Shown: piece after piece, positions 1 through 64,000 of the stretch
How positions within the stretch are numbered: the first letter of the stretch is position 1
How the letters are laid out: every line of letters begins with the position of its first letter
Made by a program: the position numbers and the translations under genes
Notes under the pieces: model-generated
The model's database searches: none
The model's input: only the letters and a program-made list of their open reading frames with translations
Told to the model about the DNA's origin: nothing
NCBI GenBank assembly: GCA_964490125.1
Contig: CAZBAJ010000001.1
Location: forward strand, 152,243 to 216,242
Reading direction: 5' to 3'
Length of the DNA stretch: 64,000 bases
From: an uncultured Candidatus Saccharibacteria bacterium
Lineage (GTDB): Bacteria > Patescibacteriota > WWE3 > UBA101185 > UBA10185

Positions 1-840
1 ATCGACAAAAAGTCGTACCAGCAAACTATTACCAAAATTTCCCAATTTTTACAGGGTAAGCAAAAAACTATAGTAGAAGATCTGCGCAAAAAAATGCAGG
101 ACTACGCCAAAAAACAGCAGTACGAGCAGGCGGAAGAAACCAAAAAAATTCTAAGGCGGTTTGAATATGTCCAGCAAAGTTTTAGAGCCCCGCGGGAGTT
201 TATGGAAAATCCGTATTTGGTGGACGACATTTATGAGACAGCGCTTAAAGAACTTGCGGACGCCCTGCCCATGCTAAAAAATCCTCCAAAGCGCATTGAA
301 TGCTATGATGTGGCAAATATTTCCGGCAAAGACGCGGCGGTTTCTATGGTGGTGGCGGTGAATGGGCGACTTGAAAAGCGCGAGTATAAAAAATTTAAAA
401 TTAAGCTTAAAGACACGCCGGACGACTTTTTTATGTTGCGGGAGGCTTTAACTAGGCGGTTTTTGCATGAGACGCGAGAAGATTTAGTTTCTTGGGGTTT
501 GCCGGACTTAGTGGTGGTGGACGGTGGAAAGGGTCAGGTTTCCGTGGCGGAGGATGTGCTAGAGCGACTTGGTTTGGGTATTCCCGTTATAGGTTTGGCA
601 AAGAAGGAGGAGATAATAGTTTACCGTTCGGCGAGTATCGACGGTAACAAGATGGATAGCAACCACCGTGAGCAAGAAAAGCGTCATTGCGAGAATCGTA
701 GCCCCGAACCAATCTACAAAGAACTCCGTTTAGATAAATCCTCCGAAGCCTTAAAACTTTTACAGCGCCTACGCGACGAATCCCACCGCTTTGCGCGGGT
801 TTACCATCACTATTTAAGAACAAAACATGTTGGAGATTAA
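1..840 (+). CDS. uvrC: Excinuclease ABC subunit C (UvrC), C-terminal portion; the 5' end lies upstream of the window
   Basis: The reading frame is open from base 1. UvrC C-terminal endonuclease-region motifs are present (RIECYDVANISG, LVVVDGGKGQ, IPVIGLAKKEE) and the tail LLQRLRDESHRFA is typical of UvrC. Confidence 0.8.
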   Translation: MDKKSYQQTITKISQFLQGKQKTIVEDLRKKMQDYAKKQQYEQAEETKKILRRFEYVQQSFRAPREFMENPYLVDDIYETALKELADALPMLKNPPKRIECYDVANISGKDAAVSMVVAVNGRLEKREYKKFKIKLKDTPDDFFMLREALTRRFLHETREDLVSWGLPDLVVVDGGKGQVSVAEDVLERLGLGIPVIGLAKKEEIIVYRSASIDGNKMDSNHREQEKRHCENRSPEPIYKELRLDKSSEALKLLQRLRDESHRFARVYHHYLRTKHVGD

Positions 841-933
841 TTCGTTTGGATTTTCTAAGAACTGTTGACTTAAAAGGGGACAGGGACTGGCGACATCGTT
901 GGATGTACAAACATCGCCAGCCCCTCCGTCTAC

Positions 934-1143
934 TCACCGTCTACGCGAACCTTTCGGGATGTTGGTGTCGGGATGACAGTACTGCCAATGGTTTAGCTTC
1001 TGTGTGTTGGCGTCCCCATCGGCTTCATCTTGGGTACTACCCTTCCCGCACCCCGTCTGACCGCACGTTCCGCAAGTCCACGGCGAGAAGAACTGACTGT
1101 CCACCACACTTGTAGATGGACACGGGTGCTGTTTCGGTTTCAT
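934..1143 (-). CDS. Small Cys-rich hypothetical protein (69 aa), possible zinc-ribbon
   Basis: A canonical Shine-Dalgarno AAAGGAG sits 7 nt upstream of the ATG (plus-strand 1151-1157) and a TTGACT-17nt-TAAATA promoter-like element lies upstream on the minus strand. The motif WTCGTCGQTGCGKG is present. It is divergent from the downstream zinc-finger genes. Confidence 0.4.
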   Translation of the reverse strand: MKPKQHPCPSTSVVDSQFFSPWTCGTCGQTGCGKGSTQDEADGDANTQKLNHWQYCHPDTNIPKGSRRR

Positions 1144-1277
1144 TTCTAGCTCCTTTCATTATGTGTAGAAACAGCAACGATGGCGGTATTTAACTCTCTC
1201 TCTCCAAAAGTCAAACGATGATTTTGTTATAATAATTACGGCGCTTGCAAAAGCGACTACTACAATGGGGGCTAATC

Positions 1278-1493
1278 ATGAAAGATCAGTGTTCAGCGTG
1301 TCGTGGCACCGGGATTGCTTATCAATGCAGGACATGTAAGGGTTCGGGGATTGTGCCTGGGTATTCTCCTTCCCGCGGAAGTTACAATAATACTTGCCCA
1401 GGCTGCGATGGGAAGGGGGGTCCGCCCTGTTCTTACTGCAACGGTACGGGGCGCTGTGTGACACGCGAGCATGAGCCTCGCAGAGGGAGGTAG
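1278..1493 (+). CDS. DnaJ-type zinc-finger microprotein without a J domain (four CxxCxGxG repeats)
   Basis: Four repeats are present: CSACRGTG, CRTCKGSG, CPGCDGKG and CSYCNGTG. The start was trimmed to ATG 1278 (MKDQ...), with a G-rich RBS upstream and TATAAT at 1226-1231. Confidence 0.6.
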   Translation: MKDQCSACRGTGIAYQCRTCKGSGIVPGYSPSRGSYNNTCPGCDGKGGPPCSYCNGTGRCVTREHEPRRGR

Positions 1494-1659
1494 CGTGAGA
1501 AAGGACAAGAATTCTCCAAAACCTGGTTGTCTTCGTTGCTACAACACGGGCGAGATAACTTGTCCGAATTGCCACGGCACTGGAATGGTTGGTGGAAGAA
1601 CATGTCAGACCTGCCGTGGGTTACGGACGATAGCCTGTCCTGACTGTAGCAAAAAGTAG
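1471..1659 (+). CDS. Second CxxC zinc-finger microprotein; the true start is probably GTG near 1495 after GGGAGG
   Basis: The motifs CLRCYNTG, CPNCHGTG, CQTCRGLR and CPDC are present. It overlaps the 3' end of the previous gene in another frame. Confidence 0.5.
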   Translation: MSLAEGGSVRKDKNSPKPGCLRCYNTGEITCPNCHGTGMVGGRTCQTCRGLRTIACPDCSKK

Positions 1660-1924
1660 TTCCATCGGGAGAGGGAGCGGAGAAAAGCAACGCAGAATAA
1701 CGCGTTGGCGATGATCTTTGTCGCTCTTCACCCTCTCTCTATATGGTCCGGCATACTTTTTAGTCGTATTGCAAACGCATTGCATTTGCAATTCAAATGC
1801 AATACACTCCCAAAACCCTTCGGTGGGGATATAAAAAGTCCCACATTAAAAAATCCACCGCAATTATGCACAGCGCGCGGCATCAATTTTGTCGTCCAAC
1901 CAAAAATGTTGTATCCTTAACCCA

Positions 1925-2329
1925 ATGAGAGCGATTATTAGGCATTTTATTTACACCGCGTCCGCCATGTATCTTTTGCAGTCGTTTGCCAAACCCTTTG
2001 ATTACGGCTCAAGCCCCACCAAGACCTTTTTAATTGTTGCCCTCGCCATAACGCTAATTGTCTACTTTACGCGTCCGCTTCTTAAAATAATTTCTTTTCC
2101 GGTAGGCGGGTTGGTCTATACGGCGCTCCTTATTTTAGTAATAGGCGCGGGTTTTTACGCTTTGCAAAGTTTAATCCCGGAATTTGCCGTCAAAAGTTTT
2201 TACCTACCCCAAATTAACTTTTTTGGTATAATGCTTGGCGACACGGAGCTTAGCGGTTTTAAAGCCCTGGCTTTTGTTTCTGGCTTTATTGCGGTATTTA
2301 TTGGACTTGTCGGTTGGGTGATGGGGTAG
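1925..2329 (+). CDS. Small multi-TM membrane protein, holin-like (DUF360/phage_holin_4-like topology)
   Basis: It is hydrophobic with 3-4 predicted helices and a GF-containing C-terminal helix. The start was trimmed to the internal Met (MRAII). Weak similarity by eye only. Confidence 0.35.
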   Translation: MRAIIRHFIYTASAMYLLQSFAKPFDYGSSPTKTFLIVALAITLIVYFTRPLLKIISFPVGGLVYTALLILVIGAGFYALQSLIPEFAVKSFYLPQINFFGIMLGDTELSGFKALAFVSGFIAVFIGLVGWVMG

Positions 2330-2381
2330 ATAGCCCCGCTACGCCCGTACAAGTAAGTCAAAAGTTTCTTAAAGCGTCACT

Positions 2382-2582
2382 ATGGTAATTATACAAATAA
2401 TAATAAGCATAATGTTAATACTCTTAGTCCTAATTCAGTCCAAATCGGGCGGGCTTTCTGGCTCGGTGGCAAATTCCTTTGGTGCCTACCGTTCCCGTCG
2501 TGGAATAGAAAAAGGTATTTTTATTCTAACCATTGTTTGTGGTATCGTCTTTACCGTCAACAGCCTGTTTTTAATTATTTAA
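2382..2582 (+). CDS. secG: Preprotein translocase subunit SecG
   Basis: A 66-aa two-TM protein carrying the LLVLIQSKSGGLSG motif typical of SecG. Confidence 0.75.
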   Translation: MVIIQIIISIMLILLVLIQSKSGGLSGSVANSFGAYRSRRGIEKGIFILTIVCGIVFTVNSLFLII

Positions 2583-2583
2583 C

Positions 2584-3843
2584 ATGAGCCAAGCTACCAC
2601 AGCGCAAATAGACGGAGGAATTCCTTTAGTGGGCACGGTTAAAGCTTCCGGGAGTCGCGCGTTGGCGTTAAAACTTATTTACGCGTCCATTTTAAGTGGA
2701 GAGGAGTGTGTACTTTCCAATGTTCCTAAAGTCAAATATGTGTTGGACGACTTGGAGATTGCCCAAAATTTGGGCGTAACAGCTAGTTGGAGTGGCAATA
2801 CGCTAACCATAAATTCCGGGCAGTTAACCCAGTTTGCTCTTGAAGGCGACTTAGTTGCTAAAGTTGCTACCGCGCCTTTTTTAGTGCCAGCTTTAGTGCA
2901 TAAATTTGGCAAAGCGTCGTTACCAAAAAGTCAAAGAATAATGCAGTATGCCAAAATTTGGCAGGCGTTTGGCATGGAGGTATCCGAAGACTTTAATAAT
3001 TGTTTTGTGGAGGCGGTAAAACTAGTAAGTGGTGAGGTGGTTTTGCCCTACAAGTCGCGCGTTTTAACAGACATGGCAATTATTACCGCGCTGTTTATTT
3101 TGGGTGAAAGTGTGATTTTAAATCCCAGTACAGATGTAGAAACGGACGACCTGATTGACTATTGCAACAAACTTGGTGGGGAAGTTACACGGAGGGAGGA
3201 CGGTTCTATTGTAGTTACAGGTTGCGCGGTATTTAAAAGTGTTAATTTTACTTTGCCGTACGATCGGGAGGAAGCTGGATTTTTTATTGTAGCAACCTTG
3301 CTTACTAATGGAAATATTACTTTGGTGGACTTGGATAGAGCGCGCCTTCTGCCGTTTGTAAATTGGCTGTCAAAGGTTGGCGCAAGTTACGAATTTGTTG
3401 GTAGCGACATGCGGGTTTGGCACAATAGTGGGACGACCTTTGAGCCGTTTGACCTCACCGTTGCTCCGCACCCGGGCTTTATTACCGATCTTGCGCCTTT
3501 TGCCTGTCTGCTTGGCTGTTTTGCTGGTGGCGAAAGTAAAATAATCGAGCATGTCTTAGCCACAAATTTGGACTATCTTAAGGGTTTGAATCGGCTGGGG
3601 GCTAAAATAACCACCGAGCGGGTAGGCGAGTCACTTCAAATTAGTATCCCGGGTAATGTAAAGTTAAAACCCGGAAAAATGGTAATCTCTGACTTAAGGT
3701 ATGCTTTAATAAGTCTGCTTTACGCTTTAGTGGTGGAAGGTAAGCACGAGCTTGCGGACTACAACATGGCAGAGGACAGTTTTGAAGGTATTAGCCAACG
3801 CCTAAAATCCTTAGGTGCGGACATTAGTCTAAATGGGCTATAA
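2584..3843 (+). CDS. murA: UDP-N-acetylglucosamine 1-carboxyvinyltransferase-like (MurA/EPT family), divergent
   Basis: The enolpyruvyl transferase fold shows in GTVKASGSRALALKL, NVPKVKYV, VAPHPGFITDLAPFA (compare MurA TAPHPAFPTDMQAQF) and a MurA-like C-terminus. It lies in cell-wall gene context. The catalytic-loop region looks atypical. Confidence 0.65.
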   Translation: MSQATTAQIDGGIPLVGTVKASGSRALALKLIYASILSGEECVLSNVPKVKYVLDDLEIAQNLGVTASWSGNTLTINSGQLTQFALEGDLVAKVATAPFLVPALVHKFGKASLPKSQRIMQYAKIWQAFGMEVSEDFNNCFVEAVKLVSGEVVLPYKSRVLTDMAIITALFILGESVILNPSTDVETDDLIDYCNKLGGEVTRREDGSIVVTGCAVFKSVNFTLPYDREEAGFFIVATLLTNGNITLVDLDRARLLPFVNWLSKVGASYEFVGSDMRVWHNSGTTFEPFDLTVAPHPGFITDLAPFACLLGCFAGGESKIIEHVLATNLDYLKGLNRLGAKITTERVGESLQISIPGNVKLKPGKMVISDLRYALISLLYALVVEGKHELADYNMAEDSFEGISQRLKSLGADISLNGL

Positions 3844-3851
3844 TATCCCCA

Positions 3852-4934
3852 ATGGAAATCCAACTTTTACACCTGTTTCTCTCGGCCTTAATTAGCTTGG
3901 CGCTTTACCCGCTCTGGATCAAGTTTGTTTATAAGTACCAAATGGGCGAGGATGTCCGTAGCGACGGTCCCCAAACCCATTTAGCCAAAAAAGGTACGCC
4001 CACTATGGGAGGTTTGGTGTTTGTGTTGACGGTTGGGATTGTAACTTTTTTAGTCAATCGATCGCGGGATCAAACCCTGTTTCCGCTCTTTGTGGCGGCG
4101 TTAGCGGGACTTTTTGGGCTTATTGAGGACTTGTCCAAAGTCTATAAAAAATCTGGCTTGCCAGGGTTTTTTGAATATCATCTGGGTACAATTAATCTGG
4201 GCAAAATAGGCAAAATACTTTCCACAGTCGTAGCAAAACCGTGGCGTCTTTACACAGAATTTTGGCGGGTGGTGGGCAGCAAAACAGATGTCGGCATAAA
4301 AACGCATGAAAAGTTTTTTATCCAAGCGGTTATTGCGGGTTTTGTGTCGTACTGGACTTATTTTAAGCTTGGTTGGGATTACATTTGGTTTCCGCTCGTG
4401 GGCGATGTGCACATTGGCTGGGGCTACCCCGTGGTAATTTTTTTGCTGTTTGTAGCGGTGCTAAACTTTGTGGCTTTTACGGACGGGCTTGATGGTTTGG
4501 CAGGTGGACTTGCCTTTTTTGCCTTATGCGCTTATTGGGTGCTGGCGGTTATGTTTGAATTTAAGTCGCTTTCTGCTTTTTGTGCCACATTTATTGGCGC
4601 GTTACTACCGTTTTTGTATTTTAATATCTATCCCGCGCGGGTGTTTATGGGCAATGTAGGCAGTCATGTTTTGGGGGCGACGCTGGTGTTGCTGGCTATT
4701 TTATTGCACCGCGAATTTGCTTTGGTAGTTATTTTGGGTGTGTTTTTGGTCGACGGGCTTTCTAGCCCTTTACAACAGCTTTCGGTAAAACTTACCAGAA
4801 AGCGGATTTTTTTAATGGCGCCTCTACACCACCATTTTGAGATGCTCGGCTGGCCGGAAACCAAAGTCACTTTTAGATTCTGGCTTTTTGGCATTATCTG
4901 CGCATTTTTAGGAATTTTTGTCGCCTTGTTGTAG
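3852..4934 (+). CDS. mraY: Phospho-N-acetylmuramoyl-pentapeptide transferase MraY
   Basis: MraY motifs are present (VRSDGPQTHLAKKGTPTMGG, TDGLDGLAGG) and the protein is polytopic. Confidence 0.9.
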   Translation: MEIQLLHLFLSALISLALYPLWIKFVYKYQMGEDVRSDGPQTHLAKKGTPTMGGLVFVLTVGIVTFLVNRSRDQTLFPLFVAALAGLFGLIEDLSKVYKKSGLPGFFEYHLGTINLGKIGKILSTVVAKPWRLYTEFWRVVGSKTDVGIKTHEKFFIQAVIAGFVSYWTYFKLGWDYIWFPLVGDVHIGWGYPVVIFLLFVAVLNFVAFTDGLDGLAGGLAFFALCAYWVLAVMFEFKSLSAFCATFIGALLPFLYFNIYPARVFMGNVGSHVLGATLVLLAILLHREFALVVILGVFLVDGLSSPLQQLSVKLTRKRIFLMAPLHHHFEMLGWPETKVTFRFWLFGIICAFLGIFVALL

Positions 4935-6123
4935 TCGCAAAATGAAAAAGTCTGCCCCAAAATCCCGCAAATTTTATTACTTTGTTTTAGCCACGCTACT
5001 TTTTGGACTTTTGATGGTCTACAACGCTTCACCTTTATACTCACAACGCTTGTTTGGCAATCCATATCATTTTGCCAAATTGCAGTTAATTTGGACTTTG
5101 GTGGGACTGGTTTTTTTTGCCATTGTCAGCCTGGTAAGTTTAAGTTCTATTAAATGGTTTTCCCGCGGATTATTTGTATTTTCCTTACTTATTTTAATTT
5201 TCCTTGCCGGAGCTTCCTTTTTTTACCCGTGTAGCAAGGTTTTGGGTCCTTCTTCCGATATTGCGTTTTGTCCCTGTAAAAACGGCGCTAGGCGTTGGAT
5301 AAATTTAAACCCACCACCACTACCACAACTGCCAATTTTAGGAACCTTAGGCTTCCAGGCGTCGGACTTGGCAAAATTAGCCCTTATTGCCTACTTACCC
5401 CTATTATTAGAATCAAAACTTAAGTCAGCCAAGCGCAAGTACTCGCCGTTTTTTTACTTTTTTGGCTATTGCGCACTGGTTTCGGTCCTAATTTTAGGTC
5501 AGCCCAACATGTCAACTGCAGGACTTGTTATGATAATTGGCGTAGTAATATATTTTATTTCCGGTGCGGACCTTAAGCCACTAGCTATTGCCATCCCAGT
5601 AGGACTTATTATTAGCATCTTATTTATTATGATCTCACCTTATCGGCGGGAGCGGTTTTTGACTTTAGTTTCGCCTAGCGAGCAGTCTACCTTAAAAGAG
5701 TCGTACCAGAGCGAACAAATTTTAATAGGACTTGGTTCTGGCGGACCTTTTGGCGTGGGCGTTGGGCAGTCTATTCAAAAGCAACACTATGTGCCGGAGG
5801 TTATTGGCGACTCGATTTTTGCCATTATTGGCGAGGAAATGGGTTTTGTGGGTAGTTTGATTGTAGTGGTGGGTTTTGCGCTTTTGACTTTGGAGATGGT
5901 CAAAATTTCTTCCGGCGCAGTTACTTTGTATGAAAAAATGGTTGGTATGGGTGTTTGCGCTTGGATTTTCTTTCAGTACCTAATAAACCTGTACGCTACA
6001 ATTAACATTATTCCGTTTACCGGTATGCCTATTCCGTTTATTTCTTACGGCGGTTCCTCTATGGTTTTTGCTATGGCGGGACTAGGGTTAATTTCTAATA
6101 TTTATAGACGACAGGGAAGCTAA
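4918..6123 (+). CDS. ftsW: SEDS family peptidoglycan glycosyltransferase FtsW/RodA
   Basis: SEDS motifs are present (PEVIGDSIFAIIGEEMGFVGS, IPFTGMPIPFISYGGSSM). It sits between mraY and murG. The start is probably Met 4942. Confidence 0.85.
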   Translation: MSPCCSRKMKKSAPKSRKFYYFVLATLLFGLLMVYNASPLYSQRLFGNPYHFAKLQLIWTLVGLVFFAIVSLVSLSSIKWFSRGLFVFSLLILIFLAGASFFYPCSKVLGPSSDIAFCPCKNGARRWINLNPPPLPQLPILGTLGFQASDLAKLALIAYLPLLLESKLKSAKRKYSPFFYFFGYCALVSVLILGQPNMSTAGLVMIIGVVIYFISGADLKPLAIAIPVGLIISILFIMISPYRRERFLTLVSPSEQSTLKESYQSEQILIGLGSGGPFGVGVGQSIQKQHYVPEVIGDSIFAIIGEEMGFVGSLIVVVGFALLTLEMVKISSGAVTLYEKMVGMGVCAWIFFQYLINLYATINIIPFTGMPIPFISYGGSSMVFAMAGLGLISNIYRRQGS

Positions 6124-6142
6124 CTTGAGGTAAAATACCCGT

Positions 6143-7147
6143 GTGAGAATTTCACTAGACCAAGTAATAAGCATGTCGTATCAAATCCTTGCTGGCTGGG
6201 GTTTTCATGACGATGAGATTGGGTACATTAATCGTAATTTGCTCGACGCGGAACTTTCGGGCAGGAAAACCCATGGTTTTGTAAGGTTGTTGTCTTTTAA
6301 AAATCAGTACGACAAGGCGAAGCTAGATACAAAACCCTTAGTGCTAAATGTTATAAGCCAATCCCCAGTACACCTCCACATAGACGGTAAGAATAAGTTA
6401 GGTTTTGGGGTTTTGTATGAGGCTCTAAAGCTCGCTATACCAAAAGCTAAACAATCGGGGTTGGTTGCGGTTGGAGTTAAAAACACAGGAGTAACGGGTT
6501 TTATTGGTTCTTACGCACGAGAAGCGGTTAAAGAAGATCTAATTTATCTCGGATTTCATAATTCAACGGGCGGGTTAATTCCGTACGGATCTATTAAGGA
6601 AATGTGGGGAACAAATCCTCTCACCGTCGGAATTCCAACTTTTGACATTCCGGTTATTTTAGACATGGCATCTTCGCAAATTACTTGGGGTGACTTACTT
6701 GTCGCTAAAAATGAGAATAAACAGCTTAAAGAAGGTGTTGCCTTAAATTCCAACGGAGAAGTTACCACAAATCCCATTGAGGCTATGGGTGGCGGACTTT
6801 TACCTTTTTCTAGGCATAAAGGTTCCGGGCTTGCTTTTATTGTGGAACTTTTGGCAGGGGCGGTGACGGGTTCACGGGTGGGAAACAATGTACCCGGGGA
6901 ATGGGGTTCATTTTTTATTTTGCTTAACCCGGAGCTTTTTAGGCCGTTGGATGAGTTTAAAAAGGATGTCCAAACTGCCGTTTCAGAACTAAAGAATTCT
7001 CCAAAAGCCAACGGTGTGTCAGAAATATTTTTTGCAGGTGAGAAGTCGTACAAACTTTACAAGCAAAATCTGGAAAACGGCTACTTTGAAATTTCCGACA
7101 AGCTGTACAACGATTTACAAAATTTAGGGAAAGGAGAAAACAAATGA
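6143..7147 (+). CDS. Ldh_2 family (malate/L-lactate/sulfolactate dehydrogenase-like) oxidoreductase
   Basis: The motifs SGRKTHGFVRL, GTNPLTVGIPT and SRHKGSGLAF are typical of the Ldh_2 family. It uses a GTG start. Confidence 0.7.
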   Translation: MRISLDQVISMSYQILAGWGFHDDEIGYINRNLLDAELSGRKTHGFVRLLSFKNQYDKAKLDTKPLVLNVISQSPVHLHIDGKNKLGFGVLYEALKLAIPKAKQSGLVAVGVKNTGVTGFIGSYAREAVKEDLIYLGFHNSTGGLIPYGSIKEMWGTNPLTVGIPTFDIPVILDMASSQITWGDLLVAKNENKQLKEGVALNSNGEVTTNPIEAMGGGLLPFSRHKGSGLAFIVELLAGAVTGSRVGNNVPGEWGSFFILLNPELFRPLDEFKKDVQTAVSELKNSPKANGVSEIFFAGEKSYKLYKQNLENGYFEISDKLYNDLQNLGKGENK

Positions 7148-8064
7148 AATTAGTATTATTAAGCCCAAATTGTGAAACTTTGCTCACAGACGAGCAGAAG
7201 CGAGTGTTGAAGGACATAGGCAACTGCGCCTTTGTATCAAAAATTGCCCCATTATCCAAGGTTTCGGAACTTGCAGGTGACGACGAGAAGATTATTGCCG
7301 TAGACCCGGATTTTTGTGATTGGAAGATACCTAACGAGGAAGTGGATAAAATCCAAGGGTTAAAAGCAATCTGCTTACAGAGTACATCGTTTAGCTGGGT
7401 GGATGGAGAGTATTTAAAAAGTAAAAGTATTCCAGTAACAAACCTGCGGGGTTTTTCATCCGTTGCGGTTTCCGAATGGGCGTTTATGATGGCGTTAAAT
7501 TTGGCAAGAAAACTTCCTATTGTGATTAAGGACGGTTGGAAACAGGATTATACAAAACATCAAGGCATAGAGTTGCGAGGGAAAACAGCTGGGATAGTAG
7601 GATTGGGGAATATCGGGACAAAAATAGCAGAGAATTGCAAAGGTTTTGGAATGGAGGTTATTTATTGGTCAAAAAATTCCAGAGATGTTAGGTTTCAGTA
7701 CAAATCTATTGAGGAGATTATGAAGACGGCGGATGTTATTTTCCCCGCAGTCGCACAGAATTCAGAAACTAATGGACTAATTACTGACGACATGGTTAAT
7801 TCGATAAAGAGAAGCGTTATATTTGTTTCTATAGTCCATCATGTTTATAACCACGAGCTATTGTTGGAAAAGGCTAAAAAAGATGAAATTTATGGCTACG
7901 GTTTTGAGCAGGCCGGCGTAAATATGGCTGACTATGGGGGTAATGTGTGGGCAGGTCCGGAGCTTGCATGGGCAACGGATGGTTCTATGAAAAGGAATTC
8001 CGAGATGTGGGTTGAGAGCATACTGAAAGCATTAAAAGGAGAATTTCCAACAAGGATTAATTAG
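7144..8064 (+). CDS. D-isomer-specific 2-hydroxyacid dehydrogenase family protein (NAD-binding)
   Basis: A GKTAGIVGLGNIGTKIA Rossmann motif is present. The start overlaps the upstream stop (ATGA). Confidence 0.75.
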   Translation: MKLVLLSPNCETLLTDEQKRVLKDIGNCAFVSKIAPLSKVSELAGDDEKIIAVDPDFCDWKIPNEEVDKIQGLKAICLQSTSFSWVDGEYLKSKSIPVTNLRGFSSVAVSEWAFMMALNLARKLPIVIKDGWKQDYTKHQGIELRGKTAGIVGLGNIGTKIAENCKGFGMEVIYWSKNSRDVRFQYKSIEEIMKTADVIFPAVAQNSETNGLITDDMVNSIKRSVIFVSIVHHVYNHELLLEKAKKDEIYGYGFEQAGVNMADYGGNVWAGPELAWATDGSMKRNSEMWVESILKALKGEFPTRIN

Positions 8065-8065
8065 A

Positions 8066-8383
8066 ATGCTTAAAATCTTTGTAATGTGTCCAAAAGACAA
8101 TACGGACGACTTAATATACGCGATGTCTGACGCGGGTGGAGGTAGGATTGGAAATTACTCCCATAACGCTTTTATAACTCCGGGTTTTGGAAACTGGAAA
8201 AGTGAGGAAGGATCTAATCCTACAATTGGAGAGGTTGGAAAAATGAGTCGCGAGCCTGAAAATAGGATAGAGATGGTTTGTCCGGAAGAAGATTTGGATA
8301 AGGTGATTGAAGCGATAAAAAGAATCCATCCTTATGAAACCCCGGAAATTGATGTTGTAAAGCTAGAAAGACTGGTTTTGTAG
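8066..8383 (+). CDS. Small PII/CutA-fold protein resembling the Nif3/YqfO-associated domain (COG3323-like)
   Basis: The motifs GGGRIGNYSHNAF, GSNPTIGEVG and a C-terminal HPYETPEIDVV match those I recall from this family. Assignment from memory only. Confidence 0.45.
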   Translation: MLKIFVMCPKDNTDDLIYAMSDAGGGRIGNYSHNAFITPGFGNWKSEEGSNPTIGEVGKMSREPENRIEMVCPEEDLDKVIEAIKRIHPYETPEIDVVKLERLVL

Positions 8384-8701
8384 AAAGTGAGTTAAAGGGG
8401 TCGAAACCGGCGCCTTTAAACCCGTCGAATTCGACGGGTTTAGATTCTAATGTTATGGAAAACCATAAGACTAGATTTTGGGTAGAAAAGGGTCGGATAT
8501 TTTGCTCTTGTGACGAAAAGAGATTTTGTTGTTATAACGAGATTTTGGGAAAATACAAGGCGCGTTGGAATGGAGAATAGCTTGTGACGACAAGCTTGCT
8601 ACCATTTTCCCGGCGTCAGGAAAATGGTTTAGAGTTGTAGCGCCTAGTAAAAGTACAGATTTACTGCTCGATAAACAATTAAAACTTAAAGAAAGGAGAA
8701 A

Positions 8702-9307
8702 ATGATAAAAGCAATCTGTTTTGATTTAGACGGTGTGTACTTTCTTAACGGGAAGTCCAATTTTATTAAAGCTCTGGTAAATTTAGGTGTGACGGAAGAC
8801 GAGGCTAAGCAGGTGTTTCTAAAATCGGACGAAATGAACGCCCGATACAAACTTGGCAAAATGACGGACGACGAATATTGGACTTGGGCGCTCAAGGAGT
8901 GGAAGTTGCAGATGTCGGTGCAAGAAATTCTCGATTTGCTAATAAAAGGCTATGATACTAATCCGCAAGCGGTTGAATATGTTAAAAAAGTGCGACAAGC
9001 TGGGTACAAAACGGTAATTTGCTCAAACAATTTTCCCGCACGAATTAATGGATTGCAAAAGAGGTTTGGTTTTTTGGACGACTTTGATGTGGTTGTGTTG
9101 TCGTACGAAGTAGGATTTGTAAAGCCCGACAAAGGGATTTTTGAGGCGTTGGTGAAAAAATCCGGCGTTCTGCCTACGGAGATTATTTACTCGGACGACG
9201 ACGAGTCTAAGATGTACGGTGCCAAAGAATTGGGGATTAATACTTTTCTGTATACTGATTTTCCCGCGTTTGTGGGACACTTGGGAGGTTTAGGGGTAAA
9301 AATATGA
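8702..9307 (+). CDS. HAD superfamily hydrolase
   Basis: An N-terminal ICFDLDGV (DxDG) motif and an SDD motif near the C-terminus are present. Confidence 0.7.
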   Translation: MIKAICFDLDGVYFLNGKSNFIKALVNLGVTEDEAKQVFLKSDEMNARYKLGKMTDDEYWTWALKEWKLQMSVQEILDLLIKGYDTNPQAVEYVKKVRQAGYKTVICSNNFPARINGLQKRFGFLDDFDVVVLSYEVGFVKPDKGIFEALVKKSGVLPTEIIYSDDDESKMYGAKELGINTFLYTDFPAFVGHLGGLGVKI

Positions 9308-9876
9308 TAACTAAAGACATAATCGAAAAAGCTAAACAACTAGCGTACTCCGATTCCATTGAAAATGGCGTGCCGTCGATATTTCAAATCGACTATGCAG
9401 TAGAGGTGGCAGTTAGGCTATCCGGTTTGGTGGGAGCGGATGTAGGTATTGTACAGATTGGAACTTATTTAATGGACTGTACTTTAGGAACAGCCTATAA
9501 ACAGGGAAAATTAGCTGACCATGTGACTATGTCGCACAGTAAGGCAAGGGAATTTCTTAACGCCTTTAAAGGCATTACGGAATTGGAAAAAGTAAATATT
9601 TTGGACTGTGTCTTAGAGCATCACGGTGCCACAAATTTTTCCTCTCTGGAATCAGAAGTTGTGTGTAATGCAGATTGTTACAAATTTCTGTCGGTAAAGG
9701 GGGTAGTTGGTGGAATCATGCATATGCGTGACATGGAAGTAGAACAGTTAGTCCAGATCTTTAAAGCTAAAGCCGATGAAAAGTGGGGAGCGTTAAGCCT
9801 GGGTGTTTGTAAAGAAGAATTAAAAGACCAGTACGAAAGTGTAAAGAAATTTTTAGGATGTTATACAAGTAAATGA
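9304..9876 (+). CDS. Hypothetical protein (possible degenerate HD-like fold)
   Basis: The ORF overlaps the upstream stop. An LEHHGA motif is present but no clear HD dyad. Confidence 0.3.
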   Translation: MITKDIIEKAKQLAYSDSIENGVPSIFQIDYAVEVAVRLSGLVGADVGIVQIGTYLMDCTLGTAYKQGKLADHVTMSHSKAREFLNAFKGITELEKVNILDCVLEHHGATNFSSLESEVVCNADCYKFLSVKGVVGGIMHMRDMEVEQLVQIFKAKADEKWGALSLGVCKEELKDQYESVKKFLGCYTSK

Positions 9877-9931
9877 AATTTGAAGTTCTTAATGTAAAAG
9901 TACAAAGTTAAAAAAGCAAAGAAAGGGGAAC

Positions 9932-10663
9932 ATGAAAAACATTTTATTGACTGGAATATCAGGTGGGATTGGTCAGGAGATTGCAAAAAATTTAGTTTCA
10001 GATGGTTATTTTGTCCACGGAATCTATAACGACCGTGAAAAAGAAGCCAAACGAATCGAGCAAGAGTTAAAAAGCGTCAAGCTTTACAAAATCGACCTAA
10101 GTAAAAGAGATCAAGTGCTTGGTTTAGTGTCAACACTTAAGGATATTAAGCTGAACGGTTTGATAAATAACGCGGGGGTATTTTACGACGATCCCTTGAG
10201 TAATCAAGACTTAAGTGTTTGGGATAAAACCTTGGAAATTAATCTTACCACTCCAATGATTTTAGTGCGAGGCTTGGCGGATAACTTTGAGAAAGGCGCA
10301 AGCATTGTAAATATCTCCTCAATTTACGGCACGCGGGTTATGGCTAACGATAGTTTATCTTATACCGCATCTAAATCGGCTTTGGCATCATTAACCAGGG
10401 CTTTGTCGGTAAGTTTTGCTGGTCGACAAATTAGAGTAAACGGGGTAGCCCCCGGTCCTGTAAATACACCGATAAATAGTGCCATGACGGAAGAAGCTAA
10501 GAAGGAAATAATTAGCCAGACGCCTTTAAGAGAATATTGCTCACCTAAGTATATTGCCGATGTTGTAAGCTTTCTGATGTCGGAAAAAGCTTACTGGATA
10601 AATGGCGAAGTTATTGTAGCTGATGGTGGACAAACAAATTTTCACAGTTTTTTTAGTGTGTGA
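9932..10663 (+). CDS. Short-chain dehydrogenase/reductase (SDR) family oxidoreductase
   Basis: TGISGGIGQEIA, NNAG and YTASKSA (YxxxK) motifs are present. Confidence 0.8.
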   Translation: MKNILLTGISGGIGQEIAKNLVSDGYFVHGIYNDREKEAKRIEQELKSVKLYKIDLSKRDQVLGLVSTLKDIKLNGLINNAGVFYDDPLSNQDLSVWDKTLEINLTTPMILVRGLADNFEKGASIVNISSIYGTRVMANDSLSYTASKSALASLTRALSVSFAGRQIRVNGVAPGPVNTPINSAMTEEAKKEIISQTPLREYCSPKYIADVVSFLMSEKAYWINGEVIVADGGQTNFHSFFSV

Positions 10664-11898
10664 TTATGAAAATTGTTATTACAGGAGGACATCATAGTAG
10701 CGCGTTGCCAGTGATTAAAAAGTTGCGGGAAAAGTATCCGCAGGTGCAAATTTATTGGTTCGGGCATAAATTTTCCGCTCAAGGGGATAAAAATCCCACG
10801 CTGGAGTTTCACGAGATTACCGCGCTTGGGATTCCTTTTTACCACATTCATGCGGGAAAGTTTTACCGCACGCTTAATTTAAAACGGCTGGCAAAAATTC
10901 CTTACGGGTTTTTTCAGTGCATGGGTTTGCTACTTAAACTAAAGCCCGATGCTATTTTGTCCTTTGGTGGTTACCTTGCCGTTCCCACGGTTTTAGCAGG
11001 TGGACTTTGGGGGATTCCTTCCGTTACGCACGAGCAAACAGTTGTTGCAGGATGGGCAAATTTGCTGGTATCCAAAGTCGCTAAAAAAGTTTTGATTTCT
11101 TGGCAGGAATCGGCTAAATATTTTCCCAAGGAAAAAACTGTGTTTGTGGGTTTGCCCTTGCGTGAGGCGATTTTTGAACTTAAGTCCAACAGTTTTGTTT
11201 TTAACAACAATTTACCGGTTATTTACATTACAACGGGAAAAATCGGTTCCCATATTATTAATAAGGTGGTGGGTGAGTGTTTGAGCAACTTATTGAATTT
11301 TTGCAATATTATTCACCAGTGTGGGGATAATTCTGTGTTTAACGATTTTGATACATTAAGTAAAATTTTGACTGATGTGGAAAGGGGCAGGCGATTGACG
11401 AGCGATTCCGCAGTCCGCCTTGGCGGACGAGGACTTAGTGAGCAGACGCGTACCTCGACGCAAAGTTCAGGGGCGTACTATTTGCGGAAGTTCATAATGG
11501 AGGACGAAATCGGTGAAGCCTACCAAAAAGCTAATTTAGTAGTATCAAGATCGGGTGCACACACTACGGCGGAACTTCTTGCGCTAAAAAAGTCGTGCAT
11601 ATTAATTCCTATTCCGTGGGTTTCCCATAATGAACAATTTGAAAACGCAAAACTGTTGGTTGACGCGGGACTTGGACAAATTTTGCCGGAAAAAGATTTG
11701 TCACCCCAAAATCTAGTCGACAGTATTAAAATCGCGCTGGGAGGAGAGAATCATAAGATTATCATAAGCGGTCAAAGTAATCAGAGTAGTCGGACAATCG
11801 ATGTAAGTGAAACCTCTTCGATCAGAAATCAGACACATCATGCGGATCCCGCGGAATTAATTATTCAGGAATTAATGTCGATAATAAAAAAGCCCTAA
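10660..11898 (+). CDS. murG: Undecaprenyldiphospho-muramoylpentapeptide beta-N-acetylglucosaminyltransferase MurG, with an internal insertion and a C-terminal extension
   Basis: The N-terminal ITGGHHSSALPV and C-terminal SRSGAHTTAELLALKKSCILIP...NEQFENAKLL motifs match MurG. An extra ~45-aa low-complexity segment and a ~40-aa tail are present. Confidence 0.85.
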   Translation: MIMKIVITGGHHSSALPVIKKLREKYPQVQIYWFGHKFSAQGDKNPTLEFHEITALGIPFYHIHAGKFYRTLNLKRLAKIPYGFFQCMGLLLKLKPDAILSFGGYLAVPTVLAGGLWGIPSVTHEQTVVAGWANLLVSKVAKKVLISWQESAKYFPKEKTVFVGLPLREAIFELKSNSFVFNNNLPVIYITTGKIGSHIINKVVGECLSNLLNFCNIIHQCGDNSVFNDFDTLSKILTDVERGRRLTSDSAVRLGGRGLSEQTRTSTQSSGAYYLRKFIMEDEIGEAYQKANLVVSRSGAHTTAELLALKKSCILIPIPWVSHNEQFENAKLLVDAGLGQILPEKDLSPQNLVDSIKIALGGENHKIIISGQSNQSSRTIDVSETSSIRNQTHHADPAELIIQELMSIIKKP

Positions 11899-11902
11899 TC
11901 CA

Positions 11903-12814
11903 ATGAAAAGAAAATCTGCCTCCACTTTAATATATTTTACGGAACAAAATCGCAAAAAGAGTCTGGTTAAACGCCCAAAACATGTCAACAAAGAGAGAAG
12001 GGCAAAAACCTTGCGGGGAATTGCAATAATAATAGTATTAGCTTTTCTCGTAGGACTGGGAATTTGGGGGTATGTAAAATACCAACCTTTGGAAATTACC
12101 GGGGTTATGGTTAACGGCGCCCAAAGATTTGTGAACGCGCAGGATGTTAAAGCCGTTGCGGAGGAAAAAGCCCTTGGCAAAAATATATTACTTTTAAACA
12201 CGGGCGACTTGGAAAACACCATAGCCAACAATTTCCTAGCCTCAAAATCGGTAAAAATTAGTCGCCAGTTGCCAAAGTCGTTAAAAGTACAAATTACGGA
12301 GCGGGTGCCTATTGCCCTAATTAAGTCGCAGGAAAAAGCCGTAACCTCTGCAGAGTCAAATTTTTACTTTGTGGACGCGGACGGTTTTGTTTTAGGACTA
12401 GCGGATAAATCGGCTACTAATTTGCCAGTCATAAATTATCAAGGGCAAGTGGAGGTGGGAAAGTTTGTTCAGTCGTCCGCCGTTGCCTACTATTTTGACT
12501 TGATTAAAGCCCTGGATGAAGACGGCATTGCCGTGTCGACCGTAAGTTCCTACCCCAGGTACACCGAGTTTTTTACTAGGGACGACGCCAAAGTATTAGT
12601 TAGCAATGGGCAGTCTGCCAAGTCGCAAGTTAAGATTTTTGCCAAGATGTTGGGTGCGTTTAAATCAGAAGGAAAAAAAGTTAAGCAAATTGATTTGAGA
12701 TTTGATAAAGTAATAGTAGAATTTGCTAACGAACCAGAACAAGCTAAGGATGCAAATGAGATTGACGATGCTAGCAGTGTAAGTGGTACGCCAAATGCAG
12801 AAAAACTAGACTAA
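11903..12814 (+). CDS. ftsQ: Cell division protein FtsQ/DivIB
   Basis: A single TM helix followed by POTRA-like VMVNGAQRFVNAQDV. It lies between murG and ftsA. Confidence 0.75.
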   Translation: MKRKSASTLIYFTEQNRKKSLVKRPKHVNKERRAKTLRGIAIIIVLAFLVGLGIWGYVKYQPLEITGVMVNGAQRFVNAQDVKAVAEEKALGKNILLLNTGDLENTIANNFLASKSVKISRQLPKSLKVQITERVPIALIKSQEKAVTSAESNFYFVDADGFVLGLADKSATNLPVINYQGQVEVGKFVQSSAVAYYFDLIKALDEDGIAVSTVSSYPRYTEFFTRDDAKVLVSNGQSAKSQVKIFAKMLGAFKSEGKKVKQIDLRFDKVIVEFANEPEQAKDANEIDDASSVSGTPNAEKLD

Positions 12815-12815
12815 C

Positions 12816-14099
12816 ATGCCAAAAGAAAAATATCTTACCGCAATAGACGCAGGCTCAACTAAAGTTTTAACCATTGTGGCAACAGTTTCCGACAATAAAC
12901 TTTCTGTGGTGGGCGTTTCTAAACTGCCGTCCAAAGGCATTAACAAGGCAGTGGTGGTTAATATTGACGAGGCAGTAGAGGCGATTTCCCAAAGTATTGA
13001 TCGGGCGGAAAAAATGGCGGGCGTGTCAATTTCCCAGGCGTTTATTACGGTTTCCGGTGGACATATCGAGACGCTAAATTCCCGCGGAGTGGTTGCAGTG
13101 GTGCCTCACGAGAGTAGCGAGATTACCCCGGAGCATGTAGCGCGGGCAACAGAGGCGGCGCAGGCGGTAAGTTTGCCGTCGTCTAGGGAAATTATTCATG
13201 TTATTCCGCGCGACTTTATTGTGGACGGTCAGGACGGCATTAAAGATCCCGTTGGCATGAGTGGCGTGCGACTGGAAGTGGAAACAAACATTATTCATGG
13301 TTTGGCGTCGTCAGTCCGTAATTTAGAGAAGTGCGTTAAGGCGGTAGGCGTGGAGGTAGAAGGCTTGGTGTTTACGGGTATTGCGTCGGCAGAAAGTGCG
13401 CTTACGGAAACAGAAAAAGAGTTGGGGACGGTTTTGGTGGATATTGGGGGAGGCAGTACCAGCATTGTGATTTTTGTGGACGGAGCCCCCGCGTATTCGG
13501 CGGTGTTGCCAATTGGCGGTAAACATGTAACTAACGATTTGGCTATTGGTTTGCGGGCGGGTTTGGACATTGCAGAAAAAGTCAAAATTAAACTAAGTAA
13601 CGAAAAGTTGGACTACATGAGTCTGGCGCGCGACTTTGAAAGACCCAGTTCCAAGCAAATGCCTTTAGGTCCGGATGAGTTTGATGTTACTGGTTACGGA
13701 TTGGAAACTAACACGATTTCTAAACGCGTTTTATACGGCATTATTGATCCGCGGTTAGAAGAAATTTTTGAACTAGTTAGCGGTGAGATTAAAAAAGCTA
13801 ATCTTTCTGGCAAGTTGCCGGCGGGGTGCGTGTTAACGGGTGGTGGTTCTTTAACGGTAGGTGCGGAGCGGGTGGCAAAAAATGTCTTAAAAATGCCTGT
13901 AAGAATAGGTTTTCCCAAGGGAATTTCCGGTTTAATAGACGACATTCAGGGACCGGATTCATCGTCCTGTGTAGGTGCGCTTATTTATGCGTCAAAAATG
14001 TTAAAAACAAAAAGCCTCTTGAATTCTTCTGCGGGAACGAGTAAGATTGCGTCAGTATTTAAGAATTTGTTTGCAAAGATCAAAAGCTTTCTGCCCTAA
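12816..14099 (+). CDS. ftsA: Cell division protein FtsA
   Basis: An actin-fold N-terminus (LTAIDAGSTKV), VDIGGGSTSI and a C-terminal amphipathic tail are present. Confidence 0.9.
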   Translation: MPKEKYLTAIDAGSTKVLTIVATVSDNKLSVVGVSKLPSKGINKAVVVNIDEAVEAISQSIDRAEKMAGVSISQAFITVSGGHIETLNSRGVVAVVPHESSEITPEHVARATEAAQAVSLPSSREIIHVIPRDFIVDGQDGIKDPVGMSGVRLEVETNIIHGLASSVRNLEKCVKAVGVEVEGLVFTGIASAESALTETEKELGTVLVDIGGGSTSIVIFVDGAPAYSAVLPIGGKHVTNDLAIGLRAGLDIAEKVKIKLSNEKLDYMSLARDFERPSSKQMPLGPDEFDVTGYGLETNTISKRVLYGIIDPRLEEIFELVSGEIKKANLSGKLPAGCVLTGGGSLTVGAERVAKNVLKMPVRIGFPKGISGLIDDIQGPDSSSCVGALIYASKMLKTKSLLNSSAGTSKIASVFKNLFAKIKSFLP

Positions 14100-14111
14100 G
14101 CCTGTAATTTA

Positions 14112-15227
14112 ATGTTGGTAAAACCCGAAATAGAAAAGTTTGCAAAAATACGCGTGGTTGGTATTGGTGGTGCCGGTTGCAATGTTATTAACACCATGAT
14201 TGACTCTGGTCAAATTTCCGGTGTGGAATTTATTGCTGTTAACACGGATGCGCAGGCGCTTTCTGTTAGCAAAGCTATGGTAAAAATCCCTATTGGCCAG
14301 GATTTAACCCACGGTTTGGGTGCGGGTTCTAATCCGGAAATTGGTCGTAAAGCGGCAGAAGAGTCGCTTGACATTTTGCGGGGAAATTTAGAGGAGAGCG
14401 ACATGGTGTTTATTACCGCTGGTATGGGTGGAGGTACGGGTACAGGTGCGGCGCCAGTGATTGCCAGTCTAGCCAAGGAATTAGGGGCATTGACGGTGGG
14501 TGTAGTTACTAAACCGTTTGTCTTTGAGGGCGCACAAAGGATGTCCAACGCGGAGCGGGGTATTATAGAGCTTAAAAGTGAAGTTGACGCTTTAATTACC
14601 ATTCCCAATCAAAAACTATTGGATATTGCGGATGAAAAAATGAGCATTATTGAGGCGTTTAAAGTGTCAGACAGCATTTTGAATCAAGGCGTGCAGGGAA
14701 TTTCCGATTTGATTGTTATGCCGGGACTTATAAATGTGGACTTTGCGGATGTCCGGGCGATTATGAAGGACGCGGGGAGCGCTCTGATGGGCATTGGTAT
14801 TGGTACGGGTGCGGAGCGGGCGCAACAAGCGGCGCATTCGGCCATTTCCTCACCTTTGTTGGATGTTTCTATCGACGGGGCAACCGGCATTTTGTTTAAT
14901 GTTATTGGTGGACGGGATTTGACCATGCGAGAGGTTGACGAGGCAGCGCGGATTATCGGTCAATCTGCAAGTGCTGATGCCAATATAATTTTTGGGACGA
15001 CGATTGACGAGCGGATGGAAGACCAAATAAGGATTACCGTAATTGCCACAGGTTTTGACGACGCTACTAAAACACCTTACGGTATTCCAAGGGAAAAAAG
15101 ATCTAACTACACCATGGAATCAAAGGAGCAAAAGGCGGAAGTTGCTAAACAGCAGGAGATCGCACCCCAATCCGAGTCCGTTGATGACAACAAATACGAC
15201 ATCCCCGCCTTTTTACGCGGAAAATAA
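14112..15227 (+). CDS. ftsZ: Cell division GTPase FtsZ
   Basis: VVGIGGAGCNVIN, the tubulin signature GGGTGTGAAPV and a C-terminal DIPAFLR peptide are present. Confidence 0.95.
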   Translation: MLVKPEIEKFAKIRVVGIGGAGCNVINTMIDSGQISGVEFIAVNTDAQALSVSKAMVKIPIGQDLTHGLGAGSNPEIGRKAAEESLDILRGNLEESDMVFITAGMGGGTGTGAAPVIASLAKELGALTVGVVTKPFVFEGAQRMSNAERGIIELKSEVDALITIPNQKLLDIADEKMSIIEAFKVSDSILNQGVQGISDLIVMPGLINVDFADVRAIMKDAGSALMGIGIGTGAERAQQAAHSAISSPLLDVSIDGATGILFNVIGGRDLTMREVDEAARIIGQSASADANIIFGTTIDERMEDQIRITVIATGFDDATKTPYGIPREKRSNYTMESKEQKAEVAKQQEIAPQSESVDDNKYDIPAFLRGK

Positions 15228-15384
15228 GAAGCTAAATAAGTAGATCAGTGAGTTGCCACCGTTGTCCAGTTTGATTCTTGATACGCCGATAGCCCCGTTG
15301 TTACTGTATTCTCTAAAACCATTAGAAAATGCCTCAATAGAGCCGTATAACCGCCATTGATTTATCGATCACCTTATGTTAAAT

Positions 15385-15512
15385 TGGTCTGGAAATATCC
15401 TAAGGCGCCGAGGATCTAACTTAATTGCTAGATACCGATTTGAAATACCGCAAGGTGCCGAGGTTTTCCACTTTATGTGGGATTCCGATTTGAATTGCCT
15501 TAGGATGTTTTA
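15385..15512 (+). repeat. About 2.3 tandem copies of a ~50-nt unit (aaggYgccgaggWt ...ccgatttgaaWtRcc) in the convergent ftsZ / mazF-like intergenic region
   Basis: The direct repeats are visible by eye. No RBS-preceded ORF spans them. Confidence 0.6.
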
Positions 15513-15931
15513 GAAACCCCCGTTGTTAAAGCGGGGTTTTTCTTTATAAACAAGACAAGTTTATTCCTGATGTTGTCCGCATCCGTCTTTGAGACATTAA
15601 AATATTTTCTAGTTAATCTTTTTACGCTAATTAGCCTTAGTTGGGAGAGAATCGCGGATTCCTTTACACCGTTAGGAGCTGTAAAGTTATAATAAAAGTA
15701 GAGAGCTTTCTGTTTTGTTGTTAGAGGAACAGCCCAAAACATGTTTTGATTAAACTTCTTGATTAACAAAACAGGTCTTAAAAATTTTTGTCCACTTCCA
15801 CATTGCTCGTAGCCTATGTTCTTTCCTAAGCTACACATCCAAACCTCGTTTTCTTTTGGAAAAAACAGTCGTGGTAACTTTCTTGAGTCAATCGCGCGCT
15901 TGAGTATAATCCATCTGTCAAAATCGTCCAT
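15500..15931 (-). CDS. PemK/MazF-family endoribonuclease-like toxin with an N-terminal extension
   Basis: ENEVWMCSLGKNIGYEQCG...RPVLLIKKF...AVPLTTK matches the MazF/PemK core pattern (GxIxxVxxxxxxGxEQxGxRPxxVxS...xPxT). No antitoxin ORF of 60 aa or more lies upstream. Confidence 0.6.
   Translation of the reverse strand: MDDFDRWIILKRAIDSRKLPRLFFPKENEVWMCSLGKNIGYEQCGSGQKFLRPVLLIKKFNQNMFWAVPLTTKQKALYFYYNFTAPNGVKESAILSQLRLISVKRLTRKYFNVSKTDADNIRNKLVLFIKKNPALTTGVSKTS
15514..15545 (+). terminator. Rho-independent terminator hairpin (aaacccccg...cggggttttt) followed by a T-run
   Basis: A GC-rich stem followed by TTTTT. It overlaps the last codons of the minus-strand mazF-like gene. Confidence 0.6.
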
Positions 15932-16297
15932 AGGTTTTTACAACATAGCTTGAGTGATCTTTTTTGACAAGACAGTCCTCTCTAATCTGAATAGAATTTA
16001 TTGTCATGACTGGATAAACCGAATAATCTATTGTTACTTCTAGATTTCAAGAATTCCCCCAAGTTAAATAAGTGGCGATTAAAAATTAGTTCGAACACGA
16101 TTTTCTAGCTGTTGTATCAAGGTTTTTATTACAAACTAACAATCCGGATTGTTTGCAGTCGCCCGGCTAATTTGAGAGTATGTAAAAGTCGCATAAAAAC
16201 GACAAGTAAAAATTTAACGGACTTAAAAAGTCCAATAAGGGTTGTGGATTAACTACTTTCTCGGCAGTGCAAAGTCGTTAACCCATAAAGTCTGCCT

Positions 16298-18733
16298 ATG
16301 AAAAAAGCCAAAAACGCGCTGGTTAAAAACAGTGCAATAGATTTTTCTCCCAATTCATTAAAAATTTTAGAAAAAAGGTATCTGCTAAAGGACGAAAATG
16401 GCGTAGTGGCGGAAACTGTGGAGGGCATGTTTGAGAGAATTGCTAAAGTTGTTGCCTCGCCGGACGCTACCTATGGTTACCAAGAAAAGTCGCAAATCGA
16501 ATTCTATAATCTAATATCCAGCAAAAAGTTTTTTCCAAATTCACCCACTTTTACCGGTGCCGGAACGCCTTTAGGACAACTTGCAGCGTGTTTTGTTTTG
16601 CCGGTTGAGGACGATTTAGGCAAGCATCCGGACGGGATTTTTTCTACTTTGCGTAATGCGGCGTTAATTCAGCAAGTTGGTGGAGGTAACGGCTTTTCTT
16701 TTTCCGATTTGCGTCCCAAAGGCACTTTAGTTAAAAGCAGTATGGGCAAAGCAACAGGTCCAGTGGGTTTTTTGGCGGTGTACGACAAGGCTTTTGGCGA
16801 AGTCGCTCAAGGCGGGGTGCGTAGGGGGGCTAATATGGCGGTTTTACGAGTTGACCATCCGGATATACGGGATTTTATTAAATGTAAGTCCGACGAGGGG
16901 GAAATTAGCAATTTTAATATTTCCGTTGCCCTTACAGACGAATTTATGCAGGCGGTTAAGGACGACAGAAAGTACGACTTAATAGATCCGCATTCCAAAA
17001 AAGTTGTGGAATCTCCTCGCGCCCGCGAAATTTTTGAAATGATTGTGGAGTATTCCTTTAAGAACGGCGAGCCTGGCGTTTTGTTTATAGATGAAGCCAA
17101 CAGATATAATCCTGTTCCTAATTCGTACGATTTAAAAGCTACTAATCCGTGTGGGGAACAATGGTTAGGAAAATATGAAAACTGCTGTTTAGGCTCAATA
17201 AATTTGCTGGAGCATTTAGATAAAAACGGTCAGCTGGACTGGGACGACTTGGAGCAGACGATAATTTTGTCGACTAGATTTTTGGATAATGTAGTAACAG
17301 CAAATAAGTATGTGGATGCGGTACCACAGCTACGCCAAGCCGCAGAAAACTGCAGAAGAATCGGTTTGGGTTTTATGGGTTTGGCGGATGTTATGTACTC
17401 CATAGGAGTCCGTTACGGCTCGGAGGCGGGGTTGGATTTTGCAGGACAAGTTACGGAATTTATTAGATACCATTCCATGCTGGCGTCTGTCGACTTAGCA
17501 AAGGAGCGGGGGGCTTTTCCAGCCATTAAAGGTAGTATTTACGATCAGAAGAATATTAAATGGAAAGCGCCCAAACCCATAAAACCCTTCAAGCGGGATT
17601 TTGGTCGACCAGAACTAGACTGGAATAAAGTGCTTACCGGCGTTAAGAAGTATGGGATCAGAAACGCAGCCCAAACCACCGTTGCGCCCACCGGAACAAT
17701 TTCTACCGTTGCCGGTGTAGAAGGTTACGGTTGCGAGCCCGTTTTTGCTTTGGCATATTCCCGCAATGTATATCAGGCGGCTGGAGATGCAGAAAAACTT
17801 ACTCTAACCTACGTGAGTCCGCTATTCGACAAAGCCCTAGATAGTTTAAAGCTAAAAGAAGAATCAAAAGCCAAAATTGTGGAAAAAGTTATGGAGACAG
17901 GTTCGTGCCAGTCTATAGAGGAATTGCCGGAAAAACTGCGCGACACTTTTGTAGTTTCTGCTGATGTCCTGCCGGAAGAGCACATTAAAATGCAGTCGGC
18001 TATTCAGGCTTTTATTGACAATTCAATTTCTAAAACCTGCAATCTTCCGTCTGACGCAAAAAAAGACGATGTAGCCAAGGTTTACATGCTAGGTTGGGAG
18101 CTTAAATGCAAAGGTTTAACAGTGTATGTGGCAGGTTCCAGACAGGAAGTCGTGCTGGAAACTAAAGAGACAAAGTCTAAAAAGGACGGTAAGGGAGAGG
18201 CTACTTCCGTTGTGACAGAACCCGTTAAAAAAGAAGTTGAACGGGGTTACAGACTTTCTGGTACTACCTATAAATTGGATACGCCTCAAGGAAAAGCCTT
18301 TATAACAGTAAATAAAGACGAGACCGGCAATCCGCTTGAGGTTTTTGCTAATGTGGGTAAGGCCGGTAGCGATGTAGCCGCGCTTTCCGAGGCTTTAGGT
18401 AGGCTTATTTCCGGCTGGCTTCGCATTTCGGAAAACCCGTTGCGGACGGCTAAGGAAATTGTCATTCAGTTGTTAGGAATCGGTGGATCTAGGTCAGTGG
18501 GGTTTGGCAGTAAACGCGTAAGCTCCATTCCGGATGCCGTAGCCAAAGTTATTGCCGAGGAATGTGGCATTCATGTAAAAACTAACGGTGCAAATGTAGT
18601 AGAAAGTCCTACGGATAAAAAGGAAATTTCGGTGTTCTCGCATGTCAATATGTGTCCGGAATGTGGCAACTCCTCCTTTATTTACGAAGAAGGTTGCTCC
18701 AAGTGTTATGAGTGCGGTTACAGCGTCTGCTAG
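16298..18733 (+). CDS. nrdJ: Adenosylcobalamin-dependent (class II) ribonucleotide reductase NrdJ
   Basis: The class II active site NPCGEQWLGKYENCCLGSINL and a C-terminal Cys zinc cluster (CPECGN...CSKCYECG) are present. Confidence 0.9.
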   Translation: MKKAKNALVKNSAIDFSPNSLKILEKRYLLKDENGVVAETVEGMFERIAKVVASPDATYGYQEKSQIEFYNLISSKKFFPNSPTFTGAGTPLGQLAACFVLPVEDDLGKHPDGIFSTLRNAALIQQVGGGNGFSFSDLRPKGTLVKSSMGKATGPVGFLAVYDKAFGEVAQGGVRRGANMAVLRVDHPDIRDFIKCKSDEGEISNFNISVALTDEFMQAVKDDRKYDLIDPHSKKVVESPRAREIFEMIVEYSFKNGEPGVLFIDEANRYNPVPNSYDLKATNPCGEQWLGKYENCCLGSINLLEHLDKNGQLDWDDLEQTIILSTRFLDNVVTANKYVDAVPQLRQAAENCRRIGLGFMGLADVMYSIGVRYGSEAGLDFAGQVTEFIRYHSMLASVDLAKERGAFPAIKGSIYDQKNIKWKAPKPIKPFKRDFGRPELDWNKVLTGVKKYGIRNAAQTTVAPTGTISTVAGVEGYGCEPVFALAYSRNVYQAAGDAEKLTLTYVSPLFDKALDSLKLKEESKAKIVEKVMETGSCQSIEELPEKLRDTFVVSADVLPEEHIKMQSAIQAFIDNSISKTCNLPSDAKKDDVAKVYMLGWELKCKGLTVYVAGSRQEVVLETKETKSKKDGKGEATSVVTEPVKKEVERGYRLSGTTYKLDTPQGKAFITVNKDETGNPLEVFANVGKAGSDVAALSEALGRLISGWLRISENPLRTAKEIVIQLLGIGGSRSVGFGSKRVSSIPDAVAKVIAEECGIHVKTNGANVVESPTDKKEISVFSHVNMCPECGNSSFIYEEGCSKCYECGYSVC

Positions 18734-18817
18734 TTAATTTTATAGCAAATCATCGGTTTAATTGGTGTTGAGTTTTGGTGTCTATTTGACCGATGGTTGC
18801 AGATTCATTAAGTTATT

Positions 18818-19348
18818 ATGTCCATCTATACAAAAAATGGCGACGCGGGGGAGACGGATCTTTACGGAGGCAAAAGAGTTAGAAAATCCGTGGATGCGGT
18901 GGAGGTTTTAGGCGAGTTCGACGAGCTAAACGCTTTTTTAGGTTTGTCACGGCTGTTGCTAAAAAAGAGCGACGCAGTAAGAATCTCTCAAATCCAAAAC
19001 GACTTGTTTTTGTTGGGTTCCGTTGTGGCGGGGGTTAAGTTAAGTCAACCTGCTGTTCAGTATCTAATAAAACAGGTCGACAAGATGGAAACGGAAATTG
19101 ACTCGCTTGAAGGTAAGACCCCAAAGCTTAAAAACTTTATTCTACCCAATGGTTGTGAATCTTCCGCCAGATTACATTTAGCCCGCGCAATTTGTAGGCG
19201 GTGTGAGCGCTCTTTGGTGTCGCTAGGGGAATATATGGACCTTGTGCCCTATCTTAACCGGTTGTCCGACTACTTATTTGTTTTAGCCAGGTACGAAAAC
19301 GCCAGACGCGGAGTTAAAGACGAGCTTGCTACTCCAGTCCTACAATAA
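18818..19348 (+). CDS. ATP:cob(I)alamin adenosyltransferase, PduO type
   Basis: The N-terminus TKNGDAGETDLYGGKRVRKSV...DELNAFLG matches PduO/MMAB. It is adjacent to B12-dependent NrdJ. Confidence 0.8.
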   Translation: MSIYTKNGDAGETDLYGGKRVRKSVDAVEVLGEFDELNAFLGLSRLLLKKSDAVRISQIQNDLFLLGSVVAGVKLSQPAVQYLIKQVDKMETEIDSLEGKTPKLKNFILPNGCESSARLHLARAICRRCERSLVSLGEYMDLVPYLNRLSDYLFVLARYENARRGVKDELATPVLQ

Positions 19349-20672
19349 TAAGCACATCGTAATCAGTTGGTTTAGAGTCAAGTTCCACAACTTCAACCGA
19401 ATAATTAGTTTTTAAGTCGTTAACCAGCAAGTCTTTGTAATCTGCAAGCTCTTTAGGTAATTTTATTTGCGTTTTTGCGTAAGTAGCTTTGTCGGCATTG
19501 CCCGGGTCTCCCACGGTATAGCCAAAACCTTCCAGGTAAGCCTTTATTTTCCCCGCGGAACCCGGAATCCCGTTACCGTTTTCCACGCGTATTTTTAAAT
19601 CACTCCGTTTTACTTCTTTTTGGACGACCGGGGGAGTTGGAGTTGGTTCTGGAGTTTGAGGTTGGTTATTGGATTGTTCTTGCTCTGCCAATACTTCTTG
19701 TTTCTGACCATTATTCTGTTTACCAAAAATCGTGTCGAAACCCACGGTTAATTGGACTACCAGTCCTGCAACTAACAGTACGGATGCAATGGTGGCGCCA
19801 GCAATTACGGGAGTCTTACTTTTTTGGAAGACTTCTGGTACCGGCAAGATATTTAACAAATTTGCTTGTGAATTAAGAAGCCCACCTTTTTGGTCCAGAG
19901 TTTTTTGTGTTAAGTCCAATTCCTCAAAATCAGGTTCCAAACCTTGTCCACCCAAAATTAAAGGATGTGTTGAACCTATAGAGTGTTCGTGTTTTGCAAA
20001 TGTATAAAGATATACCTCACCTTTTTTAGTGTTGTACACAGAAAGTTTCCAGAACAGCTCCTTAAGTTCTTCCATAGAGACTTTTCCATTCAACTTTTCT
20101 GCAAAAGTTACGCCGGTAAGTTCGCTAAAAATCACCGTGTTCTCATCTTTATTAGGAAACACAAACATACTGGAAACATCGGCATTGGTTTTAGCTAGTA
20201 TAAGTCCTAAAGGCAGTACCCCGCCAATTTCCAACCCCATAATAGCGCCGGTTTCCAAAATAGGGTCAAGCAAAACCTTTTTAATGCCTACAAACTGATA
20301 AATAAACGGGGCAATTTTATATTGGGCAAAATACAACTCGTCCGGTTTTTGATCTACCAGCCTGTCCTTAATTTGCTTTTCCATCAAGTCAACCTCATCC
20401 TCCGGTTTGTCTGTCTTACTGCCCGTCAACAAAAAAAGCTCCGTAAGCTCCGGTTCTAAGATAAAATACATAGGGAGTTTTGGCAACTTGTCGCCATAAT
20501 GCGTAGCCAAGATCCGGGAAAGTTCCTTACAGAATTCGTTGGGGTCAACAACGCGCGACCTGGAAACCGCCGTCGGCAACAGTTCCTCGGTCAAAAATTT
20601 AGCAGGTTCCGCACCGTTGTAAAGTCCTACTCTAACCGTGCTAGAAGTTAAATGTATAAAATAGCCGTCCAC
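19329..20672 (-). CDS. Membrane protein with a C-terminal LytR_C (LytR/CpsA/Psr C-terminal) domain and a Pro/Thr-rich linker
   Basis: One TM helix, then PTPEPTPTPP, then a LytR_C-like segment (IRVENGNGIPGSAGKIKAYLEGFGYTV...DYDVLIIVG). The N-terminal domain is unassigned. Confidence 0.5.
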   Translation of the reverse strand: MDGYFIHLTSSTVRVGLYNGAEPAKFLTEELLPTAVSRSRVVDPNEFCKELSRILATHYGDKLPKLPMYFILEPELTELFLLTGSKTDKPEDEVDLMEKQIKDRLVDQKPDELYFAQYKIAPFIYQFVGIKKVLLDPILETGAIMGLEIGGVLPLGLILAKTNADVSSMFVFPNKDENTVIFSELTGVTFAEKLNGKVSMEELKELFWKLSVYNTKKGEVYLYTFAKHEHSIGSTHPLILGGQGLEPDFEELDLTQKTLDQKGGLLNSQANLLNILPVPEVFQKSKTPVIAGATIASVLLVAGLVVQLTVGFDTIFGKQNNGQKQEVLAEQEQSNNQPQTPEPTPTPPVVQKEVKRSDLKIRVENGNGIPGSAGKIKAYLEGFGYTVGDPGNADKATYAKTQIKLPKELADYKDLLVNDLKTNYSVEVVELDSKPTDYDVLIIVGLE

Positions 20673-20737
20673 CTATTCATCATAGCAGAACATGTGCGCT
20701 TGATAAAGTAATCAAGATGTTGTAGTATAGCCAAGTT

Positions 20738-21097
20738 ATGACTTACGCAATTATAGCTTTGGCAGGGCGACAATTTATGGTTTCGGAGGGCGACACTTTG
20801 CAGGTTACCCGTCAGATCGACCTTGCTCCAAAAGTGCTTTTTTATAAAAGTGACGAGGTTACCAAGGTTGGCTCGCCTTATTTAGAGGATGTGGCTGTGG
20901 GCTTGGAAAAGCTTGAGGATAAAAAGGACAAAAAAGTTGTTGTGGCAAGGTTTAGAGCAAAATCCAGGCATAGAAGAAAAGTTGGACATCGTCAGCCTAT
21001 TAGTGTGATAAAAGTAAAAAGTATCTCCCAGGGGGCAAAAACAGCTAAAAAGTCGACAAAAAAAGAAGAATTGGCGGAACAGGAGGCTAACAACTAA
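20738..21097 (+). CDS. rplU: 50S ribosomal protein L21 with a Lys-rich C-terminal extension
   Basis: The [23 protein letters not shown] pattern matches L21. Confidence 0.9.
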
Positions 21098-21351
21098 TGG
21101 CACATAAAACAGCAACCGCGTCAAAGGCTACTCAAAAAGGCAATGTTGCCGGCAAAAGGCTTGGAGTTAAGCTTTCTCACGGACAGGGCGTAAAGACAGG
21201 TCAAATAATTGTGCGACAGCGGGGGAGGACCTTTATTCCAGGAGAGAATGTGAGGATGGGTAAAGATTTTACTTTGTACTCGGTGGCGGACGGAAAAATC
21301 CGTTTTGCCGACACTTTAAGCAGAAGAAAAGAAGTTAATGTAACTGTGTAG
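21097..21351 (+). CDS. rpmA: 50S ribosomal protein L27
   Basis: MAHKTA...GKRLGVK...[16 protein letters not shown] matches L27. The start overlaps the rplU stop. Confidence 0.95.
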
Positions 21352-21422
21352 GTTTGAGCTCTTTCTCAAAAAATCTTCGATTTAACAACTTCGGATAACC
21401 GCCTGCTGTTTACATTATCACG

Positions 21423-21956
21423 CTAAATTTTCGTAATATTTGCGGGTGGCCAATATACTACAAATGCTTTACCCACAACATTTTCCAAAGGTACAAGTCC
21501 AAACATTCTGGAATCATAACTTTCCTTGCGATTGTCGCCCATAACCGCAATAAAGCCATTCGGAATTGGTTGTTGGGAGTATTCGTCCAGCACCCCTAAA
21601 CTGTCGACTTTTCCAAAATTACCGCCCAAAAATGTTTCATTCGATGCACTGGAAGTTACAACAACATCACCCGCATTGTTTGTCTGAATTAAATCGCCTG
21701 CGACACCAATAACCCGCTTGATCAAAAAAATTCGGTCATTTTGCAAGCTTCTAAAGACAATTATTTCCCCTCGTTCCGGCTTCCGGCTTTTATAGGTGAC
21801 TTTTTCTACCACAATCCGCTCGCCGTTTTTTAAAGTTGGGTACATGGAGTCGCCTGTAATTTCCAGCGACTGTCCTACAAAAAGCATTATCAGGACGGAC
21901 AAAAATATGCCTGACATCAAGGTTTCTAAAAAGCTCACCAGCGATTTTTTCACCAA
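21423..21956 (-). CDS. lepB: Signal peptidase I
   Basis: GDSMYPTL (catalytic Ser box), RVIGVAGD and GDNRKESYDSR boxes are present. Confidence 0.85.
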   Translation of the reverse strand: MVKKSLVSFLETLMSGIFLSVLIMLFVGQSLEITGDSMYPTLKNGERIVVEKVTYKSRKPERGEIIVFRSLQNDRIFLIKRVIGVAGDLIQTNNAGDVVVTSSASNETFLGGNFGKVDSLGVLDEYSQQPIPNGFIAVMGDNRKESYDSRMFGLVPLENVVGKAFVVYWPPANITKI

Positions 21957-22010
21957 ATGATTGTATAATTAACCGCGCGGGATGTCACGGAAATTTCCAA
22001 AGACTTTCTA

Positions 22011-22087
22011 GGCCACTTAGCTCAGCTGGTTAGAGCACTGCATTCACATTGCAGGGGTCAAAGGTTCGAATCCTTTAGTGGCCACCA
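22011..22087 (+). tRNA. tRNA-Val (anticodon CAC), CCA encoded
   Basis: Cloverleaf read by eye: acceptor ggccact/agtggcc, anticodon stem ctgca/tgcag with loop ttCACat, T-arm aaagg-ttcgaat-ccttt. Confidence 0.9.
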
Positions 22088-23402
22088 CGATAAGCATAAT
22101 ACCTACCAGGATTTGAGGATAGAAAATTGAGTTGATAAAGATCGAATTCAGTAGGAGGGCAAAGACCAACCCAGTTGTTGTAATATCCGGATGTTTTACA
22201 TTTGTAGCAATGGTGAAAATGAAAAAACCGGCGAAAAAGATAAGTCCAGATATGCCAGAGGTTGCCCAAACAAGAAGCAGGCTGGAATCGCTACCTGCGC
22301 CGGAACGGGAGGCTGTATTCATGTCGTCCAAAAAGCCGTAATCCTGCTGGGCGTACCTAAAAGTGTTATAACCGATGCCAAAAACCCAATTTTCTTTAAT
22401 TATTTCCCAAGTGTTTTGCCATGAAACAAGCCTAAAGCTAGCGGAATCCTGCGGATCTGTTATGCCGGAAATTCGGGTTTGGACGCGGGGGACGGCAAAA
22501 ACAGCTAGAAAAACAATCGCCACGGTAGACAGTAGGACGACTTTGTTCTTAAGTCCGACAAAGAATATCAAAACTGCGGTGGCAAGCCACGCGCTACGGG
22601 AAAAGGTAAGAAAAATGCCTGCAATAAATATTACTCCTGCTAGAAATAATATCGGCTGGGGTTTGATTTGGTGTACAGGATTTTCTAATCGACTTGAGGA
22701 CTCGGTAATCAAGTCGGACGATGGGACTCCGATAGATTTATGTTGCGCAGAGGTTGTAGAGGATTCGCAGGATGTTGAAGTAAAGCCTGTTTTGAACAAC
22801 TTTATAATCGTCGCCAAACAAATGACAAAATACATGCCCAAAAAATTGGGATCAAAAAAAGTTGAAACCATACGATTTTTGTGAGGATCCCAGCCAAGTG
22901 AAGAATCGAGTGTTTCTAAATCCGGTAGGACAAGTAGTTGAAAGATGCCCGCAACAAAAAGAAAAAGTCCGCTATAAATTATCACGCGGTAAATTCTGTC
23001 GATTTTAACAAAGTCTAGCCTAATAAAATTGTGGGTTATTAAAGCAAAAAGGATGTATGACAGAAAGCGCAGAGGATAGGCTAGCGAGGTCAAAAATTCT
23101 GATGGCTCGAGGTTTAGAGGAGTAAAAACAAGTGAAACGATTCCTAGTGCCACAAACGAAAACAAAAAGATAAAAGAAATTGGGATTTTAACTTCTTGCA
23201 ACTTTAGTAAATAAATGAGCCCAAAAAAGTCGAACAAAGTTATTAACAAGTCAAACAAATAAATATTACCCTGACCAAAAGCGTATATTACAGAAAATTG
23301 CCCAAGCGACAAGGTAAAAATGCACAAGCTAAACAGCCAAAAGAACAATCTACGGACTCTATTTTGATTCATGCGCGGTTTCCCTCCAAGTCTTTGTTGC
23401 AA
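22044..23402 (-). CDS. O-antigen ligase/polymerase (Wzy_C) family membrane protein
   Basis: It is polytopic with an FLTFSRSAWLATAV motif typical of the O-antigen ligase family. The 3' end overlaps tRNA-Val on the opposite strand. Confidence 0.7.
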   Translation of the reverse strand: MQQRLGGKPRMNQNRVRRLFFWLFSLCIFTLSLGQFSVIYAFGQGNIYLFDLLITLFDFFGLIYLLKLQEVKIPISFIFLFSFVALGIVSLVFTPLNLEPSEFLTSLAYPLRFLSYILFALITHNFIRLDFVKIDRIYRVIIYSGLFLFVAGIFQLLVLPDLETLDSSLGWDPHKNRMVSTFFDPNFLGMYFVICLATIIKLFKTGFTSTSCESSTTSAQHKSIGVPSSDLITESSSRLENPVHQIKPQPILFLAGVIFIAGIFLTFSRSAWLATAVLIFFVGLKNKVVLLSTVAIVFLAVFAVPRVQTRISGITDPQDSASFRLVSWQNTWEIIKENWVFGIGYNTFRYAQQDYGFLDDMNTASRSGAGSDSSLLLVWATSGISGLIFFAGFFIFTIATNVKHPDITTTGLVFALLLNSIFINSIFYPQILVGIMLIVVATKGFEPLTPAM

Positions 23403-24639
23403 AAATAGTCAGAAGAATTAAGATTAGTGCTTCCGACAGCCAGGTAACATAGGCAGAGGCGTAAAAGCTGTATTTCGGGATAAAAAAGATGTTGCTTACG
23501 ACATTAAAAACGGCGCCAACCAGGTAGATTATGGGCAGATATTTCTGTTTGTCTAGTGTAACGATAAGATAGGAGATTGGTTGCGTAATAAAGAACAAAA
23601 AAAGACCGACGGCTAGTATTCTTAAAACATCCACGGACTCGTTAAATTGCGCACCACCCAAAAGTCTTACAGCAAACGGGGCAATTAGAAAAAGTCCGGC
23701 TGAAGCCAAAATTCCCAAAGATAGAGTCAGTTTAATGGTTTTGAGGAAAGTCTTTTTAAGGTCAGCTCGGCTTTGGTTTAGTCTGGCAACAAAAACCGGA
23801 TAGGTAGCGTTCATAATGAAAGTTGGGATGGATAAGGAAACCTCAAAAATTTTGTACGGGAGGGCATAAATGGCCACAGAACTGATGTTGTCCAGGTTTA
23901 TTGACGCGGGGAGTGTGAGCAAAGAAAGTAAAATTGCGTCGGCTTTAAAATTAATTTGAGAGAAAACAAACATAAGACCCAAAGGAAGCGACGCCGAAAG
24001 TAGGTTTTTAAGTGCACTGCGATCGGTAAAAATGTGGAAGTTTAAGCGAGTTTGGTAACCAAGTTTAGTTAAGACAACGGCGTTTATAGCAAAAATAACT
24101 ACTCCGCCAAGCACATAAGAAAAACTCAAAAACCTCACATCTAGACCGAGTTTAATAAAGATAAAAACCAAAAGCGTAATTACAAGGCTTCCTAAAATGT
24201 AGCCAATTGACGCCAAGTCGTACCGTTGTTTGTGTTGAAAAGCCAGATTGGTGCTGGAAAAAAGTGATTGGGTAAGAATCCAAAAGGACGACATAAAAAT
24301 GCCGATTTTTAAAAACTGCGAATAAGGTAAAAATTGGACGGCGGTGTTAAGTACGACAATAAAAAAAAGCGACAACAGGGGGCGGACGGCAAGAACGGCT
24401 TGGTAGTATTTTTGAGCGTCTTCGTCGCTTTTGCCCATTTTTTTAAGGGCGGTGGCGTTAAGTCCAAAGTCAGATAGAATAAAAAACAAAGCGGGTAGGG
24501 TCTGCATAATGGAAAATTGACCGTAGCCTTCTTTACCTAGCGCCCGTGTTATAAGGACGGTAGTAATCATGGTTAGCGCCATACTAATAATTTTTGCAAT
24601 AAGCTGGGCGGTTGTATTGTAAAATATAGTTTTTTTCAT
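23359..24639 (-). CDS. Polysaccharide/oligosaccharide flippase (MOP/Wzx superfamily)
   Basis: A ~12-TM protein with an N-terminal TTAQLIAKIISMALTMITTVLITRALGKEGYG Wzx-like pattern. Confidence 0.75.
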   Translation of the reverse strand: MKKTIFYNTTAQLIAKIISMALTMITTVLITRALGKEGYGQFSIMQTLPALFFILSDFGLNATALKKMGKSDEDAQKYYQAVLAVRPLLSLFFIVVLNTAVQFLPYSQFLKIGIFMSSFWILTQSLFSSTNLAFQHKQRYDLASIGYILGSLVITLLVFIFIKLGLDVRFLSFSYVLGGVVIFAINAVVLTKLGYQTRLNFHIFTDRSALKNLLSASLPLGLMFVFSQINFKADAILLSLLTLPASINLDNISSVAIYALPYKIFEVSLSIPTFIMNATYPVFVARLNQSRADLKKTFLKTIKLTLSLGILASAGLFLIAPFAVRLLGGAQFNESVDVLRILAVGLFLFFITQPISYLIVTLDKQKYLPIIYLVGAVFNVVSNIFFIPKYSFYASAYVTWLSEALILILLTIFATKTWRETAHESK

Positions 24640-24652
24640 ACTCTAGCCTTTG

Positions 24653-25855
24653 TTATGGCGTTTGTTGACAGTCCGACACCGTAAGTTGAGTTTTTTGTAA
24701 ACTTGCGGGTTCACCCTTAACCTTTTTAATTTTCTTTAGCACCTCGTATTGTTCGTAAGGTACGCCATCGTTATTTATCCAAGAAAAGTGGTCAAAGGGT
24801 GCTTTATAGTATATTGTAAATGGCGTAACCGCGCGCACCCTGGCGTCCTTTAGCCAAATTTCTTCAAAGGCAATTTTAAAGTTTTGCGCGACTTGGTTGG
24901 CAGGGAAAAAAATTGAATTGTACGACTCGCCCTCCGCGTGCGCCCAACCCGTTTCTGTTATAAAGACGGGCAGTTCTTTGATTAGCCCTAGATTGTTTTT
25001 TAAATAGTCTAGCTCCGTCTCATAGGATTTAATGCTTAAAAGTCCTGTAGCGTAAGGGCTACCTGCAAAATTGGGCTGAGGGTATGAATGACTTGCCCAA
25101 CCGTCCAGCTTGTTAAAAATGCCCGGTACTGCCGTGTTCATTTGGTACAAAAAAGAAAGCGCGCTAATATAGCCTTTGCCATCAGGCGCACTGGAATTTA
25201 AAGCGCCGTTTAGGATAAAAAAGTTAGGGTTCTCTTTTTTAAAAATATCGATTGTGTAATTTAAAACTTGCGCATAGTTTTTGGCGTTAGCGTCGCCTTT
25301 CCAAAACCTGTCGTCGTTGGGTTCGTTGTAAGCGCTAATATAACGCTCTTTCACAGGCCACAGAAAGCTGTTTAAAAATTCTGCCGACTCTTTTGTGTCG
25401 CCCTTGTAATCTTTTGTATCCACATCCCACAGTTGAATTATGGGTACCAGGTGTCTTTTAGTAAGATCAGCAAAAACTCTGCGCCATTTATTATAGTCGC
25501 GATCTTTTACATTATACGGAATAAGTACATACCCCCAGTCGCCACCGTCGGAATTGACTAAGTTGTCGGCCAGTTTAAAGAAGCGCTCTTCCTCTGCATA
25601 AATATATAGACCAAATTTATTGTTCGGTTTTTCAAAACTGGAGTATTCTGGGTAGGACATGTACTCGATAGAAGAAGATTGGGTACATATTTTTGGCGCT
25701 ACATCGTTTGCTCCCGTTTCTATGGTGTCGGGGTCAATAGCTGTGGCGGTTGTTTTTGCTTTAGTATTTTCTTTTACAGTTTTTACCATTAGTCCAACAG
25801 AAAAAGTCAATAAGACCACCGATACTCCAATTTTCCAGACATTCTTATTTAACAT
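24653..25855 (-). CDS. Membrane-anchored glycoside hydrolase, clan GH-A-like (TIM-barrel)
   Basis: An N-terminal TM anchor, a candidate acid/base NEP (SAYNEPNDD) and a nucleophile ITETGW are present. The family is not resolvable by eye. Confidence 0.5.
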   Translation of the reverse strand: MLNKNVWKIGVSVVLLTFSVGLMVKTVKENTKAKTTATAIDPDTIETGANDVAPKICTQSSSIEYMSYPEYSSFEKPNNKFGLYIYAEEERFFKLADNLVNSDGGDWGYVLIPYNVKDRDYNKWRRVFADLTKRHLVPIIQLWDVDTKDYKGDTKESAEFLNSFLWPVKERYISAYNEPNDDRFWKGDANAKNYAQVLNYTIDIFKKENPNFFILNGALNSSAPDGKGYISALSFLYQMNTAVPGIFNKLDGWASHSYPQPNFAGSPYATGLLSIKSYETELDYLKNNLGLIKELPVFITETGWAHAEGESYNSIFFPANQVAQNFKIAFEEIWLKDARVRAVTPFTIYYKAPFDHFSWINNDGVPYEQYEVLKKIKKVKGEPASLQKTQLTVSDCQQTP

Positions 25856-25893
25856 ATAGCCATTTTAACCTATATTTATGCTAGACTAAAACG

Positions 25894-27222
25894 ATGTTTT
25901 TAACTCTGATCCAAAAGCTATCTGAACGCATCGATCAGAAAGTGGTTTTAGCCGTCTACCTTTCTTGTTTTTTGGTATTTGGCGCGGTAGTAGTGTCAAG
26001 CGATTTTGCAAATCTTAACCAAATTTTTTTGCATCCGTTGGATAATTCTTGCAGCATTTTGGGGAGTAAGTCTGTTTTTAAAGATTATTTAGCAGAACAA
26101 AGGGTTTACGCCTTTTTACCTTACTGGAGCGTGGGTGACGGCGACCTAAATACGGAGAATCTTACCGACCTTTCCTATTTTGGACTTACGGTTGACGCTA
26201 AAGCGAGAATTGTAACAACGGACGGTCCGTATAAAAAATGGCGGGAGGACAAAAAGTTGGCAAACGCGCTTAATAAAGTTAAAAAAGCCGGTGGTCAGGT
26301 GTCGCTTACCTTAATTTGTCATGACGACGATGACATTGATGCCGTTTTAGCCTGTCCAACTTGTTGGGAAGATTTGGCTAAAGATGTCATAAAAGAGCTT
26401 GCGTGGGCAAAAATTAAAGATTTAAATGTGGATTTTGAGTATTCTGGCTACACTACGCAGGCAAACGCCCAAAAATACTCACAATTAGTGGGACTTCTTA
26501 ATACCAAATTGGACGAGGCTTTTGGCGATTCATTTGTTGTAGTTTCTGCCTACGCCGACTCTGCCGACAGGGCGAGTAGAATGGCCAAAGACCCTGCTCC
26601 AACGGATGCTAAAATTACCGATGCTGTCATAATGGACGATCCCAAAGATGACCAAGCCCAGTCCAATGTCAGACTTACAGATCCCAAAAGCCTTGCCCAA
26701 ACCGCGGACGCACTATTTATTATGGCTTACGATTTTCATAGACCTACTTCTAACAACGCGGGTCCGGTTTCACCGCTTGATGGGTCGTATACTACTACCA
26801 GATTAAACCTTACTAAAGCTCTAGAAAGCTATCTTAAAGTAGCGCCCGCCTCAAAACTTATCCTGGGGTTGCCGTTTTATGGCTACGACTGGTTGGTGGA
26901 AGACGCGACACCCAAGTCGCCAAGAGTAGAAGGTAGCGACATTCTAGGCTTTTCCAAGTCAAAAACTTACGCGGAAATTACGGATTTACTGGTTAAAAAG
27001 CAATTAAAACCGCAGTGGGACGAAATTTCAATAACTCCGTATGTTAATTATATTGACGAGGAAACAGGTAGCCAAAGGCAAATTTGGTACGACAACGAGA
27101 GATCGCTAGAACCTAAAATCCAACTTGCCACAAAAAATAACTTGCTGGGGGTTGGTGTGTGGGCGTTAGGTTTTGAGGGTGGTTACAGCGATATTTGGAA
27201 AGTCTTTAAACCCCGGATCTAA
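25894..27222 (+). CDS. Glycoside hydrolase family 18 (chitinase-like) domain protein, membrane-anchored, with a variant catalytic motif
   Basis: MAYDFH, LGLPFYGY and GVGVWALGFEG boxes are present. The catalytic box reads DLNVDFEYS, i.e. DxxNxDxE instead of DxxDxDxE. Confidence 0.7.
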   Translation: MFLTLIQKLSERIDQKVVLAVYLSCFLVFGAVVVSSDFANLNQIFLHPLDNSCSILGSKSVFKDYLAEQRVYAFLPYWSVGDGDLNTENLTDLSYFGLTVDAKARIVTTDGPYKKWREDKKLANALNKVKKAGGQVSLTLICHDDDDIDAVLACPTCWEDLAKDVIKELAWAKIKDLNVDFEYSGYTTQANAQKYSQLVGLLNTKLDEAFGDSFVVVSAYADSADRASRMAKDPAPTDAKITDAVIMDDPKDDQAQSNVRLTDPKSLAQTADALFIMAYDFHRPTSNNAGPVSPLDGSYTTTRLNLTKALESYLKVAPASKLILGLPFYGYDWLVEDATPKSPRVEGSDILGFSKSKTYAEITDLLVKKQLKPQWDEISITPYVNYIDEETGSQRQIWYDNERSLEPKIQLATKNNLLGVGVWALGFEGGYSDIWKVFKPRI

Positions 27223-27910
27223 CATACCTAAATTTAATTTTTTCGGTCGACTTGTTACCTGCTTCATCGATAGCTTCAATGTTAATTTCTACCTCACCTT
27301 CCGTAACGCCCAGTAGCAACTCAAAGGTATTTTCAGGTCGTACGATAGCTAGTTTTTCGTTAATTCTAACCTCGCATTTTTTGTCTAAAGTTCCTTTTAC
27401 TAACACTCGTTGATTTAAGTTTCTAACCGTGGAACCGTCTTTAGGTTCTAAAACAGTAATTTTGGGCTTTGCTGTGTCGTAAGTAATCTCCAGCGTTTGC
27501 GATTTCTCGCTCTGATTTTGGTATGAGTCCTCCGCCTTGGCGTATATAGTGTTTTTGCCTTCAATTAACTGCAGACCGCCCAGTTCAAAAGTACCCGTGG
27601 CGTCTGCTACTGCCGACCCTGCCTCCGGTCCGTTAACATAAACCACTACCTTACTGCCGGGTTCGGAAAAGCCTTTTAAGCTAATTTGCGACTGATTAGT
27701 AGTTTTTGGACTATTATAGAAATACGGCGGGGGAGGAGCCAAAGTATCCTCTTTTTCCTTTGGTTTGCTTATTTTAGAAATTAGTCCAAAAAACGAGCCT
27801 ATGGTTGGGGCAAAAAATGCCAAACCTATAATAATAACGCCCAATATTATAACGGTAGCCAAGAGGGTCTTGTATAGCCTTTTTTTAACTTCTTCCTCGT
27901 GTTGTTGCAT
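27206..27910 (-). CDS. Membrane-anchored protein with a beta-rich (Ig-like) ectodomain; hypothetical
   Basis: An N-terminal TM helix, a PPPP linker and a beta-strand-rich repeat composition. Confidence 0.4.
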   Translation of the reverse strand: MQQHEEEVKKRLYKTLLATVIILGVIIIGLAFFAPTIGSFFGLISKISKPKEKEDTLAPPPPYFYNSPKTTNQSQISLKGFSEPGSKVVVYVNGPEAGSAVADATGTFELGGLQLIEGKNTIYAKAEDSYQNQSEKSQTLEITYDTAKPKITVLEPKDGSTVRNLNQRVLVKGTLDKKCEVRINEKLAIVRPENTFELLLGVTEGEVEINIEAIDEAGNKSTEKIKFRYVRSGV

Positions 27911-27927
27911 AATTTAGTTTGATCGAC

Positions 27928-28818
27928 TTAAAGATTCAGATCCCGCATATACTTTTTTAGGTCGACTGCTAAATCCTCCCGTTCAAGGGCAAATCTTAGA
28001 GTAGTTTTAAGATAGGCTAGAGGATCGCCTGTGGTTAACCACTCGCCGTCAATAGGTTGAGCAATAATTAAGTCGCCCTGTTGCGCCAAATTATTATTCA
28101 TATCAGAAATCCAAAGCTCTCCACCCAACCCTGTTTGGAGTTTTTCTGCCTCTTCAATGTACTTATAAGTAAACACAAATCTTCCAAACTGTGCCATGTT
28201 AGAGGGATTTTTTCCTAAAGGCGCTTTTTCTATTAGTTCCTCAATTTCGTATTTATGGCGTCCATTTTCTTTGTACTTTACCGTGCCGTATTTATGAATT
28301 TCTTCGTCTGGGGTTTGTTGGACTGCCAACACACCTGCTGGCTGGTTTTCTTCAAAAACATCAATTAACTGTTTAGTTACTGGGGTTTTAGCTAGAGTCA
28401 TATCGTCACCAAACATATAGACAAAAGCCTCGTCATCATCTATTAGATTTTTGACAGCCAGTAGAGGGGTTCCGTTTCCATACGGCAAGTGCCTCTTCTG
28501 TCGCACATATACAAAGTTGGCAATTTGGGGAATCTCCCGCACCATTTCCAGCGATTTTTCCTTGCCATTTTGTTCCAACATATATTCCAGCGCTAAATTA
28601 TTGTCAAAATAGTCCTCCATAATGCTCTGACCGGATCTGGTTACCAAAATAATATCCGTAATGCCAGAAGCCACCGCTTCCTCCACCAAATATTGAATAA
28701 TAGGCTTGTCTATAATTGGCAACATTTCTTTAGGTTGGTTTTTGGTGGCGGGCAAAAAACGGGTTCCGTAACCAGCTGCAGCAATAACAGCTTTGGTAAT
28801 TTTCTTATGGTTTTTCAT
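27928..28818 (-). CDS. galU: UTP--glucose-1-phosphate uridylyltransferase GalU
   Basis: KAVIAAAGYGTRFLPATKNQPKEMLPIIDKPIIQY is the near-canonical GalU N-terminus. Confidence 0.85.
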   Translation of the reverse strand: MKNHKKITKAVIAAAGYGTRFLPATKNQPKEMLPIIDKPIIQYLVEEAVASGITDIILVTRSGQSIMEDYFDNNLALEYMLEQNGKEKSLEMVREIPQIANFVYVRQKRHLPYGNGTPLLAVKNLIDDDEAFVYMFGDDMTLAKTPVTKQLIDVFEENQPAGVLAVQQTPDEEIHKYGTVKYKENGRHKYEIEELIEKAPLGKNPSNMAQFGRFVFTYKYIEEAEKLQTGLGGELWISDMNNNLAQQGDLIIAQPIDGEWLTTGDPLAYLKTTLRFALEREDLAVDLKKYMRDLNL

Positions 28819-28876
28819 CTTGCGTTCTCCTTCTGCCTTTTAGGCAAATAATGGTGGACTATTCGTTTGTGACGAA

Positions 28877-28952
28877 TGGAGCCAGAGGTGGGAATCGAAC
28901 CCACGACCTTTCCCTTACGAAGGGATTGCTCTACCAACTGAGCTACTCTGGC
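28877..28952 (-). tRNA. tRNA-Thr (anticodon CGU), CCA encoded
   Basis: The reverse complement folds as a cloverleaf: acceptor gccagag/ctctggc, anticodon loop ttCGTaa. Confidence 0.9.
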
Positions 28953-29003
28953 ATTTAGTCTACACCCGTGGGTTCTATTTTAACAAATTTTTGCGACACG
29001 ATT

Positions 29004-29573
29004 TTATGGCGTATTGACGAATGGATGAATTTCGGCCTTTGTTAGCAAACGAGACGAGGAGCAACGATTCATCATTGCGATGCTTGGCTTATGAGCAAAA
29101 CCCACATACTCCACGGTTTTACCTTTGGATACAACTTTTTTGATTGCAGGCGTCAGATCGGTATCAGATGAGACCAAGATGATTCGATCACATAGATTTT
29201 CATAACATGCCTCTAGCATGTCTACGGCTAATTGAACATCCACGCCTTTTTCGTGAAAAGCGTTGTTAGATTTAAGAAGAAAGCCGAGTTTATATCTGAA
29301 CCCATCCGACCTAAGTCTGGCTAGGAGTTTTTGCTGGTCGGCGTGTAGCCGGTTTACTTTCGCCGATCCATCTTGTTTTACAGCCCCAACATAATAAACC
29401 GATTTTTGTAGATTACCGTTTCCTGTTAGAAAGTTGGCAAAAGCTTTAAAATCGAAGTCGACAAGATTGTGGTAACCGATATCTTTCAGCTTAAAATAAA
29501 AGTTACTTCCGTCTATTAGAATGACGCACCTCTCAGGCATTTTATTTTTTGGGGCAAAAATTTTCCCCTGCAA
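29004..29573 (-). CDS. NYN domain (LabA-like) protein
   Basis: ILIDGSNFY...GVDVQLAVDM...ILVSSDTDLTP matches the NYN/PIN-like pattern. The real start may be Met 29540. Confidence 0.7.
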   Translation of the reverse strand: MQGKIFAPKNKMPERCVILIDGSNFYFKLKDIGYHNLVDFDFKAFANFLTGNGNLQKSVYYVGAVKQDGSAKVNRLHADQQKLLARLRSDGFRYKLGFLLKSNNAFHEKGVDVQLAVDMLEACYENLCDRIILVSSDTDLTPAIKKVVSKGKTVEYVGFAHKPSIAMMNRCSSSRLLTKAEIHPFVNTP

Positions 29574-29648
29574 ACAGCTCGCGCTCTCGCAGGGGGGTTA
29601 AGTGTTAGTAATATATCATAATGGGACTAAAAATGCAAGCAACACCAA

Positions 29649-30323
29649 TCAGTATTTTCTGCTTGTTAGTTTAAAGCTACCGTCGTCGTCAATTTCCATG
29701 TAGTTAGCCCAGCCAAAGTTAAAAAAGCCAATATCCAAAAAGTTTGACTTGGTGTCTATATACGGGCGATGCGTGTGACCGCAAACCAAAATCTCTCCCG
29801 GCTCGCCAATTGCGGATCTCTCTTGAAGTGGGATGTGATTTATAAAAGCGGGCAAAACTTTAGGTCCAAAAAGTCCAAAGCCCACTTGTTGGACTAAATT
29901 AGCTACCCACAGTCTGGTTTTGCGCCAGGCAGTGCCGGCTTGATTTTTGTGTTCTAACAGACATTTTTCTGTATGTTTTGGGAACAAAAATTCGTGACCG
30001 TGTCTAAATAAATACCTGTGCGACGGGGTTTCCAGGACATATTCATCAACGGCTTTAGTGCAAAAGCGCAAAACTCGGTCGTCCGAATACATTTTATGAT
30101 CGTGGTTGCCGTATACATAAACAGCGTCTTTTTGTTTTAACAAAGGGAAAAGTTTATTCCAACCCGACTCCAAAAAGTCGTCAAAAGAAATTGCCAAACC
30201 CTCCCAAAAATCGCCGTTAATAATAACTCTGTCCGACTTGGAAATAAGCGCGGATAGGGCGTTAAACAGCTTTTTATTAAATTTGGTGGACAAATGCGTG
30301 TCCGAGAAAACCAGGGTCTGCAT
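29649..30323 (-). CDS. Calcineurin-like metallophosphoesterase (LpxH/YfcE-like)
   Basis: DTHL, GDFWEG, GNHDH, RHGHEF and GHTHRP motifs are present. The start was trimmed to the internal Met (MQTLVFSDTHL). Confidence 0.75.
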   Translation of the reverse strand: MQTLVFSDTHLSTKFNKKLFNALSALISKSDRVIINGDFWEGLAISFDDFLESGWNKLFPLLKQKDAVYVYGNHDHKMYSDDRVLRFCTKAVDEYVLETPSHRYLFRHGHEFLFPKHTEKCLLEHKNQAGTAWRKTRLWVANLVQQVGFGLFGPKVLPAFINHIPLQERSAIGEPGEILVCGHTHRPYIDTKSNFLDIGFFNFGWANYMEIDDDGSFKLTSRKY

Positions 30324-30396
30324 AAGTAGTAATTTTAGCAAGTTTTTGAACCGCTTGCTTTGAGTTGCTTTGAGCGTGGTATGGAGAGATTGGTTT

Positions 30397-31305
30397 TTAC
30401 TCAATAAAGCCGTTTGGGTCCTTTTGCACATCGCGGTGTAAAAGATCAGGAATACAGATTTTCTTTGCAGTATCAGGACAGACGTTTTCGCCATTAACAC
30501 ATTGGTATCTACAAGTATGAGCAATGCCACAGTCGCTGTTTGTATCGCATTTTTTTACGCAGGTATTGGGTCCTTGGTTACTGTGGTCTCCTTTTAGCAC
30601 ACATATTGAATCTGACGCGCAGTCGTAGTTTGTATTACAGGGATTGAGAGGATACTCCGGCAATTTGACTTTAAAATATTCTGCTGCTTTTGTAATAACA
30701 CCCTTGGTTGAAAAGCGATTGTTGGCAAAACACATAGTAGCCTTAATATTTTCAGGCACTTTCTTTTCGGCGTCTTTTACCCAGTCTTGAGTTATTGGCT
30801 CTTCGGGACTAACCGTTCTTTTGTCTGCATCGGTAACTAGCCATTTATTGTTTTTATATTCCATCTTGAACAATGGAAACCCACCCCCACCACTTTCTCC
30901 TCTTAAATCCCCGTCGATCAACAAAACGCTACCACAATTATTAAGAGCGTAAACTATTTTTTCTCCGTCATTTAAAGGCTGTTCCCATAAAATCTCTACC
31001 GCACAAAAAAACTTGCTACCTGGCGATCTAAAATACGCATCTTTTTCTTTGGTGAGTAAGTATTGCTCAATAGCCAACTCCTCTGATTCTTTGTTTGACG
31101 GGATAACTGTTTTACTAATATTATTAGCTTTAGATAAATTAAATACAATTAGTATGACAACTATAAGTAAAAACCCCATTAAAACAACAACCGCACTCGA
31201 TCTTCCTGGCTGTATGGGAAATCCTTCAAACAGCTTTCCGATAACTTTGTTTGGCGAATCTGCATTCGTAAAGGGTAGGGTTTCCATAAGTGGTAATTTT
31301 AGCAA
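30397..31305 (-). CDS. Membrane-anchored secreted protein with a Cys-rich (12 Cys) C-terminal domain; hypothetical
   Basis: A TM anchor, a GGGG linker and then CNTNYDCASDSICV...CVKKCDTNSDCGIAHTCRYQCVNGENVCP. Confidence 0.4.
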   Translation of the reverse strand: MLKLPLMETLPFTNADSPNKVIGKLFEGFPIQPGRSSAVVVLMGFLLIVVILIVFNLSKANNISKTVIPSNKESEELAIEQYLLTKEKDAYFRSPGSKFFCAVEILWEQPLNDGEKIVYALNNCGSVLLIDGDLRGESGGGGFPLFKMEYKNNKWLVTDADKRTVSPEEPITQDWVKDAEKKVPENIKATMCFANNRFSTKGVITKAAEYFKVKLPEYPLNPCNTNYDCASDSICVLKGDHSNQGPNTCVKKCDTNSDCGIAHTCRYQCVNGENVCPDTAKKICIPDLLHRDVQKDPNGFIE

Positions 31306-31323
31306 GTTTTTAGGTTTTCCGCT

Positions 31324-31398
31324 TGGAGCGAGAGACGGGGATCGAACCCGCGACCTTCTCCTTGGGAAGGAGACATTCTACCACTGAACTACTCTCGC
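31324..31398 (-). tRNA. tRNA-Trp (anticodon CCA), CCA encoded
   Basis: Reverse-complement cloverleaf: acceptor gcgagag/ctctcgc, anticodon stem ctcct/aggag with loop tcCCAag. Confidence 0.9.
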
Positions 31399-31472
31399 AA
31401 TATGTCGTTCTAAAATACGAGCCTTTACTAAAAAAGCAACCTAATTATACAGCAATTATTCAGAATAATTTT

Positions 31473-31916
31473 ATGGGTATTGACAAACTAATACTCTTAA
31501 TGCAACATAAGATCATGTCTGATGAAATTGCATCTATTACAGTTAATGAAGCGGATATGGAACTAGAGGAAGCTCAGAGGGACGAGCGTGTCGGAACTTT
31601 AACATCGGATGTATTCCATCTGGCTACGAGTTGTCTAGTAGAAGGCGGTAAAGTCACGGAGAGTTCTTTAGATAGGGTTAGCGATATTTGTTTTGATGCG
31701 GTAATAAAGGGAGCAAATTCTGATGAGGCATTAGCACTTGCGGAGTATCGTAGATGGATGGGAGGTCTTCTGGCTTCCGACTTAGGTGTCGAGGCCGTTA
31801 AAAACTGTGGCAAACAGGGTGTAATGACTGCGTTAAATAATCCTGAATTTCTCCCGGTGTATGCAAGACGCCATGGATTAATCGCAGTAGAGGAAATCGC
31901 AACCCGTGCATTGTAG
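31473..31916 (+). CDS. Hypothetical acidic protein (147 aa)
   Basis: The ORF-track ORF was trimmed to the first Met downstream of tRNA-Trp. No recognisable motif. Confidence 0.4.
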   Translation: MGIDKLILLMQHKIMSDEIASITVNEADMELEEAQRDERVGTLTSDVFHLATSCLVEGGKVTESSLDRVSDICFDAVIKGANSDEALALAEYRRWMGGLLASDLGVEAVKNCGKQGVMTALNNPEFLPVYARRHGLIAVEEIATRAL

Positions 31917-31939
31917 TGGACCCTTTCTTTGCTGTTAAA

Positions 31940-32383
31940 TTAAGGTATCTGTAGTATCTGACCAGGGAAAATTAGCGCTTGGGAGCCGTTTGGTAAAAAG
32001 CCTACATCATCCGTGTTTGCCTGGAGAATGTTGACCCATAGAGATCCGTCACCATACACGCCCTCCGCAATTTCCCACAAAGTGTCGCCGGATTTAACCG
32101 TGTACGGTTTTTCAGTAATGTCGCCTTTTACATAGTCATTAGCAACCCAGGTAGTGGGTGTGCTAACAGTACTATCGGTTGAATCTGTTGATTCGCCGGC
32201 AACATCCTTGTCCGACTCATAGTCGCCCAAATTTTCCGTAAATGCAGAACTAGTGTCCGGTAGATTTTCAAACGATTTATCCGAATTTTTAGTTAGGTAA
32301 AATTTAACCTGATCAAAAGTCCAATAAGAAAATAGCGCCACAAAAACTAACGCAAGGAACGCTAAAGCTTTATTATTTTTCAT
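31940..32383 (-). CDS. LysM domain protein with an N-terminal TM anchor
   Basis: A C-terminal LysM-like segment (YTVKSGDTLWEIAEGVYGDGSLWVNILQANTD) is present. Confidence 0.75.
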   Translation of the reverse strand: MKNNKALAFLALVFVALFSYWTFDQVKFYLTKNSDKSFENLPDTSSAFTENLGDYESDKDVAGESTDSTDSTVSTPTTWVANDYVKGDITEKPYTVKSGDTLWEIAEGVYGDGSLWVNILQANTDDVGFLPNGSQALIFPGQILQIP

Positions 32384-32430
32384 ACCAACCTTTCTGGGGC
32401 GTGTTTACAAAATTTTGGCAGTACGACATT

Positions 32431-32507
32431 TGGCGGGACCGGCCGGTCTCGAACCGGTGACCTCTTCCGTGACAGGGAAGCGCTCTAACCAACTGAGCTA
32501 CGGCCCC
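32431..32507 (-). tRNA. tRNA-Asp (anticodon GUC), CCA encoded
   Basis: Reverse-complement cloverleaf: anticodon stem cttcc/ggaag with loop ctGTCac. Its shape resembles E. coli tRNA-Asp. The T-stem has one mismatch. Confidence 0.85.
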
Positions 32508-32567
32508 AAGTGTGGTTAGAATTTAGCAGAATGGGTGGATTTAGTCAATAAAAATTGTTAGTATAAT

Positions 32568-34343
32568 GTGGTGCAACTAAAACCCCAAACAGAGTTTAGA
32601 TTTACCAACAAAGAAATAGCGCGTTTTCTTAAGGAAGCTCTAGCAGCAATGGAAATTAAGGGCGCTAATGTGTTTAAAATCCGCGCGTATCAAAATGCTA
32701 TTATGTCCATTGAGTCTATTACAAATAGCGTGTACGACTTGTGGCAGAATAACCAGCTTGACCAAATTATTGGCATGGGCGTCGCCCTAAAAAGTCACAT
32801 TAACGAGCTTTTTACTGCGGGCGAGGTAGGGGAGTTTAAGGCGTTAAAAAAGGATTTACCGGCTGGCATGTTTGCGCTTATTGGAATTAAGGGCGTAGGA
32901 GCAAAAACCGCGTTTAAGTTGGCTACGGCTTTTAAGTTGGATAACGGGGAGACGGCGGTGGAAAAGGTTAAGGAAGCTGCGCTGGCAGGAAAAATTAGGA
33001 TGCTTGACGGTTTTGCGGAGAAAAAGGAGGCAGACATTTTAAAGGCAATTGATCAAGAGACTATGAATAAAAATGTTATGCCTAGGTTGCTACTGCCTCA
33101 AGCGGAGGAAATTGCGGGTAGAGTGTTGGAGTATCTTAAAGCATGTCCGCAGGTTTTAGAGGCGGAAGCTTTAGGATCGTTGCGTAGGAAAGCCTCAACG
33201 GTAGGGGATTTGGACATTGCTGTGGCTACCAAGGCGCCGGAAGCGGTTATTAAGCACTTTTTGGCTTTTAACGAGGTTGACCGGGTAACTGGTGAAGGTG
33301 ACAAAAAAGCCTCTGTTAGGCTAAAAAATGGGGTACAGGTGGATGTTAGAACCAGCGACCCCGCAAGTTTTGGCTCTATGAAGCAGTATTTTACGGGTTC
33401 TAAACAGCATAATGTGTTACTTAGATCTTTTGCTTTAGGTAAAGGACTTTCGCTTTCGGAATACGGAATTAAGGTTGGTGGAAAGTTACAGCCCGTTGCC
33501 AAAGAAGAAGACTTTTACAAAAAAGTGGGACTTACTTGGATACCGCCGGAATTGCGTCAGGGTAAAGAGGAGGTGGAATTAGCTTCTCAAAACAAATTGC
33601 CTGTTTTAATTAATCTGTCCGACATTATGGGCGATATTCATGTTCACACTACCGCGTCCGACGGAGTTAATACCTTACCGGAAATGGTAGAGGGTGCAAT
33701 AAAGCTGGGTTATAAGTACATTGGAATTTCCGACCATTCACCTAGTCTGCAAACCAGAGGTAAGTACGAGGTTTTAGGTATTATTGAGAGCCTAAGAAAT
33801 ACTATTGAGCAAATAAATAGTTCACAAAAAGACATACGAGTACTTTTTGGGTACGAAGTTAATATTTTGGTTGATGGAAAGATGTCTTTGTCCGACGATG
33901 TGTTGGAAAAGTTGGACTATGTGGTGGCGTCGGTCCACACCTCGTTTGACCAGTCCAGAGAAGTTGCTACAGAAAGAATGCTTTGCGCTATAAGGAATCC
34001 TCTAGTGACAGTTATAGGACATCCTACAGGTCGGTTGATAAATGAAAGAGAGCCGCTAGACCTAGACTGGGATAGAATTTTTGACGCTTGTTTAGAGTTC
34101 GACAAAATTCTGGAGATAAATTCCCAACCCAACCGCCTAGATTTGCCCGAAGATTTAGTTTACACCGCGCAAAAAAAAGGTCTTAAGTTTATAATCAGCA
34201 GTGACGCGCACTCTGTAGACAGTCTTACTTACATGTCGTACGGCATAAATACGGCTAGGCGTGGTTGGCTTACTAAAAAGTCTGTAATAAATACCTTGTC
34301 GACCGAAGACTTGCTTAAAAAATTTGTGCGGTATAATAAATAA
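32568..34343 (+). CDS. polX: DNA polymerase X family protein with a C-terminal PHP phosphoesterase domain (PolX)
   Basis: HhH motifs (GIKGVGAKTAFKL), a Pol beta-like nucleotidyltransferase segment (GSLRRKASTVGDLDIAVAT) and a PHP segment (HVHTTASDG...GISDHS) are present. Confidence 0.85.
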   Translation: MVQLKPQTEFRFTNKEIARFLKEALAAMEIKGANVFKIRAYQNAIMSIESITNSVYDLWQNNQLDQIIGMGVALKSHINELFTAGEVGEFKALKKDLPAGMFALIGIKGVGAKTAFKLATAFKLDNGETAVEKVKEAALAGKIRMLDGFAEKKEADILKAIDQETMNKNVMPRLLLPQAEEIAGRVLEYLKACPQVLEAEALGSLRRKASTVGDLDIAVATKAPEAVIKHFLAFNEVDRVTGEGDKKASVRLKNGVQVDVRTSDPASFGSMKQYFTGSKQHNVLLRSFALGKGLSLSEYGIKVGGKLQPVAKEEDFYKKVGLTWIPPELRQGKEEVELASQNKLPVLINLSDIMGDIHVHTTASDGVNTLPEMVEGAIKLGYKYIGISDHSPSLQTRGKYEVLGIIESLRNTIEQINSSQKDIRVLFGYEVNILVDGKMSLSDDVLEKLDYVVASVHTSFDQSREVATERMLCAIRNPLVTVIGHPTGRLINEREPLDLDWDRIFDACLEFDKILEINSQPNRLDLPEDLVYTAQKKGLKFIISSDAHSVDSLTYMSYGINTARRGWLTKKSVINTLSTEDLLKKFVRYNK

Positions 34344-34368
34344 AATTTGTGTTTGCAAAGGAGGAAAC

Positions 34369-34920
34369 ATGGTACCAACATTACTTCTTATTGCTCTGCC
34401 GGTTTTGGCAGTAGTGTATTTAATTGGGATTTACAATTCCCTGGCGTCCTTGCGGGTAAAAGTTAAAGAGGCTTGGAGCGGAATTGATGTCCAGTTAAAG
34501 CGACGAATTGATTTGATCCCAAATTTGGTGGAGACGGTTAAGGCTTATGCCAAGCATGAGAAAGAGGTTTTTGACTCGGTTACGCAGGCGCGGTCAGCTC
34601 TTATGAACGCGGGTTCGCATAAAGACGCTTTGCAGGCGGACGGTCAGCTCACGGGTGCATTAAAATCTCTTTTTGCTGTGGCGGAGGCTTACCCGGAATT
34701 AAAAGCGCAGGAAGGTTTTATCAAGTTGCAGGGCGAGCTTAGCGACACAGAAAGCAAAATTGCCTATTCCCGTCAGTTTTATAACAGCGTTGTGCGGGAA
34801 ATGAATTCCAGAATTGTAACTTTCCCAGGCAATGTTTTTGCTAATATGTTTGGGTTTAAGCAGGAAGACTTTTTTGAAGCGCAGGAGGGCGAGCGGGAAG
34901 CAGTAAAAGTTTCCTTTTAG
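34369..34920 (+). CDS. lemA: LemA family protein
   Basis: A strong SD AAAGGAGG sits 6 nt before ATG 34369. An N-terminal TM helix and LemA-like DLIPNLVETVKAYAKHEKEVF are present. Confidence 0.8.
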   Translation: MVPTLLLIALPVLAVVYLIGIYNSLASLRVKVKEAWSGIDVQLKRRIDLIPNLVETVKAYAKHEKEVFDSVTQARSALMNAGSHKDALQADGQLTGALKSLFAVAEAYPELKAQEGFIKLQGELSDTESKIAYSRQFYNSVVREMNSRIVTFPGNVFANMFGFKQEDFFEAQEGEREAVKVSF

Positions 34921-34995
34921 TTGAAGTTGAAGCATTGTTAGGAGGGATTTGTGCCATTTGAGGAGTCGGGTGGGTTTAGAACATCGTAAGAGCGA

Positions 34996-35062
34996 GAAAA
35001 TTTGCGGAATTCGAAGGATGGGCGCGAAGCAGGGACCCATCCTAAGAAGGACGCAAATTTTC
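34996..35062 (+). promoter_or_regulatory. Nested inverted repeats between lemA and htpX (outer gaaaatttgcg/cgcaaattttc; inner ggatggg/cccatcc)
   Basis: Seen directly in the sequence. It ends 18 nt before the htpX ATG. Confidence 0.4.
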
Positions 35063-35079
35063 GAGTAAAAGGATAAAAC

Positions 35080-35976
35080 ATGAACATCTACAACCGTATC
35101 GACGAAAACAAAAGACAAACTGTCTACATAATGCTGGCTTTTACCGCCGTAATTTCCGCGGTTGGTTATTTTGCCGGGCAGTATTTTGGCGACGGTTCCG
35201 GATTCACCTTTTTAGGTGGGGCGCTCATCTTTAGTGGAATTTCCGGCTTTATTAGCTACTACCAAAGCGACAAAATAGTTTTGGCAATTTCCGGGGCAAA
35301 AGAAGTTAAAGAGTCGGACAATCCTTATATACACAACTTGGTAGAAAATTTATGCATTGGTTCCGGTCTGCCCAAACCAAAAATTTATGTTATTAACGAC
35401 TCTGCTATGAACGCCTTTGCCACCGGTCGCGATCCAAATCATGCGGTAATTTGTTTTACTACAGGAATTATTGAGCGACTTAACAAGCTGGAATTGGAAG
35501 GTGTAACCGCGCACGAGCTTTCTCACATTGGTAATTACGACATTAGATTTATGTCGGTGGTGAGTGTTTTAGTTGGTACGGTGGTGCTACTTTCCGACTG
35601 GTTCACCCGAGGCATGTTTTACGGTAGAGGCAGAAAAAGCGACAGAAGTGAAGGTTCGGGACTCTTGATGCTGGTGGGGTTGTTTTTTCTGATTTTAAGT
35701 CCAATAATTGCTACTCTAATTAAGCTTGCTTTAAGTCGGTCTAGGGAATATTTGGCGGACTCTTCTGCGGTCCTTTTAACCCGTTATCCTAAAGGTTTGG
35801 CGGATGCATTAAGAAAAATTTCCGGCGACCGAGAAGTGTTAGAAGCCGCTAACGGAGCCACGGCGCATCTTTACATAACAAACCCGCTAAAGGGCGAACA
35901 GGCTAGTTTTGTGGCAAATTTATTTAGCACCCATCCACCGGTTGCGGAGCGCATCAAAAAGCTGGAGGAAATGTAA
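35080..35976 (+). CDS. htpX: Zinc metalloprotease HtpX (M48 family)
   Basis: An HELSH zinc-binding motif and four TM helices in M48 topology. Confidence 0.85.
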   Translation: MNIYNRIDENKRQTVYIMLAFTAVISAVGYFAGQYFGDGSGFTFLGGALIFSGISGFISYYQSDKIVLAISGAKEVKESDNPYIHNLVENLCIGSGLPKPKIYVINDSAMNAFATGRDPNHAVICFTTGIIERLNKLELEGVTAHELSHIGNYDIRFMSVVSVLVGTVVLLSDWFTRGMFYGRGRKSDRSEGSGLLMLVGLFFLILSPIIATLIKLALSRSREYLADSSAVLLTRYPKGLADALRKISGDREVLEAANGATAHLYITNPLKGEQASFVANLFSTHPPVAERIKKLEEM

Positions 35977-36279
35977 ATGGCTAATGTAAAGCTTTCTGTT
36001 GACGAGGTTTGCGCGATTGCAAAACTAGTAAAACTCCAACTTACAGACGAGGAGATAGAAAAATTTAGGGAAACTATCCCGCAGACTTTGGATGTTATTG
36101 ATATTTTAAAGGAGCTGGATACAGTTACGGTTGTTCCCACAAGTTCGGTTACGGGTTTGTGCAATGTTTACGCGGACGACTCTACTGGGGCAACTCTCCC
36201 GCAGGATTTAGCTCTGTCCAATGCCCATCAAGCAGAAAAAGGTTTGTTTGTAACAAAGGCGGTTTTTGACAGAACATGA
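35977..36279 (+). CDS. gatC: Asp/Glu-tRNA amidotransferase subunit C
   Basis: A ~100-aa protein with a GatC-like N-terminus (VDEVCAIAKLVKLQLTDEEIEKF). It lies directly upstream of gatA. Confidence 0.8.
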   Translation: MANVKLSVDEVCAIAKLVKLQLTDEEIEKFRETIPQTLDVIDILKELDTVTVVPTSSVTGLCNVYADDSTGATLPQDLALSNAHQAEKGLFVTKAVFDRT

Positions 36280-37682
36280 AGAAATTAAACGAATTAACAG
36301 TTTTAGAGGCGGTGGAGGGTTTAAAGTCGAAAATCTTTACTTCTTACGACCTTACCAAGGCTTGTTTGGATCAGATTGCCGACTTTGACGATGAACTAAA
36401 AGCCTTTGTAACCATTCTTAAAGCAGAAGCGCTAGTGCAAGCCGATTCGGCGGATAGAATAATCGACAGGTTAGGTGTTGACGCCTTCACAAGTCAGCCT
36501 TTACTGGGAATTCCTTATGCCTGCAAAGATAATTATTCAACCAAAGGCGTTAAGACCACCGCATCGTCAAGAATGCTAGAAAACTACATTCCGCCGTCTG
36601 AATCCACGGTCACAGAAAAACTAAGCAAAGCAGGCGCAATAATGCTTGGTAAAACTAATATGGACGCTTTTGCACACGGGTCGTCCACAGAAACCTCCGA
36701 TTTTTTTAAAACTAAAAATCCTCACGACAAAACAAGATCGCCAGGTGGATCTTCCGGGGGCTCTGCTTGTGCCGTTGCCTCAAACATGTGTATTTTTGCA
36801 ACTGGTTCAGAAACCGCCGGGAGTTTAAGGGGTCCTGCCAGTTGGTGTGGTATTGTAGGGTTAAAACCAACTTACGGAAGGGTTAGTAGATACGGGTTGA
36901 TTGCCATGGCTTCGTCAACCGATTCTCCCGGTCCGCTTACAAAAACTGTTCAAGATGGCGCTTATATTTTAAAAGTAATTGCCGGCAAAGATTCTTTGGA
37001 TGCCACATCCTCTCCAACATCCGTAGAAGATTATTCAACAATTGATGTTAGAAACCTTACGGGTATTAAAATTGGTCGACCGAGAAGTTATTTTGGAATT
37101 GAATTAGAGCCAGCAGTGCGACAAAAAGCGGAGGAATTTTTGACAATGCTAAAAGAGCATGGGGCGGAAGTAGTGGATATGGAACTTCTATCGCCCAAAT
37201 ACTCCATTGCGGTTTACACCGTTTTACAGAGGTCGGAGGTTTCCTCAAATTTAGCAAGACTTGACGGGATAAGGTATGGAAATTCCAGGGAATTTTTTGG
37301 CCACGAGGCAAAAAATAGAATGATGTTGGGGGCATATACTTTAAGTGCAGGTTATTACGATGCTTATTATGCCAAAGCGCAAAAAGTTAGGACGCTAATC
37401 GTTAACGATTTTAATACAGCTTTTAGTAAGGTTGACTTAATAGTAGGTCCCACGATGCCTTGTACCGCGTTAAAGTTAGGAGAAAGCCAGAAATCCCCGA
37501 TATTTGGGGAGCTGATGGATGTTCTGGCGGAACCAAGCTCCATCGCAGGACTTCCGGCAATTTCTATCCCTTTTGGTGTTGATGATAAAAATTTGCCAAT
37601 TGGAATGCAGTTTATAGGTCCGCAATTTAGCGAGAAAAAACTTATTGAAGTAGCAAATTTCGTGGAGAAAACATGTCGTTAG
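36276..37682 (+). CDS. gatA: Asp/Glu-tRNA amidotransferase subunit A
   Basis: The amidase signature GGSSGGSACAVA and the Ser-cisSer-Lys context are present. Confidence 0.9.
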   Translation: MKKLNELTVLEAVEGLKSKIFTSYDLTKACLDQIADFDDELKAFVTILKAEALVQADSADRIIDRLGVDAFTSQPLLGIPYACKDNYSTKGVKTTASSRMLENYIPPSESTVTEKLSKAGAIMLGKTNMDAFAHGSSTETSDFFKTKNPHDKTRSPGGSSGGSACAVASNMCIFATGSETAGSLRGPASWCGIVGLKPTYGRVSRYGLIAMASSTDSPGPLTKTVQDGAYILKVIAGKDSLDATSSPTSVEDYSTIDVRNLTGIKIGRPRSYFGIELEPAVRQKAEEFLTMLKEHGAEVVDMELLSPKYSIAVYTVLQRSEVSSNLARLDGIRYGNSREFFGHEAKNRMMLGAYTLSAGYYDAYYAKAQKVRTLIVNDFNTAFSKVDLIVGPTMPCTALKLGESQKSPIFGELMDVLAEPSSIAGLPAISIPFGVDDKNLPIGMQFIGPQFSEKKLIEVANFVEKTCR

Positions 37683-38071
37683 CAGCATTTGTTAAAAAAG
37701 TCGTCAATTTTTTGCTTGGTAAAAAAACGGTTAGTGCCAGGGTTTTGGCTATGGTAACGCGTGATTGGCAGGAGATTGCTACATTGCTTAAGGGCGACTC
37801 GCCAAGTCAATTAAAGCAGGCGCTAATTATGGCGGACAGATCGTTGGACTCCGTGCTTAAAGATTTGGTTTCAGGGCAAACTATGGGCGACAGATTAAAA
37901 AATGCCAAAAATCTGTTTAGTCCCCAGTCGTACGACAAAATTTGGCAAGCCCACAAGTTAAGAAACTCCTTGGTGCATGAGAGTGGTTTTGAGGCTCAAG
38001 GCTTTATCATTAAAAACGCGGTCGGGCAATTTAAAGGAGCCATGAACGAGCTGGGTATTAAGGGGATATAA
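37673..38071 (+). CDS. HEPN-superfamily protein, DUF4145-like (Rx4H motif)
   Basis: KLRNSLVHE (Rx4HE) lies at the end of a helical domain, in a DUF4145-like pattern (LKNAKNLFSPQSYDKIWQAHKLRNSLVHE). The start overlaps the gatA stop (ATGTCGTTAG). Confidence 0.5.
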   Translation: MSLAAFVKKVVNFLLGKKTVSARVLAMVTRDWQEIATLLKGDSPSQLKQALIMADRSLDSVLKDLVSGQTMGDRLKNAKNLFSPQSYDKIWQAHKLRNSLVHESGFEAQGFIIKNAVGQFKGAMNELGIKGI

Positions 38072-38074
38072 CTT

Positions 38075-38293
38075 ATGGATAGCATAAAAATAGAGGCAAC
38101 ACTGCCGATAAAATACCAAAGGGATGGAAAGTATTATATAGCTGGGATTAAATCGGCCAATCTATTTTCTTCTGGTGATTCTTATCAATCTGCATGTGAT
38201 GATTTGCTAGAGACAACGGAAATTCTTATGGAAGAAGTGTTTGGTCCTAAAAAGCGAAACTCGTATAAAATAAGTTATCTTAAGGAAAAATAA
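38075..38293 (+). CDS. HicB-like (UPF0150) small protein
   Basis: IKIEATLPIKYQRDGKYYIAGIKSANLFSSGDSYQSACDDLLETTEILMEE resembles the HicB N-domain pattern. The stop abuts the gatB ATG. Confidence 0.4.
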   Translation: MDSIKIEATLPIKYQRDGKYYIAGIKSANLFSSGDSYQSACDDLLETTEILMEEVFGPKKRNSYKISYLKEK

Positions 38294-39616
38294 ATGTACA
38301 GACTAACATTAGGTCTAGAAATCCATATTCAGGTCAATTCTGCTAAAAAAATGTTCTGTGGGTGCGATGCTAATATCTGGCAGGCGGAGCCTAACACTCA
38401 CACCTGTCCAACCTGTTTAGGACTGCCGGGAGCATTGCCGGTGCCAAATTTTGAGTCCGTTCAAAAAACTCAAGTTTTAGGTCTTGCCCTAAATTGTCGC
38501 CTTAATAAAAATAGTCATTTTGACCGAAAGCATTATTTTTATCCAGATTTGCCAAAAGGCTATCAGATTAGTCAGTATAAAGAACCTTTGTGCGGGGAAG
38601 GTTTTTTGGACTTAAAAAGCGGTAAACGGGCGCAAATCGAGCGGATTCATTTGGAGGAGGACACGGCAAAATCTTTTCATGAGGGTAATAAAACACTAAT
38701 AGACTTTAATAAGTCGGGTATTTCGCTAATGGAAATTGTTACAACCCCATGTTTTACAGATGTGGCGGATGCGGTTGACTTTTGTAAGAAAATTCAGGAC
38801 ATTGCGCGGGTTCTAGGTGTTAGTGACGCCGATATGGAAAAGGGCAATATGCGGTTGGAGGCAAACATTTCTTTGCGGACGGCGCAGATGGAGGCGCAAG
38901 GCGAGTTGGCAAAATATAAAGTGGAGGTTAAAAATATTAATTCCTTTAGATTTATGGAGAAGGCGGTTTTGTTTGAGGTTAAGAGGCAGGGCGACTTATT
39001 GGACGCAGGTCAAACGCCTAAACAGGAAAATCGGGGTTGGGATGAAAGAAAGGGCGGTACGGTTTCCCAGCGTGATAAGGAAGAAGCTCACGACTATCGA
39101 TATTTCCCTGACCCTGATATCCCACCCATGGTTTTTGAGAACAAGTATTTTGACGACTTAAAAAAGAGCTTACCTGAACTTCCTTATCAATTGCGGACTA
39201 GGTTGATTGTAAGTTACGGTTTAAATCCAGCCTCCGCGGACTTTTTTTCTACAGGTTTTGGAATTGAGCTTGCTAAAAAGTTTGAAGAAGTCGCCAAAAA
39301 AGTGCCAGACTACCAAAAAGTCGCCAATTTAATGATTAACAAGGTTGAATATCGAGACATGTCCGTTGACCAACTCGTTCTGGCATTGTCCAACGAGATG
39401 CAATTATCGGAAGCACCCTTGGATTTAGATGTTACCGATGTGATGGATAAGGTCCTTAAAGAAAACCCAACCGCCATCCAGAGTTATAAAGCAGGTAAAC
39501 AAGGTTCCTTTGAGTTTTTGCTTGGGCAGACGGTTAAATCGCTAGGTACTAAAACCGATATGGTCAAACTTCGTCAAAAATTGGTAGAGAAATTAAGAAT
39601 AGCCTCTAATCCTTGA
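38294..39616 (+). CDS. gatB: Asp/Glu-tRNA amidotransferase subunit B
   Basis: LGLEIHIQVNSAKKMFCGC and TCPTCLGLPGALPV are canonical GatB motifs. Confidence 0.9.
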   Translation: MYRLTLGLEIHIQVNSAKKMFCGCDANIWQAEPNTHTCPTCLGLPGALPVPNFESVQKTQVLGLALNCRLNKNSHFDRKHYFYPDLPKGYQISQYKEPLCGEGFLDLKSGKRAQIERIHLEEDTAKSFHEGNKTLIDFNKSGISLMEIVTTPCFTDVADAVDFCKKIQDIARVLGVSDADMEKGNMRLEANISLRTAQMEAQGELAKYKVEVKNINSFRFMEKAVLFEVKRQGDLLDAGQTPKQENRGWDERKGGTVSQRDKEEAHDYRYFPDPDIPPMVFENKYFDDLKKSLPELPYQLRTRLIVSYGLNPASADFFSTGFGIELAKKFEEVAKKVPDYQKVANLMINKVEYRDMSVDQLVLALSNEMQLSEAPLDLDVTDVMDKVLKENPTAIQSYKAGKQGSFEFLLGQTVKSLGTKTDMVKLRQKLVEKLRIASNP

Positions 39617-39632
39617 GTGTTATAATCCCTGC

Positions 39633-41471
39633 ATGGACTTAAAGTTTAGTTTTACCGACCCTAAATACCAGCATATTACCAGCATGGACCAGGTGGTTAA
39701 GGCGGTAGAAGAGCTGGAAAAACACCAAATGCTGGGCGTTGACATTGAGGGTACGGGCTTAGACCCATACACCGATAAACTTTTGCTCTTGCAGATCGGT
39801 ACGGACGAAGTAAGTTATATTTTTGACGCTCAAGTCATGCCACTTTACGGTATAGAGCCACTAATTAACCTTTTAGAAAACCCAAAGATTATTAAGATTA
39901 TGCAAAATGGTAAGTTTGACTATGGATTCATAAAATTGCAGGTCGGTGCAAAAATTAATAATATTTTTGACACGATGTTAGCGGAGGGCGTTTTAACGGC
40001 GGGCTTAAAGCGGCCACAATCTTTAGCGGCACTTTCGGAGCAATATTTAGAAACCAGGCTTGATAAGTCCACCAGAAAAAGCTTTGAGGAATTAAAAACC
40101 CAAATATCCGAGTCGCAATTAAAATATTCCGCGTTAGATACTTTAGTGCTTTTCCCCATTTTTGAGGCGCAATACAAGCGACTTCAGGAGGAGAAACTTA
40201 TTAATATTGCTAAACTAGAATTTGCCGTAACCACGGTTGTAGCAGAAATGGAGCTGTATGGCATTTATATCGATGTCCCTAAATGGCGCGGAATTATAAC
40301 TAATCTTAGAAAAAAGCACGCCGAATATTTATTTAACTTTCAGGAAGCGGTACGGCCGTTATACGAAACATCCCAAGTTGATTTATTTGGTCAGCACGCC
40401 GATGTTATAAATACTAACAGCAACACACAATTATTGGATCTCTTTAATAATAAACTGCATCTAGGAATTCTATCTACGGGCGACGAGGTGCTAATGAGTC
40501 TGAACCATCCGGTAGCAAAAATCTTACGCGACTACCGGGCTTATACCAAACTTATTACTTCTTTTGGCGACAATTTGCTGGCAAAAGTCAATAAAAAAAC
40601 CGGTCGACTGCACCCGGATTTTATGCAACTTGGAGCCGCTACTGGTAGATTTGCCTGCTCCAACCCAAACTTGCAACAAATTCCCCGAAATTCCGAAGAA
40701 GCCCCGTTTAGACAATGTTTTGTACCGGCAAGTGGCTATAAACTGGTGGTAACGGATTATTCGTCAATGGAGATGCGTATTTTGGCTGACCTTTCCGGCG
40801 ATGTAAAAATGATTGATGCGCTAAAAAATAATTTAGACATCCATTCCTACACGGCGGCTTTGATGTTTGGTAAAGAATACACGCCGGACTTTAAAAAGAA
40901 ATACCCGGAACTTCGTCAAATTGCCAAGCCTATTGGTTTTGGGCTAATGTACGGCATGGGTCCTATGGGTTTAGCAAAGCGACTTGAGCAAGAAATGGGC
41001 AGGGAAGTGACAAAAGAAGAGGGAGCGGATTACATGAATAAATATTTTTCCTCGTATCCGTCTGTGCGGACTTTTTTGGACAGGACGGCAAACGAGGCAG
41101 TTTTGCGTGGCTGGAGCATGACGCCGGCAGGCAGAAAAAGATGGTACAAAAAACCGGATCCCAGCGATCCCGATTTCAAAAAACATAATGCACAAATACA
41201 GCGGGAAGCAAAAAACCACCCCATTCAAGGTACTAACGCAGATGTTATAAAATACGCATTAGTATTTATTCATGAACGCCTTAAAAAAGAGGGTATTCAA
41301 GGCGCCATTACGCACACCGTGCATGACGAGGTAGTTACGGAAGTCCGAGCAGACCAGGCGGAGGATTGGGCAAAATGTCAGCAAGAAGAGATGGTGCGGG
41401 CAGGGGAATTGGTAATTAAAAAGGTGCCTGTGGTTTCTGATCCGGTAGTTGGTGATGTGTGGGAGCACTAA
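39633..41471 (+). CDS. polA: DNA polymerase I-like (family A) with a 3'-5' exonuclease domain and no 5' nuclease domain
   Basis: The exonuclease domain is marked by LGVDIEGTGLD...LLLQIG. Pol A motifs are present: motif A (DYSSMEMRILA), motif B (RQIAKPIGFGLMYGMG) and motif C (HTVHDEVV). Confidence 0.85.
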   Translation: MDLKFSFTDPKYQHITSMDQVVKAVEELEKHQMLGVDIEGTGLDPYTDKLLLLQIGTDEVSYIFDAQVMPLYGIEPLINLLENPKIIKIMQNGKFDYGFIKLQVGAKINNIFDTMLAEGVLTAGLKRPQSLAALSEQYLETRLDKSTRKSFEELKTQISESQLKYSALDTLVLFPIFEAQYKRLQEEKLINIAKLEFAVTTVVAEMELYGIYIDVPKWRGIITNLRKKHAEYLFNFQEAVRPLYETSQVDLFGQHADVINTNSNTQLLDLFNNKLHLGILSTGDEVLMSLNHPVAKILRDYRAYTKLITSFGDNLLAKVNKKTGRLHPDFMQLGAATGRFACSNPNLQQIPRNSEEAPFRQCFVPASGYKLVVTDYSSMEMRILADLSGDVKMIDALKNNLDIHSYTAALMFGKEYTPDFKKKYPELRQIAKPIGFGLMYGMGPMGLAKRLEQEMGREVTKEEGADYMNKYFSSYPSVRTFLDRTANEAVLRGWSMTPAGRKRWYKKPDPSDPDFKKHNAQIQREAKNHPIQGTNADVIKYALVFIHERLKKEGIQGAITHTVHDEVVTEVRADQAEDWAKCQQEEMVRAGELVIKKVPVVSDPVVGDVWEH

Positions 41472-41587
41472 CGGAGGATGCTTCAAGCGGTGGAGGTTTC
41501 CCGAGAAGACATGGGAAACCGAACACAATCTTAAGTCGTTTAGCACACACATTGCGCAACTGCTAAAGATATGCTAGGCTTTTATCT

Positions 41588-43702
41588 ATGGTAATCTGTC
41601 AACGCTGCGGGCAAAATCCCGCCACCGTAACAACTTATAAAATAATCGACGGCAGGCAAATATATTTAGCTTTGTGTGAGGCCTGCAATTTTGAATTGTC
41701 TCAAGTTTCTTCCGGTTCGGCTACTACGCTGGACAAATATGGTCGCGACCTTACTATTTTGGCAAAAATGGGCAGATTGGATCCTGTAATTGGTCGCAAA
41801 GAAGAAATTGAGCGACTTGTCCACATTCTTTGTCGTCGTACTAAAAATAACCCTGTATTAATAGGAGATCCTGGAGTTGGTAAAACCGCCATTGTAGAAG
41901 GTTTAGCCCAAAGAATTGTTAGCGGACAGGTTCCGGAACCGTTGCGTGGCAAAAGGGTGTTTGCGCTGGACCTTACAGCCGTTATTGCGGGAACTAATCA
42001 TAGAGGCATGTTTGAAGAGCGACTTAAAAATATTATCGGTGAGGTTATAAAATCCCAAGGTCAAATTATTATGTTTATTGACGAGTTGCACCAAGTGGTT
42101 GGAGCTGGTGCCAGTGGTAGTGCGGAAGCTATGGACGCCGCCAATATTTTAAAACCGTCTTTAGCGCGAGGAGAGTTGCAGTTAGTTGGGGCGACTACAT
42201 TAGATGAGTACCGCAGGTACATTGAGCGGGATGGTGCGCTAGAAAGAAGATTTCAACCAATCATCGTTAAAGAACCGTCACAAGAGGACAGTGTAGAAAT
42301 TTTAAAAGGTTTGCGGGAAAAATACGAGCAACATCATCATGTAAAAATCAGTGACGAGGCGTTGGAAACCGCGGTTAAACTTTCTGCACGGTATGTGTCC
42401 GATAGGTACTTGCCCGATAAAGCCATAGATGTTATGGACGAGGCAGGCGCCCAAGTCCGTCTTACCCAAGTCAAAGAGCCAGAAAATTTAAAAATGGTGG
42501 AACAGCAACTTAAAGACCTTAAAGACCTGCAAAAAACCCAGTTGACGGAGGAAGAAGCCCAAAGAAATAAAGAGCAGGTGGAGGATTTAGAAAAAGTTAA
42601 AAGCGAGCTTGTAGGAATTTGGATGCAGACAAAGCTGGAGGAGATTCCAACTGTGGATAAAACTGCCATAGCAAGAGTTGTTGCCAGAATGACGGGCGTA
42701 CCTGTGGAGGAAGTTTCCGCAATAGAGAAAGAGCGACTTATTAAAATGGAGGAGCTTATTCACGCCCGAATGGTTAATCAGGTAGAGGCGGTAAAAACGG
42801 TAAGTAGCGCCATAAGACGGGCTAGAGCGGGACTTAGGGATCTTAAAAGACCAATTGGAGTTTTTATGTTTATGGGTCCAACTGGCGTTGGTAAAACAGA
42901 GCTGGCAAAGTCCTTGGCGGAAGTGCTTTACGGAAATGAAAGCGCCTTAGTGCGACTGGATATGAGCGAATACATGGAAAAGCATACCGTGTCCAAAATG
43001 ATTGGGGCGCCTCCGGGCTATGTTGGTTACGGTGAAGGCGGTCAGTTGACAGAAATTGTGAGGCGCAAGCCTTTTAGCGTCATTCTGCTGGACGAAATAG
43101 AAAAAGCCCACCCTGATGTCTTTAATGCGCTTTTGCAAATTATGGAGGACGGCAGACTTACAGACAGTAAAGGTCGGGTGGTGGATTTTAAAAACACCAT
43201 CATTATAATGACTTCAAATGTCGGAAGCGATTTACTTAAAAAGTCGGATATTGGCTTTGGTAGCGCGGGTAGACTGGAGTCGACGGGTAAAAAAGAAGAA
43301 ATGGAACGCAAAATAAAAGAGTCGCTTAAAGACACCTTTAAACCGGAATTTCTAAACCGGATAGATGAAATTGTAATGTTCAGTAGTCTAACTAAGGAAG
43401 ATATAAGAAAAATAGTTGGATTGGAGATGGAAAAAGTCAAGAAAATGCTAACAGACAAAAAAGTTACACTTACGGTTGACGACAAAGTGCTGGATTGGCT
43501 TACTGAAGAAGGCTATAACAGCGAATACGGCGCCAGGCCGCTTAAGCGGTTGATCCAAAAAGAGCTGGAGGACAAGCTTTCCCAAATGATTATTGCGGGG
43601 GATGTTTTGGAAGGCGACGATGTTGATGTAGTGATTTCCGACGAGAAAACAATTAAAGTTGCCGTAAAAGAAAAGGCAGTTGTGCAGAATCAGGATTTTT
43701 GA
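41588..43702 (+). CDS. clpE: Clp ATPase of ClpE/ClpC type with an N-terminal CxxC zinc finger and two AAA+ modules
   Basis: CQRCG...CEAC is the zinc finger. Walker A motifs are GDPGVGKT and GPTGVGKT. A ClpP-binding IGF loop (SDIGFGS) is present. Confidence 0.85.
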
Positions 43703-43720
43703 TACTATTCCCACGCACAT

Positions 43721-44182
43721 ATGAAATCTACGGCGCAAAACAGCAAAATACCGGAGTTTAGAGCGGGCGACACAGTTACCGTTCATTATAAAATTATTGA
43801 GGGCGACAAAGTAAGAACCCAGCCTTTTACCGGGATAGTAATTTCAAAGCGGGGTGAGGGTGTATCCAAAACCTTTACAGTGCGACGCATTGGGGCGGAC
43901 GGCGTGGGTGTAGAAAGGATTTTTCCGTTAGCCTCGCCAAATATAGAAAAATTGGTGGTAGAGAAAACCGGTAAAGTACGACGGGCTAAATTGTACTATT
44001 TAAGAGGCAAAGTTGGTCGTCAAGCCACTAAAGTTAAAGAGCGCTTTGGCGACATCATTGTCGCGCCGGAAGTGCCTGCCGAGGTGGAAGAATCGGAGCG
44101 AGCGCAAGATTTAGAAAAAACAGAACACTTGGAAGAGGTTTCAGAACCACAAACTAATGAAGATCAACCAAAGACAGAGTAG
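43721..44182 (+). CDS. rplS: 50S ribosomal protein L19 with an acidic C-terminal extension
   Basis: [35 protein letters not shown] matches the L19 core. Confidence 0.9.
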
Positions 44183-44196
44183 TAGCCGATGGAATC

Positions 44197-44750
44197 TCAC
44201 CTTACTGGTATTAATTGATTCATGTCTAGTTTAAAAACCCTTGAGGGTAAATTATTAAGAACACCACCATCAAGGTAAAAATCCACGGATTTTCCAAAAT
44301 ACGCTTGTGCCTGTTTAATATCGCTGGCTGGTGTCTTGGAACTAGGGTTGGCGGATGTTGATACCAAAGGTCCTGTTTGTGTCAGCAAAGTCAAAAGCGG
44401 TTTCTAGGCGGGTAAGCGAAAGGCTAGGGATTTAGTTCCTCGGTGCAGGTACTCGAATCGTTCATTGGTTACGGGGAGGATGATGCTGTTTGGTCCTGGC
44501 CAATAATTAGCCAAGAGTTCGGATAATTTTTCGTCAACTGTAACACCATAACTTTTTAAGTCGTCCAAGGAAGAAATTAGTATTATAAAGGGCTTTGCTC
44601 GGTCGCGCCCTTTTAAGTCGTAAATTCTCTCAACCGCGCCTTTATTAGTAGCCAAGCAGTGAAGTCCGTAAATTGTGTCAGTTGGTAAAACCGCAATACC
44701 GCCATTTAGTAAGATTTTGCCCGCTTTCTCCCAGTCGTCCATATTTGACA
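44197..44750 (-). pseudogene. tsaC: L-threonylcarbamoyladenylate synthase TsaC/YrdC interrupted by an in-frame TAG (plus-strand 44404-44406)
   Basis: The N-part (ORF 44404..44907; GGIAVLPTDTIYGL, KGRDRAKPFIIL) and C-part (44197..44394; PLVSTSANPS, DFYLDGG) are in the same frame. They are separated by a single amber codon at the position aligning with the conserved D/H of the RxxDH box. Confidence 0.7.
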
Positions 44751-44884
44751 TTATCTCATACAAATGTGTGCTATAATGAACTCGCTCTAAAATGCAAGAA
44801 AGCGTGAGTTCCAAACCTTTATGTTTTTCCCAGATTTTAGATATTATCAAGTTAAAATGAAGGCGGTGAATAGAATTTAAGAAC

Positions 44885-45229
44885 ATGACCAAACTATATG
44901 TAGGCAATTTGCCTTATAGTTACAATGACGATGCGTTAAAGCAGTTGTTTTCTGCTTACGGCGATGTTGTTGCAACAATTATAATTGACAGAATGACTGG
45001 AAGAAGCAAAGGTTTTGGATTTGTAGAAGTGAGCGAAGAGCATGCACAGACTGCAATTTCCGAAATGAATGGTAAGGATTTAGAAGGTAGAGCGATAGTA
45101 GTAAATGAAGCCAGACCCATGACTGAAAGACCCAAAAGAGATTTTGGTGGCGACAGAGGTGGTTACGGTGACAGGAGAGGCGGTGGAGACAGGGGTGGAG
45201 ATAGAGGCGGATTTAGGAATAGATACTAA
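44885..45229 (+). CDS. RRM-type RNA-binding protein with an RGG/Gly-rich tail
   Basis: RNP-2 LYVGNL and RNP-1 KGFGFVEV are present, plus RGG repeats. Confidence 0.85.
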   Translation: MTKLYVGNLPYSYNDDALKQLFSAYGDVVATIIIDRMTGRSKGFGFVEVSEEHAQTAISEMNGKDLEGRAIVVNEARPMTERPKRDFGGDRGGYGDRRGGGDRGGDRGGFRNRY

Positions 45230-45245
45230 AGGTTGACTGTCTTTT

Positions 45246-45298
45246 TTCCCGCCACGGGCGGGAAACCTTGATCGGCTGGGTAACTCCAGCCGATTTTG
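45246..45298 (+). terminator. Tandem hairpins downstream of the RRM gene; the second (atcggctg...cagccgat + TTTT) is a Rho-independent terminator
   Basis: Stems ttcccgcc/ggcgggaa and atcggctg/cagccgat, followed by a T-run. Confidence 0.6.
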
Positions 45299-45326
45299 GT
45301 TGATTTTAGGTGGTTTGGGTGGTTAA

Positions 45327-46199
45327 ATGGTCAACATGGCAAATGGGGATGTTACGGAAAAGCACACACCAAGTCAGCAAGCTGGCGACCAAGATAGTTC
45401 CGCCAAGACATTACTTCTGTTTGTGGCAGGTATCTTGTTGGTGGGTTTTGTAGTTTTTATCGTTAGGGATAGCAATAGACAAAATAAATCGCAAGAAAAT
45501 CTTCTAGCAAGTCCACTTGAAGAAGTCCAAAAGTCCGATGAACTAAAAGAGGAGCCTTTAACAGAAGCAAGCACCGAACCTCTCTTGGAACCTTTAAGTG
45601 AGCCAAAAAGTGAGGCAACACCAAATTTAGAACGACAGGAGGCACAAAACATGAGCGACCAAAATTCAAAAGTAAAAATGACGGTGGAGCAAAAATTGGC
45701 AGTCCAGAAACCTACGGAAATGGTTGATTCAACCAAAAACTACACCGCAACATTTAAAACCAATATGGGCGACATTGTAATCGCTTTGGATGCTAAAAAT
45801 CGTCCCCAAACCGTCAACAATTTTGTGTACTTAGCCAACCTTGGTTTTTACGACGATGTAATTTTTCATCGCGTAATAGCTAACTTTATGATTCAGGGTG
45901 GGGATCCTTTAGGCATGGGAACGGGTGGTCCAGCCTACAAGTTTGCGGACGAGCTTTCTGCACCTAATTCTAACGCCAAAGGCACCATTTCTATGGCAAA
46001 TTCCGGCCCAAATACTAACGGCAGTCAGTTTTTTATAAATTTAGTCGACAACAATTATCTGGACGCTAAACATACGGTTTTTGGTAAGGTAACATCTGGT
46101 ATGGATGTGGTGGAGGCTATAGGTAAAGTCCAAACTGGTCAAAATGACAAGCCTCTTACCCCAGTCAAAATAGAGTCAATTGAGATAACTCAAGAATAA
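45327..46199 (+). CDS. Cyclophilin-type peptidyl-prolyl isomerase with an N-terminal TM anchor and an acidic low-complexity linker
   Basis: FHRVIANFMIQGGDP and MANSGPNTNGSQFFI are present. Confidence 0.85.
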   Translation: MVNMANGDVTEKHTPSQQAGDQDSSAKTLLLFVAGILLVGFVVFIVRDSNRQNKSQENLLASPLEEVQKSDELKEEPLTEASTEPLLEPLSEPKSEATPNLERQEAQNMSDQNSKVKMTVEQKLAVQKPTEMVDSTKNYTATFKTNMGDIVIALDAKNRPQTVNNFVYLANLGFYDDVIFHRVIANFMIQGGDPLGMGTGGPAYKFADELSAPNSNAKGTISMANSGPNTNGSQFFINLVDNNYLDAKHTVFGKVTSGMDVVEAIGKVQTGQNDKPLTPVKIESIEITQE

Positions 46200-46217
46200 T
46201 GGTTTAATTTTGGTGTC

Positions 46218-47153
46218 ATGATAGACGCAGTATTTTTTGCTCTTGCTTTAGTTGGTTTATGGATCGGTGCGGGCATTTCCGTTGGCGCTGTAGAAAAAGT
46301 CTCAAAATATCTAAAAATCTCCTCATTTTTTACCTCGTTCATTATTCTTGGTGGTTTAACCTCCGTTAGCGAGATTTCTGTTGCGTATTTTTCTATTGTC
46401 GACAAAACACCTACTATTTCCGTAGGTAATCTTATTGGCGCTTCTATTGTTCTTACGCTTTTTGCAGTACCCCTGTTAGCAATTTTTAATAAAGGGATAA
46501 AAATAGACGATCGTACCGAGCCGGTCAATTTTAATATTGCTTATCTTGTTATATCGTTGCCGGCACTGTTGATACTAGATAAAACTCTTAGCTTTTTTGA
46601 TGTTGGGGTTATGTTATGCTCTTTTGTTTTTTTAGGCGTCACTATGTCTACAAAAAGTACAGTTCTTGCAAAGCTGGAAGACGCTTTAACTCACCCTAAG
46701 ATAGACGCCATTAAAGAAGGCTTAAAAATTATTATGGGTGTTGGTATGATTATTCTTGCCAGCAAGTATATTGTTGATACTGCAGTTATTTACTCTGGTA
46801 GACTTGTGGTACCGCCTTTTTTAATTGGTGTACTGATTTTATCTTTAGGTACAAATTTACCGGAACTTTCCGTCCTAGTTAGGTCGACATTGGAGAAAAA
46901 GAAAAACATTGCACTAGGCGACTATGTTGGGTCGTCGGTATTAAACACGCTTACTATTTGCGGGTTAACAGTTTTTAATGGCGCCCCTATAGTATTAAAT
47001 GCCGGTCTTAAATTAAATTTGCTGATTTTACCCTTAGGCTCAACACTGTTTTTGTATATGACGCGAGATGGGCGGTTGGAAAAACGCGAGGGTTTTGTGT
47101 TACTGGCGTTGTATGTGCTTTTTGTAGTCTTGGAATTACTCCCCGTACTTTAG
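46218..47153 (+). CDS. Na+/Ca2+ exchanger (CaCA, YrbG-like) membrane protein
   Basis: Two alpha-repeat motifs are present (GNLIGASIVL; GTNLPELSV). Confidence 0.7.
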   Translation: MIDAVFFALALVGLWIGAGISVGAVEKVSKYLKISSFFTSFIILGGLTSVSEISVAYFSIVDKTPTISVGNLIGASIVLTLFAVPLLAIFNKGIKIDDRTEPVNFNIAYLVISLPALLILDKTLSFFDVGVMLCSFVFLGVTMSTKSTVLAKLEDALTHPKIDAIKEGLKIIMGVGMIILASKYIVDTAVIYSGRLVVPPFLIGVLILSLGTNLPELSVLVRSTLEKKKNIALGDYVGSSVLNTLTICGLTVFNGAPIVLNAGLKLNLLILPLGSTLFLYMTRDGRLEKREGFVLLALYVLFVVLELLPVL

Positions 47154-48206
47154 TAAAAACTCTGGGTTAATGACTTTAAAACTTATCCGACCTAAATCTT
47201 CATCCGTAGCCTCTTGTACAGACCTTACAACTACACCTTCCACCTCGGTTTCGGGTGCAATTACAGATTTACGGGTAGCGTAGGCAACCATGTCGTCCAC
47301 AGTTGGCAAAAGTTTAAAATTGTCCACCAAAAGCGGAACTACCGGAACTTCCAAACCTTTTATTGTCGCCACAAAATCCGCGTAAGGTAAAAACTTGCCT
47401 GCCTCAAAGTCGTAAACATTAAAAAAATAACAAGTGTGACCGTTAATTTTTAGCCGATTATTTTGAATATAGTCGCCCACCACCTCGCCTTGCAGGGCAT
47501 AAGGTTTGCCAAGAGCGCGTAATTTTTCCTCCAGTTTAAGCTCACGGGCTACCTGCCAGTAAGTATTTTTGTCGCTTTCTACAAGATCCAAACCCCGCGA
47601 GCACACATGAAACTCGTCGTCCTTAATAAAGACCGTCATAGAAGTACCGTCCAGCTTTTCCGTGACATAAAAAACCTTATCTTTGTGGCGGTCTAAAACT
47701 TGCGGGACGGCTTGGAGACGGATTTCGTCTGTTTTAGGAATGTACGACGGAAAAAGTCCGCGAGCCGTGCCTGAAAGACACGCCGGAATTGCAGGTTCGT
47801 ACTTAACTACGCCTAAAAGTGCGGTAACATCCAAGCCCTCTTTAAAGTCGTACACGGGCGTCTCCCTAGCGTCATTAGGATATTTTTTATTTTGTAAAAT
47901 TGACATGGGAAGACACAAACCCTGCGACACCTGCCCGCGAAGCTTTATGGTGCGCAAGCGGTAACCCTCGTACTCTCTACCGCCAAAATACGACTTTTTA
48001 ACCCCGCCTTTAGCCAAAAACTCAAAATCGGCTGTTACGGGGAGTAGGGAATCGATCTCAAAGTACACGCACAGGTCACCGGGCGCAAACTCGCCTTTTT
48101 TAACCACCACATGCCAGCCTAAAACCGTGGCGACTTCTATGGAATCCGCGCCTTCAATAGGCTTAAGGTCGACGATTTTTTGGATTGATGCAAGTTTTCT
48201 TTCCAT
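47136..48206 (-). CDS. ATP-dependent RNA ligase-like nucleotidyltransferase (KxDG motif) with an N-terminal OB-like domain
   Basis: TEKLDGTS (motif I lysine) lies after an N-terminal KIVDLKPIEGADSIEVATV OB-like segment. The architecture resembles Rnl5/DraRnl-type ligases, as far as I recall them. Confidence 0.55.
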   Translation of the reverse strand: MERKLASIQKIVDLKPIEGADSIEVATVLGWHVVVKKGEFAPGDLCVYFEIDSLLPVTADFEFLAKGGVKKSYFGGREYEGYRLRTIKLRGQVSQGLCLPMSILQNKKYPNDARETPVYDFKEGLDVTALLGVVKYEPAIPACLSGTARGLFPSYIPKTDEIRLQAVPQVLDRHKDKVFYVTEKLDGTSMTVFIKDDEFHVCSRGLDLVESDKNTYWQVARELKLEEKLRALGKPYALQGEVVGDYIQNNRLKINGHTCYFFNVYDFEAGKFLPYADFVATIKGLEVPVVPLLVDNFKLLPTVDDMVAYATRKSVIAPETEVEGVVVRSVQEATDEDLGRISFKVINPEFLLKYGE

Positions 48207-48261
48207 GGGAGGATTATAGCAAATTTGTTAGAGACCGGGATCTGCGTCCACTGATTATTAT

Positions 48262-48594
48262 TTACAGAGTTTTAAGAAGTCTAAATTTGACGATTTTTAC
48301 TAGTGTGTTTCCGTCTACCGGTTGATTGTAGTAACGGGAATAGTCGTCGTACATTTCTTGTTTAGAATTATATTTTTCATGACCCTCTAGGTCTTCCTCC
48401 GTCATGTTTTGTAAGGGTTTTTCTGTTACTTTTGTAAGCTCTGCCTCTGCGAAAGGAACAAGTTCTGGTCTTTTGATAAAAGTCACTAAATCCCCTGTGG
48501 TTAAATTTTTGTCGTCAAACAGCCTCCATGTGGTAGTTTTCTCGCCAGACAGGACTAATTCGACAAGATGGGGCATGAATTTAAGTGTTTTCAT
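48262..48594 (-). CDS. ASCH domain protein
   Basis: LSGEKTTTWRL (the GxKTxTxR ASCH signature) is present. Confidence 0.6.
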   Translation of the reverse strand: MKTLKFMPHLVELVLSGEKTTTWRLFDDKNLTTGDLVTFIKRPELVPFAEAELTKVTEKPLQNMTEEDLEGHEKYNSKQEMYDDYSRYYNQPVDGNTLVKIVKFRLLKTL

Positions 48595-49376
48595 ATCGTT
48601 ACATGCTTAAGTCGCTCAAAATTCTTACCTGGCTCAAGTCTAGTTTCTGCTAAAAATTCTTCCTCAACTGTTTCTGCAGAAAAAGCGTTTTTATGTTGTA
48701 ATAGCGCCTGTTTCTTTTTGTCGATATACTTTGTAATGTCAAAATGCAGAACATCTGGATAAGAATAAGAATCGGAAAACATCAGCTCGCTTACTGTGTG
48801 CGGGGTTAAGCCCGACTTACTAAAATGCTCTGGAAAAAATCCTCTGTCTCTGGAGTAGGGGTAAGACGAATCAAGCACAATTGACGCGACAGCCCGATGA
48901 TCCCTGTGGTTTACCCAATGGATGTCGTCAGAAAAAGTATTAATTGGATCAAACGGATTTTGAGTTATGATGATTTCCGGTTTAAATTGACGAATATGAA
49001 AAACAACCTTGCCGATATTTTCTAAAGTATTTTCCAATTCGCCGTCGGGAATGCCTAAATTAAACATTTCGTCTTCTCTAAGACCCAGCTCTTTACCGGC
49101 GGAAAACTGCTCCGCAACACGTATTTTGGCAAATTCAGCCTCGGTAACATCCGTTCGCTCTTGAAAACCCTTTCCACCGTCAGTCATAACTACAAGTCGT
49201 ACCTGCTTACCTTCGTCAAGTAGTCTTGCCACAATTCCACCGCAAATAATTTCGTTGTCGTCTGGGTGCGCCATAACAACAAGAACTTTTTGCTTGTCGC
49301 CAAATATTTTGTTAAAAGAGTCCTGTATTTCCATATTTCTTGGTTTTGGTGTCAATAATCCTTTATCTCGTTCCAA
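48591..49376 (-). CDS. PIG-L/LmbE family N-acetylglucosaminyl deacetylase
   Basis: VLVVMAHPDDNEIICGG (AHPDDE box) and the HxDH region (NHRDH) are present. Confidence 0.8.
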   Translation of the reverse strand: MERDKGLLTPKPRNMEIQDSFNKIFGDKQKVLVVMAHPDDNEIICGGIVARLLDEGKQVRLVVMTDGGKGFQERTDVTEAEFAKIRVAEQFSAGKELGLREDEMFNLGIPDGELENTLENIGKVVFHIRQFKPEIIITQNPFDPINTFSDDIHWVNHRDHRAVASIVLDSSYPYSRDRGFFPEHFSKSGLTPHTVSELMFSDSYSYPDVLHFDITKYIDKKKQALLQHKNAFSAETVEEEFLAETRLEPGKNFERLKHVTI

Positions 49377-49912
49377 TCGATTTCAAAATCTTCCCAAGGC
49401 GCTACCACGATGCCGTTAATTGTATCAGGATTTTGGCTGATTTTCTTTTCGCAAGTGCGTTTTCCGTAAAATATATGGTCGACATCTGGGAGATTTTCCA
49501 CCCCTTCTTCCAGCCACACTATAACCGCGTAAAATTTTGCGGTGGGAAAAAGCGGTTTTAAGTCGGTTATAGCCGATTTTAGAGTCGTGCCCGATGTTAA
49601 ACAGGAGTCGCAAATTAAAATATGCAAATCATCCGGTAACAGACGGGTTGTTTTTGGAATTTCTAATCGTTTTACTATTTTTCCTTGTTCGTACATGTAA
49701 TACACCGGCAAGGTTTCTTTAATCTCAAGTCGCGCTGCTATGTGATACGCCGGAAAAGCTCCGCTTCTAAGTAGCGGAACAACTAGGTTAAATTTTATGT
49801 TGTGGCCGACTTGGTAATCGTCTATTTGCTGGGTTAATAAATCCATAGTTTTGCCAAACTCGGCATAAGTTATTTGTACTAAATCATCTTTTTTGTACAT
49901 TCCCACGAGCAA
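49352..49912 (-). CDS. Phosphoribosyltransferase-like protein
   Basis: A PRPP-binding-like box ILICDSCLTSGTTL is present. Confidence 0.55.
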   Translation of the reverse strand: MLVGMYKKDDLVQITYAEFGKTMDLLTQQIDDYQVGHNIKFNLVVPLLRSGAFPAYHIAARLEIKETLPVYYMYEQGKIVKRLEIPKTTRLLPDDLHILICDSCLTSGTTLKSAITDLKPLFPTAKFYAVIVWLEEGVENLPDVDHIFYGKRTCEKKISQNPDTINGIVVAPWEDFEIDWNEIKDY

Positions 49913-49963
49913 ATTTTAGATCGTGCGGCGGTTTTTAAAAAGTTATTTGGATTGCTGTATCGA

Positions 49964-49990
49964 CTTGAGGTCGCAATTTGCGACTTCAAG
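49964..49990. promoter_or_regulatory. 27-bp palindrome cTTGAggTCGCAAtTTGCGActTCAAg (operator-like)
   Basis: An inverted repeat with one mismatch. It lies upstream of the PRTase operon. Confidence 0.5.
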
Positions 49991-50038
49991 TTTGCTTAGA
50001 AACGAGAATGCGCAAGACCTTTTTTAAATACCAACAGG

Positions 50039-50065
50039 TTTTGAAATCACAATTTGTGATTTCAA
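50039..50065. promoter_or_regulatory. 27-bp perfect palindrome tTTGAaaTCACAAtTTGTGAttTCAAa (same motif family)
   Basis: A perfect inverted repeat about 75 bp from the first copy. Confidence 0.5.
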
Positions 50066-50092
50066 AGTGTTAGCCTGATTTTTAGCGTAAAT

Positions 50093-51016
50093 CTACCCAA
50101 GTCGCCCCAAAATATCCAACGAGTTTTTGTCAAACTTAGAAACCGCGAACCACTTTTTACCCAAATCCTTTATCGACGCACCAAAATGGTACACATCTTT
50201 GTCGTCTACAATTAAAAATCTATCGTGCGACTGGTCAAACTCCTTAAGTTGTATGCTCCCGTATTGCTGGCTAAATTTTTGAACATCCAGCGTCGCCAGC
50301 TTTGTAATATTTTTAGTATAAATAATAAGCTCAACTCCGTTTTTTCTTTTGGTAAAAAGATCCAGTACGCTTTCGTCGATAAAGTTGTCGATTAGAACAA
50401 GCTTTTTATTGGCGGAACGGATGATTTTAGACACCAGCTTGTGCGCATCAAAAATCTGATTGTTGTAGAAAATTTTTTGGTGGGGAATTGAGTCTTTTGG
50501 GGACAACGCCTTAAAAACCTGGTCAAATTTTTTGTCAGTTTCCAGTTTATGCTCAAGTTGTTTTTGTTCGACGTTGTCAAGGCGGGCAAAGAGTTGAGCG
50601 TTTGACGCAACCATTCTTCGCATTTCTACAAAAGCGTTAATTATTCTTATGCTCATGTAGACTGCTACATCACTTTTTAAAACAGCGGAGAGCATTGCAA
50701 CCCCCTGCTCGGTAAAAACAAAGGGAGGTCGGGTTTTTCCACCCCGCTTTTCCTTTACATCCTTGTATGATGTGGTCAGATTCTTTGATATCGCAAATTG
50801 CGATGTCAAAAACTGATACTCCGGAGTTGTTAGCCGAAAGGAAAATTCCTCTGGAAACCTGTTTCGATTTCTCTTGACCTGTTCGTTCAACCTGTAAGTA
50901 GGTATTGTGTACAGTTTGGCCAGATCTGAATCCAGCATTACCTGCACCCCACGAATAGTGTAGATCTTACTTCTAATACCGCTAGATTCTATTAACTGAA
51001 GACTGCTGTTTTCCAT
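50093..51016 (-). CDS. ORF6N (KilA-N-like) domain DNA-binding protein with an uncharacterised C-terminal domain
   Basis: The N-terminus IYTIRGVQVMLDSDLAKLY...VKRNRNRFPEEF...FVFTEQGVAMLSAVLKSDVAV closely matches the ORF6N pattern. A third copy of the palindrome lies inside the ORF at 50786-50810. Confidence 0.75.
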   Translation of the reverse strand: MENSSLQLIESSGIRSKIYTIRGVQVMLDSDLAKLYTIPTYRLNEQVKRNRNRFPEEFSFRLTTPEYQFLTSQFAISKNLTTSYKDVKEKRGGKTRPPFVFTEQGVAMLSAVLKSDVAVYMSIRIINAFVEMRRMVASNAQLFARLDNVEQKQLEHKLETDKKFDQVFKALSPKDSIPHQKIFYNNQIFDAHKLVSKIIRSANKKLVLIDNFIDESVLDLFTKRKNGVELIIYTKNITKLATLDVQKFSQQYGSIQLKEFDQSHDRFLIVDDKDVYHFGASIKDLGKKWFAVSKFDKNSLDILGRLG

Positions 51017-51065
51017 TAAATTTTAGGCAGGGAAATCATCGTTCGCTCGACTTTATTTGCTATAT

Positions 51066-51140
51066 TGGTGAGGGCGGAGGGAATCGGACCCTCGACGAAC
51101 GGCTTAAAAGGCCGTCACTCTACCACTGAGTTACGCCCCC
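51066..51140 (-). tRNA. tRNA-Lys (anticodon UUU), CCA encoded
   Basis: Reverse-complement cloverleaf: acceptor gggggcg/cgccctc (one G-U pair), anticodon stem acggc/gccgt with loop ctTTTaa. Confidence 0.9.
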
Positions 51141-51208
51141 TCATAACCTGCCCATTATATTGAACCTGCCCTGTTATTTCAAGTCGTAAAACTATATACT
51201 TAAAATGT

Positions 51209-53677
51209 ATGACTGCCCAAACTGCCCAAGAAGACAAATCCGTAGGTAAAGATGAAGTAGGTTTAACCGCCGCGCAAGCCCAAGAAAACATTGCAAAATA
51301 CGGCGCCAACATTTTAGAGTCACAAAAACTTTCCGCGGTAAAAATTTTAGGTCGACAATTTAAGGGCAACTACCTAGTCTACATTTTAATAATATGTACG
51401 GTTGCATCCTTTGCTTTAGGTGAGCGAGTAAGCTCCTTATACATTTTTGCCATGATTTTTGTAAGCGCTGGACTTGGTTTTTGGAACGAGTATTCTGCCC
51501 AAAAAACTGTAGAGCGACTGTTAAAACGCATCACGCCAAAAGTTACGGTTAGACGGGACGGGGTTGACCAAGAAATATTGTTGACTCAAATCGCGGTGGG
51601 CGACGCGGTGCTGTTTTCCACCGGTAGTGTAATTCCAGCGGATTTACAAATTCTCCAGGCGGAAAATTTAGAAGTTAATGAAAGTGTGTTGACTGGAGAA
51701 AGTGAGCCGGTAGTTAAAAAGCCTGGCGACGCTATGTACATGGGCACAAATGTAGAAAGTGGACACGGTTTGGGTTTGGTGACACAAGTAGGTAAACGCA
51801 CAAAATACGGAGAAATTGCCAAAAGCATTAACTTTTTAAAACCGGAGACTTCCTTCCAAATAGGTTTACATAGTTTTGGAAATATGCTGGTAAAAATAAT
51901 ATTTATTTTGGCTGGCGCAATCTTTTTAGTTAACTCCGCTTTAGGTAAGGATTTTCTTTCTAGCCTAATGTTTGCTTTAGCAATTGCGGTTGGTCTAACA
52001 CCGGAGCTTTTGCCAGTGATAGTGACTTTAAGCTTGTCGCACGGGGCAGGAAAGCTTGGCAAAAAGTATGTAGTAGTTAAACAGTTGGTTGCCGTAGAAA
52101 ATTTGGGTAATATGGACATTTTATGTTGCGACAAGACCGGAACGCTTACAGAAGGCAAAATAGAAGTAACTGATTATTTTGATGGCCAAGGTCAAAAGAG
52201 TCTAAAAGTGTTAGAAAAAGCGTTTTTAAGCGTGCCTAAAGGCGTCCAACAAAGCGCTAGTTTGGATAAAGCTATAGTTCAAATGGCGCAAAAAGCGGGA
52301 ATTCCTAAAAGCCTGGGGGTTGTATCTTATTTGGACAGTGAAGCCTTTGACTACAACAAAAAAGCCTCGTTCAACGTGGTTAAGTTTGAGAGCGTGACGC
52401 ATTTTTTGGTTAAGGGTGTGTTTGAAGATGTGGCTAGAATGTGCGACTTAAGTTTAGGTCAAGTAAATCTAAAGGATTTGCAAAAAAAGGTGGACATGTT
52501 GGGGATGCGGGGATTTAGGGTTATTGTTCTAGCTGGCAAAACACTAACGGCAAAAACATCCGGCGAATACACTTGGGATGACGCAAAAAACTTGCAGCTA
52601 CATGGCTTTTTAGTTTTTTCTGACGCGCCCAAAAAAGACGCTAAAAAAGCTCTAGACCGACTTGAGAAGCTAAATGTCGATTTAAAAGTGCTAACCGGTG
52701 ATAACGAAATTGTTGCCCTTAAAGTTTGCGCGGAGGTTGGACTTGCGGTAAAAGGTGTAATTCTAGGCGAGCGATTAGCAAAATTAACTGAAGCGGAGCT
52801 TGCAACCGCGGTACTTAACAACAATATTTTTGCCCGAGTAACGCCGGAAAACAAATTGGCAATCATTAAAGCTCTAAGAAATGCGGGTCATACTGTGGGT
52901 TTTTTGGGCGACGGTATAAACGACGCGCCCGCCCTGCATACCGCGGATGTTGGTATAAGCGTGAACACCGCATCTGATGTAGCAAAAGACTCCGCGTCTG
53001 TAGTGTTAATGCGGGGCGGGCTTGATGTGATTGCGGAAGGTGTTGTAGAAGGCAGGCGGATTTTTAACAACACCATAAAATATATTCTAATGGGAACAAG
53101 CTCTAATTTTGGTAATATGTTTTCCGCAGCTTTTGCGTCGTTTGTCTTGCCGTTTTTGCCCATGACGCCGGTTCAAATATTGCTAAACAATACTTTATAC
53201 GACTTTTCCCAGCTTACTATTCCGTCCGATAATGTAGACAAGGAATCGTTGTTAAAGCCCAGACACTGGGATATAAGCTTTATTAAAAAATACATGCTCT
53301 TTTTTGGACCTATTAGCTCGCTGTTTGATTTTATTACCTTTTTCTTTTTAATTTTGGTATTTAAGGCAACATCTGGGCAATTTCAAACAGGCTGGTTTTT
53401 AGAGTCGCTCTTAACCCAGACATTAGTAATTTTTGTCATTAGAACGGCTAAAACTCCGTTTTGGAAGTCCGCACCCGGTAAATTGTTGATAATGTCCAGT
53501 GTTGTCGTGCTTGGAGGCGCCTTGGCGATTGTCATCCTTCCGTTAAGGGCGTCGTTTGGGTTTGAATCGCTCCATTTGGGTTATGGCGCCTTCCTGCTAG
53601 TCGTCCTGCTAAGTTACATGCTGCTGGTGGACGGATTAAAGCGCCAATTTATAAAAAAGTTTAAGATTTGGAATTAG
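51209..53677 (+). CDS. P-type cation-transporting ATPase (Mg2+/Ca2+ type)
   Basis: CDKTGTLT, TGDN and GDGINDAPAL motifs and ~10 TM helices. Confidence 0.9.
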   Translation: MTAQTAQEDKSVGKDEVGLTAAQAQENIAKYGANILESQKLSAVKILGRQFKGNYLVYILIICTVASFALGERVSSLYIFAMIFVSAGLGFWNEYSAQKTVERLLKRITPKVTVRRDGVDQEILLTQIAVGDAVLFSTGSVIPADLQILQAENLEVNESVLTGESEPVVKKPGDAMYMGTNVESGHGLGLVTQVGKRTKYGEIAKSINFLKPETSFQIGLHSFGNMLVKIIFILAGAIFLVNSALGKDFLSSLMFALAIAVGLTPELLPVIVTLSLSHGAGKLGKKYVVVKQLVAVENLGNMDILCCDKTGTLTEGKIEVTDYFDGQGQKSLKVLEKAFLSVPKGVQQSASLDKAIVQMAQKAGIPKSLGVVSYLDSEAFDYNKKASFNVVKFESVTHFLVKGVFEDVARMCDLSLGQVNLKDLQKKVDMLGMRGFRVIVLAGKTLTAKTSGEYTWDDAKNLQLHGFLVFSDAPKKDAKKALDRLEKLNVDLKVLTGDNEIVALKVCAEVGLAVKGVILGERLAKLTEAELATAVLNNNIFARVTPENKLAIIKALRNAGHTVGFLGDGINDAPALHTADVGISVNTASDVAKDSASVVLMRGGLDVIAEGVVEGRRIFNNTIKYILMGTSSNFGNMFSAAFASFVLPFLPMTPVQILLNNTLYDFSQLTIPSDNVDKESLLKPRHWDISFIKKYMLFFGPISSLFDFITFFFLILVFKATSGQFQTGWFLESLLTQTLVIFVIRTAKTPFWKSAPGKLLIMSSVVVLGGALAIVILPLRASFGFESLHLGYGAFLLVVLLSYMLLVDGLKRQFIKKFKIWN

Positions 53678-53720
53678 TGTGCTAAAATCCTCCCACAATT
53701 AAATTAGAAGAAAGGTTTAT

Positions 53721-54386
53721 ATGACATTACCAAAAATTAACTTGCCCCAAAATGTAAAAAAGAATCTGCCAACACTTGTGTTTGTGCTAGTCATCCCGCT
53801 AGGGATTTTAGTGGGCTACTTTTTCTCTAATATAAAGGGATGGGTTGCCGGTGGCTATAAAGGGATTTTTATGCCTGTAAATAAGATGCTGTATGTGGCT
53901 AAGGTTGACGGAGTAGGTATTTCCAAGGGTGAGTGGGAAAAAATGCTTAAATCGCGGTACGGCAAGTCCGCAGCTAGGGATTTAATTGATATTTACATGG
54001 TCAATAACCAGCTTAAAAAGGCGGGTATTAAAGTTTCCGAGGACGAAATTAACGCGGAGATTGCGGAAATTGAAAAGCAATTAGCAGGGCAGAGTTTGGA
54101 GGAAGTTTTAGGTCAACAAGGCATGACGCTTACGGACTTTAGAAAAAATGTTTCTATGCAGGTTGGTATGAAGAAGCTGTTAAGCGACAAAGTAGTAATT
54201 GCGGACGAGGATGTGACTAAGTACATTGCGGATTACGCCAGTACGCTTACAGGCAAAACCGACGATGAGAAGTTTGCGGAAGCTAAAAAGATTTTGACGG
54301 ATCAGAAGTTGGGCGAAGAAATAAATAAGTGGTACAGCGACTTGCAGACCAAAGTGGTGGTGGAGAATTACCTAGAAGCTAAGTAA
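53721..54386 (+). CDS. SurA N-terminal domain-like membrane-anchored chaperone-like protein
   Basis: An N-terminal TM helix and a helical SurA_N-like composition. Weak. Confidence 0.45.
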   Translation: MTLPKINLPQNVKKNLPTLVFVLVIPLGILVGYFFSNIKGWVAGGYKGIFMPVNKMLYVAKVDGVGISKGEWEKMLKSRYGKSAARDLIDIYMVNNQLKKAGIKVSEDEINAEIAEIEKQLAGQSLEEVLGQQGMTLTDFRKNVSMQVGMKKLLSDKVVIADEDVTKYIADYASTLTGKTDDEKFAEAKKILTDQKLGEEINKWYSDLQTKVVVENYLEAK

Positions 54387-54435
54387 CCGGTAACTAATAA
54401 TTCTCATCTAATTGACGATTTAAAGACAAAAAAAA

Positions 54436-54462
54436 GAAGCCCTAACGGGCTTCTTTTTTTTT
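54436..54462. terminator. Bidirectional Rho-independent terminator (gaagccc-taac-gggcttc flanked by an A-run and a T9-run)
   Basis: A hairpin with flanking homopolymers, lying between convergent genes. Confidence 0.8.
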
Positions 54463-54533
54463 GAAGGCCTGACGGCATTCAGATTGATACCACTTTGGAT
54501 ATTTTAACCGATATATTTTGTAAAATCAACCAA

Positions 54534-55862
54534 TTAGAAATTGAACATTAAATAATTGGGTTTTAAAATTAGTAAAGCGCCGATCAACACCATCAATAAT
54601 CCCCCAATAAGGTTGGAATATTTGGCGTATTTTGTGGAAATTCCGGTGACTTCCAAAGTCCGCATAGAAATAAAAAAGACTATAAAGTCGTCCAACATAA
54701 AAAAGACAATGTACAAGGCTATGTAGAGGTAGTATTGGATTGCTGATAAGCCGTTTAGTGTCAAGATTTGCGTAAAGATTGCTGGAAACCCCGCGGAACA
54801 AAAGAGTTCCACCAAATTAACCGCAAAAGCCAGCCCAGCGATTCCCAAAAGGGCAGTCAGCAAACTTTTGTCGTAAGTAATTTTCTTAAGTTTATCAAAG
54901 GTTTTTTTACGGTTTTCGTCCTCTGTAACCACGCAACCCATTTTATGCTGGAGATACTTGTTTAGGCTAAAAGCACCTGCCAGAATAGCAAATCCGGCAA
55001 TAAGGAGTCGTACCCAGACAATAAAACCCACAAACAACAGTATATTTAGCCACGCGGACATAAAAAGAAAATAAACCAAACCGGAAGCCAGCAAAAAAGT
55101 TATTCCCAAGAGCCATCTGCGGTTTTTGTTTGGCAGATTTACAAGCAGGCTAATTAAAAAGAGCAAAACCCACATAGCGCAGGGGTTAAAACCATCCAGT
55201 GTACCTATAACCACGGCAATAAGCGGTAAGGAGAGCGTTGTTAGGTTAATTTTGCCGACAATTGGGAGCACGACTTCTTTTGGTAAAGAAATCGGCGCAT
55301 TTTTCCACGGATCCGGCTTTGGGTTAGCGGGTTCGGGATTGGGCTTTTGTGTAGGTATAAGATCGTTTGGATTAGATGTGACCGATGTGGGATGAGGCGC
55401 GGGACTGGGTTCTGTTTTAGGCGTTGGGGCGGGATTTATTTCTGCTATAACATCTTTACAATCGTTAATCTGACAATAATCAATGTATTCATGGATTTGG
55501 GCTCCTGTGGTGTCGGCTGTGTAATAACCGCCAATATGATTCTCTCCCACGACGGTAAACGGTACGCCTTTAATGTCAGCATTAAGCTTTTCTCCTACTT
55601 TTTTTAAGAGTTCGCGGTTTTTAGCGTTGCCCCAAACCTCAAACTTGTTAATTGCTAGGTTTGGGTAATCCTTCTCAAGTTTGTCTAGAAACTTCTCTTC
55701 CTCCGCGCAGTGTGGGCATCCGTTACCCCAAAAAAAGTACAGGTTGACTTTGTTAGAAGTGCTAGTTTCTGCCCTTACATTAACAGAAAGTACCGTAAAT
55801 ACAGTAAAAATCACTGCCATGAGCACTTTGTAGTAAGGTGGACAAAACTTTCGGAAATTCAT
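54534..55862 (-). CDS. Thioredoxin-like domain fused to a CcdA/DsbD-type transmembrane thiol-disulfide transporter
   Basis: Signal peptide, then WGNGCPHC, a Pro-rich linker and a CcdA-like TM domain (DGFNPCAMWVL). Confidence 0.8.
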   Translation of the reverse strand: MNFRKFCPPYYKVLMAVIFTVFTVLSVNVRAETSTSNKVNLYFFWGNGCPHCAEEEKFLDKLEKDYPNLAINKFEVWGNAKNRELLKKVGEKLNADIKGVPFTVVGENHIGGYYTADTTGAQIHEYIDYCQINDCKDVIAEINPAPTPKTEPSPAPHPTSVTSNPNDLIPTQKPNPEPANPKPDPWKNAPISLPKEVVLPIVGKINLTTLSLPLIAVVIGTLDGFNPCAMWVLLFLISLLVNLPNKNRRWLLGITFLLASGLVYFLFMSAWLNILLFVGFIVWVRLLIAGFAILAGAFSLNKYLQHKMGCVVTEDENRKKTFDKLKKITYDKSLLTALLGIAGLAFAVNLVELFCSAGFPAIFTQILTLNGLSAIQYYLYIALYIVFFMLDDFIVFFISMRTLEVTGISTKYAKYSNLIGGLLMVLIGALLILKPNYLMFNF

Positions 55863-55877
55863 TAAAAGATTATAACA

Positions 55878-56658
55878 TTACCCTCGCTTTTGATTGAATA
55901 AAAAATCAAGGGCTTTAGTGATTGAATTGTGATCAATGGACTTGCCTAAAGTAACCGAATCCAGTTGTTTTGGGAAATGTTCTAAACTCGTAGTAAGAAT
56001 CTGATACTTTACTTTTTCTTTGGTAAGGCAGGATTCAATATAGCTATGATTTATCCTATTATCGTTTGGGTTTAAAAGAATTAAATAAGGTACTTTATGA
56101 AACTTCGGTCGGCTGTGGTCGGTTAATATCAGCTCCAATACTGCAAAGAATGTTTTTGGAGAAATTTCTTTGAATATCGCATCCCGTGTTGTTTGAGAGT
56201 GTTTTGCGAAAAAACCAAATTTTATTACTAATTTCTCGCGCAAAACATACTTTTCTATATGAAGTAGTCGTACAATTTTACATAACCCAAGAATTCCAAA
56301 TTGCTTGAATTGATTTATGCTCAAGGATTCTTTGTTTAAATAAGGAAATATGCCGATAATTCCGGAGCATTTTTTAGCAGACTCACAATCGTTAACTACT
56401 TTAAACCCAAAGCTCGCCCCCCCCCATGTAGAAATTTTCTAGTTTAAGCTTGGTTACCACGGCATCAACATAACAACTGTAATCTTTTAGCGAAGCCGGT
56501 TCTATGGCAGGAATGTTTTTTATAAAACCCGGAAGGTCTACCGGAATTACTTGAAAAAATAAATTCAAATAACCTATAAGACCATTAAGCGCTTTAGAGT
56601 TTGTAGGAAATGAGTGAACGAATATCAGATTTGCTTTAGTCATTTTTATGTTTCTCAA
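55878..56658 (-). pseudogene. Alpha/beta hydrolase split by a frameshift in a C9/G9 homopolymer (56417-56425)
   Basis: The 85-aa ORF (56401..56658; LIFVHSFP) and the 148-aa ORF (55878..56324) are in frames that differ by one. The downstream frame is open through the tract. With 8 G the join reads YMGGASFGF, restoring a GxSxG nucleophile elbow. Confidence 0.6.
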
Positions 56659-56905
56659 TCAAAGATACGATCTCTTGTTTAGAAGGCTCGCCGGAGAGTC
56701 GTGTGATTTCTTTGTCGTCCTTGTCCAAAAAGATAAAAACCGGTAAATTTCTACCTACATTCCACTTTTTCACCTCGTCAGGTGAATCGTCGTACTCAAA
56801 ATAGCGGGTTTCCAGCCAAGGATTTTCCGCCTCAATTTCCTTCCATCGAGGTCGCATAACTAAACAACCCGGACACCATACTGCACCAAACTTTAAAACC
56901 TTCAT
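56636..56905 (-). CDS. trxA: Thioredoxin
   Basis: WCPGC active site. 89 aa. Confidence 0.85.
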   Translation of the reverse strand: MKVLKFGAVWCPGCLVMRPRWKEIEAENPWLETRYFEYDDSPDEVKKWNVGRNLPVFIFLDKDDKEITRLSGEPSKQEIVSLIEKHKND

Positions 56906-56998
56906 AAACTCCTTTCTAATTACTTTAATCTTTGTGACTACTTAAACAAATCGAATACTAGCTTTCCGATGATTATAGTAACACAAAAATTTCGTCGA

Positions 56999-57928
56999 CT
57001 AAAGCAAAGTTAGCCATGCTAAACCCAGCACGATTCTGTAAATTCCAAAAGGTAAAAAGCTGTGTTTTTGGACAAAGTTAATAAACAGTTTGACGGCAAA
57101 TAGCGCGGTGATAAAGGATCCTACAAACCCTATAATTAGTAGGACGACTTCCTGGCTGGAAAAATTAAAGTTTGACTTATAAAGATCCAGACTTGTGGCG
57201 GCAAGCATTGTGGGAATTGCTAGAAAAAAGGAAAACTTGATAGCTTCTGTTTTATTTAACCCCATTAGCAGTCCGCCAAAAATGCTTGCCGCCGATCTTG
57301 AAACTCCTGGAACTACGGCAAGACTTTGGAACACGCCGATAACCAAAAGCCTCGGTACGGATAAGTTTTTAAAAAGCTCTTTGGCTGGTGTTATTGTTGG
57401 GGGAATAAGTCTGGGATTACTATACTTTTTGGCGTGATTGCCATTGTATATATTCGGTATACCGTTTTCGTAATGCGAAGTCGTTGGTACATGTGGGTCG
57501 GACAACCCGATGTTTTGGTTGGTAGCGTTTGTTGTATATTTATCCGATCGATTGGTTTTATCCACCAACTTGTCAATAACCGTAAAAACCAAACCGCCGA
57601 GAATTAACGCTAGAGTAGTAACAAGTCCGTTGCCAATAAGTCGCTCCTTAATAAAGTCGTACAGAAAAAAGCCAATAATTGCGGACGGCAAAAAAGCCAG
57701 AATTGTTTTGTACCAGAGCTGGGTGTTGCGGGAAAGCTCTTTAAAATACAGCGCGACAACGGCAAGGATTGCTCCAAGCTGGATAATGACCTCAAAGCTT
57801 TTAACAAAATCGGTTTGGGAAACGCCTAATATTTGTGAAGTTAAGATTAGGTGCGCGGTGGAGGAAATCGGCAGGAATTCGGTAATTCCCTCGACCACAG
57901 AAAGTACAATAGATTCAATGAAGTTCAT
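56999..57928 (-). CDS. uppP: Undecaprenyl-diphosphatase UppP/BacA with a ~65-aa hydrophilic insertion
   Basis: VEGITEFLPISSTAHLIL and the C-terminal SRSAASI box are present. An insertion NRSDKYTTNATNQNIG...HAKKYSNPRL is present. Confidence 0.85.
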   Translation of the reverse strand: MNFIESIVLSVVEGITEFLPISSTAHLILTSQILGVSQTDFVKSFEVIIQLGAILAVVALYFKELSRNTQLWYKTILAFLPSAIIGFFLYDFIKERLIGNGLVTTLALILGGLVFTVIDKLVDKTNRSDKYTTNATNQNIGLSDPHVPTTSHYENGIPNIYNGNHAKKYSNPRLIPPTITPAKELFKNLSVPRLLVIGVFQSLAVVPGVSRSAASIFGGLLMGLNKTEAIKFSFFLAIPTMLAATSLDLYKSNFNFSSQEVVLLIIGFVGSFITALFAVKLFINFVQKHSFLPFGIYRIVLGLAWLTLL

Positions 57929-57931
57929 AGT

Positions 57932-58360
57932 TTAAAATAAAAAATCTAGATACTTGTCAACCATATTTATATTGATTTCTTTAAACCTATCTATAAATCC
58001 GTGTTGACCTAGTAATGGTGAAGACTGTTTTTCCACAAAGAAAACAACCGTATCATTGATTACAATGTCGCCAAAAAACAAGTCACACCCATGACCCCAG
58101 GCATGGGCTTCGGTTCCTCCAGCACCGGTTATTGGCAGATACATGCCTTTTTTTATTTTATCTATAGAAAACCCCAAAAATACTTGGGCATACTCAAAGG
58201 GAAAGACATTTATAGCTGAACCTGTGTCAAAATAGCAACTTATCGCACGACCCATCATGTGATTGCACAGCAAGCCGACTTTTATCCACGGAGCGTAGTG
58301 AATAATTTGACCTTCCTGATTGGGTAGTAGGAATGTTGTTTCGGTTAAACCTACCTTCAT
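57932..58360 (-). CDS. Retropepsin-like (clan AA) aspartic protease
   Basis: The DTGS catalytic motif (YFDTGSAINVFP) is present. ~140 aa, single domain. Confidence 0.7.
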   Translation of the reverse strand: MKVGLTETTFLLPNQEGQIIHYAPWIKVGLLCNHMMGRAISCYFDTGSAINVFPFEYAQVFLGFSIDKIKKGMYLPITGAGGTEAHAWGHGCDLFFGDIVINDTVVFFVEKQSSPLLGQHGFIDRFKEININMVDKYLDFLF

Positions 58361-58563
58361 AGAATTATAGATGGAACATAAACGGAATTTAGTGGCATGA
58401 CCTTCTCCACAGTGTAGTCGTTATTTAGTGTCCGCATTTTTTCTGCTAGTACTGCTAAACTCTTGTCTGCTTCAAGCACAGCCCCTGTAACAGGATCCCT
58501 AGCCAGCCACATATTTTGATATTTAAGCTTAAAGTCTATTAACGCCTTGTTTTTTGTTTTCAT
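58357..58563 (-). CDS. Small protein (68 aa), DUF5678-like, overlapping the protease gene start
   Basis: MWLARDPVTGAVLEADKSLAVLAEKM resembles the WVAI...G.V pattern I recall for DUF5678. A 4-nt overlap with the downstream protease gene. Confidence 0.35.
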   Translation of the reverse strand: MKTKNKALIDFKLKYQNMWLARDPVTGAVLEADKSLAVLAEKMRTLNNDYTVEKVMPLNSVYVPSIIL

Positions 58564-58567
58564 AAAG

Positions 58568-58822
58568 CTATTCTACCACACTCGCATCGTTATAAACTTC
58601 ATCCGATTGACTTGACTGCAAAGGCTCTTCCTGCGGAGTTGGTGTAGGTAATACATTTTCCACGACAGTTTGCTTTTTTACCGGTCTAAGTCTATTTAAA
58701 ATTCCACTGTTGTAAACAAAAACCAAGACATAGACCAAAACAACTAAAAATGCTCCTCTAAATATTAAGTCCTTAAGATACTGGTCGTCTTGCCTTTTTT
58801 CCATGTAAAAATTAAACCACAA
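58568..58822 (-). CDS. Small single-TM membrane protein; hypothetical
   Basis: One hydrophobic helix (GAFLVVLVYVLVFVY). Confidence 0.35.
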   Translation of the reverse strand: MWFNFYMEKRQDDQYLKDLIFRGAFLVVLVYVLVFVYNSGILNRLRPVKKQTVVENVLPTPTPQEEPLQSSQSDEVYNDASVVE

Positions 58823-58852
58823 AAACCCACTTTTAGGTAGTATACTTGGCGC

Positions 58853-59842
58853 ATGCAGATGAACGACTTGATTTGGGGCAAGGTAACTATCGACGATAAG
58901 GATGTTCTAGCGATTTTAAAGCATCCGGCTATGGACAGAGTAAAAAGGATTTGGATTTCTTCATACGGTTACCTGTTTAATTTGCAACGGAGTTCTACGC
59001 GGTTTGAGCATTGTTTAGGAGTTTACTTGTTATTGAGACATTTTAAGGCATCCACAAAAGAGCAACTTGCCGGGCTGATCCACGACGTTTCTCATACAGC
59101 GCTTTCGCACCTTTCTACCTACGCAATTCAGGGAAAATATACGGGCGAGGAGTTTCACGAGCTGATGCAGAAAAAGTTTATTGACGATTCGGGCTTAGCT
59201 GATTTGTTTGTTAACTTAGGCTACAATGCGGACGACTTATTACACACCGATAAATTTACGCTATTGGAAAATAACCTGCCGGATATTTGTGCTGACCGTA
59301 TTGATTACGCCCTTCGCGACGGTTTACATTTGCAAATACTTTCCCGTCAACAAGCGGATCAAATTATCAATGGGTTGGTTATAAAAAACGGCGAGTTTGT
59401 ATTTTCCAACGGTCAGTCAGCATTTTTATACTCATTTAACTTTTATTTACTAAATTTAATGTTTTACGGTTCCCCCGCGGAGGCTCATTTTAACAACGAC
59501 TTTGGAGCTTTGGTTAATTATGCCATGAAGACGGGAGTATTAAAGGAAAAAGATTGGTTTAGTGACGATGTTTATTTGATTGGAAAGCTTAAAAAGTCCA
59601 AAAATGCCAAAATCCAAAAGTGGCTAGGTAAATACAATCAAAAACTAGTAGTTTATGAGGACAGCGCGCATTCGGACAAGGTTTTTTCTAAAAAGATTCG
59701 GGTAGTGGATCCAAAAGTTATTGTGGGCGGCAAAATAAGTCGATTAAGTGAGATTAATGCCGTTTATTGCAAATTAATTACCGATTACCAAAAAAACCAT
59801 AAGGAACATACATTACCCGTCAAGGTTAATTATAAAGATTGA
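58853..59842 (+). CDS. HD domain phosphohydrolase
   Basis: H...HD motifs (FEHCLGVYLL; LIHDVSHTALSH). Confidence 0.75.
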   Translation: MQMNDLIWGKVTIDDKDVLAILKHPAMDRVKRIWISSYGYLFNLQRSSTRFEHCLGVYLLLRHFKASTKEQLAGLIHDVSHTALSHLSTYAIQGKYTGEEFHELMQKKFIDDSGLADLFVNLGYNADDLLHTDKFTLLENNLPDICADRIDYALRDGLHLQILSRQQADQIINGLVIKNGEFVFSNGQSAFLYSFNFYLLNLMFYGSPAEAHFNNDFGALVNYAMKTGVLKEKDWFSDDVYLIGKLKKSKNAKIQKWLGKYNQKLVVYEDSAHSDKVFSKKIRVVDPKVIVGGKISRLSEINAVYCKLITDYQKNHKEHTLPVKVNYKD

Positions 59843-61055
59843 AGTCGGTCCAAACTTCGTCCCGTAAAGCAGGACCTGCGGTGACTTTTATCTCTGTTCC
59901 ATCCACAGTCATTACCCCAAAAATAGCCGACTTCACATCGACATTTGAGAAAGCTTTATCGTCCCCATATCTTCCACCTGTATTAAAGGCTAAAAGCCTG
60001 GAAATATCGTATGGGGTTGGAATCTCTCTTTGTGTAAGTACCCTCATTAAATGTAAGGCTCGGTCAGCTAAGGCCTGTCTCTGCAAATTCCAAGCCAATG
60101 CCTCTTCATTCGCATTTTCATTACCTTCTAAAACCACCTTACCGTTTTGAGTATAAATATTTGTGCTTATCATGCGTGTGCCAGCTTTGGATTCGAGTTC
60201 TATTTTATCTACGGTGTCGAGTGCGAATTCTACTTTTCCTGCTTCTATGCCTACTTCCCCACGCCTTGCATAATTGACTACATAACCATCTGCAAACGGG
60301 GCTAAAGCTCTCATAATATCGTATGGATGCATGCCGTTCCCTATATAAGAAGCAGTCCACACAGCGGTATTTGCCAAAATTGCAGGTTCCTGATCCTCTT
60401 TTGTATGTTGCATATCGACACATAGAAACAAATCCTTTCCGAAGGTAAATCCAGCACCAGGTAGTAAGTCCGGGTATACAAAAGAGAAGTATTCGCTACC
60501 CCTAACCCCCTTTATCTTCACTATTCTCGTTTTGTCCACACGAGATCCGGGTTCATCCTCAACATCTTCTTCGTTATGCCAAAATATCACCTCTCCGCTT
60601 TCACCTCTAAGCAGACCGCTGATACATCCCACATTATCGTTTTGCAAAGATAAGGCGATAAGTAGATTAAGTTTGTCTCGTTCGTAAATGTCGCCCAAAA
60701 GTTCTGAGATTTGTCGATGTTCTAAGGAGCTAAAGTCTATTTCATCGGACCAGCTTTTAATTGCTTTCAAATATGCCTCCAGCCCCCCTTTAATTAATGG
60801 GTTCTCTTCATGCTTGATTCTATCCTCGATCACAGACAGACACTTGTCCGCAAATTCTAAATCTACCCTGAATACCGATGGATCATCCTCATCTATTAAT
60901 GTATCAACGGATTTTCTAGCCGCGTCCCGTACTTGTCGACCCAATTCTCTGTAGCTTTCCTCCAACGACAGTTCCGAAAGATCGACCAACTCAAGACTCC
61001 CAAGTCGCTCTTTTTCTATCTTTAGTCCTTCTAAATTAACCATATTTGCACGCAC
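59826..61055 (-). CDS. Hypothetical protein, possibly a C45/Ntn-hydrolase-like self-processing enzyme (Gly-Cys at ~140)
   Basis: DNVGCISGLL could be an Ntn autoprocessing site. Assignment tentative. Confidence 0.3.
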   Translation of the reverse strand: MRANMVNLEGLKIEKERLGSLELVDLSELSLEESYRELGRQVRDAARKSVDTLIDEDDPSVFRVDLEFADKCLSVIEDRIKHEENPLIKGGLEAYLKAIKSWSDEIDFSSLEHRQISELLGDIYERDKLNLLIALSLQNDNVGCISGLLRGESGEVIFWHNEEDVEDEPGSRVDKTRIVKIKGVRGSEYFSFVYPDLLPGAGFTFGKDLFLCVDMQHTKEDQEPAILANTAVWTASYIGNGMHPYDIMRALAPFADGYVVNYARRGEVGIEAGKVEFALDTVDKIELESKAGTRMISTNIYTQNGKVVLEGNENANEEALAWNLQRQALADRALHLMRVLTQREIPTPYDISRLLAFNTGGRYGDDKAFSNVDVKSAIFGVMTVDGTEIKVTAGPALRDEVWTDFNLYN

Positions 61056-61107
61056 ATTTTATCACGGGGGTCTTGATCCCTGATCCATTTCGTATTATAT
61101 TCGGTTT

Positions 61108-61365
61108 ATGATTCAGCAAGTCCGCATGCCGGTGTCGGTTAATTTAATTTACGACCATAAGAAAAACCGCGTCTCACCCGTCGCACTAAAATGGGATGGC
61201 GAGGTTAAAAAAGTTAAAACTGTGGATTTGCATCATTCCTACAGAACTGGTCGCACCCTATACCATGTGTTTTCTGTGTCAACCGAAGGCGCGTTTTTTA
61301 AGCTGGTGCTAAATACCGACAATCTTTTTTGGGAAGTTGAGGAGGTTTCGTGCGATGGAGTTTAA
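61108..61365 (+). CDS. Small hypothetical protein (85 aa) overlapping the dinB start by 29 nt
   Basis: The ORF is translationally coupled to dinB. No known motif. Confidence 0.4.
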   Translation: MIQQVRMPVSVNLIYDHKKNRVSPVALKWDGEVKKVKTVDLHHSYRTGRTLYHVFSVSTEGAFFKLVLNTDNLFWEVEEVSCDGV

Positions 61366-62578
61366 CCCAAAACCTTCCACCACTATGCATATTGATCTAA
61401 ATTCCTGCTTTGCCACTATTGAACAGCAAGCTAACCGGAATTTGCGTGGCAGACCGATTGCGGTGGCTTCCTACAACAGTCCCGGTGGGTGTATTTTGGC
61501 ACCTTCTGTTGAGGCCAAAAAGTTGGGTATTAAAACCGGTATGCGGGTTAAGGACGGAAAGCTGTTGTGTCCTGGGCTTATTGTTATGGAGCCGGATCCG
61601 CCCAAGTATCGATTTGTCCATCTAAAACTTAAAGAATTGGTGGGCAGGTATACGCCAAAAGCGGTGCCTAAGTCTATTGACGAGTTTGTGTTGGACTTGG
61701 AAGGCTGTCCCGCGTTTAAGATGGGCATGCGGGAAGTTGCCCAAAAAATTAAAGTTGACATTAAACAGGAAGTTGGCGACTTTATTACGGTTTCCATAGG
61801 CATTGCGCCAAACAGGTTTTTGGCAAAGTTGGCATCCGGTTTGCATAAGCCGGACGGATTGGACGAAATTAACAAAGCTAATTTTTTAGAAATTTATGGG
61901 CGACTTTGTCTGCAGGACTTGTGCGGTATTGCCCTAAATAATGCAGTGCGACTTGGAAACACGGGAATTTACACCGTTTTGGATTTTTACCGCGCGGATG
62001 TGGCGGTTTTAAAACAGGCTTTTCATTCCATTGGCGGTTACTACTGGTATTTGCGACTCCGGGGCTGGGAAATTGATGATGTAGAGTTTAGTCGTAAAAG
62101 TTTTGGTAATTCTTATGCCTTGCCCAAGCCGTTAGCTAGTCCGGAGGAGCTTTCACCCATACTTTCTAAATTGGTAGAAAAAATGTCTTTTAGACTGCGG
62201 ACTGCGGGATTTAAAGCCAGAGGCGTTGGTTTGTTTATAGATTATCGTGGGGGAAATTTTTGGCACAAAACCAGGTTAGCCGGGGAGTTTTTGTATGAGT
62301 CGGGCGACTTCTTTAGGTCCGCATATAAACTTTTGTGTCAGTCGCCTTATAAAGAACCGGTTGCGGTTTTGGCGGTATGTTGTTTTGACTTGGAAAAAGC
62401 CACGATTATTCAGCAGGACATGTTTGGCGCGCAGGAGAAAAAGTTTAATTTGGCAAATTCTGTGGATGTCATAAATTCCAAGTGGGGCAGTTTTGTTTTA
62501 GGCCCGGCAAGCCTGTTGCTGTCCAAGGAAAATGTTAGAGACCGTATTGCCTTTGGCGGGGTTAGGGATTTGTTATAA
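61337..62578 (+). CDS. dinB: Y-family DNA polymerase IV (DinB)
   Basis: HIDLNSCFATIEQ, SIDEFVLDL (catalytic D,E), ITVSIGIAPNRFLAKLAS. Confidence 0.85.
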   Translation: MRRFRAMEFNPKPSTTMHIDLNSCFATIEQQANRNLRGRPIAVASYNSPGGCILAPSVEAKKLGIKTGMRVKDGKLLCPGLIVMEPDPPKYRFVHLKLKELVGRYTPKAVPKSIDEFVLDLEGCPAFKMGMREVAQKIKVDIKQEVGDFITVSIGIAPNRFLAKLASGLHKPDGLDEINKANFLEIYGRLCLQDLCGIALNNAVRLGNTGIYTVLDFYRADVAVLKQAFHSIGGYYWYLRLRGWEIDDVEFSRKSFGNSYALPKPLASPEELSPILSKLVEKMSFRLRTAGFKARGVGLFIDYRGGNFWHKTRLAGEFLYESGDFFRSAYKLLCQSPYKEPVAVLAVCCFDLEKATIIQQDMFGAQEKKFNLANSVDVINSKWGSFVLGPASLLLSKENVRDRIAFGGVRDLL

Positions 62579-62585
62579 TACCGAC

Positions 62586-63264
62586 ATGGGGGATGAAGCA
62601 AAAGTAAAAAATAATGAGGGCGAGCTTCTGGCTATCGAAAGGTACAGACAAATAGAGAGGGGTTTGGTTCACGCCCCGATGTTGAAAAAAGAATGGTCTG
62701 AAGAAGATATGAGCGCAGTTTTGTCTACGGTTGGAGACCCAGAAGTTGTTAGAGCAGGTTTGGAGCATGTTCGTGGGCGGGAACTTTGCCATGTATTGAG
62801 ATTGCTGCGGGGGGGGGGAGATAGAAAGAGAGTTTGCTATTGCGTATTTGAGATATAGTCCAGAAGCTATTTTGCCTGATTCTAATACTGCAACAAGCGA
62901 ACGCAGAGATGTAAGATTGGTGGTGGGAAGCGAGGGAACGGACACTACCGCTTTCTGGACATTCGCACCTTATTTATTTGACGAGTTTAAACAACAAGAG
63001 ATCGACGAAATTATATGTATGAGACTGTTGTACAGATGGGTTGCGGATGGAAGATCTGTTTCACGCGCAAGTTCCCAATACGATCAAGACAGCCATCGCT
63101 ACATACACCTTAAGGGCTTAGAATGGCTAAACAGGTTTGGTCTTAATAGTAACATTTACGCGTTGGATCCATACGACCCGGAACATGTTTCACACGAGTT
63201 TACTAGAGAAGAGGCTACGCGCATTGCTCCTATAATTATAACGGAGTTTGGGGATAAAATTTAG
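62586..63264 (+). pseudogene. Hypothetical protein gene split by a frameshift in a G10 homopolymer (62809-62818); moderately GC-richer than its surroundings
   Basis: ORF 62532..62858 (frame 0) and ORF 62848..63264 (frame 1). Frame 1 is open from 62800 through the G tract. A +/-1 change in the tract fuses them (...LRLLRGGG-EIEREFAIAYLRYSPEA...). Confidence 0.45.
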
Positions 63265-64000
63265 GTTAAAAAACGATCAATAGTAGACAAAATTATGCAA
63301 CCGGTATTTGTTTAAGCATAAGAATAAAATATGCCCCAAAGGGTACATATTTAAACGAACTAATAGTCGTATTTCTCCGATTTAAGCCTGTAGTAACAAC
63401 CAATACTATATGACAAATATCCGTTTGTGCGCTTGATAAAATACGCGAACTATTTCCGTCCTGTAATAACAACAAAATCCACATATCCTTAAAAAATAAG
63501 TGAACTATGTCAGGAGTATAGTTTGAAGGCTGTTAATACAACCTAAAAACGCTGACACATAAATACACACTCGAATACACAAACAAAGATCTAAATACTA
63601 AGTCGCGCTAGATAAACTAACAGATACTCACATAAACACACAGATACATCAAAAATCTAAATAAATACATATCGGAATATACTTAAGCACCCCAATACCA
63701 ATACGACTCACTGTCACCAAGATTAGACAATAATACCCAAAGAATTCAAGTCCGCCACCGTGACTGTAATTACAGCCACCGTAGCCTACGATATTTACGA
63801 ACTAGGGTAGTTCACTAATTATTCTAGAAAACTAGGTATTTGCTTTAACAACGGCTTAAAAATAGTTCGCAAATAAATATAACTGAACAATGTCACAAAT
63901 GTCATACAGTTAACGCCGTAGTAAAAGCCTTAAATCTATAAAAAGCAGTTTATTGTTCGTTTAAATATAGGGTCTGTGGACTAATAAAAAAAACGGCTGG

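Follow-up and report, generated by a model that had tools for sequence, protein, structure and literature searches.

A gene split at a G10 tract behind a Y-family polymerase gene

Near the end of the window (the whole 64,000-nucleotide stretch of DNA analysed here), a small cassette consisting of an 85-aa ORF and a Y-family DNA polymerase gene is followed by a gene whose reading frame is broken at a run of ten Gs, and a second long G/C tract splits an alpha/beta-hydrolase gene on the opposite strand. The features discussed below are, in the coordinates of the window:

61108 to 61365, plus strand: 85-aa ORF, which opens the cassette and is found ahead of the polymerase gene in 28 of 29 Patescibacteria genome loci
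61355 to 62578, plus strand: Y-family (DinB/Pol IV-like) DNA polymerase gene, recognized by the Pfam domains IMS and IMS_C
62586 to 62858, plus strand: N-terminal part of the split gene, in frame 0 from ATG 62586; residues 1-77 are correct and are followed by 13 out-of-frame codons and a stop
62809 to 62818, plus strand: G10 homopolymer, whose in-frame length is G9 (from the sequence, the rebuilt frames and the alleles of relatives)
62800 to 63264, plus strand: C-terminal part of the split gene, in frame 1, carrying the conserved core (WTFAPY motif, W151 and H203) as aligned with homologues
55878 to 56658, minus strand: alpha/beta-hydrolase gene, split by a tract at the GGASFGF nucleophile elbow; 254 aa when repaired
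56417 to 56425, minus strand: second long G/C tract (C9, that is G9 on the coding strand), whose in-frame length is G8 (from the rebuilt frames and contig L059)

As originally predicted, the G10 tract lies at positions 62809-62818 of the plus strand, an ORF in frame 0 (62532-62858) and another in frame 1 (62848-63264) are both present, and frame 1 is open across the tract from position 62800, directly behind a TGA at 62797-62799. The tract covers codons 75-78 of the ORF (local letters gattgctgc-GGGGGGGGGG-agatagaaag), and its in-frame length is G9, which reads CGG GGG GGG GAG and is translated as R-G-G-E. When the tract was rebuilt with 8 to 12 Gs, only G9 (-1) and G12 (+2) fused the two halves, into a product of 225 and 226 aa, respectively; the sequences rebuilt with G8, G10 and G11 were truncated by a stop shortly after the tract. 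The expectation that a change of one base in either direction would join the ORFs is therefore right for the loss of a G, which yields the 225-aa product, and wrong for the gain of one, since G11 leads to a stop. Likewise, the anticipated size of about 225 aa turns out to be exact, but the start proposed at 62532 does not hold, the homologues beginning with MGDE, which corresponds to ATG 62586.

A tract of this length is far above chance, since base composition leads one to expect 0.02 G runs of at least 10 in 64 kb (and 0.017 C runs of at least 9) and no G7-G9 or C7-C8 run occurs in the window. The only two G/C runs of at least 7 that it holds are the G10 at 62809-62818 and the C9 at 56417-56425, and in 447 kb of related Patescibacteria loci there is no G/C run of at least 9 except the same tract in relatives. 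The window has a GC content of 42%; GGG is its rarest Gly codon (14% of usage), and GGG-GGG encodes one of its 80 Gly-Gly pairs. The split gene was also thought to be richer in GC than its neighbours, which was not borne out: its GC content is 0.443, compared with a mean of 0.422 ± 0.02 for the long ORFs and 0.450 for the adjacent polymerase gene, and 21% of 680-nt windows are as GC-rich or richer. This GC content is not unusual, and neither a raised GC nor a foreign origin of the gene is supported.

The source record annotates two CDSs at this place, one of 103 aa (P0038) for the N-terminal part and one of 130 aa (P0004) for the C-terminal part, both on a single NCBI contig of 240,555 bp. The homology search on the fused product that the original prediction had proposed was run with the 225-aa sequence repaired to G9, and this protein search returned three full-length homologues (223-224 aa, 70-76% identity) that are colinear with the product end to end and unbroken across the junction, where they read ...LRLLRGGEIER(A/E)FAIAYL.... 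Moreover, P0004 shares its 90% cluster with a 238-aa Logan protein identical to the repaired product. That the two ORFs are the halves of one gene, split at the tract, is thus supported both by full-length homologues and by a 99.87%-identical contig in which a G9 tract permits the fused protein to be encoded. As judged from these comparisons, window 62586-63264 is one gene for a predicted 225-aa protein. Since dN/dS among the orthologues is 0.05-0.2, the intact 225-aa gene is under purifying selection.

The 225-aa product has no match in Pfam, NCBIfam, PHROG, PADLOC or the PDB, nor any fold match. Searched with a profile, 1.84 billion representative proteins yielded only 110 clusters, mostly of 200-240 aa; the named members belong to Candidatus Uhrbacteria or to "Patescibacteria group bacterium", and the distant ones lie in unrelated gene contexts. 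The hallmarks of the family are an invariant WTFAPY motif together with W151 and H203. An AlphaFold2 model built from 21 sequences is all-helical (pLDDT 84, pTM 0.85) and places the tract codons in the loop that links helices 64-75 and 78-89 and that varies across the wider family. The 225-aa product belongs to a small uncharacterised family of predicted all-helical proteins.

The upstream polymerase contains both domains that define the Y family (PF00817 IMS, 9.6e-36; PF11799 IMS_C, 4.3e-12) and matches the NCBIfam DNA polymerase IV models with values of up to 1e-57, yet below the equivalog cut-offs; its 407-aa start is the one used by the gene caller in the closely related contig L004. With 7 nt between the polymerase stop and ATG 62586, both genes belong to one operon; the 225-aa gene lacks its own Shine-Dalgarno sequence and so probably depends on translational coupling to the polymerase gene. 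The 85-aa ORF has no match in Pfam, NCBIfam, PHROG or PADLOC. The order 85-aa gene, polymerase gene, 225-aa gene is identical in the relatives L001 and L002. The pair formed by the first two genes recurs in the Patescibacteria genome loci listed above (WWE3, Woesebacteria, Shapirobacteria, Gottesmanbacteria and others), in none of which a member of the 225-aa family lies within 4 kb of the pair; because it is absent there, the 225-aa gene is regarded as a clade-specific addition. A first scan of genome contigs found no relative of the 225-aa gene, and Rfam gave five tRNAs only. An inversion of the non-coding block downstream was also considered; the reverse alignments score better, but the palindromic motifs of the block align either way, which leaves the inversion unproven.

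The hydrolase tract and the alleles of relatives

In the hydrolase gene, on the minus strand, the G9 tract lies inside ...FYMGGG, and with G8 a single ORF of 254 aa runs through GGASFGF. The search for hydrolase homologues yielded fifteen, mostly 251-260 aa long and 30-38% identical; the five that were aligned span both halves and have GG(V/I)SFGF at the point of the tract. Contig L059 shares its sequencing run with L004. Over window 52635-58840 (6.2 kb) it shows 99.34% identity and 40 SNPs, and its single gap relative to the window is the hydrolase tract, G8 in place of G9, an intact 254-aa gene being called there. The homologues and the G8 of L059 together confirm that, as had been noticed from the sequence, a second long G/C homopolymer sits exactly at a frameshift between two halves of a gene.

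Contig L004 (Logan, SRR8925812) is 99.87% identical to window 58840-63418 (4579 bp, about 4.6 kb). It differs from the window by five SNPs, located on both sides of the tract, and by one gap at the tract, which in L004 is G9; the protein that it encodes is 100% identical to the repaired product. Since L004 has G9 and L059 has G8, both tracts are one base longer in the window than in this sister strain. Taken together, the 10.8 kb of window aligned with L004 and L059 contain 45 SNPs and only two gaps, both of them in G/C tracts and both +1 in the window. L004 and L059 both lose similarity to the window at 58840, which reveals a structural difference. In another run, SRR11845628, a 964-nt contig is 100% identical to window 56636-57599.

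Three other relatives have an intact frame at the tract site: L002, where it reads C-G9-AG; L003, where it reads CGA-G7-AG (G-A-G7; GAGGGGGGG); and L001, where it reads AGGGAGGGA / CAGGGAGGGAAG. The tract is interrupted in the last two. The corresponding site of L008, C-G7-AG, is frameshifted; L008 and L002 represent one related lineage (samples 3300013138, 3300013123 and Ga0172375). L008 and L002 differ at about 70 positions (mismatches plus gap columns) in the first 820 nt or so, before the tract, whereas the roughly 980 nt behind the tract show a single difference, which falls outside the remainder of the 225-aa gene. From this distribution, L008 is a mosaic with its breakpoint at the tract itself, and could be either a chimeric assembly or a recombinant. 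Because the breakpoint coincides with the tract, the G7 of L008 is weak evidence, and it was rejected as a clean instance of natural length variation. A G7 in L011 was set aside as well, since it lies at another Gly-Gly pair (residues 57-59) and not in the homologous loop. A better case than L008 of a frameshift in this segment of the gene is provided by L029 (Logan, SRR17021131), whose polymerase is 86% identical to that of the window and in which an (AG)5 repeat situated four codons past the tract site is longer by one AG unit, which breaks the frame. The purine-rich, low-complexity stretch encoding RGGEIEREF is thus a site at which frameshifts recur in assemblies made with different pipelines. 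A further contig carrying G10 did not turn up.

Slipped allele or consensus error

Overall, the locus shows a frameshift of the ordinary slippage type within one conserved hypothetical gene. As to the origin of the tenth G, I incline, by a modest preference, to regard G10 as a genuine "off" allele of slipped-strand origin, in a poly-G tract that is hypermutable. Most probably, the extra G was added to a G9 run by slipped-strand mispairing during DNA synthesis. The resulting G10 would shift the frame after residue 77 and bring in a stop 13 codons later, before the WTFAPY core, and the outcome would be a null ("off") allele. Given that such a tract would still be slippery and that a -1 event would restore the 225-aa gene, the locus would act like a simple-sequence-repeat on/off switch, and the change from G8 to G9 in the hydrolase gene would represent a second case in the same genome. 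I infer that G10 is the true majority sequence of the population, that slippage made it and that it can revert.

The main alternative, which appears less likely, is a consensus error: the true lengths would be G9 in the 225-aa gene and G8 in the hydrolase gene, each tract having gained a G in the deposited assembly during sequencing, by PCR stutter, in polishing or when bubbles were resolved. Both genes would then be intact, with no biological event behind the difference. This explanation draws on several observations. Compared with the independent Logan assembly, whose strain is 99.3-99.9% identical, each tract is longer by exactly one base, and the in-frame lengths G9 and G8 are the ones found there. 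The only two G/C runs of at least 7 in the window are both "wrong". Finally, no assembly besides the source record yields the truncated products in a collection of 15 billion proteins. That the two tracts each exceed the length in one and the same sister strain by exactly one base, and that each is out of frame, counts against G10 being a real allele, since a G-specific over-call would give exactly this pattern. On the other hand, such an error would have to strike only G/C runs of at least 9, because about 40 A/T runs of 7-8 stand intact inside unbroken long ORFs of the window, and a T9 (54454-54462) and an intergenic A8 (54428-54435) have the same length in both assemblies. The intact A/T runs and the agreement of T9 and A8 indicate that there is no general indel noise. 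The original suggestion of a systematic homopolymer error mode in the assembly must accordingly be narrowed: a platform-wide mode, affecting all four bases, is excluded by the intact A/T runs, only the G/C tracts being gapped, whereas a +1 mode specific to G/C is compatible with the data, both tracts being +1. Furthermore, the Logan contigs represent a distinct strain, as the 45 SNPs and the structural difference at 58840 attest, so that a real difference in tract length is equally possible, and the dinucleotide-repeat frameshift of L029, in the same segment of the gene, looks real. Short-read consensus usually resolves G8-G10 tracts correctly, and long-read errors would hit A/T runs too; for these two reasons the real variant is weighed somewhat above the artefact.

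A more ambitious reading ties the tracts to the neighbouring polymerase. The two G tracts would be real contingency switches, and that of the 225-aa gene would be flipped by the error-prone Y-family polymerase encoded upstream, so that induction of the operon would make a -1 slip, and with it the switching on of the operon's third gene, more likely. I consider this joint reading improbable. Some features of a contingency locus, which the original prediction had suggested, are there: G10 is a G/C homopolymer of more than about 7 bases inside an ORF, and the number of repeats switches the frame (open with G9 or G12, truncated with G8, G10 or G11). As to polymorphism between close genomes, the comparison of two assemblies gives G10 in the window versus G9 in the 99.87%-identical contig, and G9 versus G8 in the hydrolase gene, differences to which an assembly error may have given rise. 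The suggestion stands in its structural part, a tract within an ORF whose length sets the frame, but does not extend to the strict sense of the term, a tract kept by selection that switches reversibly at high frequency. Over evolution the tract is uninterrupted in the lineage of the window and in L002 and interrupted in L003 and L001, that is in two of four lineages, and the retention of CGG GGG GGG between the window and L002, whose four-fold sites are 51% identical, has a p value of about 0.13. These two results provide no evidence for selection keeping the tract, and such selection was dropped as support for a maintained switch, since the retention of the three synonymous Gs is not statistically significant. 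MutS and MutL have been reported absent in Saccharibacteria by one study (PMC8406219). Among the leading matches of a literature search, no report linked Patescibacteria or Saccharibacteria to repeat-mediated (simple-sequence-repeat) phase variation.

Recoding, in which G10 would be the true sequence and the full-length protein would be obtained by ribosomal +1/-2 slippage of tRNA-Gly on GGG GGG GGG G or, by another route, by RNA polymerase slippage on the G run, the gene being held at a set low level, is very improbable. The run of G codons would let tRNA-Gly(CCC) re-pair perfectly, and a tRNA-Gly(CCC) gene is present in the window (31324-31398). In addition, the G run resembles a Shine-Dalgarno sequence, the kind of element that promotes the +1 frameshift of prfB. 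Transcriptional slippage is known to occur at long homopolymers, but mostly at A/T runs, which counts against this route. Programmed frameshifts are conserved among orthologues, whereas the intact orthologues found here, including that of the 99.87%-identical strain, are in frame, and for 13 codons after the tract frame 0 presents no slow or stop codon. Because the orthologues whose DNA was compared (L001-L004) keep the frame at this site, the suspect mosaic L008 being the exception, programmed recoding is unlikely.

The possibility of two genuine separate genes of 103 and 130 aa, as called in the source record (P0038 and P0004), has a negligible likelihood and is already refuted by the homologues, since every orthologue is a single protein of 223-224 aa colinear over the junction, the final 13 residues of the first CDS are out of frame and devoid of homology, and the second CDS has neither an ATG nor a Shine-Dalgarno sequence and begins within a helix of the AlphaFold2 model.

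Significance and comparison with known systems

If the G10 and G9 lengths are real, the two tracts would be the first pointers to repeat-mediated on/off switching in Patescibacteria, which are reduced and probably episymbiotic bacteria whose ways of making population diversity are little known. If they are errors, long G/C runs in this assembly are unreliable, and a single 225-aa conserved hypothetical protein and a 254-aa alpha/beta hydrolase should be annotated instead. In either case, the analysis defines a small helical family marked by WTFAPY and a conserved cassette of an 85-aa gene and a Y-family polymerase gene in Patescibacteria.

The homopolymer indel errors of draft and metagenome assemblies produce the same picture as the one seen here, a one-base difference that breaks a conserved gene and leads the annotator to make two CDSs. 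When such errors are platform-wide, however, they hit A/T runs as well, and in the window none of these is affected.

The phase-variable genes with poly-G or poly-C tracts of Campylobacter jejuni, Helicobacter and Neisseria (PMC8355987, PMC5084427, PMC8437040) likewise have an intragenic tract of 8-10 bases that sets the frame. As in those pathogens, the on and off lengths are one base apart, there are two tracts in the segment, and near-identical strains differ in tract length as assembled. The tracts of the pathogens, however, are numerous, conserved at their loci and proven to switch at a high rate, whereas here there are two in 64 kb, and half of the related lineages have the tract interrupted. 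They are also found mostly in genes for surface structures or restriction-modification, in contrast to the cytoplasmic-looking helical protein and the hydrolase of the window.

A parallel may also be drawn with sporadic coding homopolymers outside the classical contingency organisms, which give transient, reversible loss-of-function alleles in ordinary genes and were found by comparing many close genomes (PMC10334774, bioRxiv 10.1101/717272, PMC2831843); the last of these sources is a survey entitled 'Homopolymeric tracts represent a general regulatory mechanism in prokaryotes'. The frameshift alleles in glpK and in tracts throughout the genome of M. tuberculosis (PMC10334774; bioRxiv 10.1101/717272) are of the same sporadic kind as those described here. 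They were established from thousands of isolates together with experimental reversion, whereas the present case compares two assemblies from an uncultured Patescibacteria bacterium.

Finally, DinB-type polymerases, namely the mycobacterial DinB1 and DinB2, promote +/-1 frameshifts in homo-oligonucleotide runs (PMC9346131, PMC10159617). In the window, a DinB-like gene lies 230 nt ahead of a G run in which a -1 event would be required to reopen the gene. The connection between polymerase and tract is drawn here from position only, and the pair of 85-aa and polymerase genes occurs in 28 of 29 other Patescibacteria loci without the 225-aa gene. If the tract lengths are real, the presence of such a polymerase next to a G tract suggests a link between error-prone synthesis and gene switching.

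Reading-frame breaks at and near homopolymer tracts

Two contigs of relatives bear on the 225-aa gene (WTFAPY family; split by a poly-G tract, G10, at 62809-62818) at or close to the same site. In L029, a Logan contig of a relative whose polymerase is 86% identical, a +2 frameshift at 1280-1300 is due to one additional AG unit in an (AG)5 repeat that lies four codons 3' of the poly-G site. Contig Ga0172375_10161205 (L008, 1-1803) is a mosaic with respect to L002: the two diverge by about 7-9% 5' of the tract but differ by one mismatch in about 980 nt 3' of it, and the junction itself reads G7. Either the contig was assembled chimerically from the metagenome, or the tract marks a recombination breakpoint.

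The second gene split by a homopolymer tract is:

55878-56658 (-): alpha/beta-hydrolase gene, split by C9 at 56417-56425; sister-strain copy at 2368-3132 of Logan contig L059.

In the sister strain this gene is unbroken (254 aa) with a tract of G8, and the tract codes for Gly-Gly immediately N-terminal to the catalytic GxSxG elbow (GGASFGF).

WTFAPY-family proteins with other architectures are:

L020 4095-5513; L011 4953-6398; L018 3819-5459; P0079.

Some proteins of the family contain a tandem duplication inside a single chain, and others are fused to a kinase-like C-terminal domain (a sub-threshold match) or to a histidine-phosphatase-like N-terminal domain.

Strain differences and flanking repeats

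Three places in the window are concerned:

58840: similarity break between sister strain and window (L004 1-85; L059 1-170).
58853-61055: HD-domain gene (329 aa) and convergent 409-aa gene.
63265-64000: non-coding block 3' of the 225-aa gene (in relatives, L002 3219-3799, L003 1098-1659 and L001 8677-9450).

Similarity to the window ends exactly at 58840 in both sister-strain Logan contigs, L004 and L059, and this marks a strain-specific insertion or rearrangement 5' of the HD-domain gene. Since nucleotides 1-28 of L004 are an imperfect inverted copy (extending to about 45) of window 63307-63334, just 3' of the 225-aa gene, inverted repeats flank a 4.5-kb block in the sister strain, from the HD-domain gene to the 225-aa gene. 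The HD-domain gene and the convergent 409-aa gene, for which no family match was obtained, have the BacA/UppP region on one side and the polymerase cassette on the other; both genes are missing from the syntenic locus L001, and 58853-61055 is therefore variable among relatives. A 964-nt Logan contig from run SRR11845628 (L060) matches window 56636-57599 at 100% identity, also at sites where the SRR8925812 strain differs, so the window's exact strain is present in that run.

The block 3' of the 225-aa gene is 0.55-0.7 kb long, AT-rich, strand-skewed and non-coding, and a search of it against Rfam returned no match. In relatives it has 16-32-nt inverted repeats at its edges and is dense in GTTCACTTAT / ATAAGTGAAC motifs. 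The window copy gives a slightly better alignment when reversed, a hint at a candidate invertible segment, whose inversion is unproven because internal palindromes blur its orientation.

The polymerase cassette

61108-61365 (+): 85-aa ORF.
61355-62578 (+): Y-family polymerase gene.

The 85-aa ORF, which is without a family match, lies 5' of the polymerase gene in 28 of the 29 Patescibacteria genome loci (L030-L058; 30-55% identity). The two form a conserved two-gene cassette, a layout that may parallel that of Y-family polymerases with a small YolD-like or UmuD-like partner.
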